Positions 1 to 64,000 of a stretch of DNA of 64,000 nt are shown here, one piece after another (positions within the stretch are counted from its first letter, which is position 1; each line of letters starts with the position of its first letter). Below the pieces are notes generated by a model that saw nothing but the letters and a program-made list of their open reading frames with translations, was not told the origin of the DNA and did not search any database. Source of the stretch: Carcharhinus longimanus (taxonomy: Eukaryota); assembly GCA_030264375.1 (NCBI GenBank), contig JASCQW010000142.1, positions 12,291,196 through 12,355,195 on the forward strand, in the 5' to 3' direction. The position numbers were made by a program, and so were the translations under genes.

Positions 1-2986
1 GGCCAATGGTATAGGCAAACTGGTTAGCCACCGAGAACACAACTAACGAGTGCTTCTCTCACACAAAGAAGCCAAGTTCTACTGGGGAAAGGAGCTGGGA
101 GGTATAAGCTACTGATCCAAAGTTGTTATGGCGCCCTTGGAGGAGAACGGCTACAAGTGTGGCATCCATGTCTGCAACTCCCAAGGCAAAGGGTAGTTCT
201 GGGTTGGATATATGCAGTGCGGGGACCTTCTCTAGGGCCTGCTTCAGTTCTGAGACAACTTCTGTGTGCAGCCCCATCCATTCCCGCGGGGCTTTTTATT
301 TTAAGGAGGTTGGACAAAGAGGAGGCTTTAGTGGCAAAACCATCAATGTGGTTTTGGCAATATCCCACTAAGCTCAGCGAACTCCTTTCTCTGGGGAAGG
401 GATGGATATGGTCTCATGCACTTCCATTCTATCTCGTGTCTTCCCTGGGCTATGACTGTTCCCAAGAATGAGACCTGGAAGCTCATGATTGTGCCTTCTT
501 TGGGTTGACCTTTAACCCTAAAAGTTAACAGTTCCTTCGGTAATTCTAAAGATTTGGCTCTCATGTCAGTCTGTAAGAGGAGGTCGCCCAGTTATTGAAT
601 TAAGAAGTCCAGTTGGGAAAAATCCAGCCCTTCAGCAAATCTCTAGTGAAAGATAGAGGGAGAATTGTGGAAATCCTGGGGCAAGCAGGTCCATGTATTG
701 AGCTGACCCTGGAATGTAAAAGCAAATTGATATTGGGGCATTGCCTGTGAAGTGGTATAGACCAAAATCTAATATTCAGCACTGCAAAATACTTCCCCCC
801 TGGGGCTTGTCACATTGCAGTCACAGGACTGGTTGCTGCTATAGACGCCATAATTAGGGTGGTTTTATTTAATTCTCTGGAGTCGCCAACAGCCATTTGT
901 TTTACTAGCTTGCCAGATTGGTTAGTGGACGCCACAAGGCACAGGACTCCCTCTTGCAGCAAGCTGTTGACCACTGGCTACTTACCCCTCTGCCTGCTTC
1001 AGAAAGGTATGCTGTCTCTGTGGTTTTGGGTCCGGTCTATCAATCACAGCTTCGCCTGTCACCCATCTGCTGCTGTGTTTAAGGCTGGCGAATTCTTCAT
1101 CCGAATTGCCTATGCTGCCAGGTCATTGGTCATCTCAGTGCATTTAATCGACAATTCCCCCATGGTACAAACCCTTTCTGAGTATGATCCCTGTGGCAAC
1201 TTCTGCTGGGGCCTTACCAGTTTTGGGCATCTACTAAATGCAGCCGTTTGCTTGGGTCGAATGACAAACTAACACCTCCGCATAAGGTCCAAGCCCAGGA
1301 TGAGTTAGTCCTGCTGGGTGGTGACAAATCACATTTCCCAATCTAATTTCTGAAGGGTCTGTCTCTGCCCCTTGTTAGACTGTAACCGGTGACAACTTTA
1401 TATCGGATGTAATGTGACAAATGGTAACAAGCTGTAAGAGTCAGCTGACCCAGTAAACCAATCACAGAATGATGTGATGGTCAGCTGACTCACCATAAAT
1501 AAGAACCTGTTGGGAATCGTGGGGAATTTTGGGGTCTTACGCTGGGCCAACCCACATCTGGAGTAATGAAGTTTTCTTTATTAAACCCTTTCTTTGATTT
1601 ATAAATTGGAGTGAGTTTTGATATATTTTTATTGCCTGCATTTGAAGAGTTCCTTCTGAAGAAACACCCCCTTCCTGTAGATGCCCTGTGAAACCACAGG
1701 TGCACCATGTATTATCTAAATCACGGATGTGTGAAGGGTAGCTCTGTATCTCCCGTGTCCCATAGGAATTCAATAGATTGGCCTCCTATCTTACCTTCTA
1801 CACTATCCCACTTGGCACCATACACCCAGTGTGGAGAGACCTGGCACCATCATGCTCTTGAGGTGCATATCCAATTGAGATACAAGAGGCTGATGTGTCA
1901 TCTTCCCCCGTAGATTTACCATGGCTCACCTTGCTAGTCCCTCCAGCAGCAACGGTCAGCATCTCTGTTCTTGTTCCTGAGGTGACGCTTGCTGACTGGG
2001 TGACCAGCAATCTCTAACAAAGTGGTCTGTGCACCCACAGTTAAAATATTTTCCGTGTCAACTTCTGCCCAAGAACTCCCTGCTGCTGCTCCCCACCTCT
2101 TACTGCAGGAAGGGCACATGGACAACTCCTGTAGTAGCTCCCATTACTGCTATCACTCCCTTCATTCCTCCAAACAGGACTGCAGGTGTTGGCTTGCAAG
2201 GCTTGGTTATGCAGGGATTTGGATATGCAGTGTTGGGATACGTGGGATTGGGGTACCCGAGGTTTGGGTACATAGAGTTAGGTACGCAGCGTTTGGGCAC
2301 TCATGGCGTTGGGGTACACAGGGTTTGGGCACGCAAGGTTGGGTTTTGCAACGTTTCAGTACACTGTTTGGGTATACATGGTTGAGGTACACTGAGTTTA
2401 GGGTAAGAGGGGTTTGGGTATGCAGGGTTTGAGCACACAGTATTTGTGAGCATGGAGTTGGTGTACATGGAGTTTGGGTACGTGGTGTTGGGATAAGCGG
2501 TGTTCAGTGCTACATTTCCCACATTCTGCTGATTTATCTTGCCTTCCTTGCTTTGTTTAGGGCTCTAACCTTGGACTTCTTTCCCCCCAGCCTGGGGCAT
2601 CCTCCTCAGTTCACAAGCCTCAGTGTAGGTATCATCAGCTGGGTCGAAATTCTCACACTCCTCCTTTGCCATCTGAGTGGCGTATGAAATAAACATTTAG
2701 GCCCAGTTGCCAAAGACTCCTGTGAACTGTGTCCACAGGCAAGTGCAGTTGGATGTCCTCCCTTCCTCTGCCTGAATTTATTCAATCCTTCCACAGGGTC
2801 TCCCTTACTGTAACCTACTGTGGCCAGGATTGCTTCCTTCATGTCTGTCAAAGTGCCTCCCCCGACATTCTGGTGATTGGATAAAGTGGAATGGAGAACG
2901 GGACTCGGACATTGTAAAAGAAAGTTCAGCTCTTTGGTGTTCTCCAGTCCATGCAAAACGAATGGCGGTATACATGATCAACAAAC
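1..2986 (-). mobile_element. Degenerate endogenous retrovirus (gag-pro-pol), foamy/spuma-like; cut by the window edge and the gap at 2987-3264
   Basis: Frameshifted minus-strand motifs occur in retroviral order: capsid-like LNKFRQRKGGHP (~2750), protease IEFLWDTG (WDTG at 1751-1762), DPKPERQH...SLLQEGVL (~950-1035), WRL..RELNKTT (~860-900), FWSIPL, FAFTFQGQ.NTWTCLPQDFHNSPSIFH (~650-730), decayed QYVDDLLL (LIQ*LGDLLLQ, ~570-605), GYCQNHIDGFA, and connection/RNase H-like LKQALEKVPAL..AVLLQ..VAYTS (59-250). Confidence 0.85.
2185..2512 (-). repeat. Degenerate 15-bp tandem repeat (~20 units) in ERV gag encoding PNxxY pentapeptides
   Basis: Recurring + strand unit like GGGTACRCRGNGTTT. Translations read PNTAY-PNTTY-PNSMY-TNSML...SNPAY-PNPSY and PNSMY-PNLGY-PNPTY-PNTAY. 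Confidence 0.85.
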
Positions 2987-3309
2987 NNNNNNNNNNNNNN
3001 NNNNNNNNNNNNNNNNNNNNNNNNNNNNNNNNNNNNNNNNNNNNNNNNNNNNNNNNNNNNNNNNNNNNNNNNNNNNNNNNNNNNNNNNNNNNNNNNNNNN
3101 NNNNNNNNNNNNNNNNNNNNNNNNNNNNNNNNNNNNNNNNNNNNNNNNNNNNNNNNNNNNNNNNNNNNNNNNNNNNNNNNNNNNNNNNNNNNNNNNNNNN
3201 NNNNNNNNNNNNNNNNNNNNNNNNNNNNNNNNNNNNNNNNNNNNNNNNNNNNNNNNNNNNNNNNCCTACCCTTCCGGGGACTATATCCCTCTATTCCCAT
3301 CCTATTCGT

Positions 3310-3620
3310 ACAGAAGGAAAGGAGAGGGTGCAGAATGTAGTGTTACAGTCATAGCTAGGGTATAGAGAAAGATCATCTTAATGGGAGATAGGTTCATTCA
3401 AAAGTCTAACAGCAGCAGAGAAGAAGCCGTTCTTGAATTGGTTGGTACGTGACCTCAGATTTTTGTATCTTTTTACCGACTGAAGAAGGTGGAATAGAGA
3501 ATGTCTGGGATGCGTGGGGTTCTTAATTATGCTGGCTGCTTTGCTGAGGCAGTTGGAAGTGTAGACAATGTCAACGGATGGGAGGCTGGTTTTCGTGATG
3601 GACTGGGCTGTATTGGGACA
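3310..3620 (-). mobile_element. Rex1/Babar-type non-LTR retrotransposon, 3' fragment
   Basis: The ORF reads AASIIKNPTHPRHSLFHLLQSVKRYKNLRSRTNQFKNGFFSAAVRLLN, the typical Rex-Babar ORF2 C-terminus. It is similar to the copy at 15700-16000. Confidence 0.75.
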
Positions 3621-3789
3621 GGAGTGGGTGGTGGAGATGGAGTAGGGCTCTACTGGGCACGGCGGTGGGGGGTGGGGGGGGGGGCACACGAAGGGGTCAA
3701 GTTGTTCCAAAAAATGGAAATAGATGTCCCCATTCACTATGTTTGCCTCCTCCTATCCTCCCAGTTACTAGACTGGAAAAAAAAATGGA

Positions 3790-4262
3790 AAAAAGATTTA
3801 CAAGGATGTTACTGGGACTGAAAGGTTTGAATTATAAGGAGGGGCTGCATAATCTGGGATTTCTTTCTCCAGAGCGTAGGAGAATGTGGAGTGACATCAT
3901 TGAGGTTTATAAAATCATGAGTGGCACAGATAGGGTGAATAGCCAAGATCTTTCTCCAGCGTTGGGAAACACAAACTAGAGAGCAAATGTTTTTGGTGGG
4001 GGGGGGAGTGCGTGATGATTTAAAAGGGATCTGAGGGGCAGCTTTTTCACACAGGGTAGTGTGTATATGGAATGAGCTGCCGGGGAGGTGGTAGAGGCAG
4101 ATACAATTAAAACATTTAAAATACATCTGGACAGGTACATGGATGGGGAAGATTTAGAGGGATAAGGGTCAAATGCAGGCAAATGGGACTAGTTCCGTTT
4201 AGGCAACCTGGTTGGCAGTGGGGCCGGAGGGCCTGGTTCCGTGCTATATATCTCTATGACTC
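3790..4262 (+). mobile_element. CR1 LINE (HER1-like), 3' fragment
   Basis: KRFTRMLLGLKGLNYKEGL..LGFLSPERRRMWSDIIEVYKIM and FFTQ..V..WNELP motifs; ends in a CTCTATGACTC tail. Confidence 0.9.
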
Positions 4263-4597
4263 CATATAAAAGCAAGTTCTTCTGTCATCAATAAGGAGGA
4301 AGAAACAAAGTTAAATTGTGGCACCAGAAAGAGCTGAGTGCATCTTGGGATTTTGAGGGGGGGCGGGGGAGGTTGAGCCAGAGAGATGGGGGCCGGAGGG
4401 CAGGCAGTGCCAGAGCAACAGCAAACCAGAGACAGAGAGGGCAAGTGAGCCAGAGCCAGGGAGAGACCGCGAGAGGGGTGGGAAGGATAGTCTGCAAATA
4501 TCACTAAGCGCTCCCTCTCTAATCCCATTAATTGTGTTGATGAAAACATTTAAGAAAATGATTAAAAATTGGAACCCAGTTTCTTTTAGTCCATTTC

Positions 4598-4603
4598 TTT
4601 ATT
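4598..4603 (-). terminator. Candidate polyadenylation signal (AATAAA) ending the long FRS3 3'UTR
   Basis: AATAAA on the minus strand is followed by a T-rich downstream element (tttttaatcattttcttaaatgtttt), at the edge of a ~7 kb block poor in young repeats. Confidence 0.4.
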
Positions 4604-7600
4604 CTATATGCCATTTTTAAAGGCCAATAAAGTATGATACAGCAACGCTCTTACAACATTTAATCGTTATATTTCATACATTTCCATACAGCATATAAAC
4701 AAAGTATGAAATGGTGCTAGTTTGAACATAACATTTGCAGTACCGTATAATACAATGCATTTATAAACATAACCTGATTTCCATAAAACAGAAACATCCA
4801 ACTTAATTGTTCATCCCTAATGGGGATCTTTTATTAGTGTAGTCACTTTAATAAAGTCATAAATATTTAGAATCAGACTACAATTACTTTGACTGAAATT
4901 ACAATACCATTATTCTGCTTAAGCATACCTACAGTTTACCTAAGGAAAACTAGGCCATTAATTGCATTTAACCCTTCCTTATCCATAAGGGCACAAACAG
5001 CACTTTTTTTGAGAGTGATGATGGTGCTGATTATTATGATATTGAAGCTCAATTTGAAGAGGCAACTAATTACTGGGCTTTACCTTTAATGAACAGAGTG
5101 AATAATACCTTTAATATAAAGCATCAACCACTTTAGCATGAGCAGTTTTCATAATGTTGCTACAGTGCAGAGGTTAACAGCATTTTGGATAAAAGATGTG
5201 CAAAATCTATTGACAGAGAAAGAAAATACACCTTGACTGAATGATAAATGGTTACAATCCAACCAGATTATTTCCTGGTTAATTTTACCTGCAGGCCCTA
5301 CTTGATCGATGAAGCAGCTCAGGACAATTTGTACGTACCATGGTTCCTTTGTGAATTCATGAAGTGGGTTTGAACACTTCATGGATTGGAAAGGGTTAAA
5401 AACAGTAGAGTTTATAAACTCAAGGATATCACAGCTAAGGAAACGCGATAATCACAGAATTCACAAATGCCACCACAGTTCCCTACACATTGTTTAAAAA
5501 TAACTTAGAGGCATATGTGAAATTTGAACTGTGGATTTATTGGCGCCTGGTTGAAGTGGTGGCATTAGGTCACAGTCATGAGCAAATAGGACAAAAGCAT
5601 TAAGACGGGCAATGAGATATTGATTTACATCGTACCATTGTATGAATGCACGCCGTATGTGCAGGGACCTGGGAAAGTAAATGTCACAATCATCCTAATG
5701 TTTGGTAAAAAATTAAGGCAAATTATTTTAACAGCAAAAACTGGATGCATGTTAAGTTTAAAATGATCAGGGACCTCTCTGAGTACCAATACAATTAAAT
5801 CACATTATTACTATTTGAGATTTGAAAAAGTAACTCTAGGTGCTCCATTACAATTTTTCTCCAATCTGATCTGGTACTATCTGATTTTGAGTAAATTGTC
5901 AATTCTGACTGATTACTAAGGCCTGGGAAATGCACTCCCTCTGTACCAATAAAAAATCATTTAAACAAAGCAACAAAACTACCTGCGTAGGGAAAAAAAA
6001 ATCTAGTTTGAGTCCCTTTCTTTTTTGCATATATAGGCTTTTCAAATGGCTATAGTTTAGCTTAGTTGACAGCATGCTCCTACAATTCTTGTGCAATGAG
6101 TTCTGTGTACATTCAGAAAATTCTGTGATTACCCTTCTTCTGTACCTTGGAAAAGCTCACGGAAGCAGACATATACAGCAGCATCCAAGGACATCTACGT
6201 ACAGTACACAAAAAACTTCTACAAAACTGCCAGCAGATCAGCACATGCAGAGGAATGAAGGACTGTTAAGATGGTGATAATTATGGCCTGAAACCTGCTC
6301 GGACTATTTATTCATGAAACTTTACACAATACTTGACGGGAAAAACGCCCACTGAAATTTAAAAGTGACTATACAATGAAAGTTGCGCAATTGCGTTTGT
6401 GACTAGAGGCATCTAGATGTCACCGCCGTGTCGACAGTGGCACTTCAAATCAAATCACACATACTCTCTACAATGTACATCAAAATTATCAGACTTAAAT
6501 ACTTCCACTAGTGTCCCAGTATTTTTATTCAGTGTGTTTTGGTCACCAGTGCGGAAGAATGAAACCACTTTCCACTTTTGCTTTTATGACAATAATAATG
6601 ACTCAAGACCAAGTAACCTAGTTTCATGGAAGTCTTAGCCCCTACTACAGATATGTAATTAGGAGGAAAGGGAAGAAGTGTGGCTAATCACAACTGTATT
6701 TAAAAATCTTGCTTCCATCTAAACATCTTACTAGCACAGTGATAAGGCACTTGCTTCTCACCTCTACATTTTACAGATTAAGTCAGGCAAAGCCTTACAT
6801 TCCAAGCATATTTATAATATTTGAATCTTGGCATTAGTAGCATCCACCTTCTAATACACCCACCCCTGCCAAACACAAAGAAAACACCAATTACAATATT
6901 TAGAAAACAGACACCTGCTACCAGCCAATCCATATGGCAACTGAGGCACTTAGCTGTAAAAGAAACTTCAGTGCTAATCTGTAAACATAACTGTATTCAG
7001 CAGTCTCAGCGACTGATCAGAGGTCAAATTTTTTTTTTAAAGAGAGAGAGGTGGGGGAGTGATGACACAGCCTTCTAAATGATTTAGCAAATAGAGAGAA
7101 CTTCAAATTTAAATTAAAATGCTTTACCTCACCAAGAGAAGACAACAGTTTGCACAGGAAACACCAAGGCCAGTATTTTAAGGCTAAAATTGCACAATAT
7201 GAAGTTATAACTATTATAGACCTGGCCAAGCCAGGTCAACAAGAAAAGATACAAGGATTCTTGGCTTTCATCCTTAGTTTTTAAACATCTATCGGTTGAT
7301 GTTAACTACATGGTTTTGGATTACAAGAGAGCTGGTGGAAAACCCTGAATAGAAATCCAGACAGCACAATAATCTCTTTAATATCATCTGTTCTTGGCTT
7401 GAGAGTGCTGTAAAGGATCTGTAACTTCAGCAGTGCAACAGAGTGCAAGTCCCAGTCTCAACTACCCTTTGAACTTTGTATCCATCAGCCTGATTGGAGA
7501 AAATCGTGGCTGTTGTGCTGGCCAAAGCATTGCTCTCTTACGCTCGGAAACTGGATTCAAATCCTACTTGGAGAGAACACAAACTCCACCACCTGCCACA

Positions 7601-8539
7601 AGTTTAAGGTCACAAATTAAAAGAAAACAAATTAGAAAAAAGTCTGACAAGTCTTCATGCAGTTTCCAGTTGGAATCTGTAGTTCAAAATCAACCCTAAT
7701 TTGGCACTGATTAGAAATTTTCATCTAAGACAAACTAAGTAAGGTTGTTACAGAACCCAAATCAATGCAGTTCAGGTACATCTAGGACTTGAAAGCTATA
7801 TTCATTTTCAGATCTGTTCTGAGCAATGCCTGATCAAAGAGTGCAAAAGAAGGCACAAAGTGGAAATGAAGTTTCATTCTTTAGCCCTGTTCAACCTCAC
7901 CCTGATGAGTACACCTGCATATAGGAGGATAATACTGTGAAGCCATTCATTTGGCCAACTGAAGTTCAAAAAGTTGTGCACAGAACTGGTGCAGTCCCAA
8001 GTTCAGTTCAAAAAGGACAAAATCCCTAATCCCTTGCATCTATGGTGAATACAGACGATCCTGGAAATGAACACACACACACACACATAACAAAGGCCAC
8101 GTATATTTGTTGAGTGGAAATCAGCTTAATCCTGGTGAAAAAACTAAAAACCGCAACTGCACCCAACATCGGAAAAAGTAAATGCAATTTGGCAACTCTT
8201 AGCTTTCAAAGCACACACAAAATATTTTCAAAGCTGCAATATATTTCCACCAATATCTGTTCAAGCATAATGTGATAAGAGTTAAATGCACATAATGTAT
8301 GGCCGAACAACTGAAATGTCATTAATTGCTGCTATGCCCCACACTTTATAGTCTCAAACTGCATTCCACAGAATCAACTGTAAATTCCTAAAATATGATA
8401 CTTTAGTTCCATCTAGTGGCATGCTGCGGTAGTGACTGATTTTAGACGCCATTTACTAGCTCATTGCAACTTGCTTTGTCCCTGCCAATCTTTTCCTTTA
8501 GAAGGTCTTGACTCTTTCTTGCGGTCTAATTCTATGAGC

Positions 8540-8855
8540 AGCACTTCCTCTAGTAGCAGCTAGTTCAAATGGTCATTTTTTCAAGTGTGAGATTTAACAG
8601 TCAACATGCAAACTCACCTTGAGGGAGGATTCCTGCAGCCTGTCCTCCGATATCATTGCAAGCACATCGTCAGCTGGGGCATTGGATAGCAACAGTGGCC
8701 ACTTTTACTCTCACCCCCCAACCCAGTGGCACTAAGGCTACCTATCATCGCCTCCAACTGAAACCAGTTTATGGATCCACCGTGAACCCAAGAGATACTT
8801 GGTTGTAGTACCAGCTACTCATTGCATTACCTCACTAAACTATTGGAGGAGCCCA
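8540..8855 (-). mobile_element. Possible ancient, highly decayed tRNA-derived SINE
   Basis: The minus strand begins gggctcctccaatagtttagtgaggtaatgca, a SINE-head-like sequence. There is weak resemblance to 33640-33860. Confidence 0.3.
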
Positions 8856-11481
8856 ACATGTACCTCTCTTTGACTTCTCTACCACCCCCCTTTTGAAGTT
8901 ATTTTAATATTTCTATGCATTTTCTCACTCACAAATCGGCAATTGTGCAAGATCTTTTAGTGTTAAACCAGTAAACTGGCATCGTGCAAATGAAGTGCAG
9001 AAGTGACTCCCACTCATTAACTTTCTTCACCTTGCTGAGGAAAACTCCTTGGTGCCTCACTGCATTTACTCACACAGCTAACTGGGTTTAGGGATGAAAA
9101 GCTGCTGTGTGGAAATGTTACTTTCAGCCAAATCTCAGTCACAATCTGTACTTTCTACAGTGTGCCACACTAGTACCTGTGTTACAAAAGGCATCATTTT
9201 TAGGTTAAACACATGACAACTGTACAATAGAAACCAGTTCAGTAATACTACATTCCAAATTTTTCCAGATAAGTGGAGGCTTTTCACTACAGCATATTAA
9301 TTAAACAAGAAAGTCAAAGTGCAGCACCATCTGTGACTCATCACCATGGCAGCTGTAAATTCAAAATGCAGAGGGGGATGGGGGAAAAGAGGCAGTTTTA
9401 AGGAATTAAGCAAAGCCTTTTGGTTCAGAAAAATGAAAGTGATTAGCTTCAGGAATGTCATACAATTAACCAGATTTTGCAGCATCACAATAGCCAGTTT
9501 TGCAGAGAATTTTAAAACAAAGGTGTTTAACTTTTAAATATACTTGTAAGACTTGCGATTTAAGACTGACAGTTGATGGAGACATTCAAGTATCAAAAAT
9601 CTTCAGTGATGTTGAGTGTCTGAGTTAACTTTCTTTTAAAAAAAAATCTTTAGGAACAAATGATGTCCTTCATTTCTTTTTCATAGATACTCTGCATCTG
9701 TCAACTCACTCCCAACAAACTCAAAACATGGATAATATACTGCAGCTTTGAAAGTTATATTGGGAAAGTCAGACAAATGTCAGGCTATGTGATCTTGTGC
9801 AGAAAGTTATTACAGTATTTGCATTCCCACAGACCACAGCAGAAATGCTTATGACCAAACACTGTCCTATTCACATTGTTGTATTAAATGAAGTACAAGC
9901 TGAAAAGGGAATTATGGTGTTTTTTGATCAACTACAGCCAAAGTACAACATACAAATAAGTAATTAACTATGAAGCTCCAACAATTGGAAGGAGCAAGCA
10001 AGTCTTAGTGTAAACAAAGGCACCAGACAGACTGGATTTTGTTAAACACTACATCATATTTCATGCATGGAGGGTTGGCACTTTTTTGGCACATTTTATA
10101 ATGTTTTATAACCCTGAAAATGTAAAGAGTCAATTACAGAACTAGAAATAAGAGTTAAGGATGTTCAATATAAATTGCAGTAAGTCAGTTTGATGAATGA
10201 TCACACTTTTGATGGGAGATTAATTTGTACAATCTAAGAAAACAGTATGTACTTTCAAAATACAGTATATGATGCTCTCACACACAACTCCTTATGTAAC
10301 TAGCTGAGGCGAACTAAAAATTTGGGGTCTTTCCTTTCTGATTCAGAGTAGATATATTGGAAACTTAGAGGAAAAACTGAAGCCTCATTGCATGTGTCAA
10401 TACTACTTCCACTAGAGAAATTACTATTACGCAATCATTCACCCACCTCGCATCAAATTTCAACTTGAGTTTCACTCAATTGAAGAAACAGGTTTGAGTA
10501 GTTCTTTTAAACATTAGCTTGGAACATTTTTATACAACTCCAACTGCCTTGTAAGTCCAACTTTTCTTGCCAATTCTTTTCTGCAGCTGTTCTATTTCTC
10601 ACTTTTCCTTCCATCCCCACATGGTCTTGTTGGGTCTTGCTATAAGTCTGTACACATTAGGGTCTCACCAACTCCTACCCCCTTACTCACAAACAGTGAT
10701 CTTTCTGCCATTGTACTGGGGCAGGGGTAAGAACTGAGCTTAAGCAAGCTGTTCCACCTTGCATGAGCAGGACATACAAGCCAGGAAATCCATGTGCACG
10801 CCCTTCTTCCAGGAGTCATAGGACTGCAGCTTGGAGGAGAGGTGCTGCCTTTTCTTCTCCTCCCTAACCAACCACCACTGCAGAGACCAGTTAATTCAAC
10901 AATTAGATTGAACTGTTGACTTTCCTACTAGGAATAGGTGAGCTACTCACTAGATAAACTTAGAGGTATTGATGGAGCATTTGTGCTATATTGATTTTAT
11001 AAATACGAACATACTGTATCAGAATCCCCATCTAATCAAACATTCATTTGATTCCCCTTGACAAATAAAGCAAAAGCATTTCCAATGAGCAGGCCACCTT
11101 TGAAATTTGTAGCAAACATCCTTAATCCTTTGACAATTGTTCATCTGAGCTGTTCGATGTAGTTTTTACATCTTTCACTACACGATGCACAGTAAAACAA
11201 TGTTGACTGATGCATAGTAATGACTAGCATCAAATACCTTAAATAGCCTCCTGACACTTGGATCAAAGAGACAGTATCTGTTTTCCTGGGCCTGCACACA
11301 GTCTATTTCATAAAGCATTAAAAAAAAGTCAAAGAAAAACATCTCAAAGCACATGATATTATTTCCTTTTGAAAGTAGCAGCCCATCAAAAATGACAATT
11401 TCTGTACCAAGCTTGTCATCTTTAACAAAGGATCTCTGCAGGAATGTAGTGACAATTTAAAGCCATTCTGAAATGTCTGTG

Positions 11482-11671
11482 CACGCAAGACCTTTTAAAC
11501 AGAGGCTGTCCCTTTAAAAAAGGCAAAGTTTTACCCAAGAAGAAAATGTAGACTATAATGTACCATATTTGACACTTCAGAAGTAGAACATTTTCTTTGA
11601 ATTCATTTTAATGGCAATTATGGCTAGCAGTGGGTTCCAACAAATGAAGAGAATGGCAGATGTGTACTGTT
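11482..11671 (-). pseudogene. Processed (spliced) copy of the FRS3 exon5/exon6 junction
   Basis: 11652-11671 matches 18832-18851 at 19/20 nt. 11482-11651 matches 16210-16379 with 2 mismatches. The join falls exactly at the GT (18831-18830) and AG (16381-16380) boundaries. Confidence 0.8.
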
Positions 11672-12419
11672 TGACTTTCCATGACTTTTTGTGTCACGTG
11701 CCGTGGTGAATGACACAGTTCCATGAAGAGGTGACACAAGTGCATAAGGCCAAGTGCATTATCCTGAGGACTCCATTCTTCCTGCCGTAGACAGCCCATG
11801 ATTCTTTTCACCATGTTCATTTTTCCCAGATTCCTGAAAACACGGCCAACCCAGAAAATTAAAAGGTCTCGAGTGGACGAAGGAGAGATGAAGGTTGGTG
11901 TTTTCTTTCCCCACCTCCTCCAAGCATTGGTGGGCTTTCTTAACTATAGTGTCGGTATGGGGGGGACCTCGAATTGGATTCAATTGGAATTTGGTTTTTG
12001 GAACAAACAAGGAGATGGGTTGGGGTTTGCCTGCTCTGCTCTGAACATTGGCTTTATAACTTTAAGGATGGAGTTTAAAAAGAATTTGTAAACTCTTTAG
12101 TGCCTGCCTACCCTGAATCCTAGCCTTGGGAGCAATGTTTCAACTTGTGCCCTCAGTGACGTTTGGGCTCTTATCTTGTGTAAAGTAGTGGCCATGAAAA
12201 AGAATAAGGTACAGTGTGTAAAGATCACTGAGTTCAGACTGCTCCCCATCACTGGCCGTTGCTGCTTCATTAAAGCTACTAAATATTCCCCCTACTCCCC
12301 CCCACCCCAATCAACCTCCCCCTTCCCTTGATGCACATACTCCGAATAGTAGACTGTTCCACAGCCCTTAGCAGTTTACTGCAATAAATCCCAGTTTACT
12401 GAGATAAATCCCAGATCTT

Positions 12420-13177
12420 AATTAATGGTAGGGCATTGGGGAGAGTTATAGAACAAAGAGATCTAGGGGTATATGTTCATAGCTCCTTGAAAGTGGAGTC
12501 ACAGGTGGACAGAGTGGTGAAGAAGGCATTCGGCCTGCTTGGTTTCATTGGTCAGAACATTGAATACAGGAGTTGGAATGTCTTGTCGAAGTTGTACAAG
12601 ACATTGGTAAGGCCACACTTGGAATACTGTGTGCAATTCTGGTCACCCTATTACAAAAATGATATTATTAAACTAGAAAGAGTTCAGATTTATTAGGATG
12701 CTACCAGGACTCGATGGATTGAGTTATAAAGAGAGGTTGGATAGGCTAGGACCTTTTCCTTTGAAGCATAGGAGGCTGAGAAGTAATCTTATAGAGGTCT
12801 ATAAAATAATGAGGGGCATAGATCAGATAGATAACTATCTGATAGTTATTATCTTTTCCCAAAGTTAGGGGCGTCTAAAACTAGAGGGCATAGGTTTAAG
12901 GTGAGAGGGGAGAGATACAAAAGTTTCCAGAGGAGCAATTTTTTCACACAGATGGTGGTGAGTGTCTGGAACAAGCTGCCAGAGGTAGTAGTAGAGGGGG
13001 GTATAATTTTGCCTTTTAAAAAGCATTTGGATAGTTACATGGTTACAAAGGGTATAGAAGGATATGGGGCAAATGTGGGCAATTGGGCTTAGCTTAGGGG
13101 TTTTAAAAAGAAAGGGCTGCATGGACAAGTTGGGCCAAAAGACCTATTTCCATGCTGTAAACCTCAGTGACTCTATA
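12420..13177 (+). mobile_element. CR1 LINE, 5'-truncated
   Basis: RDLGVYVHSSLKVESQVDRVVKKAFGLLGFI..LYKTLVRPHLEYCVQFWSPYYKNDIIKLERVQ and FFTQMVVSVWNKLP; ends in a GACTCTATAACT tail. Confidence 0.95.
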
Positions 13178-13552
13178 ACTGTCAAATAGGTGAATGCAAA
13201 TGCTGTTACTTTAGCACTGACCAGACAGTCATGTTTTTGAAGGTCATATTTTCCTCATCGTTGATCTTCCCGTAGGTCTATCAATAAAATTGGCTACCTC
13301 TTCTGTTATTCTGAAAATGAAAGGGAGCCATCCTAGGTAATACACTTAGGATGGGACATTTGAACCTCACTACATCAATACAACAATTCTTGGTTGCATA
13401 GCATTTGCATCAATTGAAATCAATGAAAGGAAAATTAAACTGGTTCTACAATGTCCACCAATCCACTTTATTAGTTTATGCCCAGATAGCCAAATTGGAA
13501 ACTCTCTCCCACTTCTGTAACCAAAGGTTTGATCACTATTATTCTCCATCTT

Positions 13553-13800
13553 TGCTTGGGTGTCTGTGTAGAGTTTGCACATTCTCCCCGTGTCTGCGTG
13601 GGTTTCCTCCAGGTGCTGCAGTTTCCTCCCACAATCTAAAGATGTGCGGGTTAGGTGGATTGTCCATGGTAAATTGACCCTTACTGTCAGGGGGACTAGC
13701 TATGGTAAATGCTTGGGCATAGGGCTTGGGTTGGATTGTGGTCAGTGCAGACTCGATGGGCCAAGTGGCCTCTTTCTGCACTGTAGGATTCTATGATCTA
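13553..13800 (+). mobile_element. HE1-like V-SINE, 5'-truncated
   Basis: Core gagtttgcacattctccccgtgtctgcgtgggtttcctcc and CR1-type tail ctgtaggattctatgat. Confidence 0.9.
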
Positions 13801-14748
13801 TTTGTTATTGTAAAGGAAATGGGCCTGATTTTAAACTGTCAACTATTTCATTGCTATACAATGTTTTGAAATGGTGGGTGATAAGTGCTAGCCCCAATCC
13901 CAATAGGAAACTTGAACAAGCTATCAAAACTATTTGCAATTTGTATTTTACAAGAACCTTTCTGAAGTCAGAAGAAACAAGGTGTTTATTATAACAAAGG
14001 AAAAAAAGTAAGCTTAAGGCACGAGATTTTTTTCAGAATTTACAGGTCTTTCTTGCTAATTTATGGCCACCACTTTTTAGGTAAAAGTAAACTTACCATT
14101 GCTTACCATTTGTCATTAATTGTACATTTTTTTTTGAAATACAATAGTTAACTTCAATTCACTTCTCTTATCTTCCTAAAATAAATTTCTGTGCATGCTA
14201 CCCACTGGTACTCCATCTCAGCTTTGCTCAGATCACATTGATGTTCTGAACTCTGCAGTCTACTGTCCTCAATTTAATTAAGTTACCAACACCCATACTC
14301 TCACACACAGCCTGTTTCATACAGTATATCAGAATGATGTCGGGAAAATATTGAAAAATATATTTGTTCTCAACTATAAAGGGCAGTCTTGACATTAGAG
14401 GTAAATTGGGCAACGAAATTGCTTATTTACATTTTTTTGATGTAGGTTTAGCATGCCAGTAAATGCCCAAGGTCACCAGATTAAAAATGTCAACTGAATC
14501 AATTCTTTTGAAGGTACCTAATTGATAGAAGTGGTGCTGTATTTTCTAACTTTTAACATTTTGGACTGCACCAACATTGAGAATGACATTTGGACCCATC
14601 TTCATTCTTGCCGACAGATTCAAGTTAATATGATTCAATACAAGGAAACGTTTCACATTATTTTGACTAAGGTTTAATTGAGACCCTCAACCACATACTA
14701 CGCAACCATTTAAAACAGGGTTGTGGCGTAAAACAGTTTAAACTCTGT

Positions 14749-14874
14749 GGCCGAATTTTACCGACATGCCAGCCCCGATTCCGAGGGCGGGTTCAGCTCG
14801 GAGAACGGCATTCTCCGTTGGCCTCAGGCAGGATCGTGTGAAACTTGGGCAGACGTGCTGGTAAAATTCCTCCC
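14749..14874. mobile_element. Short MITE (PIF/Harbinger-like) with terminal inverted repeats
   Basis: TIRs ggccgaattttacc...ggtaaaattcctccc, with a 3-bp TGT on each flank and a CpG-rich interior. Confidence 0.65.
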
Positions 14875-15699
14875 TGTAAGTCCAATAATAGTCCTAGGAA
14901 CTAGAATAATGCAGCTGTTATTATTGCTCTTGCCACACCTAGTGGTGCACTTGGCAGAACATTACCTGTCCGCATAGCACAGTTTTTCCTGGAACATGTA
15001 GCTGGCCTGTCATTAAAGGCTTTATAGATTTGTAGGGGTGGGGGGAGGGGCAGGGAGCACTCAGCATCAAGCAGGTCTGACCAGGAGTCTTTCCTGTTCT
15101 TACCACTATTGGCATGTTAGAAGGATTTTGCAGTTTGTTATTAACCTGTTAGCGGCGTTGTGAGGTGGGACTCAAAACTGGAACTTCTGGCAAAGAGGCA
15201 GCGACGCTCCCCACTGTGCCACAAGACCTCCTATAATGTAACTGTGGCAATAAATTAATCTTATGTTCATTTATGTGAGGCTATTTTTATATTTTGCAGT
15301 GTTACCAATTTAACCAAAACGCAGGTGATGACGGCTCTTCATATTGTCCATCTGCCAATGCAACTAAATTATATTTAACCTAGCAGGATGATAGCAGGTG
15401 CTGTCTTGTGTTCTGCACAGATGCTGCACACATGATTGAAGTCATTTCAGGAATATATTTGATGGGATTTCAACTTCCTCGGAGTTTTCTACATCACTGC
15501 TAGTTGGTGTGTTCTTTCACAACTTGAATTTTAAATGCTAAATATCATGAAGAAAAGTAGTTGATTTTATGTGGAACATGTGAAAAGGGCATGGTTTTCC
15601 AAATGTTCCTCATAAATTTTGGACAAATTCTGAATGCAGCAGTAATAAAGAAAATAATTGAGAGAGAAATCCTCAGCACTGAACTCTTCAAAGCCAACC

Positions 15700-16000
15700 T
15701 TCAAAGTGCAAGGTACTCAATGCACCTTGGACATTCTCTCTTCCCACCTTCTTCCGTCAGGAAAAAAATGTAAAAGTCTGAGATCACTCACCAAATGATT
15801 CAAGAACAGCCTCTTCCCTGTTGCTGTCAGACTTGAATGGACTTACCTTGTATTAAGTTGATCTTTCTCTACACTCTAGCTATGACCACAACATTCTGCA
15901 CTCCCTCATTTCCTTTTCTATGAACGTTGATAGCGTGCACGAATCAATACTTTTCACTGTATGCTAATACATGTGACAATAATAAATCAGATCAAATCAT
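15700..16000 (+). mobile_element. Rex1/Babar-type LINE 3' end
   Basis: Homologous, in opposite orientation, to 3310-3620; ends aataataaatcagatcaaatca. Confidence 0.75.
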
Positions 16001-16351
16001 GTCCTCCCCTACAAGCATAAAACCAGAATTGAATGTTTCATGTTTGTCTGAAATGCATTAGAAATGAATGTAATGACAAAATTGGTATTGCTATTACATT
16101 CACTTTTTANNNNNNNNNNNNNNNNNNNNNNNNNNNNNNNNNNNNNNNNNNNNNNNNNNNNNNNNNNNNNNNNNNNNNNNNNNNNNNNNNNNNNNNNNNN
16201 NNNNNNNNNCACGCAAGACCTTTTAAACAGAGGCTGTCCCTTTAAAAAAGGCAAAGTTTTACCCAAGGAGAAAATGTAGACTATAATGTACCATATTTGA
16301 CACTTCAGAAGTAGAACATTTTCTATGAATTCATTTTAATGGCAATTATGG

Positions 16352-16379
16352 CTAGCAGTGGGTTCCAACAAATGAAGAG
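16352..16379 (-). CDS. FRS3: Putative alternative terminal coding exon of FRS3 (encodes FSSFVGTHC*, then continues as 3'UTR)
   Basis: Strong acceptor cctttttctatgttttgttacag|. It joins in frame to the donor CCATT|GTAAGC at 18832/18831, and the spliced junction is present at 11652/11651. Confidence 0.65.
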
Positions 16380-16796
16380 CTGTAACAAAACATAGAAAAA
16401 GGATTAAAAACAAACATGAAATGGATATCTGACCTACTCCAGTAAAACCATCCTCCCCCTTTCTCTGCATCATCCCACATTGTCACCACCCCACAGAATG
16501 TGCAATACTATGTCAACGCCCAAAGAAAAGCAAAACCCAATTAGTGTTTTTTTCCTGACACTTCAAACACACAAAAGATAAATAGAAATATAAAATATAT
16601 GCAAAATAAGTTTAAAAATATGATTTATTTAATTTCAATCTTCAGATGATTTCTATAAAAGGCAAGAGCAGCCAGGGTTCTGACTCCCTGATTGTTGTTG
16701 ATGAATCTGATTGGAAAGAACTTTATAAATAGTAAGTGTTTTCAGTCATGGGCTACATGAGAATGGCAAATTGTTGCAGAGGATAAATAACTGCCT

Positions 16797-17049
16797 TCAC
16801 TGTGCAGAGTTTGCATGTTCTCCCCGTGTCTACGTGGGTTTTGTCCAGGTGCACCGGTTTCCTCCCACAGTCCAAAGATGTGCGGGTTTGGTTGATTGGC
16901 CATGTTAAATTGCCCCTCAAGTGTCAGGCTGACTAATAGGATAAATTCTTGGGGTTACAGGGAGAGGGCCTGGGTGGGTTTATGGTCAGTGTGGGCTTGA
17001 TGGGCCAAATGGCTTCTTTCGGCACTGTAGGAATTCCATGGTTCTATGA
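16797..17049 (+). mobile_element. HE1-like V-SINE, 5'-truncated
   Basis: Same core and tail as the full copy at 28853-29193. Confidence 0.9.
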
Positions 17050-17584
17050 AGCGAGGGGTAAAAAAATAAAAAGAATCAACGTAGGACTGCCATATTGTAT
17101 CCCAAATTATTTTGTTATACTGTAATGCAATAATTTAACAGCTGAAAAATGTAAATTCAAAAAATGTTCACAATTCGCGAAAGTCCTTAACAAGGAAAAA
17201 CCATATCATTTCAAAACCAAATTTCTTCTGCAGATCTCTCCTTTACAACTCCAATTAAATTAATTACTTTTGGTTTTCACTTGTGGCTCAATGGGTTAAA
17301 TCATCCCACTGTGCATTGCTAAGCCTACAAAGCAGAGTTAAACACACTACACACAGGACAACCAGTAAGTGAAAAAAACAAGTCCAGTGATTGAACTCTA
17401 CATAACAGAACAAATGGGTATGTTAATGCACAGATTTATAGTGCTGTGCCTTGAGGTCCTTGACAAAACATCGAGATCCTGACCAGAAGCACCACACAAA
17501 CATTGAGTATGGTTGGTGAAATGACACCATTTTATTTACGTGTAGCATGTTGCATTGTGCATCACTTGACGCTATAGTCAACAT

Positions 17585-18133
17585 GGGGTTACACAGTGGT
17601 TATAGCATTGCTGCCTCACAGCGCCAAGGACCCGGGTTCAATTCCAGTATTGGGTTTGTGACTGTGTGGGGAGCTTGCATATTCTCTCAGTGTTAGCGTG
17701 GGTTTCTTCCAGGTGCTCTAATTTCCTCTCAGTCTTAAGACATGCAGGTTAGGTGGACTGGCCATGCTAAGTCACTCCTTAGTGTCCCAAGAGTTACGGG
17801 TTAGGTGGACTGGCCATGCTAAATTGCTCCTTAATGACTCAAGGTGTGTAGGTTATATTGGTAAACCATGGTAAATGTGCGAGGTTAATGGGAAAAGGTG
17901 GGAATGCCTGGTGGGATGCTTTTTTGGAGTCACAGCAGACTTGATGAGCCCGATGGCCTCTTTTTGGACTGTATGATTCGTGGGCTGTTGGCTGTGATAA
18001 ATTGTTCCTTAGTGTCAAGGGGATTATCAGGGTAAATATGCAGGGCTTTGGGGATAGAGCCTAGTGGAATTGTTGTTGGTGCAGACTTGATAGGCCAAAT
18101 GGTTTCTTCTACACTGTAGGGGTTCTATGATTC
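17585..18133 (+). mobile_element. HE1-like V-SINE, compound copy with internal duplication and two tails
   Basis: tRNA-like head (gggttcaattcc B box), a repeated ggttaggtggactggccatgctaa, and two successive gcagacttgat..tggc..ctgta tails. Confidence 0.8.
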
Positions 18134-18329
18134 TTCAGCTTTGTATTTCATGTATTTTATGATGTGTATTTTTATAGATCGATGGGTTGGCAGGGAGGGG
18201 GGAGTCTATATGGGAGGAGTGCATACTTAGTCTGGCTCTGCTGAAATATCACAACCTCACTTGGGCATTCTGCTATGCTTTTGATTCAGATTTCCAACTG
18301 CCTTTTCATAAATAGATAGAAAGCGGCAG

Positions 18330-18527
18330 TTCTACCTGGCCCTCCCCTATTTCAACAGCATAAAACCAATCACGTTTCTATTTCTCTTCAATTCCGAAGA
18401 GAATAGTGGACTTTGAAACATTAGCAGTTTCTCACGCCACAGATGTTGTCGGACCTGCTGAATTTTTCCCCAGCATTTTCTGGTTTTAATTTCAGATTTC
18501 CAGTATCTGTGGTATCTCACTTTTATT
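18330..18527 (+). mobile_element. Penelope-like element terminal fragment
   Basis: Similar to the right arm of the 45420-45633 element (ccacagatg.tgtc.gacctgctga.tttt.ccagcatttt...ttcagatt.ccag). Confidence 0.6.
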
Positions 18528-18827
18528 ACTCAAAACAGCAAGATGTGATTTGATCCACGATTTTTGTGGATCGGCTGACCTGGGCAGGGAGGTTGTAGAG
18601 ATGCTAACAAAATCAACCAGGATGCATAACTGTCATTATTATTCCTAACAGAAAAGAGGCATAGGTGGAAACAAAAGTTCAGCTGCACTACACCTCATGG
18701 CCAAATAGCTGCTCAGGTCCATGCAGCAAGCACAGTGACTTGGGTCGAGCAACAGAATGGGACTGCACCCTAATCTGAACAGGAAGATGTAAATACTAAT
18801 AATCTCAAGGATGGAAATTGTTGATGC

Positions 18828-19781
18828 TTACAATGGCAGATCTGTACTGTTGTGCCTTGTCTTCCTTGATGTCCCATCATCCCTTGGTAGTGCTTTTTGC
18901 AAACTGGACATAGCAGCTGTCTTTTTAATGTCTATCACAGCGTAAAACTCAGTCCTACGTGTCGGAGTTGGCGGGACTGGAGTGCTGGGCATTTTGGGGG
19001 TCTGGGGGTTATCCGAGTCACTCCCACCCTCCAGCTCCACTTGGATGTAGTTTAATTGTCTTTGTTCGGGGCACGGACGCTTAAAGTCAAAGCTGAAGAC
19101 ATTTGGAGTGCAATCCCGCCGCCGGGTGAAGTCTACTTTATGCAAACCAGGTTGAATAGTTACATTCTCAGTATTGACATAGTTCCGCAATGGGTCAATG
19201 TTATTATGGTATCCATTTTGTGGAGGAGTTCCAGGGTCACTCCAATCCTCTTCCTCCCGCCTTTGTGTCTGACTTTCCCACACAGGAGGTAAAGAGGGTA
19301 GGTTTTCATAGTTCAGCATGGCTGTCTTCCTATGAGCACAATTGTTAAGGTTCTGGCCATCCCCACCCATCTTGAGCCGACCTCGTCGTAATCCTGCGCC
19401 AGCAGACACAAGTAAACCATTAATATTCTCATAAGTCATCTTGTTGTTAGACGCACAAGCCATGCTGTACTCTGCGCCATCCTGGAAATTATCTCGGTCC
19501 ACAAAACTCAAGCCACCACCACTGTATTCAGTGTGATCTTTATGCCTCTCTATCCTTTCACGCTCCATTATCCGTTTCTGAACTGGCGTTGGTCCCAGGA
19601 CAAACTTGACCTCCCCAGGCTGCATGAGGACTTGAGGAGTTCTGTCCTCCGTTGCAGGACAGTGATTTGCGTGGCTTCGCATCATTTCAGAGATGGATGG
19701 CCGTGTCTCTGTTAGACCATGAACACAGGGTCTTTTCTTCCTCTCCTCATCAACATTAGAAGTATTCACGTACGTGTGAAC
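18828..19781 (-). CDS. FRS3: FRS3 (FRS2-beta/SNT-2)-like adaptor, coding exon 5 with GRB2/SHP2 docking tyrosines and stop codon
   Basis: Acceptor ttccctgcag|GTT, phase 0, 317 aa. Reads VHTYVNT..VKFVLGPTPVQK..YENI..YENLPSLPPVWE..YVNTENV..LNYIQVEL..YAVIDIKKTAAMSSLQKALPRDDGTSRKTRHNSTDLPL*. Family assignment is firm; paralog assignment is less certain. Confidence 0.93.
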   Translation of the reverse strand, partial: VHTYVNTSNVDEERKKRPCVHGLTETRPSISEMMRSHANHCPATEDRTPQVLMQPGEVKFVLGPTPVQKRIMERERIERHKDHTEYSGGGLSFVDRDNFQDGAEYSMACASNNKMTYENINGLLVSAGAGLRRGRLKMGGDGQNLNNCAHRKTAMLNYENLPSLPPVWESQTQRREEEDWSDPGTPPQNGYHNNIDPLRNYVNTENVTIQPGLHKVDFTRRRDCTPNVFSFDFKRPCPEQRQLNYIQVELEGGSDSDNPQTPKMPSTPVPPTPTRRTEFYAVIDIKKTAAMSSLQKALPRDDGTSRKTRHNSTDLPL

Positions 19782-19937
19782 CTGCAGGGAAAGGGGCCAC
19801 AAAATGTTGATTAAAAAAAAACAGTCACTACACACTTAGGATTTGTAAATGTAACCAAGAAGTTAAATCAGGACTGAACATGGATCAGACAGTCATATAA
19901 TTAGAGGAAACAAAATCATTTAACTTGCTCATAATAT

Positions 19938-20225
19938 TAAGAACATAAGAAATAGGAGCAGGAGTAGGCCATCTAGCCCTTCGAGCCTGCCCCGCCATTC
20001 AATAAGATCANNNNNNNNNNNNNNNNNNNNNNNNNNNNNNNNNNNNNNNNNNNNNNNNNNNNNNNNNNNNNNNNNNNNNNNNNNNNNNNNNNNNNNNNNN
20101 NNNNNNNNNNAAAAAGTTATTCAATACCTTAGCCATATCCCCATCCCCTACCACTAGGTCCCCTTTCTCATCCTCTAAAGGACCAACTTTCACCCTAGCC
20201 AGCCTCTTCCTTTTTATATATTTAT
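19938..20225 (-). mobile_element. Young CR1 LINE spanning an assembly gap
   Basis: The tail aagaacataagaaataggagcaggagtaggcc is near-identical to those at 31700 and 56635. VKVGPLEDEKGDLVVGDGDMAKVLNNF lies on the far side of the gap. Confidence 0.85.
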
Positions 20226-21166
20226 AATATATATATATTTATTTATTTTTATATATATATAAAAATATATATTTTATATATTTATAATATTGTATGTAAT
20301 ACAAACTGCTTTACTTCAACTTACAACTGAAGAGATTCTCAGTCCACAGGCCTGTTCCGTATTCTATCAACGGAGAACACTGCTTTATTTTCTTAATTTT
20401 ATCCAATTAAAAAATATCTATAATTTACCAGAATCAATCATCTGTCCAATGTCCTAAAGGTTCCATTGCTACATTGTGAAATTAGGTTGAACATTATTAA
20501 GGCGGCAATAATTTAGCATGCGACTGATTTCCCTCCTTGCTGAGAAATTTGGTTAGGTTGGTATCATAACAGAATTTGGATTTAATTTTTCATTGGAAAA
20601 ATGAAAGACTATTTCACATCACTTTATTCACTTTTAAACACACTCTAGCACAACAATACTGTTTTCTTATCAAATAATTAGCTAGAATTTTAATACTATG
20701 TTAATCTATGTTGACAACAAATTCAACAGTCCAAATTAATGCTTACCTAGAACACTTAACCATTTGGATATTGCCATGAATCATGTGCAGTAGAGGATAG
20801 GCTGTGCATTGTACATCTCATTTACATGTCAAATGTGACATTTCTTGTACATTTATAGGTTAAAGCAATTTCCAGTATATGCCAGAAGATATACTTTCTG
20901 ATCAAGCAGATAAGTTAAGGAAATGCCTGCTTGAGTGCTTTAATAGATTTAACACTACACTTATCCAGAGGTTATTGCTGAGTTGAATTCGGTACTTAAT
21001 TCTGATCATTTCATGACAGCAATTGTGTAATGCATTTACACTTGTCTTCGACTGTGCGGAATATAGGTTCTTTCTTGACAAGTATCACTGTGTAAAGCAG
21101 CTCACTTATCTTCCAGCAGATAGGAACAGGAGTAGGCCATTCAGCTCCAGAATTCCTACACCTTTA

Positions 21167-21545
21167 CTTTATTCATTCGTAGGACATGGGCACCTCTGGC
21201 TGGCCAGCATTTATTGCCCAGCCCTAGCTGCCCCTGAACTGAGTGGCTTGCTAGGCCATTTCAGAGGGTAGTTGAGAGTCAGCCACATTGCTGTGGCTCT
21301 GGAGTCACATGTAAAGCAGACCAGGTATGGACGGCAGGTTTCCTTCCCTGAAGGACACTAGTGAATCAGATGGGTTTTTCTGACAATACTTTCAGGATCA
21401 TCAGTAGATTCTTAATTCCAGATAGCTCTACTAAATTCAAGTTCCACCATCAGCCATGGTGGGATTCAAACCAGGGTCCCCAGAACATTAGCTGAGTTTC
21501 TGAATTAACAGTCTAGTGAGAATACCACTCGGCCATTGTCTCCCT
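21167..21545 (-). mobile_element. tRNA-derived SINE, family B
   Basis: Reverse complement of the element at 61954-62318 (head, core and gggcaataaatgctggccagcc tail). Confidence 0.85.
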
Positions 21546-21909
21546 CTCGTTTAACAAAAATATAGCAATCACAAATGTGAAATTTGCAACTCACCTGGTA
21601 CCTGGACTTTGNNNNNNNNNNNNNNNNNNNNNNNNNNNNNNNNNNNNNNNNNNNNNNNNNNNNNTATAGACCAAAAGCTTCTTCTGTCTTTTCAAATGTT
21701 GACATTTGTTGTTTATCCCCATATTAACGTTATATAGCTGTATATCTCCCAAGTCCAAATTGCTTTCCAACAATGAATAATGTCATCAAAATAATATGAA
21801 AGGGGGCAAGTTCATGAACCCAAAAAAAATCACTTTTTTTGTATTACCGCAATATTTTAAGTCCAAAACGATTCAGCAAACTAAATGTCATAAATGGATG
21901 TGTACACAC

Positions 21910-22076
21910 CTGATCATCACCTCCTATGATCAAAGGATGCGTAGAATCTTCACCCACTGAGGAGAGGCGTGCACTTCCTATGGAGGGATGTCGAGTTGAT
22001 GGGTGAGAGGAGCCATCACCCATTGGTGGATAGCAAGGGAACCCATTTGGAAATCCTGGCACAGCAAAACCAGGGG
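21910..22076 (-). CDS. FRS3: FRS3-like coding exon 4
   Basis: ttttttcag|CC...CAG|gtgtgt, 167 nt, phase 1 to 0. Reads (T)PGFAVPGFPNGFPCYPPMGDGSSHPSTRHPSIGSARLSSVGEDSTHPLIIGGDDQ. Confidence 0.92.
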
Positions 22077-22619
22077 CTGAAAAAAATCATTTGTATTCAG
22101 CTTTACTGCAGAATATTGAACTGCAGGTGCATATTCGCAAACTATTCCAAAACCCTTTCCAGTTATGTGGCTCTGTATTTGTTCCTTTACCTCTAACCCT
22201 TTCACCTTCATGGGAACATCATTCCATGAAATTCAAATGGAAAATAATCGTTATATTACAACAAGAATCACACCAGCAAGATATATGGTAAACAAAATCA
22301 GCTTCCTCTTCCCCAAAGTGGAAGTAATCATGTACTCTATAGAGGCAAAAGTAACAGATAAATTTGGGATTTTGGCTTCATACCTTGTTTTATTGGTATT
22401 AGGAGGGTGTCAGGTAAGTAACAAGTGAAACATAGTTATTTAAATCCTAGCAAACAACAAGCCTCTTGTCTCTTCAGACTTAACTGTAGTCCTACAAAGA
22501 TATAGAGGCTGTTGAAATAACTCGATTTATATGGACAGAATAAGAGGTCTTTTATCCCATCCGACCACTACTTTCCTTCTGCACCCATCATTAAATATAA
22601 TTTAAGTTATTCATAACTG

Positions 22620-24345
22620 CACTTTCAAACTACATCAAACTTTTGTCATTTGATTCACCACAATATTTCTACAATTGCTCATTGACTCAATCATTCCCTC
22701 ACCTTCACTTTTAATGTCCTGGTCGCCCCACCCCCAACAAATATTTTCCGAGGATCTTTCTCTCACCATCACAACCGTGAACTTGTGTCTTTTTCTACAA
22801 TTTCTGTTGTCACCCCTTATGACCTCTTCGAGCTCATGTCATCAACAAGATCTAATTCCTACTCACTTGACCTATTCCCACAAAATTGCCTTCAATCCAA
22901 CATCTCTCCCTGGCCTTCCAGCCAGCTAAGATTGCAAATATTTCAGTCTTTTAGTTACTATAGCTTCATCACCACAATGCCCCAACCACCCCCCACTTTG
23001 AAAGCTAGAGTTGTTACTATCTACTTCTTTGTCCTTGCAACCTAAATCGCTTCATCCCCAATTTCCTTTACATCTCCAAAGTTCTTAAACATTGTACTGC
23101 CTCCTGAATAAGTACCCATCCTTTGCACACCATCCCATCTGAATCACTCCCAAAAGATTTCCAACCTGCCATAGCATCAATGTCCCTAAATACTTGGCAC
23201 AACTGAGCACCACCATGACTGTGGTGCCTTATCCTTCAGTCTTCCCTCTGGAACCTTTGAGTCAGCCTCACCATTCTCTCCAACTGTATTCTGTTGTCCA
23301 ACTCAATGAGATTTGTGCTTGGTTCCACTCTTACCAACACAACTGAATGCAGAGAGTTGGCAGCAATGACTTTTCTTTCAATGTCCCTCCACCACAACAA
23401 CTAGAGTCCCCCAAATATTTATTCTCGGGCGTCAGCTCTTCCTTATTACATGTTGCCCTTGGTAAATCATCCAGACACGGGATCAGTTACCACTTATATG
23501 CTGATAACACTCACTTCTATCACTCAATCACCATTTAAAATCTGCCCATGGCCTCACTCCTCCCCATCTCTTTAATTTTCCTCATTCCTACAATCCTCTA
23601 ATATGCCTGTGTTCGTCTTGAGCATCTGTACTTAACTGCTCCATTATTGATGACTAGGAAACAAGCTCTGGAATTCCCTCTCTAGCCTTATCATTTCTTT
23701 TTCCTCCTTAAAACCTACCATCAAACAAACTTTTGGCCATCTACCTTCACATCTCCTGTGGGCCCATGTCAAATTTTGTTTCATAAACAATCCAGTAATG
23801 CATCTTGGGACATTTAGTTACAATAAAGGCACTATATAAATACAAGGTGTTGTTGCCTCAGTGTTGTCAAGCAGAGTGTTCAAAATCCTGGACTTCTATC
23901 CTGCACCCTCCTAGCCATCATAAACTTTAGTTCATCCAAAACCCAACTACCCATATTTTGTTTCCCATTTACCTAACACCCTGCCTTTGCTGACCTATAC
24001 TGATGCACTGAAGTACTCAAACTTGATTTAAATCTCTTCATAGCCCTGTCCCTTTCCATTATGCAACCTCTTCAAGCAACGCTCCCCCTCCCCTGCCAAT
24101 TCCCGTCCCCTTCACTTCTTTGGTAGCCACGCCTTCAACCATTTAGGCCTCATGTTCTGTAATTTGCTCCCTGACTCTTCCATATTTCAACATCTCCTTT
24201 TCAATGGCTCCTGAAAATCAACTTCTTCATCCAAACATCATCACTCCTAGTAGCTTTCTCTTGGCCTTCACATTCACCTCAGTGGAGCACCTTGGGACAT
24301 TTGTTCTGCATTAAGAACACTATATCAATGCAAGTTGTTGTTGTA
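22620..24345 (+). mobile_element. Decayed L2-type LINE fragments (two 3' ends)
   Basis: GISYHLYADNTHFY resembles the YADDTQLY RT motif (~23480-23520). Tails taaaggcactatataaatacaaggtgttgttg (~23855) and taagaacactatatcaatgcaagttgttgttg (~24343). Confidence 0.7.
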
Positions 24346-24476
24346 AGTGATTGGAATTATACAGTGGATAATTCGGCCTTAGGGAATAGAAAATATCCAA
24401 TTAACTAATCCAATAAAACACAATCCATTTTCCCTCAAACCTAAAAATCCCAGAAACATCCTCCACAATCACTCAC

Positions 24477-24638
24477 TGGTCGGTGTTTGAGGTGTCCTTG
24501 GTAGATCAAGCTCTGTTGGATGAGTGTTTCTTGATATCATCATGGGCTCCTCAACAACGTTAATACTGTTACACTGCATGATCTCTTGGAGAAGGTTAAA
24601 AATCTCCTCAGCACGTGCACACTTGAAGGCAAAAATGC
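24477..24638 (-). CDS. FRS3: FRS3-like coding exon 3 (end of IRS-type PTB domain)
   Basis: ttctttctttgcag|GC...ACCA|gtgagt, 162 nt, phase 1 to 1. Reads GIFAFKCARAEEIFNLLQEIMQCNSINVVEEPMMISRNTHPTELDLPRTPQTPT. Confidence 0.95.
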
Positions 24639-24944
24639 CTGCAAAGAAAGAAATCAGTTGAGCGCAAATTGTGAAAATCAAAAATCCTGAAAGAGACACC
24701 AAGGAATGGATTACTGACATTTTATTCAATGAAATCCAGGACTGCTTTGATTGCCAGATCTCAAATAGTGAGCCAATCTACAGCTTTTGTCAAATTATTC
24801 TAATTTCATGCATCTTAAAGCTCAGCCGCTCATACCCAGTACTGAGTAACAAGAATAGTTGCATGCATCAAACACTGCCCTTAAGTGCTACAGCAATAAA
24901 GTAAGCTCTCAATTGTTCTGCTATATTTTCTCACTGCAAGATAG

Positions 24945-25282
24945 AAGTCTACAAGATTATGAGGGGATAATCAGAAGTTTTTTCCAGGGTGGAAGAGTCA
25001 GTTCCTAGGGTTTAAGGTGCGAGGGGCAAAGTTTAAAGGAGCTGTACGAGGCAAATCTTTTTAACACAGAGGGTGGTGGGTGCTTAGAACTCACAGAGAG
25101 ATAGTGGAAGCAGATACGATACTGACTTTTAAGGGGCGCCTTGCCAAATACGTGAATAGCACGAGTATAGAGGGGCATGACCCCTGGAAGAGTAGGGGGC
25201 TTTAGTTCAGTCGGGCAGCATCGTCGGTACAGGCTTGAAGGGCCGAAGGGCCTGTTTCTGCACTGTAATTTTCTTTGTTCTA
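24945..25282 (+). mobile_element. CR1 LINE 3' fragment
   Basis: atagaagtctacaagattatgagggg and ttttaacacagagggtggtggg motifs; tail ggccgaagggcctgtttctgcactgtaattttctttgttct. Confidence 0.85.
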
Positions 25283-26549
25283 AGATAAATCAGTGCTACA
25301 AGTTTTCCAGCAGTTACTTTTAGCAAGCAGTAGGTGGTGCAATGAAACTATTAATTAAAAATACAATGCAGCTCCCAGAATCAATTTTCGTTTAAGAGCA
25401 AAATTAATTTTAATCTTAACTAAAAAAAGAAACAGCTCAGTTAAATTGGGGGGGGGAGGGGGGGGGGGGTGTCTTTTCACTATTTAATTTGTGTTCTATA
25501 AATACTGCATTGAAGTATATTATTGAATGCTAGCTTTCTGCTAGAGAAACTTAGCTACGGTCACTCAGCACTTGACCCAACACTATCCCAGTGATTTAAG
25601 CTCTACTCCCACCTTATCAGAATACCATTTTATACTTCTGCCCATTTCCACCAAACTTTCCCTAAAACATATTACCTTGAGTTTGCATAGCAATGTGGAC
25701 AATCACCATCTGCTGGACTTTATTTCAGCCACTGAGAAAAATGTCTTTTCCTGGATTGGCTTCAAGCTTTATTCTCAGGTTTGCTTTGCCTTTCTGAAGA
25801 GATAGCTTGACAATTTGTGGGGTGGAAGAGGGTGCGAGGTTTTACCATTGACTGGCAGGAGTGATTATGTCAGCCCTACCATTCATGCTTTCTTGGTCTT
25901 TTTATTTTGTAGATTTGTTTGCCAGAGTTGACAAGACCTGCTCAACTTTTGGAAATTAACGTGTATTGATGAAGAAATGTGCCCCACGTACTAAATGGAG
26001 TAAGATGACTATATGATGGCTCAAACATTTGCTCTTGTTATTGTCTATAAGACAAAAGAAGTTGGGTCTCTGACTCCCCTATTTAGAATTTATTTATTAG
26101 TTACAAGTAGGATCACATTAACAATGCAATGAAGTTTGCTAAAGAATGGCTTAACATATGTCTGCCTCGCTTTCCACCAAGCCAGATGAAACAGCTAAGT
26201 ATGATGTGGCAGTTAAGTTTAAGTGGCACGCAACCAGTAGTTAGTCTTCCAAACGGAAATGTCGAATAAGTTTCAGGATTTTTACTTACATTTTGGGATT
26301 GCACTTCACGATTCCATTCATTTTTTTCATTTAAAAACAAAAACCCATAGCCCTTTCTATAAACGTACAAGTGTGTTACTCTTCCCCGTAATCAATTTTT
26401 TAAATTATATTGGATCCTTGTGATTTTCACAGGAGGTTCTGCTGCTCCAAGGATTCCTTTTAAACAAAAGCCACTTGCCTGAATTGCACAGGATTTGTTT
26501 AGTACATTTATAGAAAAGAATGAAGAACTTCTGTAATATTATACATTCC

Positions 26550-26810
26550 TTTATTTGTGTAACAAGTAGGCTCACATTAACACTGGAAAGAAGTTGCAGT
26601 GAAATCCCCTAGTCGCCACACTCCGGCATTTGTTTGGCTAATGAGCATGTCTTTTGGACTGTGGGAGGAAACTGGAGCACCTGGAGGAAACCTACGCAGA
26701 CACAGGGAGAATATGCAGACTCCACACAAAGCAGTGACCCAAGTCAGGAATCGAACCCAGGTCCCTAGCACTGTGAGTCAGCAGTGCTAACCATAGTGCC
26801 ACCGTGTTGC
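26550..26810 (-). mobile_element. V-SINE with alternative (non-CR1) tail
   Basis: HE1-like head and core, but the tail is aacttctttccagtgttaatgtgagcctacttgttacacaaataaa. Confidence 0.85.
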
Positions 26811-26848
26811 CCATACTAAACAGTTCAGTTGACAATTCAAAAACTAAC

Positions 26849-27035
26849 CTTGCCCAGTCTGACACCTTCTACCGCTCTCAAATGAGAAGAGGTTGGAGTC
26901 ATAACCATAGCGACGGAGACAGAGATACGGCCATCTCACCGCATCTCGTTTCCTGGTGTGCAAAATCAGCTCAGAGTTGGTCAATTCCATGATCCCAGAG
27001 CCCAGCTCATTACCATCATCATCGACGTTTGTCAC
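26849..27035 (-). CDS. FRS3: FRS3-like coding exon 2 (IRS-type PTB domain)
   Basis: tctctttcacag|GTG...CAAG|gttagt, 187 nt, phase 0 to 1. Reads VTNVDDDGNELGSGIMELTNSELILHTRKRDAVRWPYLCLRRYGYDSNLFSFESGRRCQTGQ. Confidence 0.96.
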
Positions 27036-27837
27036 CTGTGAAAGAGAGTATCATTGCGAAGATGCACTGTAAATTATGCTTTATCTAGTCTTTGTATCCA
27101 TGCAGTCAGCATTCATATCTATGACTACAGTATTCAGATTTACCTCTGTCACTTCCCTTCGTCACGTCATGTCATACTAAGCCACTTAAATGCTTGTCCA
27201 ACGTCAAACTGTGCACGAGTCAAATTTTCTGTTGCTGAACACAAGCAAAACCAAAGCCTATCAAACTTCTGCATTGTTGCTCATTAACTCAACTCCTTCC
27301 AAGATCCCCATTCAAGTTGAATCCCACACGTCTGACCTTGGTGCATTGGGAATACATCAACCAGAGCAAACTTGCCTTTTTTGAATTTAAACCAAAGACT
27401 GGGAGATAACTGTTCTGTGGCAAATTCTCCACAACAGTGTCTTAACCAGAGTTCGGCTGCCAACCAATCAACACTCTTTTCTCATGCATTAAGGTTCCTT
27501 GAAATTTGGTATTTTTGCATCAATCGTGATGAGTGCAAGATGAGAAGCTTCAACAGCTGGTCTTTTTTTTCAGCAATTTCTTTACTACCAAGTAACTGTT
27601 TTCCAGAACTTCATTCTCCATTGCATAAAATTTGTCTCCACAATTGGCCTGTCCTTGTTGAGCTCCACTGGTTTCCCATTTCATGGTAAACAAATTTCAA
27701 AAATATTTTGTGAGTTTACGCCTCATTCTATGGCCTTGCTCCTCTCTATGTAAACAAGTCAATTCTATGCCACTTCTTGCAAATCTAATCATCCAGTTCT
27801 GGCCTACTGTACCTTCACTTTACTGTACTGTACCTAC

Positions 27838-27910
27838 TTAACCTGGTGTTGAGAGACTTCTTACTGTGTTTACCCCAGTCCAACGTCAGCATCTCCACAT
27901 CATGGCTACT
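27838..27910 (+). mobile_element. Short Penelope-like terminal fragment
   Basis: aacctggtgttgagagacttcttactgtgttt is the near reverse complement of 43813-43845 (aaacaaagtaaaaagtctgacaacaccaggtt). Confidence 0.5.
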
Positions 27911-28852
27911 GTCCTTTCTCCAGCTCTACAGTGCATGGTAAGGCCCTCAACTGTCTTATTGTCACACACTGAGTCTGTATACCTTAATACCTAAAAAAAA
28001 GTCTCCTTAAAGCATATGTTCTCACCATTCTTTCAGAAGCAGCTCTTAATTTCTCTGCTACTCATTTTAAGACAACATTCCTAATAGCAAGGCATTTCTA
28101 CATTACAAACATTGACCTTGATTTTACAGTGATGAAAAGGGCAGAACTTGATCCCCAAAGAAAGCAGACCTCAAAAGATCTAGCGACCTTTATGGTGTGG
28201 ATATCATCTTTCCCAATATTAATTTGATTTTGACGTTATCTATAGGAGACCTCTGGCATCCAAAAGCAATCTCTTAGGGGCAGCAACAATGACATCATTA
28301 AGAAGGTTCATAGACAGCATGCCCGAAGGTAAAAAGCACCAATACTCCTTCCAGTCTTAAAGATTTTACGGAAGATGAAATAAAGATTAACACACAAGCA
28401 TGGGATTAGTCCGGAAATACCTTTAACAAACTTTAAAAATCTATGAACTTTATCATAATGGAGAAAATTTATATTTGATAATGCAGAACTAAACTTTTCA
28501 GGACCAGAGAGGTTTTTAAACAGTAATTGTGATGCAAGACAATGACAANNNNNNNNNNNNNNNNNNNNNNNNNNNNNNNNNNNNNNNNNNNNNNNNNNNN
28601 NNNNNNNNNNNNNNNNNNNNNNNNNNNNNNNNNNNNNNNNNNNNNNNNAAACAGTAATTGTGATGTAAGACAATGACAATGAAACCTTCTTCGACAAGGC
28701 ATAACTTTATCTATTAGTTCTGCTGTGAAACTTCTTGTGTGAAAGGCTGAGGTTCATGTCAAGTTACCAAGTTCCAGATGCACACCTTGGGCAGGGGCAG
28801 TCAAATCACTGACAACTTCTGGATTTCCACATTGAACGGTCTACATGCAGAT

Positions 28853-29193
28853 GCGGCACGGTGGCACAGTGGTTAGCACTGCTGCTTCACAGCTCCAGGG
28901 ACCTGGGTTCGATTCTTGGCTTGGGTCACTGTCTGTGGAGTTTGCACATTCTCTTTGTGTCTGCGTGGGTTTCCTTCGTGTGCTCCGGTTTCCTCCCACA
29001 GTCCAAAGATGTGTGGATTAGGTTGATTGGCCATGCTAAAAATTGCCTCTTAGGGTCATGAGATGCGTAGATTAGAGGGATTAGTGGGTAAATATGTAGG
29101 TTTATGGGGATAGGGCCTGGATAGGATTGTAGTCGGTGCAGATTTGATGGGCTGAATGGCCTCCTTCTGCACTGTAGGGTTTCTATGATTCTA
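28853..29193 (+). mobile_element. Full-length HE1-like V-SINE
   Basis: A box tggcacagtgg, B box gggttcgattc, V-domain core and CR1-derived tail ctgcactgtagggtttctatgattcta. Confidence 0.93.
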
Positions 29194-29519
29194 CAAGATG
29201 CTAAATGTTGCAGTCAGTTTCACAGAGTATGTGATGACAAGTACTGACAGTTTCATCATCAACACAACTGAAAAATCCAGGTCATTGTCCCAGGCATCCA
29301 AACCACAGCACCTTGTCCATGTGTAGCTGTAAACTGCAGCAATCTTGCGCTTCTGCTTCAATTGTGCTGGNNNNNNNNNNNNNNNNNNNNNNNNNNNNNN
29401 NNNNNNNNNNNNNNNNNNNNNNNNNNNNNNNNNNNNNNNNNNNNNNNNNNNNNNNNNNNNNNNNNNNNNNNNNNNNNNNNNNNNNNNNNNNNNNNNNNNN
29501 NNNNNNNNNNNNNNNNNNN

Positions 29520-29696
29520 ATGGGATATTTTACATCCACCTGAGCAGGCAGATGGTTTAACGTCTCAACTCAAAGACAGTACCACTTACAGTGCAGCACT
29601 ACTTCATTACACATGCTCGAGCACTGGAGTGGGAGCTGAACCAAGAGCCTGGTGATTCAGAGTCAAGAGTACTACCCACTGAGCCACAGCTGACAC
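29520..29696 (-). mobile_element. Deu-domain SINE (SacSINE1-like) fragment
   Basis: tRNA head gtgtcagctgtggctcagtgggtagtactcttgactctgaatca, followed by the Deu-like gagacgttaaacc..tcaggtggatgtaaaa. Confidence 0.65.
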
Positions 29697-30093
29697 AACA
29701 GCCACAGCTACTTACAACACCCAGACAATTCAGTTCTATTTCTTACTTGCTGATTTGTCCTTATAGCACATCTTTAGGCACATCAAATTCAAAGTTCTCA
29801 ATTAATGAGTAAATACCAAGTCAAAACACCAAATAGGTTAATATCTGATCAATGATCTATGCAAAAAGAGAACAACATACTTTCAGATTTGTGCCTAAGT
29901 GGCCCATATGAACAAAAAGCTTGGGCTTTCCAGCATTATGTAAAAGTCACTATTCTTATCGCAAATACAGTACAAAAATATTTAAAACTGCTCTGGCTTT
30001 TACAAGATGTTATTTCCTTCAGCTGAGGAAGGTTTCAACTAATTACAGTCAAACAACTAAATTGTTTTGAGTTGAGGGAAGTGAAAATGTTAC

Positions 30094-30159
30094 CTTGAAT
30101 TTCGTTGGGTGGTTGTCTGAGATTGTGTCTTTATCCAGACAGCTCCAGCAGCTCCCCAT
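30094..30159 (-). CDS. FRS3: FRS3-like coding exon 1 (start codon, N-myristoylation signal); exon probably begins at 30182
   Basis: Strong Kozak gaagccATGG; MGSCWSCLDKDTISDNHPTKFK; donor AAG|gtaaca; upstream acceptor ttgttttatttag|. Not reported in the supplied ORF track. Confidence 0.95.
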
Positions 30160-31075
30160 GGCTTCAGCAGACCAGCTGATCTCTAAATAAAACAAATTAA
30201 TGCAGACACAATTCAGCTCAGGAGCTCCACTCCATTGTAGAGACCATGTGTCAATACCAAAAAAAAGTTAACTGTTGAAGTACCAAATACAGATTTTGTA
30301 GTCATTCAGTTCTTGCACATTATAATGCAATTAATTTTTATAATTATGAGATATCTACTCTGCCCAGCAGAGATTTAACATTTAATACATTATAAGCATT
30401 CAATTACCTTTATACAATGGTTGTTCCTTTTTTCCTCTGGCTGATCCACACACTGTCTTCTTCTAATGCTGCTCTGAGTTATTAAGAGGTATAGTGGACC
30501 TCAAACTCCCCAAACTAAACAGTTTGCCTTCAATATGCCTCAAAAGCCCCCACAAGATTCATTCCTCTGAGTCACTGTTGAACTATCCTCTCTTCCACTC
30601 ACTCCCTCTCCTCTGTTGAACACCTCCCCCAACTGAGATTGGTTAAAGGAACAGAGATGATTTAATACCCCATACTGTTTTGCCTTACTGCTTCAATTCG
30701 CTTTTCTAAAGAGATGTACACAATCATCTTTATTATCACATAAAGTTTCATCATTTACACAATTATACATTGCAACAGGTATTTAAAACAGTTATTTTAC
30801 AATTTTCAATTGCACGTTCATTTGGTGTTTTACCTCTGATGTCACATTCCTGGTTTACACTTTAACTCATCCATTCACAGGACCTCAGAGCTGTAGAACA
30901 TTCAGCTCTTTCCTTCCTCCTGCAATTTGTAGAACTTCAGCAGGGGCAACAGCTAGCTGCCAATTTTTTATTATCTCACCACTTGGTGACCATTTTAAGG
31001 AATGGTAATAAAGAAAGTATTAACTATGCTTTGGGACATCCAGAAAGTTGCATTTTTATAGCAAGTTCCTTCGTA

Positions 31076-31398
31076 AGAATCATAGAATCCCTACAATGCT
31101 GAAGGAGACTATTCAGCCCATTGAGTCTGCACCAACGTACATCTTACTTGGGTCCGATCACCATAACTCCACGTAATTACCCCAGTAATCCCTCTAACCT
31201 AACATATTTGGACACTAAGGGACAATTGTGCATGGCCAATCCACCTAATCTGCACATCTTTGTACTGAGGAGGAAACCGGAGCACCTAGAGGAAATTCAC
31301 AGATACGGGGAGAAGGTGCAAACTCCACCGAGTCACCCAAGGCCAGAATCAAACCCAAGTCCCTACCGAGCATTGTGAGGCAGCGGTGCTAACCACTG
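31076..31398 (-). mobile_element. HE1-like V-SINE
   Basis: Reverse complement of the HE1 head, core and tail (agaatcatagaatccctaca...gctaaccactg). Confidence 0.88.
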
Positions 31399-31699
31399 GT
31401 ACTTGGCAATTTAATTTATAAAAGTCTCAGTTTTAAAATAATGAACATGCCTGCCTTGTTTCAAAAACGGATCTTAAAGTTTGGGTGTTTTGAATTCTTG
31501 AAAGATATTTTTGAAAGATACATTTTATTCTCTAATCCAGTTTCCATATTGAAGTGTTTATTCCTATTATTATGAGAAATGCACCATATCTGATCTTTCT
31601 AGCTAGCTCTGTGGTAAAATTAATTTACCTATTAATCTCATAACAATCACTCAACAGCCAGGCTTCTTCAAAAACAAAAACTAACTATAAAACTGGGCT

Positions 31700-32125
31700 T
31701 ATAAGAACATAAGAAATAGGAGCAGGAGTAGGCCATCTAGCCCCTCGAGCCTGCCCCACCATTCAACAAGATCATGNNNNNNNNNNNNNNNNNNNNNNNN
31801 NNNNNNNNNNNNNNNNNNNNNNNNNNNNNNNNNNNNNNNNNNNNNNNNNNNNNNNNNNNNNNNNNNNNNNNNNNNNTCTAGTAACAATAATGTCATTCAG
31901 GCCCTCCACTCGTACCATCTTTCCATCGCTAACACCCGGCAAATTATTCACGTGCTTCTCCGTGAAGACCGAAACAAAAAAGTTATTCAAGGTCTCAGCC
32001 ATTTCCCCATCCCCTACCACTAAGGAGGATGAGAGGGGGGACTAAGGGTCCAACATTCACCCTAGCCAGCCTCTTCCTTTTTATATATTTATAAAAATTC
32101 TTGCTATCCTTTTTTTATATTAAGC
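31700..32125 (-). mobile_element. Young CR1 LINE spanning an assembly gap
   Basis: Same tail as 19938; VVGDGEMAETLNNFFVSVFTEK motif. Confidence 0.85.
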
Positions 32126-32607
32126 GCTAGCCCAGCTTATCAAGTGGAACGTCAAAGCTTGTCAGCATACAATGCTTTCATGTTTCATAGTGTAACTACT
32201 CTAAACACCCTAAATCTCTCTCACATGCACCCCAAAAAAGAGGGAATTCTACCAAACGATTAAGTGTCAATGGTTGAAGGGAGAGGATAGATGGGGTCTA
32301 TGGCATCCAGATTAGTCAGTTGATTTCTCAGCACTGATCTGCAGAACAATCATTTGCCTCTTGCACTACTTTTCAGTTGGACTCGAGACTTGCAGGCAAT
32401 CAATTTCAGAACAACTCCCGGTTATTCCCTGCTTTGGAACTGTGTCAGGAGCTTCAGGACCTGGTGTGTTCTTAACCCCAGTAGCTGATAAAGCAAAACC
32501 AGTCGGCCAGCTGTCATGTACAGTTTTCCAGGCATTTTATTTTCATGCAAAGCCATAAACTACTTTTGTAAATAGTCCACCAGCTTCTTCAAAAACTGTT
32601 TCATTAC

Positions 32608-32766
32608 CTCTTCTTGTGAAATGATGTCTTTTCCAGGTACAGCACACCCAAAGTCCTTACATTGGTCCTTTAAAGGACATTGTCTTTTGAAAAGCACAAA
32701 TTCTTCCAGCATGTTCCTTGTCCTTGAAAATGAACCATTTTCTGTAGTTACAGTGTTCACGACGCA
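32608..32766 (-). other. Candidate 5'UTR exon of FRS3 containing upstream ATGs
   Basis: Donor GAG|gtaatg at 32608/32607 and a weak acceptor actacgttacag| at 32767, in non-repetitive sequence. There is no transcript evidence. Confidence 0.35.
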
Positions 32767-32864
32767 CTGTAACGTAGTAATTTGTCAACGGTCATAGCTA
32801 TTCCATTTCCAAAATGTACCCCATATTTATAAAATAAAACTTCTTGGGGGCTTACATCTAAAGG

Positions 32865-33248
32865 AATGAAGAGGTTCTGTTCACGACTTGAGTATATTGT
32901 CCAGATTACAATTCGGTGCAGTACTGAGGGAAGACTCCATTGTCACTGATGCCATCATTCAGATGTTTAGATTAAATGTTCAGTCAAGGTCCTGTCTCCA
33001 TGTTAAGGAGGACATTAAAGGTCACAAGGCACTATGTGAAAAAAATCATCCAGCTTCCCCATTATCCTGGCCAAAGTGCATTCAAGCAACATCACCAAAA
33101 AGTAAAACAGATTCGTAGTACGTGGGATCTCTTGTGCACAAATTGACTGCTGCAATAACAGTAGCAACAGTTCAAAATGTAATTAGTCCAAAGTACTTCG
33201 AGTTCTTTTATTAAATAAAGGGCACTTTATAAATTCTAGTTCCTTTTC
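32865..33248 (+). mobile_element. Decayed Deu-domain SINE (SacSINE1-like)
   Basis: gtgcagtactgagggaag, tcctggccaa and gtgcacaaattgactgc motifs, with an L2-like tail aaagggcactttataaattctag. Confidence 0.65.
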
Positions 33249-36024
33249 AGAACAAAAATGCAACAATGAGGGACTAGGTCACCACATACCCACTTACCTC
33301 AGCTGAAACTGGCAACAGGTGATAAACAATATGGGTATGTGGGTACTTACCTAGTCTTGGCCATTAGTGGGAAAGCTGCCTAGTCTCAGTTCCAGGTGCC
33401 TCTGCTTGGAGTCATGGTAAACAAACTCAAGCCATGGTCGAGCACTTGCCTCTTCAACCTAAAGGAAAGTATTACAGTGACTTAATCATCTGGTCAGGAT
33501 ATAATTCTCACCAAGGATATTTAATGTGGAGATATTAATCTCAAAATAAACAACTTTCTGCACCAGTTCCAAAATTTTTAAAGTGCAGCAGGCACAGACC
33601 TTCATACATTTAAACATATTATAAATAGCAGTAACTTTTTCAACTGTCCATTCTACTGTGAACATTTTTGTAAAAATCAATGAATTACAGATCTTGAACT
33701 GCACAGCCAAGCCCAATTATATCCTCACCCAATTTCTATGTGTATACCTTCCAGTCACAGTCACTCAACATTGAAGAATAATAACCCTTGCTGATATTTT
33801 TCTATCGTTGAAAAACAGTGTGATTGTAATGCCCTTGTCTGAAGTTGCCCTGATCCGTATAACTGGTTATCACACTGAAGTTTTACTGATGCTACAGGCC
33901 ACAAGTAGGGTGGGATGGGAGGGACTCAATGCATTGTAATACCTTGGTACATTCTATTTTGTAAATTCTTCAGCATCTGTCCAGACAATACATTCACAAT
34001 ATATACAGTGTATATTGAAAAGCAAATCCATCAGAAACCCATTTTAAGAAAACAGTGCACAAAATTGGAATTTTTGTTGTGGAGAAAAAACAAACGGAAT
34101 AGTAATGACTGAAAATCCCTAGAGTCTGGAACGTATAAAATGGAGATCACTGGAGTCTACTTAAAAAATACACTGTCCAATTCTGTCAAGAGCATGCAGT
34201 ACAGTATTGTGAACACTCAAGGGTTGCCACAGCACCCTGCAGATTATAGACAATGCTGAATACTTCTAGGTCTACTGTGATAGCACTTTTAAAAACTAAC
34301 TCAACAATGCAACATATAGAATCCTGGAGCGAGTGAATAACTGCATTATAATCTCAGTGCTTTGAGGTTTAGAAACCTATCAAGCATTTCTTCCTAAGTG
34401 CATATCAAATGCCAAATGAAAATTCACCCACAGATATTGATTATTCAACAGCATGCAGTGTTAAAAGTACCAATGACATTAACACCTTTAGATGTAGAAC
34501 TAACACACTCTGGTAGCAATGCTCTTGTGATTTTTCAATAAACCACCTTTTGCCACAAATGATTTTACAGTTTTTATTGGATGCAGAAGAAATAAGGGTA
34601 TATTTTTTAAAAAGGCGAGTGACAAAAAACGAAAAGAAGGAGTTGAGCACAAAGAATAAATGTTCAAAAACTATCACTGTTCTGCTGGATCCTCTATAGA
34701 GATTTAACAGAGCAGATTAAAGCCCTTCCAGTTTCTTTCAACTTGCTATTGCTTTTAATATGCAACATTTTCATTGCAAAGATTAATTAGCATAATTCCA
34801 GCCAAGTAAATACTAAGGCATAAATCATTCACATGCAGTAAATTATAAAGCAGGTTAGTACCACTGTCCGAACCACAGTACTCTTAGACGTTTGGTCACC
34901 AGAATGATGAGCGGAGGTACCTCAAGCAGAAATGCAAGTTTACAGAGAGAAATCAAAACAGCACTGCTCAAACTGATCACCACAGAACAGTTAAAGAAAC
35001 AGCTGGCAGCTTGGCTTCTTGGTCAAGCAAGGGAGTGGCACAGAGCTAATACACAAAATACATGAAAAAAGCAGAAAATAATAAGTACAATCAGCATTGT
35101 GGTGCAGTGAGTCGTGGGATGTGGGACTTGCATCACTTTGGAAGAGGAGACCGGAAGAAAAATCAGAGACCATGATGTCATCAAACCACTCTCTACAATG
35201 CCCTTGAGAGTGGTCCACTTTGGCAATGTCAGGGCCCCAGCAGATCAGCTACCAACCCTCTCAACCACAGACAGTATGCGGCCCAAGAAACAAAAGCAAA
35301 CAAAGAAAAAATTCTGAAGGGGGGAAAAAAGAAGTGTCAGCTGATGAATGGCTGAAGTATTTAACTCAAATTCAGTAAAATCAATGCTCTACCATAGAGG
35401 GTGCAACCAATACAATCAGTGTCACAGAAAACATGAAATGCCACAAAAATATAATTTTCACATAAGCAGCTATGAAGACTATAAATTTAATCCAGAAAAG
35501 GGGGAGGAAGAAGAGAACATGGGCCTCCTGATGATGTTAGTATTTCCCAGCATGTTGCTGGGATGCACGTGAAATAACGAGCCGAGTACAAGGGTACGAA
35601 TATAAGTGGAACCACTAACACAAATGAAGTGGGTTGCATCTTATTGTTGACGAGAACAATGTTGTTTTTTTCCAATTCCCACAATACTTTCAACAAAAGT
35701 TCAAAGTTACTCAAGTAGTATGGGCTCATTACCCAGTCCAATGCGTTTAAACTCAGTGCTGGACTTTTGGGAATATGCATTCCCATATAAAGAGGACAAT
35801 TTATATTATTGCTTCTTCTTATTGCAAGTACTTAATGAGGGGAAGTCTGTTGAAAGCTAATCAGGTGATATACGCCAGTGCTAATCGGCCCATTTAAATA
35901 AATATTCACGATGGCTTCAATTTCAAAAGGAATGAAGAATCGGAGCTGTCTGTTGGTTCTGATGTCAAATCAGAAGTGGCTTTTAAAATTTTAAAACAAT
36001 TGGATTAAAATCTTGGGATTTTCT

Positions 36025-36180
36025 CTGGAATTGCATTCCTAACAGCATCGTGGATGTACCTACACCAGGTGAACTGTGATGGTTCAAGAAAGCAGCTCAC
36101 CACCATCTTCTTAAGGGCAATTAGAGTGAACAATAAATTCTGGCTTTGCTGGTGACATACTCATCCTACAAGTGGATTTT
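36025..36180 (+). mobile_element. LINE ORF2 3' end sharing its tail with SINE family B
   Basis: Translates WNCIPNSIVDVPTPGEL*WFKKAAHHHLLKGN*, followed by agtgaacaataaattctggctttgctggtgac. Confidence 0.65.
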
Positions 36181-38559
36181 AAAAAAACATTTAGGTTCAG
36201 AATCACAGACAGACACAATGCTGGTTTCCAATAGCTCCATTTTAGCAATGAAATTGAAACTTGGAAAAGCAAAGGGTCACTGACAACATAACCTTTTAAG
36301 TTCTATGCCTGAGCATCCCAAAATATCTCTCTCAACCCACACACAAATCAACAGTTTTAAGTTACTTCGGCCACACACCACTTAAAGGGTTCACACACTT
36401 GAACAACTCTGCATGCTACAGAAAAAGAGGCCACATTGGTCCTGATCAAAACAGTTCTCACATGGGCCCACACCCTGAAAGAGAAAGCAATCTGTTCCAT
36501 TCCCAGGTGCTGCCTGATTAAAAATGTTGCTGTTTCGTTTTTCTTCCAGACTTTCAGCGTTTGCTTTTTCTTTTGCTCGATGGTTAATCAGCTCATGTTG
36601 AAATCTGATTAAATATTTTCCCATACTTCAGTAAATCTATCTACTTGAGCCAGACATTTGCCAGTTCCGAAGCATGCCTCTTTTGAGCATCATGTGCCAA
36701 GTTCCTTACCCTTATCCATAATTCTTCTGTGCCAAAACAGCATAAAGCATCTTCAATTTATTTCTGGGATCTCAATTTTATTTTAACAGTGGGCTGTAAC
36801 TAGGATTTCAGTTCGGTGTAATGATGAAGGGTGTGTACCATTCTGGTACCCGTGATTGTTACTCTTCTAAATGGGCTGTGCCTCGATAGATGATTTTCAG
36901 TTATTTTCAGAAAACCAGGGTGAAATACTGGTGGTTATAGGACTGTCACTGGTGCCAGTAATTCAAGGTGATGAATTAAAGCTGTGCTTACACTGCACTA
37001 TTGGCCCGAGACCAACTGCTGCATTCAGTGGCTTGCAGCTGGCAACACCTAATTTATAATTCTTGACTGCGAAAGAGAGTCCTGAGCATGCAAGTACACG
37101 TGTGTAGCATTCTGCTCCCAGACAGTAAACATTGAAAGTTTTGAGTGTGTGTGCGAGCGCAAGAGGGCCCACATTATGCAATGAGCTCACTGAGTTTTAC
37201 TTCATGCTGCCCAAGTGATGGGACAGTAGGTCACTGAGACCATCAGAATATTACCCTTGGCTATACAGTCACTTTTGCTTCACTGCGAAGAGGCCATATC
37301 TTGGGGATGCAAAACAACATTAGATCAAAATGATAAAGCATTAGACCATTAAATAATACCAATACCCATGGTTTTCCAGCAAACCTGGTAACACTGTACT
37401 GTAAGAACTACCAGCTGAATATGTTATAGCCAGCCATGATATATACCTTAACAATTACACTCATCATGAGTGAACATGAGTGTGGAAAGATAGACCTTCA
37501 ATGATTAACTCATCCTGTAATAGTCTAGGTGGTAGGAGCACTCAGTGTTCCAAACACACTTTTCACACTTGTTCAGGAGTGTTTGAGTTTGTTTGCTACC
37601 CAAAGGACTGCAACATCTGCTCAAAACCATGTTTGTGACAGTATGTAATTTTGTTAAGAACTCATGCTGAAACCATAGAGAGCTCTCAAAGTAAAAGTCA
37701 TGCTCGGACCTTACAGAACATTTATTCAGAGTGCAGAGGCACAAGGAGGCATTCGATCCTTGGAGCGTGTGCTAAAAAAAAGACAAAACTATTTCCTGAG
37801 CTCAAGGAACAGAGAAATACTGGATAAATTAAGCTTTTCAACCTTGAAAAGAAGTGACCTTGTGCTGTAAAACATATAATCACACAAAAAAATTCAAAAG
37901 CACTAAGTTGTGTATATTCTATATAATTAATTGCAAATTTAAAATCTAAAAGTCCATTCTTGCAAAAATAATCATCTATAAATGGATTGAGCATCTGTGA
38001 GTATGATGGCCGAATTATTTACAGATCACTTTCATGGTTTAATTGAGGCAATTTGGGTTTGTTTATTCACAATAAAGTAACTGGGCTTGCACTTCTATTG
38101 TTAAGGACTTTTAAAGTTATTTTTATAAATTTTTGATCCACGAACCAGGTTTGTGCTCAGGCTTATCAGTTATAATTTTTAAGCAAAAAGGACAAAATTA
38201 GTCCTAATAAACCAAGTACATTTGTAAGAAAGCAAAATTTTTTTTAAAAAGCAGTTTTTAGTTTGAAGATCGCTAAACCTCAAGGTAACAAGTGAGATAC
38301 TAATCAGTTAAAAATAAGAACAACCTGGAATTACCTGTATTTGCAAATTTCAGATACCACTTTTGAGGCTCAGCCCCAATTCATTTGTCCCATGAAGTAT
38401 GTGCATGCAGCAGTGGATTCAGTTATTACCTAATTTCATTTGTGCAACGTGATCCTAATGAGATAGAAGTCTTGTGCCACATTGATAACATTCCAACCTT
38501 TTGGCCAGATGTTCTGGGTTGAAGTCCCATTAATGATCATGGAAGGAGCATTCATAACA

Positions 38560-38945
38560 GAAATGGTGATGTAATGGCAATACCATTGGACTAGCGATCC
38601 AGAAGCCCAAACTAATGGTCAGGGAAGATGGGTTCAAATGCCAGTATGGCAAGTGGTGGAATTTAAATTAACGAATAAATCTGGAATTGAAAGATAGTCT
38701 CAGTAATGGAGACTGCCATCGGTTAGCATAAAAATCCACCTGGTTTACTAATGCCCTTTAGGGAAGGAAATCTGGCATCCTTATTTAGTCTGGCCTACAT
38801 GCAACGCCAGATCCACAACAATGTGGCTGACTCTTAACTGACCTCTGAAATGGCCTAACAAGCCACTTAGTTTAAAGGCAATTAGGGACTGTCAACAAAT
38901 GCTGGCCTTGCCAGAGTAGCCCACATCTCTGGAAGAATAAAGGAA
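38560..38945 (+). mobile_element. tRNA-derived SINE, family B (older copy)
   Basis: Aligns by eye with 61954-62318 (actaatgccctttagggaaggaaatctg..gtctggccta). Confidence 0.8.
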
Positions 38946-39329
38946 AAGAAAGAGTGGATTTCCAATACACCTGATGGCAGATGGCAAGCATGGGACAATT
39001 TCCTGGGCAGCTGTACTACAATACAATTGGAGCAATGTAATGGAAGTCACAGTGGCCAATGCCTTTTTAGGGAATGAAATCTGAAAGGAAGAGGATCCCA
39101 ATGATGGGCATTATTCATGCCTGGACCTTGGTCATAAGTAAAATAATTATGCCGAATCTATAGATGAATTCAGTGCAGGTTTGCTCATTGTCCGATTGTT
39201 GTTACGTGATTTTGTATCCACTAAACTGTGTGCCTATTATTCAAAACTCATCATGTAAAAGAAATCAAAGAACCCGTGTCTCCTCACAGTAAAAGACACA
39301 AAACAATCTTGAAGTAATGGCGAACCAGG

Positions 39330-40450
39330 ACTCAAAGAATGAGGAACTTCAAAAAAGAAGTACAAGAAATGACAGTACTAGACAAACTAACTAAGTGGCA
39401 ACCAATCCCTGCATTACAGGGTTTTTAAAAGATCTAGCAGCAGAGAAAGCATTGGTTTTGATCATCTAGAGCTCCTTACATTCTAGGATAAAAATCATAA
39501 AATCTCTACAATGCAGGAGGCCGCCATTTAGCCAAATTGAGCCTGCACCGATAACAATTCCACCCAGACCCTATCCTGTGACTCCACTTATTTACCCTGT
39601 TAACCCCCTGATACTAAGTGTCAATTTATCTTGACCAATTAACCAAACTCACATATCTTGTGGGGGAGGAAACCGGAGCCCCTGGAGGAAACCCACACAA
39701 GTTTGGGGAGAACCCATCGAATCACCCAAGGCCGAAATTAAACCTGGATCCTGGGGTTATGAGGCAGCAATGCTAACCACTGTCACCCATGGATCAGAAG
39801 GTAGCAAATATAACCCCACTACTTAAGGAGAGAGAGAGAAAACAGCAAAACAGGGTGCTATAGGCCAGTTAGCCTCTCACTAGCAGGCAAATATTGTTAG
39901 AGCTATGACAATGTCACTTAGAAAAGTAATATGATTGAGCAAAATCAACACTAATTTATGAAAGTAAAGTTATGCTTGATAAATACGTGGGCAACTTTGA
40001 AAGTAGTAGGATGAATTAGGGAGAACCGCTGGATAAATTGCAGAGGAAGTTCACTGGGCTGGTTCCTTGGAAGGAGGGAATTGATCTGAGGAGAGACTGA
40101 GTGGACTGCGCCTATATTCTCTAGAATTTGGAAGAACGCAAAGTTACTGATGAAACATTTGGTCAGGGTCTCAGAATAAGGAGTCAACTGGTTAAAACCG
40201 AGATAAGGAGAAACAACTTCTCTCAAGACTTGTGAATCTTTGGAATTCTCTACCCAGAGGGCTATGGATACTCAATGGCCAAGTACATTCGAGACATAGG
40301 TCAACAGATTTGAGCACTAAAGGCATTAAGGGACATGGGGATGGGGGAAGAAGTGGAGTTGAGGTAGATGATCTGACGCAATCTTGTTGAATGCCTGTGT
40401 GGGCACAAAGGGAAAATGGCCTCCATCTGCTCCTAAATCTTGTTATGTTC
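39330..40450 (+). mobile_element. Decayed CR1 LINE interrupted by a SINE
   Basis: tataggccagttagcctc (YRPVSL) and aacttctctcaagacttgtgaatctttggaattctctacc motifs; tail ctgctcctaaatcttgttatgttc. Confidence 0.75.
39495..39788 (-). mobile_element. HE1-like V-SINE inserted in CR1
   Basis: Reverse-complement HE1 sequence (gaggaaaccggagccc..gaggcagcaatgctaaccactgt). Confidence 0.85.
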
Positions 40451-42343
40451 AAAGCATATTTTTGGAACTAAAATAAGTTTAATGTGTAAGCAATGGCAAT
40501 TTTGGAAGAAAGAGGCAAATAAACAATTTTGTTTCAGAACTAAGAGTACAGCACAGTTATATTGTGCTTTCATATTGAAAGGGGTATAAAGCAAATCACT
40601 AAAAATGACACTAAAACAAGAAATGTAAATGCTCTTTTCAGTGGAGTAGAGACAGTTAATACATCTGATCAATGCTCAAATTTGTGAGTGGTTTTACAGT
40701 TAAGGGAAAAATATTTCCACTGGTCAGTGACTGCTACAGAAAGAAATTTCAGACCCATGTTTCTGTTAAAGTTCATCCTGCCNNNNNNNNNNNNNNNNNN
40801 NNNNNNNNNNNNNNNNNNNNNNNNNNNNNNNNNNNNNNNNNNNNNNNNNNNNNNNNNNNNNNNNNNNNNNNNNNNNNNNNNNNNNNNNNNNNNNNNNNNN
40901 NNNNNNNNNNNNNNNNNNNNNNNNNNNNNNNNNNNNNNNNNNNNNNNNNNNNNNNNNNNNNNNNNNNNNNNNNNNNNNNNNNNNNNNNNNNNNNNNNNNN
41001 NNNNNNNNNNNNNNNNNNNNNNNNNNNNNNNNNNNNNNNNNNNNNNNNNNNNNNNNNNNNNNNNNNNNNNNNNNNNNNNNNNNNNNNNNNNNNNNNNNNN
41101 NNNNNNNNNNNNNNNNNNNNNNNNNNNNNNNNNNNNNNNNNNNNNNNNNNNNNNNNNNNNNNNNNNNNNNNNNNNNNNNNNNNNNNNNNNNNNNNNNNNN
41201 NNNNNNNNNNNNNNNNNNNNNNNNNNNNNNNNNNNNNNNNNNNNNNNNNNNNNNNNNNNNNNNNNNNNNNNNNNNNNNNNNNNNNNNNNNNNNNNNNNNN
41301 NNNNNNNNNNNNNNNNNNNNNNNNNNNNNNNNNNNNNNNNNNNNNNNNNNNNNNNNNNNNNNNNNNNNNNNNNNNNNNNNNNNNNNNNNNNNNNNNNNNN
41401 NNNNNNNNNNNNNNNNNNNNNNNNNTCATCCTGCCTCCTAAAAATGCCAAGTTATTCTGAAACCTCCTGTGCTACCATTCCAATCTGGTGGTCACATAAC
41501 TATATTCTAGCCCATTACTTTACCGTATGGTGGTAATTTTCACTTAGTGCTTAGCAGTCACTTCCCACCTCCAACAAATCCCCAAATGGGTGATGGCACT
41601 GCCAAGTGCAGTTCTCACCCAATCTCGCCAATTAGATCGCTAATTAGGTAATCTCAAAAGCATTACTTGAGACAGTACAATTAGCTTCCATTGCCAAGTT
41701 AGGCAATGGCTGGGACAAATCAGCCAGAGTTTGTATTTCCAACTGATAGCCAATGAGCTCTGCTAGGAAGTATGCACTCTCAAACACTGTGTCAACACAG
41801 GGCCAGGTTTAGCTTTGATCTCCACACTCCGCACATGACAAAACTGTTTCTGACACCAACCACGTCCCATGGTTCTCACAGCCATCTTAAAACGTTGTAT
41901 GCTTTCATATTGTGGTGTTGTGTGCATTATCAATTCTGCAGAAGTATTATTACTGTGGGAATGAAGTTTCATTGTTCAATTGTGTTTCAGAACTTCTCTG
42001 ACCAAAGCAACAGCATGCGGCAATCCTCTGACAGCAATTATTGCCACAGAAAGCCAACTCTATTAGAGAGAAACAAAAAAAAAGGAAGCAAACGTTCCAA
42101 ATCCACAAGATGAAATAGATAATCGCAGAAGTATAATCCCTACATTTGCCACTACAAAACAGATGACTGTCAGTACAGGATTCGAGAAATTGCTGCATTC
42201 TTAGGATTTATATCAGGATAATGTAAGAACATGTTCAATCATAAAAATCATTATTTTTCAGTATAAATGTATCTGAAGTTCCAAGAGAAAATTGCAGCAT
42301 GGGAATGAGATTGTTTAATTCTACTGCATTCTCCATAATCTTT

Positions 42344-42890
42344 GTGGTTAGCACTGCTGCCTCACAGTGCTAGGGACCTGGGTTCAATTTCCTGGCTTGG
42401 CTCACTGCCTGTGAGGAGTCCGCACCTTCTCCCAGTGTCTGTGTGGGTTCCCTCCAGTGAACAAAGAACGATACAGCACAGGAACAGACCCTTCAGCCCC
42501 CCAAGCCAGCGTTGATCACGTTTACCTATCTAAACCAACTGCTTATATCACTGTATTCCCCATTTGTTCATATGCCTATGATAAGTCTTAAATGTAGCAA
42601 ACATAACTGCCTCAACCACCTCACTTGGCAGTGCATTCCAGGCTCCCATCACCCTCTGTGTAAAAAAACTTCCCCTGCACATCCTGAACTTCTGCCCTGG
42701 GAAAAGGCTTCCAAGTTGTCAACCGGGGTGCTCCAGTTTCCTCCCACAGTCTGAAAGATGTGCTGGTTAGGTGTATTGGCCATGCTAAATTCTGTGCACC
42801 CGAACAGGCACCAGAGTGTCACAACTAGATTATCACATTAATTTTATTGCAGTTTTAATGTAAGCCTTACTTGTGGCACTAATAAATAAA
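42344..42890 (+). mobile_element. V-SINE (alternative tail) with a nested antisense CR1 3' fragment at ~42460-42722
   Basis: The SINE core breaks at ccctccagtg and resumes at ggggtgctccagtttcc. The insert starts aacaaagaacgatacagcacaggaacagacccttcagccc, a reverse CR1 tail. Confidence 0.8.
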
Positions 42891-44729
42891 CAAAACTGAA
42901 ACTAACAAGAATTTGAACAAAGAAGAGACCGAATGTAGGTTTATCCAAAAGATCAAACATACAAAGCAGATTTGAATATTAACTGAGCATTACTGTGTGC
43001 ATACAGCATGTGATCTACTGAGGTAGTCTTTCTACTTGCACTGACAATAATAGTCTATCCTGTTTTGCCATCCTCCTGCATAAAGCATAAATAATTAGAT
43101 CACATTGTGGAAATCTGCTCTTACCACTAACTTTATAACGAGGTTGCAAACGTGCACAAAGTTTTATTTATAAATTAAGCTCTCAGCAAATGACAAATTT
43201 GCATTCCTTTGGAATGACAAATGTCTGGAGTCCATATTGCTCAACTGCAAGTTAAACTCTGTTAGCCCACGCGTACTTTACTACAGAGATCTCACACTGT
43301 TATTGGGGTGCTGCGGAGGCAATATAAATCGAAGCTGTAAAAGGATATTTTGCTCAATATCAACTGTGGGTTTGTTATTTCACCACTTTAAGAATTCAAA
43401 TCACCTGCAAACCTGCATTAGAATCCAAACAAGAGACTACAATGCAGTAAAGAAAGGCATCTTACGCTATGCATTCTAAACTATTTAATGCTAAGAAAAG
43501 TGTGTATATAAAAGAACATGGACCTCCCAAGATGCAGTAACTATCAAAGACTCCAAGTTAACTCTAACCGATAATCATCATTCTCAATATTTAGTGTTGC
43601 AACAAGATAACTTTTAGTTCTTTGTTAAAATTATCAAAAACTATCTTCTAACTGTGCGTTCAAGAAAATAAAAATGGAGATCAGAAATCCAAGGTAAACG
43701 CATCAGAGATAATGAACTGTTGTGGGCACGTAAAGGGAGTAACAACAAGCTGGCCCTGATTGAATCATAGGGCCAAGCTGATGGTTTACAAGGTCTGTGT
43801 TCTCAGCAGCTTAAACAAAGTAAAAAGTCTGACAACACCAGGTTTTAGTCCAACCTATTTATTTGATAATATACTCACTAGCTTTCGNNNNNNNNNNNNN
43901 NNNNNNNNNNNNNNNNNNNNNNNNNNNNNNNNNNNNNNNNNNNNNNNNNNNNNNNNNNNNNNNNNNNNNNNNNNNNNNNNNNNNNNNNNNNNNNNNNNNN
44001 NNNNNNNNNNNNNNNNNNNNNNNNNNNNNNNNNNNNNNNNNNNNNNNNNNNNNNNNNNNNNNNNNNNNNNNNNNNNNNNNNNNNNNNNNNNNNNNNNNNN
44101 NAAGTAAAGGCACATTATCCAAGCACAATATTACCTGTGTTGTGACAGTGTGACACTGACAAGGAGTAAAAAAAACTGGGTCAGACGAATGTTCCTTTCC
44201 CCAGTGTTGATATCTATCGCCTTGAGTTAAAACTACTCACCGTAAAAAAAGCAAAAGAAAACTTGCACACCCAATTGTTTAGTGAGTAATGAAACCGAGC
44301 ATCAGTTGTCAAATACAATTCCTCTATGGATTTCAACCTGGACAGCAGTATAGTATATTTAGCCTCAGTACCTTTGTGCAAAGAGGAGAAAAGGTGGTGA
44401 CCATGGTGTGACTGTTCTTAAGTCCAATCAAATGTATGGGTGGACATGACCAGACTGAGATACCATGCCTCTGCAGTCTAAGGTTGAAAAATAGCCAAAG
44501 AACGTTAAAAGTTGCAATCCAGCCTACAGCCGGTAAAGTGGGAATACAAATGGAAACATATATAGCAGATGTATGACACAAAGGACTGAATATGTTAAAA
44601 GAATTCAAGATAAAACATTGGCAGAGTTGCAGATCATCCAATGTTAATGTAAATGCCAATACATCAGACATTACCAGGGAACATGAAAGCAGAGAAATTT
44701 AGTTTGTCAAATTACCTGCTCTTTCTTCA

Positions 44730-45250
44730 TGTCCCTGAAATTCAATCAAATATTTAACCAATTCTTTTTAAGGCTGAATCTGAATTCATCGTACAGTCAG
44801 TACATCGCAAATCCCAACCACTTGTGTAAAAAAGTGTTTTTCCTCTAAGTTGCCTCTGGTTCACTTGCCAATCACCTAAATCTGTAACCCCAGTATCTGA
44901 CTCTTCAACCACTGGAAATAACATAACCTCTCACCTTTTGCACTCCACCCCTCTTTTTTTTCAAAAAGCCCAGGATCCCATACGCTTTATGAACTGCTTT
45001 GTTAACCTATCCTGTCACTTTCAAAGAGCTGGGTACCATCAGTTCCAGCTTCTCTCCCTTCCTGCTGCCCCCTAATATTGTGCCATTTAGTACATGTTGT
45101 TGCTTATTATCCTTCCTAGCATCTGACATTTTTCCACATTGAATTTCATCTGCCATGTTGTACCCATAGGCCCTACTGAAGCATACTTTATTCCTCTTGG
45201 TTCAACAGTTGTGCCACCAACAAATTTCAAAACTATATCCTGTATGCCCA
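44730..45250 (-). mobile_element. Highly decayed CR1-like LINE fragment
   Basis: caaatcccaaccacttgtgtaaaaaagtgttttt and ttttccacattgaatttcatctgcca are reverse-complement CR1 motifs. Confidence 0.55.
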
Positions 45251-45419
45251 AGCAAAGTACATCAAAGAATGCCTTGTATCATATTGATGTTTATCACAAA
45301 AAGCTTGAATTTATTTATCTATGCATTGTACAACTTTATTTATGCATCATAGAAGACTACACTGGGATTTTTCTACCAAGCTTCAAAATTCAAAGTTTAA
45401 AGGGCTTGCTTGTTTTAAT

Positions 45420-45619
45420 TAAAAACAGAATACGCTGGAAAATCTCAGCAGGTCTGACAGCATCTGTGGAGAGAGAATAGAGCCAACGTTTCAAGTCTAG
45501 GAATGACCCTTAATCCAGGCTCGACACGTTGGCTCTATTCTCTCTCCACAGATGCTGTCAGACCTGCTGAGATTTTCCAGCATTTTAATTTTTTTTCAGA
45601 TTCCAGCAACCACAGTATT
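45420..45619. repeat. Foldback element: perfect 56-bp inverted repeat, Penelope-like, flanked by 14-bp direct repeats
   Basis: 45434-45489 is the exact reverse complement of 45526-45581. TTGCTTGTTTTAAT occurs at 45406-45419 and 45620-45633. Confidence 0.9.
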
Positions 45620-46419
45620 TTGCTTGTTTTAATGCTGGTTATGGAATCGGGTCACAGTAAAATGATGGTTTTAGTACAGAAACCTAATAAATTTCTGAAA
45701 ACAAAAAGATATTCCTGAAGGATTTCTACAAAATTAAATATGGGGATGAAGTGAAACACATTTTACCAACCCTCGGTGCACTAAACTGTCTTGGGTAAAC
45801 TGCCCCACATCCACTTTTAGTCAGCATGTGCCAAGAAACAGTTTGCTTGTCTAGCCACACTCCTCCTCACCATAACCGTTTATTGGCAAGCCTTACTGTT
45901 TTGGCACAGAAGGCAACATCATTTCATTTTTTATTAGGACTTTTGATTGTTTCAAGTACAGGGCTTTAAAGCAGGGGAACCTTTCCAATGTACACTTTTA
46001 ATTCATTCCAACCTTCAAAATGAAATGTGCAAGCCGTGATCAACAGCAGAAAATTAGTTTTTAAACTGAAAAAAATGGAGACACAATGTGGAAGGAAATT
46101 TTGAACAAAAATTATAAAAACTGGGAAAGAATGAACATGAATACCCACACGTGGGTCACCTTTAGATACAAATGTTTGTTTGGTGCAGTTTTACTCTCTT
46201 TTGACACACTGCGTGGAATACCCATGTAAAAAAATCCAATGCAATGCCAAGTGTTGTACCCAGTCTCTTGTTAAAAAGATGAAAGCCTGGTGAATCTTGG
46301 CAGAACTCAATTCCATGACTTTCTGGTCTAAATCCAAAGCAGAACAGATTGAACCACACAGCACTGTAAAGGACAGGCTATGTGAAGAACAAAGGGAGGC
46401 GGGGAATGTGGAATTAAAA

Positions 46420-48520
46420 AGTGCTTTCATTTTTATTATCAATTAAAGTTAAGTATTTTTATTGCATTGGAGTAAAATTTTACTTTTAACAAATAACGTT
46501 TGCTCCACAAGTTACTTTTAATTATGATCAAAATGATTACAGTACATTTTGGTTCAATGGTACATAGCCAAGCTCACAGGATAATGGTGACACAGCCACA
46601 GAACTTATGGAAAACCTGACAGGAGTTAACTAGACAACACGGTGCCCAGAATTTTAAGGTAAGGGTCCCAACCTTTACAAAAATGTATCCAGTTTAGCTC
46701 AAAGTAAACAAGTGAAAAATTCCACTGGTATGTATTCCAGAATGATTTTATGCAAGTCCCAATTTGAAAGAGGTTTATCACTAATCCATGAACAAAGGAT
46801 ATTCTTCCATGCTGCAAATGTAAGGCTATTTTCCCATTCACATTACTGATCTTTTTGTCTAGGAGACCCAATATCAGATGCAAGGGATCAAACTCCAAGA
46901 TTGTATCAAAAGATCCCCTCAAGCTCTTTAAAGAGCATTACACCAAAAGCAATGCAGGTAATACCCCACATCACCCCACACTTCTCACACAATGACGGTG
47001 TAGCAGGATCAAAACAATGCTGCAGGTTTGGAGCAATATGCAGATAAGGTGCAATATCTTAAACTGAATTTCTTTTGTTCTATTACAAACTGAAATTTTA
47101 TTAGCACATTCCAAAATACCACCTCGTCAATATTTACTGCAAAGTCATCTCTCAGAGTAATACAAATGCCCAGATAAGCAAGCCCCAAAGGGGACCATCT
47201 AAAGGGAAATGGAGAAAAGGGGAGTCTACCCTTCAACCTGCCCAGGGACATAGCCTCCAATTTCATGAAATTAATCTTTTAACCCAAAAAAAGACCAAAT
47301 CTGGCTATCACATCAATAATAGCAGAAATAGAGACATTCGGCTTGGAGACAAGCAGTAACACATCATCCACATAAATCTCCACTGGACAACCCATGGAGT
47401 CACATCTAATTGCCTTAGCTATTGAACCTTTGGTTAAGGCTAACAACAGGGGAGACACTGGACATCCCTGCCTAGTCCTTTTCTAAAGGCCAAAATTCTC
47501 TAAGCTATAACCATTTGTAAGGATTGCAGTCATCGGGTTCTTATAGAGTTCTTGAAATCCACTTCAAAGATCCCCTCCTGATCCAAACTTATGCAAGTAT
47601 AGAACAAATAATTCCATTCTACCTTATCAAAGGCTTTTTCAGCATGTAGGAGATCACTAATCCATCCAAAGCACACTTTTGGAAGACTTGGATAATATTC
47701 AACAATCTCCTAACATTATGGCATGAGTTCAGACCTTTAATAAATTCAATCTGATCATTCTGGATATTCACAAGCAGGATTTTCTCCAGGCACGTCACCA
47801 GAACCTTAGACAACACTTTCAAATCAACATTCAATAAAGGAATGGCTCAGTAAGAAATACACAGTTTAGGATTAAGGAAATTTTCCTACAGCAAAAGGAT
47901 GATTATACATATCAACTAATGGGTTTAATAACAGGTCTTTGAATTCCTTGTAGAATTCACACCCAAAACCAGCAGATCTGGGTGCCTTACCAGGCTGAAG
48001 CTTCATCATTGCAGAGACCACGTCTTTCCCCCAGAGACTGGAGCATTCAAAGCTGTTCCTCAGATTCTGAGGCAGAAGGAAGCTCAAGAGAAGAAACACT
48101 CCATAAGTACTGGAGCATCCTCAGCTTCAAATTGGTGTAAAAGCTCTTAAAAGTCTCATTAATACCTTGAGCTTTAATCCTCCTATTTCTCTTGGAGTCC
48201 ACCACCAAAGCTATCGCCCTTGAGTATGATTTCTTCCTAGTAGGAAAAACCAAATACCTATTCAGTTTATTCCAAAATTATACAATCTCTGCTAGCAAAC
48301 CTCAAACTCCTCTCTGTCAAAGAGTCCAGTGCTGCCCGAACGATACCAACTTCCTTCAGCTTTGCATGACAATTCCTACCATACACCCGCCCTAATTCAG
48401 CTGGCCAGACCGCGAACTGACACTGGTGCTCCATCAATCTACGTCTCTTGCTAGCCGTGAATGAGGTGACCAAACCTCTAGCAAAGGCCTTGCAGGTCTC
48501 CCATAGAGAAATCAAATTTT
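46420..48520 (-). mobile_element. Decayed L1-clade LINE ORF2 (linker, RT, C-terminus)
   Basis: LWETCKAFARG, KLQPGKAPRSAGFGCEFYKEF, NVDLKVLSKVL..LEKIL..DQIEFIKG..NVRRLLNII, RQGCPVSPLL, YVDDVLL, YLGI and WDPYL motifs; multiple frameshifts. Confidence 0.9.
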
Positions 48521-50172
48521 AATGCCAACAATAATTTGAATACTGGAAACAAATGGCGGTTCTCCACAAAGCTTATTACCTAGCAAGTTTCCAAAAAAAT
48601 GATAATAAAATTGTTTGCAGACCCACCACTAAGTACTGTAGGTATAGTTCCAGCCTTCACTCATCACTAGATGTCACTAACACACTATTTCAAGTCCCAT
48701 CTAGAGATGCTAGTCTGTAAGGATACATGCAACATGTACTTCTGAAAACTAATACAGCTGGTTAATTTCATGAATTTGTGAAATTCTTATTTTTAAAAAA
48801 CAGCACCCAGCTGAGTAATAACATTAACGTCAGAAATGCAGGTAAGAGCAAGATTTTTGAAGTTGTGGCAACAGTATGTGGTATTGTTCAAAGCCATCTT
48901 ACACAGTATGGAGAACAAGTAATATCAACGCCAGAACAGTCAGCATTTCTTGTGCTTCTGTGGTTTTTCCCCACATGGGTGGAGTACAGACTGGATGCTT
49001 TGCCTCCACCCACACAGTGACTAAATAAAGGGTTAATGGGAGATGCCTGTACAATAGGGCCACATAACTTTCCTAAATTCCAAAAACTAAAATCTACCAA
49101 TTCATAGGAAGCCTTTCAGTAAAGTGCAATAGGCATGGTAGAGGAATGCAGCATAACGCCACAAGATGATTTCTCAAATAGCATTCAATGATTTACTGGA
49201 ACTGCAATTACCTACCAGAATTTCATTATTAAAAAATACTTTTGTCAATAAAACATTTCCAATTATCATTTTGAATTATTAAACACATCCATATCACAAT
49301 ATAATTTATAACTTACTTTAAATTTTAAAAGAGATTTATTTTTCTAACTTATGCTTTAAAATTGCTAATCACTGGCTCATTTCTCCCATCGAAAACATAG
49401 CTAGTGTAAAACTAACACATGTACTATTAGATATAAAAATATATATTCAAAGCAGGAGCTTCCGCAACTCCTGGTTGAACAAGAATTACCACGCAGACTG
49501 GCAAGCAATTCCATTCTTCTTTCCAACCACTCAGACTGAATCAGACCATGTACAATCTTACAGACCATGTACATTTAACTTGGCCCCCAAACCAAGTTTT
49601 GCATCCAATATCTTATCCATCACCGATATCATATATTTATCCTCAAGATAATCCACCTCCATCCATTCCTCATTGCATCTGCTTCAAAAGATCTATTCAA
49701 CCCTATGGCTCCTCTACTCAACTATTCCGATGCTCTGCTGGCTAACCTCCACAGTCTATAAAGTCCAATTCCTCAAAGCCCTGCTGCTTGAATCATGTCA
49801 CACCTCATCCATCATCCCCATCCTGGGTGAGCTTCGCCAGGTTGTCTTTCAATGTATTAAATCTACAATTCCCACCTTTGTCTATACTGCCTCATGGCAT
49901 TATGACCTGATAGACCAGCTGGTTCTTTAAGCCCTCTAATCACCTTGCACATTTTCCTCACAGATTTTCTGCACATATCTGCAAAATGAAAACGAAGAGA
50001 ATGTTTATTTATTTAAACAAACAAACATTTGCCTCGCATATATTTTCACGATTCAATCCCACCCTCCCCTTTTACTAGTAGCAGATTCTTCAGCCATGTC
50101 AATCACAGTTTAGTACACCCTCCTTAAAAGATCTTTAACTCTCCAATTCTCTCTCACACAACCTTTTCCCAC

Positions 50173-50468
50173 AGGCTGCATGGTGGCACAGTGCTACCTC
50201 ACAGCTCCAGGGTTCAATTCCATCTCTGGGTGACTGTGTGGAATTTGTTCGTTCTTCCTGTAACTGTGTGGGTTTCCTCCAGGTGCTGCAGTTTCCCCTC
50301 TCAGTCCAAAGATGTGCAGGTTAGATGGATTTGCCATGGGAAATGTGTTGGGTTATGGAGATAGGGCAGGGGAGAGGGCGAGGGTAAGATACACTGTCAG
50401 TGAGTTTGTGTAGTCTCGACAGGCCAAATGGCCTCATTTGCACCACAAGGATTTATTCGATGATTCTA
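50173..50468 (+). mobile_element. HE1-like V-SINE (diverged) within decayed L2-like sequence
   Basis: tggtggcacagtg head, gtgtgggtttcctccaggtgctgcagtttcc core and tattcgatgattcta tail. Confidence 0.8.
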
Positions 50469-53400
50469 ATCCCTACCACTTCAAAACCTACCTTATCAAA
50501 CAACAGTAATATTTCCCAATCGCTCCCTCCATGCCTCACCATATTCCCAAACATTCCAAATATTCCCTGTGTTAAAGGCACTACAGAAATGTAAGCTGTT
50601 ATTTATAAAGACCAGGGAAGAACTGCTGCCTGTACCTGTTGTATTTGTTCAGCAACAATGTCACTGTTGCTCCAACTTTACTGTAGTATCCAGGCCCAAA
50701 GTTCCATCCACAGATATTCAACAGTGCAACAATTCTTTTTTGAAGGCTGTGGGCTTATGATTCCAACACAAGATCAGCTGCACATTTCAAAGTCAACTTA
50801 TAGACAGCCTTCATGAGGAACATGCACACTGTTGATACAGAAATGGACACGGTCACTATAGTAGTACCTCCTTAGCAAGAATTTACCAATTGTTAAGCTA
50901 ACATTTTGCAATCTAGGTTAATGGGTTGTATGGGGAAATACAATTCTATTCCAGTAAGCGCAGTAACGCAATCCAGATAAATGGCAAATACACCCACTCT
51001 TTGCCATTCTCAGCACAAGTTTCAGAATGACGTACAACTGCATCAAGCTCCAGACACCCACTATCACACATAACAAACTGCAGTCTCAGTTAAAGCTTCA
51101 TTGACAGTGCCAGGATTACCTTGGTAACCCAGCACTCCCATTTTGCATGGCTTCCCTTTGATGCAGCCTTCACTGGTGACCATGAACTCTGTGTGATACT
51201 CTTACTGGGGTCAAGAGTTAAATGCAATTCCCACACAGATTTATTAGCTTACAAACAGAGTCTGCCCTCCCACTAAAGCAAGTTTATAGCCTGAAATACA
51301 GTAATTATACTCATAGAAAAATGCTTCTTTATTTGCAAGAACAGAGTTGTAATCTTTAACCCTTTAAGTCAAAGGTTCAGGCAAAAGAGACTCATTAGTT
51401 CACATAAGGCTCTTCTGTGTGGCACTGCAGTCTGTACCAGGCAGCAGCTAGTACTTTCATTGCATTATGTCAGTGCAGGGCAGGTGGTACATTGACACGT
51501 TCAAACAGTTTGCCCAATATAGTCACACCTTATTAATCCACGATTTTGAAGTATCATATTAATTAGGTCACTGGATTTTCAAGACCGCTCTGTTTATTAA
51601 AGTCAATTCAAGTGTGTTGGGAAGGGTGAATTTAAGAAAATATACACCCCATTTCCAAGAGTTTCATCTCAATATTCACCACTGAGGAAGAATCCTGGCA
51701 CAGCGCTACATTTTTCCAGGTTATTCTCAACAATGCACAAAGTGTGCAGTTTAACACCGCAATGAACATTTTGTGCTGTTGACTGAATACTAAAAGGCCA
51801 TGATTGCACAATACACTGATACGAATTTTCCAGAGTACAAGATGCAATGCTGCTCTGAGAGGAGGTTTTGAATTCTTATACCATTAGCCAACTACAGACA
51901 TCCACACACGTACACAGAATTACAGTTTGAAAATGACAGACATTAACATAATAAAAACAAATCTTGGAAATAAAGACCCAAACAAGAATTACAAAAGTGA
52001 TGAAAAAAATTATAACAATGGAGAAAGAAAAATATAATCTCCAAGAACAGAATATAAACATCAAAATGTCTATTTAAAGTTAAATCTCACGCAGCAAAAG
52101 CATTTCGACACACAATAGCCATTCACATTACAGGCGGATAGTGATTTGTAGCTTTAGATATTCAAAGCAAAAAGTCAGTTATCCGTTAATCAATAATGAA
52201 GTATTTACACAAAAGTACTCCCAATAATTCCAGATTCCAAGCATACAGAGGATATATACTACACAAATACCACAACCATTTCCTGGAAACAATAAGAAAT
52301 GCATTAATACAGGATGATTGTATGAATACTGTCCAATAAAATGTATTGAACATAGAAGTCATTTTTAAAAAATCTCAGTAGATATATTTGAATAATTTAT
52401 CGCTGTTTCTTAAATCATTGCTTAGTAAATTTTAGAAGGTTACTTCCCAAATCCTCTCATTATTTGGATTTTTATTGGTTTGCTACACTGTTTTGAAATG
52501 CACATATATTTTGAGCTCCTCCTGCTAGTGCCATTCAGCATAAAGATATTACATCGAAGAGCTTTTTTCCCCCTCATTTTAGACTCAGCAACAAGTACAA
52601 CACCATGACCTGATTTCTTCAGTTCCAGTAATACACACTATCATGAAGGATTTTCTCAACCGACCCACTGGTGCAAAAATATAAAAAAAACAAGAGTTTC
52701 TTCCTGGAGACACACGTGTTTTGTATACCTGACTGAGACTCACCAGTGCTGCCGAGATACGCTACTTAACTGTAAGTATGCATGACTCCTCCTGGAGTCT
52801 TTAACTTAATTCTGGAACAGCATGAGATGCTGCCAGACGCTAGGTGTTACTGGGCACATCATCTCTGATTTTCAAAACGTGCAAAATAATTCTAGTTCTG
52901 TGAGCAGTGAAGTTAGCAATCACACCAATAAAGTTAAAAAGAACATATCCCAGTTCATAACATTTCACTACATGCCATACATACATATTAAATAACACTA
53001 AATGAAGTGATTCGCAGAACAATTTCACAGCTGAATCATTTTCTCTCAAGCCAGAAACAAACTGTTCTCTACAGCAGCAATCTTGATTACAGCTCTGCAG
53101 ATGCGAGCTAATACGAGCTGTATTGCACCTTCACCCTCACATTTTCGTTCATCCAAAACAGATAATTTTTGTTGACTCCTGCTACAAGAGCAGTTCACAA
53201 AGGGAATAAATATATGCAGACTACCTTCCAAGCAACTACTCTTTTAAATGTGCAGTAAATAGATTAACCACACAATCTCAAGATTAAGTTTCCACTCCTG
53301 ACAGTAGAATTCATCAGGTGACCCATAAAATTGCATTCAAACTGACATCAATGGGAGTTGCTACCAAAGGAAGAGAATCATCTGGGTAAAACTCTGAACA

Positions 53401-54659
53401 ATCATCTCATTATCACATTTTAAAAAGGAATGATCATCTTGATTTTTCATCTGACAATTAGGTTTGAACTGAAGCCAATAGGAGTTTGAGATGAAATGTG
53501 ATTAGAAATTCTACTTCTCGTTTCCAAAAGCAGTATCACTGTTATATCACTAAGCTCCCAAGCTTCCAGCATTCATTTCTCATTCCAAAAGTTGATCCTA
53601 ATTCTTGTCTGCATTTAAAGACAGTTAACCCATCAAGATATTACAACATTGGCCCCTCCAGCATATCTATTCTATTCTCCTAACCTTACAGCACACTGGG
53701 GCAACCCAGAACTCTGTGCATCTCAAAACTACAGCATCCTACGTGGAGATGTTTAACAACGTGAAACACAGAACGAAGAAGATTGATTCTCTGCACCAGC
53801 AGTGATTCTCACAGCAAACTACAGATCCACAGCCCTGATTTCTGTTGACTAAATCAAATTAGCGAAAAGAAATCAGACCCTACCATACATTCCGAGGGGT
53901 TTCCCGTCCCAAGAGGAACATCCAGCCTGAGAATCAGGTCTACAGCATCCTATAACTATTGTCATCTAAAGATGTTTTTAACTTAGAGTGCAGGCAGACA
54001 ATTTTCCTGCATATATCTTAGTACAAAGGCCAGGCCTGTGTGAGGACTGTGAACATTTGTGTACAACAACCTGCCATTCACTTAACGTCTCTTATTCCAG
54101 CAAGCCAAACATCGGCCAAAGGCCAGCATAGTTGCACAGAATAGCATCCAACCTCAATGAAAAAGCACACAAACGTACCAAAATTACACTCAAGAACTAT
54201 AAAACTTGGTGAACTCAAATCTAGGTGTGGTCCATGAGGGCCCTCAAGCCAGTCGAAAATATAAATCATTGATGTGCAACGCCATAGTGATGAGAGAAGA
54301 GGTAAAAACTCTCATCTCAACACTCGTGATGTCACAAACCTGGATCAGCTCCTGTGTGTGTAGCACAGATCGTCATAATCACGAGATTGCAATCTGAACA
54401 CTTGTGGAATGAAAACAAAGAAGAAGCATCTGAATGAAACTGAAGCTCTCCAGTTTACAACCAGATATCATCTCAGCACAACCAAAAGCAATGCCATTCT
54501 ATCAATTCTGATGGATTTTTGTGATAATTGTCAAGTGAAAGCAGGTGGGTGGGACGAGTAGGTAGGCCAAAGAGAGTTTTGCTCCACCCAAAGTGTGCTT
54601 TGCATGAAAAGACATTTGAGAACTAAAGTCCTTGAAGTATTTTTGTTTTATATAGGTAC

Positions 54660-56265
54660 GTAGGAACAGGAGGCCATTTAGCCCCTTGAACCTGTCCTAT
54701 CATTCAATGAGGTCATGGCTGAATTGCAAACTACTCCATATACCCGCCGTTGCTGCGTGTCCCTCAATGTACATATAGGGAGACAATGGCCTAGCGGTAT
54801 TATCGCTAGACTATTAATCCAGAAACTCAGTCAATATCTGGGCAGCCAGGTTTGAAACCCAGCAAGGCAGATGGTGGGAATTTGAATTTAATTTAAAAAA
54901 TCTGAATTATGAATCTACTGATGATGATGAAACCATTGTCAATTGTCAGGAAAAAAACCATCCGGTTCACTAATGTCTATAAGGAAATCTATCATCTTTA
55001 CCCAGTCTGGCCTACAGGTGACTCATTTCATATGTACCATGATTAGTGTGAAGTGCTTCCCAATGTCATCTCTGAAAGCCTGAGTCCAATTTGGACTCTG
55101 TCCAAGTCTCTGTGGCTACCCAGTCTGTTCCTCAATATCTTGAAGACTTCAAATCAAATCACCTTTTAACCTTTTAAAGAATACAAACCCAATTTCTCCT
55201 AGTAATTTAACATTTAGTATCCAGCTATCATTTCAGCAAATCTAACCCTAATGCTGCATACCTTCCAAAGCCAATATATCCTCACTATGATGTGGTAACC
55301 AGAATCGCTCACAGTATTCCAGGTGTAATCTAACCAGATCTTTCTATAGCTGAAGCATGACTTCTACGTCCTTCATATTCCAGTCCACTTGATATTAAAG
55401 GCCAGCATTCAATTACCAATTTTGATCATCTTTTGAGTTTATTCGTGATATTTTATTGATCCACATACCTGGGGGGAACCGTACAATTCTTTGCGTATTC
55501 AGTATTTGTAGACTTCCACCATTTAGAAAGCAATCTGTTCTCACCATTTGAAATCCAAAGTAGATAACCTCAATTTTACCCCCACTGAAACCCATTTGCT
55601 ACAGTTTTACCCATTAATACAACAATGAATATTGATTAATCACATTAACAATGTGATTGCCATTAAACCTTAAACAAGTGATGGGTATTTGTGCACCTAT
55701 AAATGGGGGTTTAATTTGTTTCACCAAAAGAGAGTATAAATGCAGATATCTAATTGTTTGCTCAAATGAGTATAAATGGGGATAGCTGGGACACTTGTCA
55801 GTTGTAGCCCTGACTGTGAAGTCAACAAACTCTGTATTCAGTAGCTGTATCTTTGTTTAAACTTTACCAACCAGTGTGGATCTGAAATAACAATGTGAGC
55901 AACCTAGCTATCTTTGTCTTTGGCAAATTCAGATCTGTGGCTTTCTACCCATCTAAATAGTTAACAAATACAATAACAGTTGAGGCCCAACACAGATCCT
56001 GAGGGACATCATTAGTTTCACCTACCAATTGGATTACCAGCCCATTATCCCTATTCTCCACCTCTCACCAGTCAATTTCCTAACAAACTCAATAATTCAA
56101 TTTCAATTACATGATTTTTCAACTTGAGTTAACAACCTCTTATGAGAGGCATCAAATGCCTTCTTGTAATTCTATATAAAAGTAACACCCACAGGCATTC
56201 CCCGTCCACAACTCAATTCAAAAAATTGAATCAGATGTGTCAGGTATGATTTATCCTTTACTCCA
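54660..56265 (-). mobile_element. Decayed CR1 LINE with nested insertions
   Basis: Reverse tail gtaggaacaggaggccatttagccccttgaacctg, plus cacagtattccaggtgtaatctaacc and tcaaatgccttcttgtaattc (reverse of D.QKAFD). Confidence 0.7.
54778..55025 (+). mobile_element. tRNA-derived SINE family B, 3'-truncated, nested in CR1
   Basis: gggagacaatggcctagcggtattatcgctagactattaatccagaaac matches the head at 61954. Confidence 0.85.
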
Positions 56266-56634
56266 GAAATACTCAACATTATTAAAATTTAACAAAATGT
56301 GATTCAATTATGAAACAATGGGAAGGATTCTTTCTAGTTTCTCCAATTTTCTTCCATTCCTCCTCAATTCCTCCCACTGGGTAATGTTTCTGCAGACAAT
56401 GACCAACTTTGAGTACCTCAAACAGGAGAGTGTCATTCATGTGTGCAGGCTTCATTGTGTGCGCTGGAAGACTGGGCCAAACATGAAAATGATCACAGCC
56501 AAGCCCAATGCCATCTTCACCAAGCATCCATGTACTAGCTATTAATTTGCTAATTTTCTCCATTGAGTCGCATTTCCATTACAATCAAAATACTCGGGTC
56601 TTGCAACGTAGAGACACATATTGGAAAACGTTGT

Positions 56635-56890
56635 ACATAAGAACATAAGAAATAGGAGCAGGAGTAGGCCATCTAGCCCTTCGAGCCTGCCCCGCCATTC
56701 AATAAGANNNNNNNNNNNNNNNNNNNNNNNNNNNNNNNNNNNNNNNNNNNNNNNNNNNNNNNNNNNNNNNNNNNNNNNNNNNNNNNNNNNNNNNNNNNNN
56801 NNNNNNNAGTACTCCAGCTGCGGCCTCACCAATGCCCTATACAGCTGCAGCAAGACCTCCCTACTTTTATATTCAATCCCCTTCATAATT
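56635..56890 (-). mobile_element. Young CR1 LINE 3' part spanning an assembly gap
   Basis: KGIEYKSREVLLQLYRALVRPQLEY; same tail as 19938 and 31700. Confidence 0.88.
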
Positions 56891-58116
56891 GCAGAACTTA
56901 ATCAAGTTTATGTCATTGCTGTCCGTAGCATGAATATCTTATGCCTAGACAGTTTGCATTCAAACCACAATTCGAAATCCTAGTTAACATAATGCTTCTG
57001 CTTAATTTCTACATCACATGGTTCAGTGTTCTTAACACCTATGAAGAACAGCTTGCTGATCAGTCTGTTCAGCAAGAGTGTTTCTACCATAATTCCATTA
57101 ACAAGTTTATTTTCTCCCCCTTTGAATCAGTTGAAATCTCACATCTTGATTCGAATAAGACACTGCCACAATACTCAGCAAGGTCACTGCAGGATTTACA
57201 CAGTATTCAAAGGCAGCCTGTCCCCTTCAAAGGGGCACAAGATCCATCAGGATTCTGACTGAAAAGAGGATGATACTGCAAGACAGCATTGTGAATCTTC
57301 ACAAGGGTAATCTCCACACGGATAGTCCAGCTATGTCTATAGATGAGGAAATAGAAGACTGTTTCCAATTGCTTTGCATCGTGTACAATATCATTTTTTT
57401 AAAAAGTAAAACTTCATGGATGAATGTACTCTGTTTTATAAAACCTGCTGGATGGAAATTGTTTAACGATTATTCACATACATTCACAGAAGCAATTGAT
57501 TTTCCTCTAAGTAACCATGTACCGAGGAGCTGGGTAGTTTAGTTGGCAGATCTACGGCTCAGAATAAGCACCAACAGTACAGGATTCAATCCCTGTTTCA
57601 GCAATGGTGGACTTGAGGCCTACCTTGTCACCCTGCACCATAGATGCATTGTCCATGCTAAATTCTCCTTCAGTGTACTGGAGAGTGGCAATTAGAGGAT
57701 TTTCACAGTAACTTCATTGCAGTGTCACTGTAAGCCTACTTGTGACACTAAGAAAAATATAGTAAAGTTACAACATAAACCATGGTTCAGCTATCCTCAA
57801 ATAATTAAGGATGTTACCTGAAGAAGACAACCGTGTAGCATACATATATGGATTTGGAGACACAAACAGCTGCATGCACTGGGGATAGACATTGGTTTAT
57901 GTTTTTCTCTTCTTTGAAGGTTCTGCTAAAGGAGGGAAAAACACCGAGACCCCTTACTATGAAAAAGCTGCTAAATAAATACAAGCTCTTGTAGAATATA
58001 CCAATTTATGATAAAAACCATACCATCTTCTTTGCTCCCATAAGCTGAAGTGAATAATACTTATACTCAAAAAAAGTGTATTTTCCATATATACACTCTG
58101 AAAACCTGTGAATATG

Positions 58117-58398
58117 GGATGCGCAGTGGCAAGCACTGCTGCCTCCCAGTGCCAGGGACCTGGATTTGATTCCCGGTTTGGGTCACTGTCCGAGTGGAGT
58201 TTGCACATTCTCCCCGTACTTGCGTGGGTTCCTCCGGGTGCTCCAGTTTCCTCTCTCAGTCCAAATGACGTTAGGTGAAATGGCCATGTCAAATTCTCCC
58301 TCAGTGTATCTAAAGAATGTGGCGGCCAAGGGATTTTTACAGTAACTTCATTGCAGTGTTAATGTAAGACTACTTGTGACTAATAAATAAACCTTAAA
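58117..58398 (+). mobile_element. V-SINE with alternative tail
   Basis: HE1-like head and core; tail taacttcattgcagtgttaatgtaagactacttgtgactaataaataaa. A partial copy lies at ~57645-57750. Confidence 0.85.
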
Positions 58399-61300
58399 CT
58401 TTATATTTGACTGATTTATAATTACCATACATCAAGCAGTGCATATGGTTTGAAATACAATTTTACACTGAGTCGGGAACAACGAATAGTGAAATTTGAT
58501 TATACAGGCAAGTGCTTTACTCAACTTGAGCTCACCTTGCTCAGCATAAAACACTGGAATTATCACAACCATTAGTAAATACAAGAACAGAGCTAATTTA
58601 AAAGCCTGGACAAAGATTAATTGCAGCATCACTCTTAATAAATAGGTAAATCAAATTCTCCTCTTCACATTGGTTCTGCTCTACAACAACAGCTCCTAGA
58701 TGTCCCCAATTGCCACTCTTTACTGGACCACGAGGAAATGAGTCTGATCTGTGAACTTTACGGATTTTCACTTCTACTGTGCCCACCCTTCCCCTCACAG
58801 CATTCAACCACAAGGAACACAAATTTGCACTCTCCCATTCTCTATTGTAGCACAGCATGCAACTAAACTGGCAAAAATGCAGGTTGTAACTCCACCAGCT
58901 CTCATTTATGACTGCCCTTTAACAAATGCAACAGACCCCTTCCGTAAACTGTGGAAGGCCCAGATTCCGTAGTTCAGTCAATGAATGGCAATCATAATCA
59001 TAAGGAAACAACTGAAACATTGTTCTTTATGGGTATTCTCAAACAACTGTCCACAACCTTGCTAAATATCAAGAAACAATTCAGAAAGGGCTTGGATGCT
59101 CCTAAATGCCAGGAGAATTCACAAGTTAATTAAACCTGAAGCAAAGGATGGTAAAAGGTCTACTGCAAATTCCTCAAAGTGGTTTTGGTGCTAAAGCTGA
59201 GCACTACACTGCAGAGAATTTTGCATAGAGCAGGATATGCAATGACTTGGGAGCTGAGGAATACTGCACAAATGGCAAAACTATACCAAGAGTGAACTAA
59301 TGCAAAGCTTTGATACACAATTCCAATTAGGCTTTTACAAATTGAGCTGGCATGACCCCCAAACAGAACTCATTTCACTATTACATCTTTCTCACCATTG
59401 TTCCTCAACATATTCAGTTTTAAACCACCATTCAAATTGGATCACATTTTCCTGGACCATAATTTAGGTTCCTGCCTTGAATTTCACAACCTCAGATTCA
59501 AAGCTCTAGAGTTGCCACCTGGTATTTTGGCCTTCAAATTATCCCAGTTCCTGGCTTACTTTGGCCCATTCCACCATTTTTGAAGATTCTCATGTGGGAG
59601 ATTAGTATCTCCTACAAGCAAATCCAAGTTTTATTATTTCTTTTGTTTCCTCTTTCTGAAGACAAGAGGTGTCCATAAAGATGGAGACTTTCTCATATGC
59701 CAATGTACCAGTATGGTCCAGTATTAATGGCTCACGAGTGTTAGTGTTACGGATTCTGGGTCATCTTGATTTTTTTTTTTAAAAAGAGTCTTCAACAATT
59801 AACATTTGTACCTGCAGCAAGATGCCAGAAATCACAAATGAAAAAGTGTGACAGAAGAGAGATTATAAATAAATTGGAGAAAAAGATAAGGAAAGTGAGA
59901 AAGAAAAAAGTGAGAAGGGAAGAGAAAGGATGAGAAGGAAAAGGTGAGATATCCCACCGATTTATATTGTACAAGATTCAGTCTTGTTTCTACTTCACAG
60001 TAATGCAAGTGTGAATCATGTTTTTACCATCTATACAGACAATAAAGAACTGGGAAAGGTAGGGCACAAATGTATACAAACACAAGCAAAAAGTTCTGTT
60101 GTCCTAACTCCAATGCAACAGTAAAATATTGCAAAATAACCAACATGACAGTCAATTCCTTCTAATCATTAGAACATGAAAATATTGGGAATAGCAGGCT
60201 ACCAGAACCTGGTTTTAACTTTAAATAACTTAAAAAAAAAAATCAGGCTTTGCACCAGTTGCTTTAATACTGCAGCTAACTCCCACCCTTCCCAGCATGC
60301 AACCATCTCTGCCTAGATGATTTCCGATTGGCAATTGGTTGCATTGGAAGCATTTCTTGGGAATGACCAGTAGGCTCATGTTATTTGGGGTGGTACTGAT
60401 AATGGAGACATGACAGTCACTCAGAACAACCACATCAGCAAGTAAAAAAGTGGTTAAATCCGAGAGACACCATCTGATGATTAGCTCACTACGGTTAAAC
60501 CATTAACATTTTCTGGCATGAGAAGACAGACCACTTGAGTATATAACAACTTGCAATTGAAAATTTAGATTTTTCCAATGCTGGCAGCCCGAGATGCAAG
60601 TACATCATGTCCGCAAAGTGCTTCAGGATTCTTTAGGGCTCACAAAATTACAATCAAGCAAATCATTGTTAAGGATTACAAGTCACAATGCAAGTAGAGA
60701 AGTCAATGACTGCTTCTGTGTTACACCTTCAGATCAAAGCTTCTGGCTTAATGTGGCTTAAGGCATGTTCAACTGCATTAACTTCCTATGACATGAGCTT
60801 TCTGCATATATTGTGAAATAGCTAGCAGTTGAGTTCAAGGTAGTAATAATTCAACCTTAACATCAAAACATTGTTTACAAGTATCTTGAACTTCTAATAC
60901 CACAACCCAAGAAAACTCAATTGCATTGCCAACTATGATCACACATCGACCTATACTTTCTTCATAGAATTAGCTTTTATTTATGAGTAGTAACTTTAAT
61001 AGATTTAGCATAGTCTACTAACACTTTTATAGAGTTTGACTAGTATTTATCACACTTTTAAAAACAAAACTAAGATCAACAGTAGCCAATAGAAATAGTG
61101 AGATTAAGTGAACAATTCTGTTCATGTCCATTAATGAAAATGATCTTATACCATAGACATCAGAGAAAGCACTAATGTCAAGCTAGTTCCTAAAGTATAA
61201 CAACTGTTACTGAAAAAGCTCAATGGCTCTTAGCAGAAAATATTCGCTTCTCAACTAAGCACACAAATGCAAGTAGAAGTAAAGCTTGTAAATATCACAC

Positions 61301-61953
61301 CTAGGAAAACTGATCCAGGATCACCATAAATTCTCTATTTGTATAATTTTAATAAATTGCTATGATTTGTGTGGATGCTGTGTGGTGATTTGATACACTG
61401 GAGTGGCAAGCTAGGAAACTTCAGGGGAGCAGTTAATTGTCAACCACGCTAGGGTAGAATCCAGGCCAGGCAAAAATGCAAGTTTCTTTCCCTAAAAGAC
61501 ATAAATGAACTATCAGCTTTTCATTTTTCAAATTGAGATCAAATTCCCAAAGTGTCACGGCAAAATTTGGATTCACAAATTGTGGATTATTAGTCCAGGC
61601 TGTTCGATTGCTAATCCAGTAACCTAACTACCTCAATCTGAGTATAGTTCTAGAATGAATTTTTGTAGGTGTAATTTTGAACCAAATACATGTGAATAAT
61701 GCCAAATTTCAATCAAAATAAGCACTCATCTGTCAGACCAAGACCATTGAGGGACCGTGATGGGCCAGTGACAAGAATGTGACTGATCTAAACTCACATT
61801 CTGACAGTATAGAAAATCCTTTGTGCCAGCTTTATAATAAACTGCTCCAAGGTAGGCTCTAATACGTAACAAAAAGCATTCAGACACTACAGTTTTAATT
61901 TCCATTACTGTATTAATGCATCAATGGCTTTCACTGCATACAACACATTGCAA

Positions 61954-62318
61954 GGGGAGGTGATGGCCTAATAGTATTATCGCTAAACAATTAATCTAGA
62001 AACTTGGCTAATGTTCTGAGGACCCGTGTTCAAACCCTGCCATGGCAGATGGTGGAATTTGAATTCAATAAAAATATCTGGAATTAAGAATCTACTGTTG
62101 ACCATGAAACCATTGTCGACTGGCGGAAAAACCCATCTGGTTCACTAATGTCCTTTAGGGAAGGAAATCTGCCCTCCTTACCCCGTCTGGCCTAAATGTG
62201 ACTCCAGATCCATAGCAATGTAGTTGATGCTCAACTGCCCTCCAAGGCTAACTAGGGATGGGCAATAAATGCTAGCCAGCCACCGACGCCCAGGTCCCAC
62301 AAATAAATTTTTAAAAAA
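61954..62318 (+). mobile_element. Near full-length tRNA-derived SINE, family B
   Basis: A box tggcctaatag, B box gtgttcaaaccc, and tail aagggcaactagggatgggcaataaatgctagccagcc...cccacaaataaa. Confidence 0.88.
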
Positions 62319-64000
62319 TCACTGCCTTTCAGTCAGTTGTTTAATGTTGAATGATTCCCTCTCCAAATAATTTCACATCATCGGATTTTGGTATGTCATT
62401 TGCCGTGTACTATTTCTGAAAGAGTCCTTGGTGGAAAAACAAATCACACATTAATATAACTTTACACAAACATGTTTTGTGACAACAGCCTCAAAAGAAA
62501 ACCCACATGCCAACATTTCTATCAGTTATAATTACTTAGCCTTTGCACAATACACACTTCTTGAGAGATTAATCAAGGCCACTGACTTAGTTTCATTGAA
62601 ACAATAGCTGATTTTGTGGAATACAATCTCTAGAACAATACAAAAATTCACCTCTCCATTCACTGGTTTTATGATGGCCGATGAAAGCACACTTCAGGAA
62701 CGACCATACTGCAATGAATATCATACAGCACTATGCTTTCGCCCAAGAATACAGGCACTCACCGCAATGTCTCATATTGCCAACTGATATTTGTCCTCTA
62801 CACTTATCTCTACAATGTGGCTGATTGTGACTAGTCAGGAGTTGTTTCACGCAATGAGTAATTTAGAAAGACGAGTATTATCCACCTTCATACTTCAGTG
62901 ATATGTTAATGTTAATGGAATCTAAATTCCTTTCCCAGCTCTCATGTCGCAACACTTCAATACACAAATAAGGTAATAATTAATGTTTTAGCATGTTTGA
63001 ATGGAATAGCAGAATTTAGCAGGACGTGAATCTCCTCCAGTTGTTGAGGGCATCTTAGAGAAAAGCTGGCAGAAAAAGCTAAAACTCCAAATTCCGGAAG
63101 GTCAAGGGGCTCCTCAGAAGTTGACCTTCAAACATCTGTTGATCATTCTATATGAAGCTATTACTATTCATCTTAACCCAAACAAAATCATTGCGTTTCC
63201 AGCAAGAAAAAAAAGGTGGAAAGCAAGAGTGAGTGAAAGGGGAAGGATCGCAGGAATACAAACAAAGTTACAGCACAACCAAGATTGTAAATCTCACGGG
63301 GTCACCCTTTGAGACTCAAAAAGGCCAAGTTAAATTGATTAGTCTGTGATGGCTGGCTAGAGTTGGGTTGCAGCAGGTCAGTTCTTTGACAGCTGACTGG
63401 GATTGGGCACATGTTAATGAAAGCAGCTGATCAACTTTCTTACGTATTTTTCTCCTGTTCAAATACTTAATAAATCCAAGGTGCACTGATCCTATTATCA
63501 AGGGTCAAAAATCTTAACTCACAATATCTATATCAAAACAAGATTAAACACAATTTCAGCTGTGTCTTATCTCTATTCTTGTCCAATTTTGCTTTCTATT
63601 CATGGACAATTAGAAGAAATAGATACGTACTGCATCTCCTGCAGACAAATAACTACAGCCCTATTAAAGTCATTGAATCCTTAGTTTCCTTGAAGCTGAA
63701 ATAACAATGAAGGTGGTGCAAAAGAAAGTCTTTCCTTTTAGAATTATTGTATTTTCCTTTTAAAATTTTATGAAATTTATCCAATGAAAACTAATAATTG
63801 CTGAACTGAACAAGTTTCAAAATACTATAGACAGAAGTTTCATTATTACAAATCTGTAACAAATGATACAGTAGTCCCGAATAGGGATTTACATATATAG
63901 ATAGAATTTTAGCATATAGGCAGTCCTTGGACTTTCAACACAACTGGCTCCTAAAAATCACATCACAAGTCGAAAAGTCATAAATTGCAGCAAGTTTTCC

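Follow-up and report, generated by a model that had tools for sequence, protein, structure and literature searches.

We report that the FRS3 gene of Carcharhinus longimanus carries a splice donor overlapping its apparent stop codon, followed by a 2.45-kb intron and a further last exon that encodes an invariant tail. With fairly high confidence, we propose that this arrangement produces what is likely the main FRS3 transcript and that it was likely gained in the chondrichthyan ancestor. All coordinates refer to the window, the whole stretch of 64,000 nucleotides that was analysed.

FRS2 and FRS3, two myristyl-anchored adaptors, connect FGF receptors with Grb2 and Shp2 (PMC4826393). In the window the gene lies on the minus strand, where five coding exons joined by GT-AG introns throughout give a short form of 511 aa:

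30094 to 30159, minus strand: FRS3 coding exon 1, with the ATG, starting MGSC…
26849 to 27035, minus strand: FRS3 coding exon 2, PTB domain
24477 to 24638, minus strand: FRS3 coding exon 3
21910 to 22076, minus strand: FRS3 coding exon 4
18832 to 19781, minus strand: FRS3 coding exon 5 as far as the internal donor; the short form extends to 18828

Relatives that are 80-92% identical over exon 5 contain the IRS-type PTB domain PF02174, and exons 1-3 of the window match the same relatives at 91-100%, with an MGSC start. A tree of 26 rows places the window among cartilaginous-fish sequences, the nearest being 95% identical, while the 10 FRS2 rows form a clade of their own without the window (support 100/100; the midpoint root serves for drawing only). 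The second FRS gene of this genome, on contig C72, ends in Met and is FRS2-like. Gastricsin (pepsinogen)-like matches occur at C142:12.06-12.28 Mb, just past the low end of the window (window start 12.291 Mb), with pepsinogen-like genes about 12 kb downstream of FRS3, and in cartilaginous fishes frs3 is described as flanking a pepsinogen cluster (PMC13389413). The separation of the FRS2 clade at 100/100, together with pepsinogen-like neighbours as in that study, identifies the gene as FRS3.

The short frame ends Leu-Pro-Leu-stop (…STDLPL), with its TAA at 18830-18828 on the minus strand. A donor, GTAAGC, begins at 18831 within the last Leu codon and defines the following features:

18826 to 18831, minus strand: splice donor GTAAGC, which takes in the final base of the Leu codon plus the stop TAA
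16380 to 18831, minus strand: GT-AG intron of 2452 nt with SINE-type repeats, equivalent to 3'UTR if the short form is made
16352 to 16379, minus strand: coding part of the last exon, which completes Phe and then encodes SSFVGTHC and a TAG stop
18522 to 18527, minus strand: AATAAA about 300 nt past the short-form stop, a candidate proximal poly(A) signal

Joining 18832 to 16379 takes out 2452 nt and leaves a frame of 519 aa ending …STDLPFSSFVGTHC. The initial annotation had described this donor over the stop, the intron, the acceptor and the pair of 511- and 519-aa products within a repeat-packed interval, and each was reproduced from the sequence, SINE-type repeats filling the intron. On the exon side, the donor sequence (ATT) departs from consensus. 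The acceptor, ending at 16380 with 16 pyrimidines in 20, is joint second among the six of 74 intronic YAG sites with at least 15 pyrimidines in 20. The pyrimidine pattern alone does not single it out; RNA and conservation do. Since the stop lies inside the donor, its conservation cannot be taken as a sign that the short protein is produced.

Splicing of the GT-AG intron over the stop codon is observed in transcript-like contigs of three relatives. Three of six candidate transcript-like runs were used (X8, X10 and X15), which come from three studies of three related organisms, distinct from this one, and whose RNA nature is a guess. In all three, one contig aligns to 19784-18832 and then to 16379-16210 with zero letters between, and these contigs also exit the window at the upstream acceptor as expected of transcripts. 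Depth in the bin 18730-18849 was 2.57, 2.28 and 2.98 in the three runs, against 2.56, 2.28 and 2.98 expected from the spliced contig alone. No contig covers the unspliced short-form UTR in any of the three runs (zero depth at 18610-18729), bearing in mind that contigs drop rare variants. The spliced 519-aa form is probably the main transcript in cartilaginous fishes, as judged from assembled contigs rather than a measured ratio, and the tetrapod-like short end has the weaker proof of the two. What had been presented as a hidden extra exon is probably the main last exon, the spliced form alone having been assembled in all three runs.

The same contigs define the extent of the last exon. The X8 contig runs past the junction, covers 11651-4589 and stops roughly 10 nt beyond an AATAAA, and the X10 contig continues for 7071 nt after the junction; together they imply a last exon of about 7.07 kb that does not include 16109-11652. 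The parts are placed in the window as follows:

16210 to 16379, minus strand: first 170 nt of the last exon, ended by the assembly gap at 16110-16209
11652 to 16109, no strand: segment of 4.46 kb absent from the mRNA contig of a relative, likely another locus misjoined here
4589 to 11651, minus strand: body of the last exon, about 7.07 kb and nearly all 3'UTR, whose first 170 nt repeat 16379-16210
4598 to 4603, minus strand: AATAAA lying some 10 nt short of the transcript contig's end, the likely distal poly(A) signal

The assembly is likely to interrupt the last exon of FRS3. One splice changes both the tail and the 3'UTR, as had been claimed, and this 3'UTR is about 99% alike among the close relatives compared.

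The tail FSSFVGTHC ends 20 of the 432 FRS sequences fetched and is found in no other fetched FRS sequence. Eighteen of these are FRS3 of cartilaginous fishes from at least 16 species, including chimaera, sharks, rays and skates, and the remaining two are members of a skate cluster; for the largest protein cluster, 15 of 37 members were listed. When the last 42 residues were used as a query, full cover was confined to these clusters among the 120 of 357 matches listed, where representatives can hide members. The conservation anticipated for the tail is borne out across cartilaginous fishes, as all nine positions are invariant in 14 species, compared with 199 of 323 columns (62%) in the preceding exon. 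Of the 315 nine-column windows of that exon, 35 (11%) are also invariant in the 14 species. This puts constraint on the tail level with that on the motif blocks of the protein, and a conserved RNA element beside the acceptor could explain part of it. The position of the tail stop is also unchanged from chimaera to skates and sharks. Some protein-level constraint on FSSFVGTHC is likely from these alignments. One Heterodontus model (P0132) continues from the same donor into a different tail.

The initial annotation had taken the isoform to be undescribed. This does not hold, as the long form is already known in public annotation, where it is isoform X1 in RefSeq for most species listed and a UniProt entry for chimaera (for example XP_048409060.1, XP_038675258.1, XP_032898816.1 and UniRef100_A0A4W3GKU5). 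Long and short models are both present in at least nine species among the members listed. These entries share the junction product, the 519/511-type length pair and the tail with the gene analysed here; they differ in being automatic models, mostly named 'FRS2-like', and the RefSeq models are computed rather than protein evidence. No paper on the FRS3 isoform, its tail, the conservation of the tail or its transcript share was found in the open-access literature searched.

Given that the tail is short, invariant and C-terminal on an adaptor, we tentatively suggest that it may serve as a C-terminal docking peptide of the class 1 PDZ type T-x-C on this membrane-anchored protein. T-H-C fits the class 1 PDZ pattern [ST]-x-[ACVILF], and the short end L-P-L fits the class 2 pattern, both as given in PMC3424572 and PMC10185773. 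The resemblance of THC to a class I PDZ ligand, noted previously, thus stands as a pattern, but about 5% of random C-termini would fit class 1 and about 9% class 2 (from background residue frequencies), and the short end has a fit of its own. Prenylation, for which Cys is fourth from the C-terminal end, was considered and set aside because the Cys of the tail is last. A search of the ESM Atlas with the C-terminal 50 residues gave no usable match. The closest parallel is ATP2C1 (SPCA1a-d), in which, as in FRS3, an internal donor in the stop-bearing exon leads to a further last exon, so that the first stop is lost and the protein gains another C-terminus, in which a class 1 PDZ motif is predicted (PMC5143377). 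FRS3 differs in that its donor overlaps the stop, so that only the last residue is replaced, and in that its short form may not be abundant. A new last exon reached through an internal donor is a mechanism of a known kind, and in this respect the surprise is modest.

How the two ends are used can be read in more than one way. A regulated choice across tissues, between an L-P-L class 2-like end with a short UTR and a T-H-C class 1-like end with a 7-kb UTR, is possible, although we lean against it. It would account for the long and short models in at least nine species, the AATAAA about 300 nt after the short stop and the off-consensus ATT on the exon side of the donor, and it has precedents in ATP2C1 (PMC5143377) and in the reported enrichment of PDZ motifs in alternative exons (PMC3424572/PMC10185773). 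However, no contig with a short UTR was found in any of the three runs, the stop is part of the donor and would be conserved without need of a short protein, and we infer that the short models could stem from alignment of bony-vertebrate proteins. The switch proposed by the initial annotation is real as a splice that swaps tail and UTR, while a regulated two-way choice is only a possibility, given that the spliced form alone was assembled in all three runs. The opposite extreme, in which the intron is constitutive, the short isoform is an echo of annotation and the tail persists because of the RNA or is tolerated as an extension with no partner, we regard as rather unlikely. The presence of spliced contigs only, the high conservation of the UTR among the close relatives compared and the weakness of a PDZ pattern met by chance at about 5% are all consistent with it; nine residues and a stop position unchanged from chimaera to skates and sharks speak against a functionless tail.

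Our preferred model remains a chondrichthyan gain of the exon, in which the family's own ending would have supplied the donor. A last codon NTG followed by a TRA stop and G always creates a GT-R-A-G donor, presumably latent in the ending of the FRS family, and pairing of this donor with a new acceptor in the ancestor of sharks, rays and chimaeras would yield the 7-kb last exon and the tail FSSFVGTHC. The short end would then survive as a minor form wherever the donor is unused and the nearer poly(A) signal is used. The FRS2 paralogue of this genome shares this NTG-TRA-G ending, with its GT at the same place as the FRS3 donor, and no FSSFVGTHC-like tail was found after it among 239 YAG sites in about 10 kb, including 1479 N. 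A few database models, of FRS2 in coelacanth, camel and tegu and of FRS3 in turtle, run on past STDLP with the residue expected from a splice there, into tails unlike each other and unlike FSSFVGTHC. Sea-turtle FRS3 models fuse to gastricsin at its twentieth residue, and several of the continuing bony-vertebrate models may be prediction artefacts. In the alternative, jawed vertebrates (or FRS2 and FRS3) inherited the extra exon from their ancestor and bony vertebrates lost it, keeping a donor-like stop; this would fit both the GT in FRS2 and the continuing models, and a similar history is described for Meis (PMC3140891). We consider it improbable, as the continuing tails share no likeness with one another or with FSSFVGTHC, no similar exon follows FRS2 in about 10 kb, and two losses are needed where one gain suffices. 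By parsimony, the short end is likely ancestral and the exon likely gained once in cartilaginous-fish FRS3. The turnover of the 3' exon in Meis/hth is comparable as a lineage-specific gain or loss of a last coding exon by using, or reading through, a donor beside the stop; in the account cited, the long Meis end is ancestral and was truncated, whereas the long end of FRS3 is more likely the gain (PMC3140891).

The spliced junction was also reported to exist as DNA at 11652/11651. It is indeed present, but its upstream match spans only 20 nt and belongs to a chimera of two genes, whose pieces all lie in the same sense on the minus strand:

11922 to 12060, minus strand: pieces of a high-copy repeat just before the chimera
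11852 to 11921, minus strand: chimera piece 1, 70 nt from the end of an exon of contig C109, stopping exactly at its GT donor, 96% identical
11685 to 11851, minus strand: chimera piece 2, matching 167 nt on contig C1 from the exact acceptor of the WDFY3 start-codon exon onwards, 95% identical
11672 to 11684, minus strand: linker of 13 nt without explanation
11652 to 11671, minus strand: chimera piece 3, the last 20 nt of FRS3 exon 5 with 1 mismatch, joined without an intron to the last exon

The repeat at 11922-12060 is presumably LINE-like, going by a peptide motif. The exon on C1 encodes the start of WDFY3, and the exact donor-acceptor join suggests that the exon on C109 is a 5' exon of the same gene, although they sit on separate contigs of the assembly. 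A 20-mer of this kind would occur by chance at that single position with a probability of about 6e-11, and downstream of the junction a match of 170 nt at 98.8% runs up to the 100-N gap. From its composition, the DNA junction is read as part of a chimeric retro-fragment consisting of a repeat, spliced WDFY3, 13 nt and spliced FRS3. Precise intron loss is set aside, as the exon 5 sequence before the junction amounts to only 20 nt. Chimeric retro-insertions arise by template switching or RNA joining (PMC2104539; bioRxiv 10.1101/2025.02.02.635956), and the described cases resemble this one in the same-sense fusion of spliced pieces of different transcripts, in a piece from the first exons of a gene and in a short unexplained linker. 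They differ from WDFY3-FRS3, where one host mRNA is joined to another. The chimera implies that spliced FRS3 mRNA was available to reverse transcriptase in the germ line.

Three of eleven genome-sized runs were examined for the chimera (X1, X2 and X6). In X6, DNA from organism B, a contig of 135 nt bridges 11652/11651, reaching 52 nt to one side and 80 nt to the other, and an adjacent contig turns off at the exon start into 451 different bases, probably intron. The bridging contig establishes the chimera join as real DNA, present in one of two independent runs, and the FRS3 part of the chimera is at least 72 nt in organism B. X1, which may be the source of the window itself, shows its branch at the same base as X6; a second X1 contig over 16325 could not be placed. 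The chimera was not seen in X2, which is unbranched through 11651 at a depth of 15.9 versus 15.83 expected from the source genes alone. X2 is closer to the window than organism B in the UTR (0.8% versus 1.1%), yet shows no sign of the chimera, which could reflect loss, filtering or unequal rates. The 3' end of the chimera, with poly(A) and target-site duplication, is absent from the assembly and from the contigs examined. A full-length 7-kb FRS3 retrocopy is not favoured, as depth is not doubled and neither X1 nor X6 branches at the poly(A) site.

Most probably, a short copy of the chimera sharing enough bases with the exon misled the assembler and was misjoined here. If the assembly were instead correct, the chimera would be in place as a tandem, with a partial first copy of the exon 4.5 kb ahead of it. 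This is the order that the window shows, and the genome has only two copies of the last-exon start. Such a tandem is unlikely, however: the first exon copy ends at a 100-N gap, no exit branch within the exon is common to X1 and X6, X1 depth over the UTR is 4-9 and not above the gene depth of 9.5-14.7, and the two 170-nt copies of the exon start differ by 1.2% compared with 4.6% for the WDFY3 pieces. The WDFY3-FRS3 chimera adds a new case to a known kind of retro-insertion. It may serve as a lineage marker, and it cautions that this assembly likely breaks up the exon.

Our results describe a core FGF-receptor adaptor that has a distinct and unchanged C-terminus in all cartilaginous fishes examined. 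The spliced form rather than the mammal-like end is probably what is mostly made, which matters for the cloning of shark and skate FRS3. Where a stop codon doubles as a donor, a new last exon can arise while changing the final residue only. None of these points was found in the literature searched. In a far-reaching version, which we rate as a long shot, the stop-codon donor of FRS2 and FRS3 would predate the split of the two genes, chondrichthyans would have made it a tissue-regulated switch to a PDZ-docking tail, and other vertebrates would use the donor unannotated, as perhaps in the turtle FRS3-gastricsin read-through. If true, the PDZ-docking tail would tie FGF/neurotrophin signalling to a scaffold that is missing from bony-vertebrate FRS3.

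The donor-like arrangement at the end of the FRS3 coding sequence recurs in the FRS2 paralogue of this assembly (L034/L035, on contig C72 of G000, about 15.147 Mb), where a donor-like GT likewise spans the last codon and the stop. Among other FRS3 protein models in the database, five from sea turtles (P0316, P0318, P0319, P0326 and P0328) are fused to gastricsin, and the fusion point is the residue at which splicing from the stop-overlapping donor would take effect; these models may represent either a read-through transcript or an artefact. The Heterodontus model P0132 carries a different hydrophobic tail of 23 residues, starting from the same point as the FRS3 tail.

The chimeric retro-fragment and the two exons joined within it are located as follows:

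Window 11921-11652 (-): pieces of spliced WDFY3 and spliced FRS3, with a 13-nt linker
L014 1501-1569 (G000:C109): putative WDFY3 exon joined in the chimera
L013 1502-1712 (G000:C1): WDFY3 exon joined in the chimera

The two exons, spliced together in the chimera, sit on separate large contigs, and this assembly may carry WDFY3 in pieces or in the wrong place. The chimera is present in the DNA of organism B; none was seen in run X2, from a closer relative than organism B.

The assembly is broken at a young repeat, whose 70-nt end occurs in near-identical copies, each adjoining a 100-N gap:

Window 19938-20010: repeat end
Window 31702-31774: repeat end
Window 56638-56707: repeat end

Within the FRS3 last exon, the sole repeat-like match among the 40 of 376 candidates scored is a 242-nt stretch of the 7-kb 3'UTR (window 5398-5640), with one match (89%) on contig C43.

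Past the low end of the window (G000:C142, 12.06-12.28 Mb) lies a cluster of several genes resembling pepsinogen/cathepsin E, with members on either strand. An aspartic-protease gene also lies ~57 kb from the FRS2 paralogue on C72, an association reminiscent of the FRS3-pepsinogen pairing.
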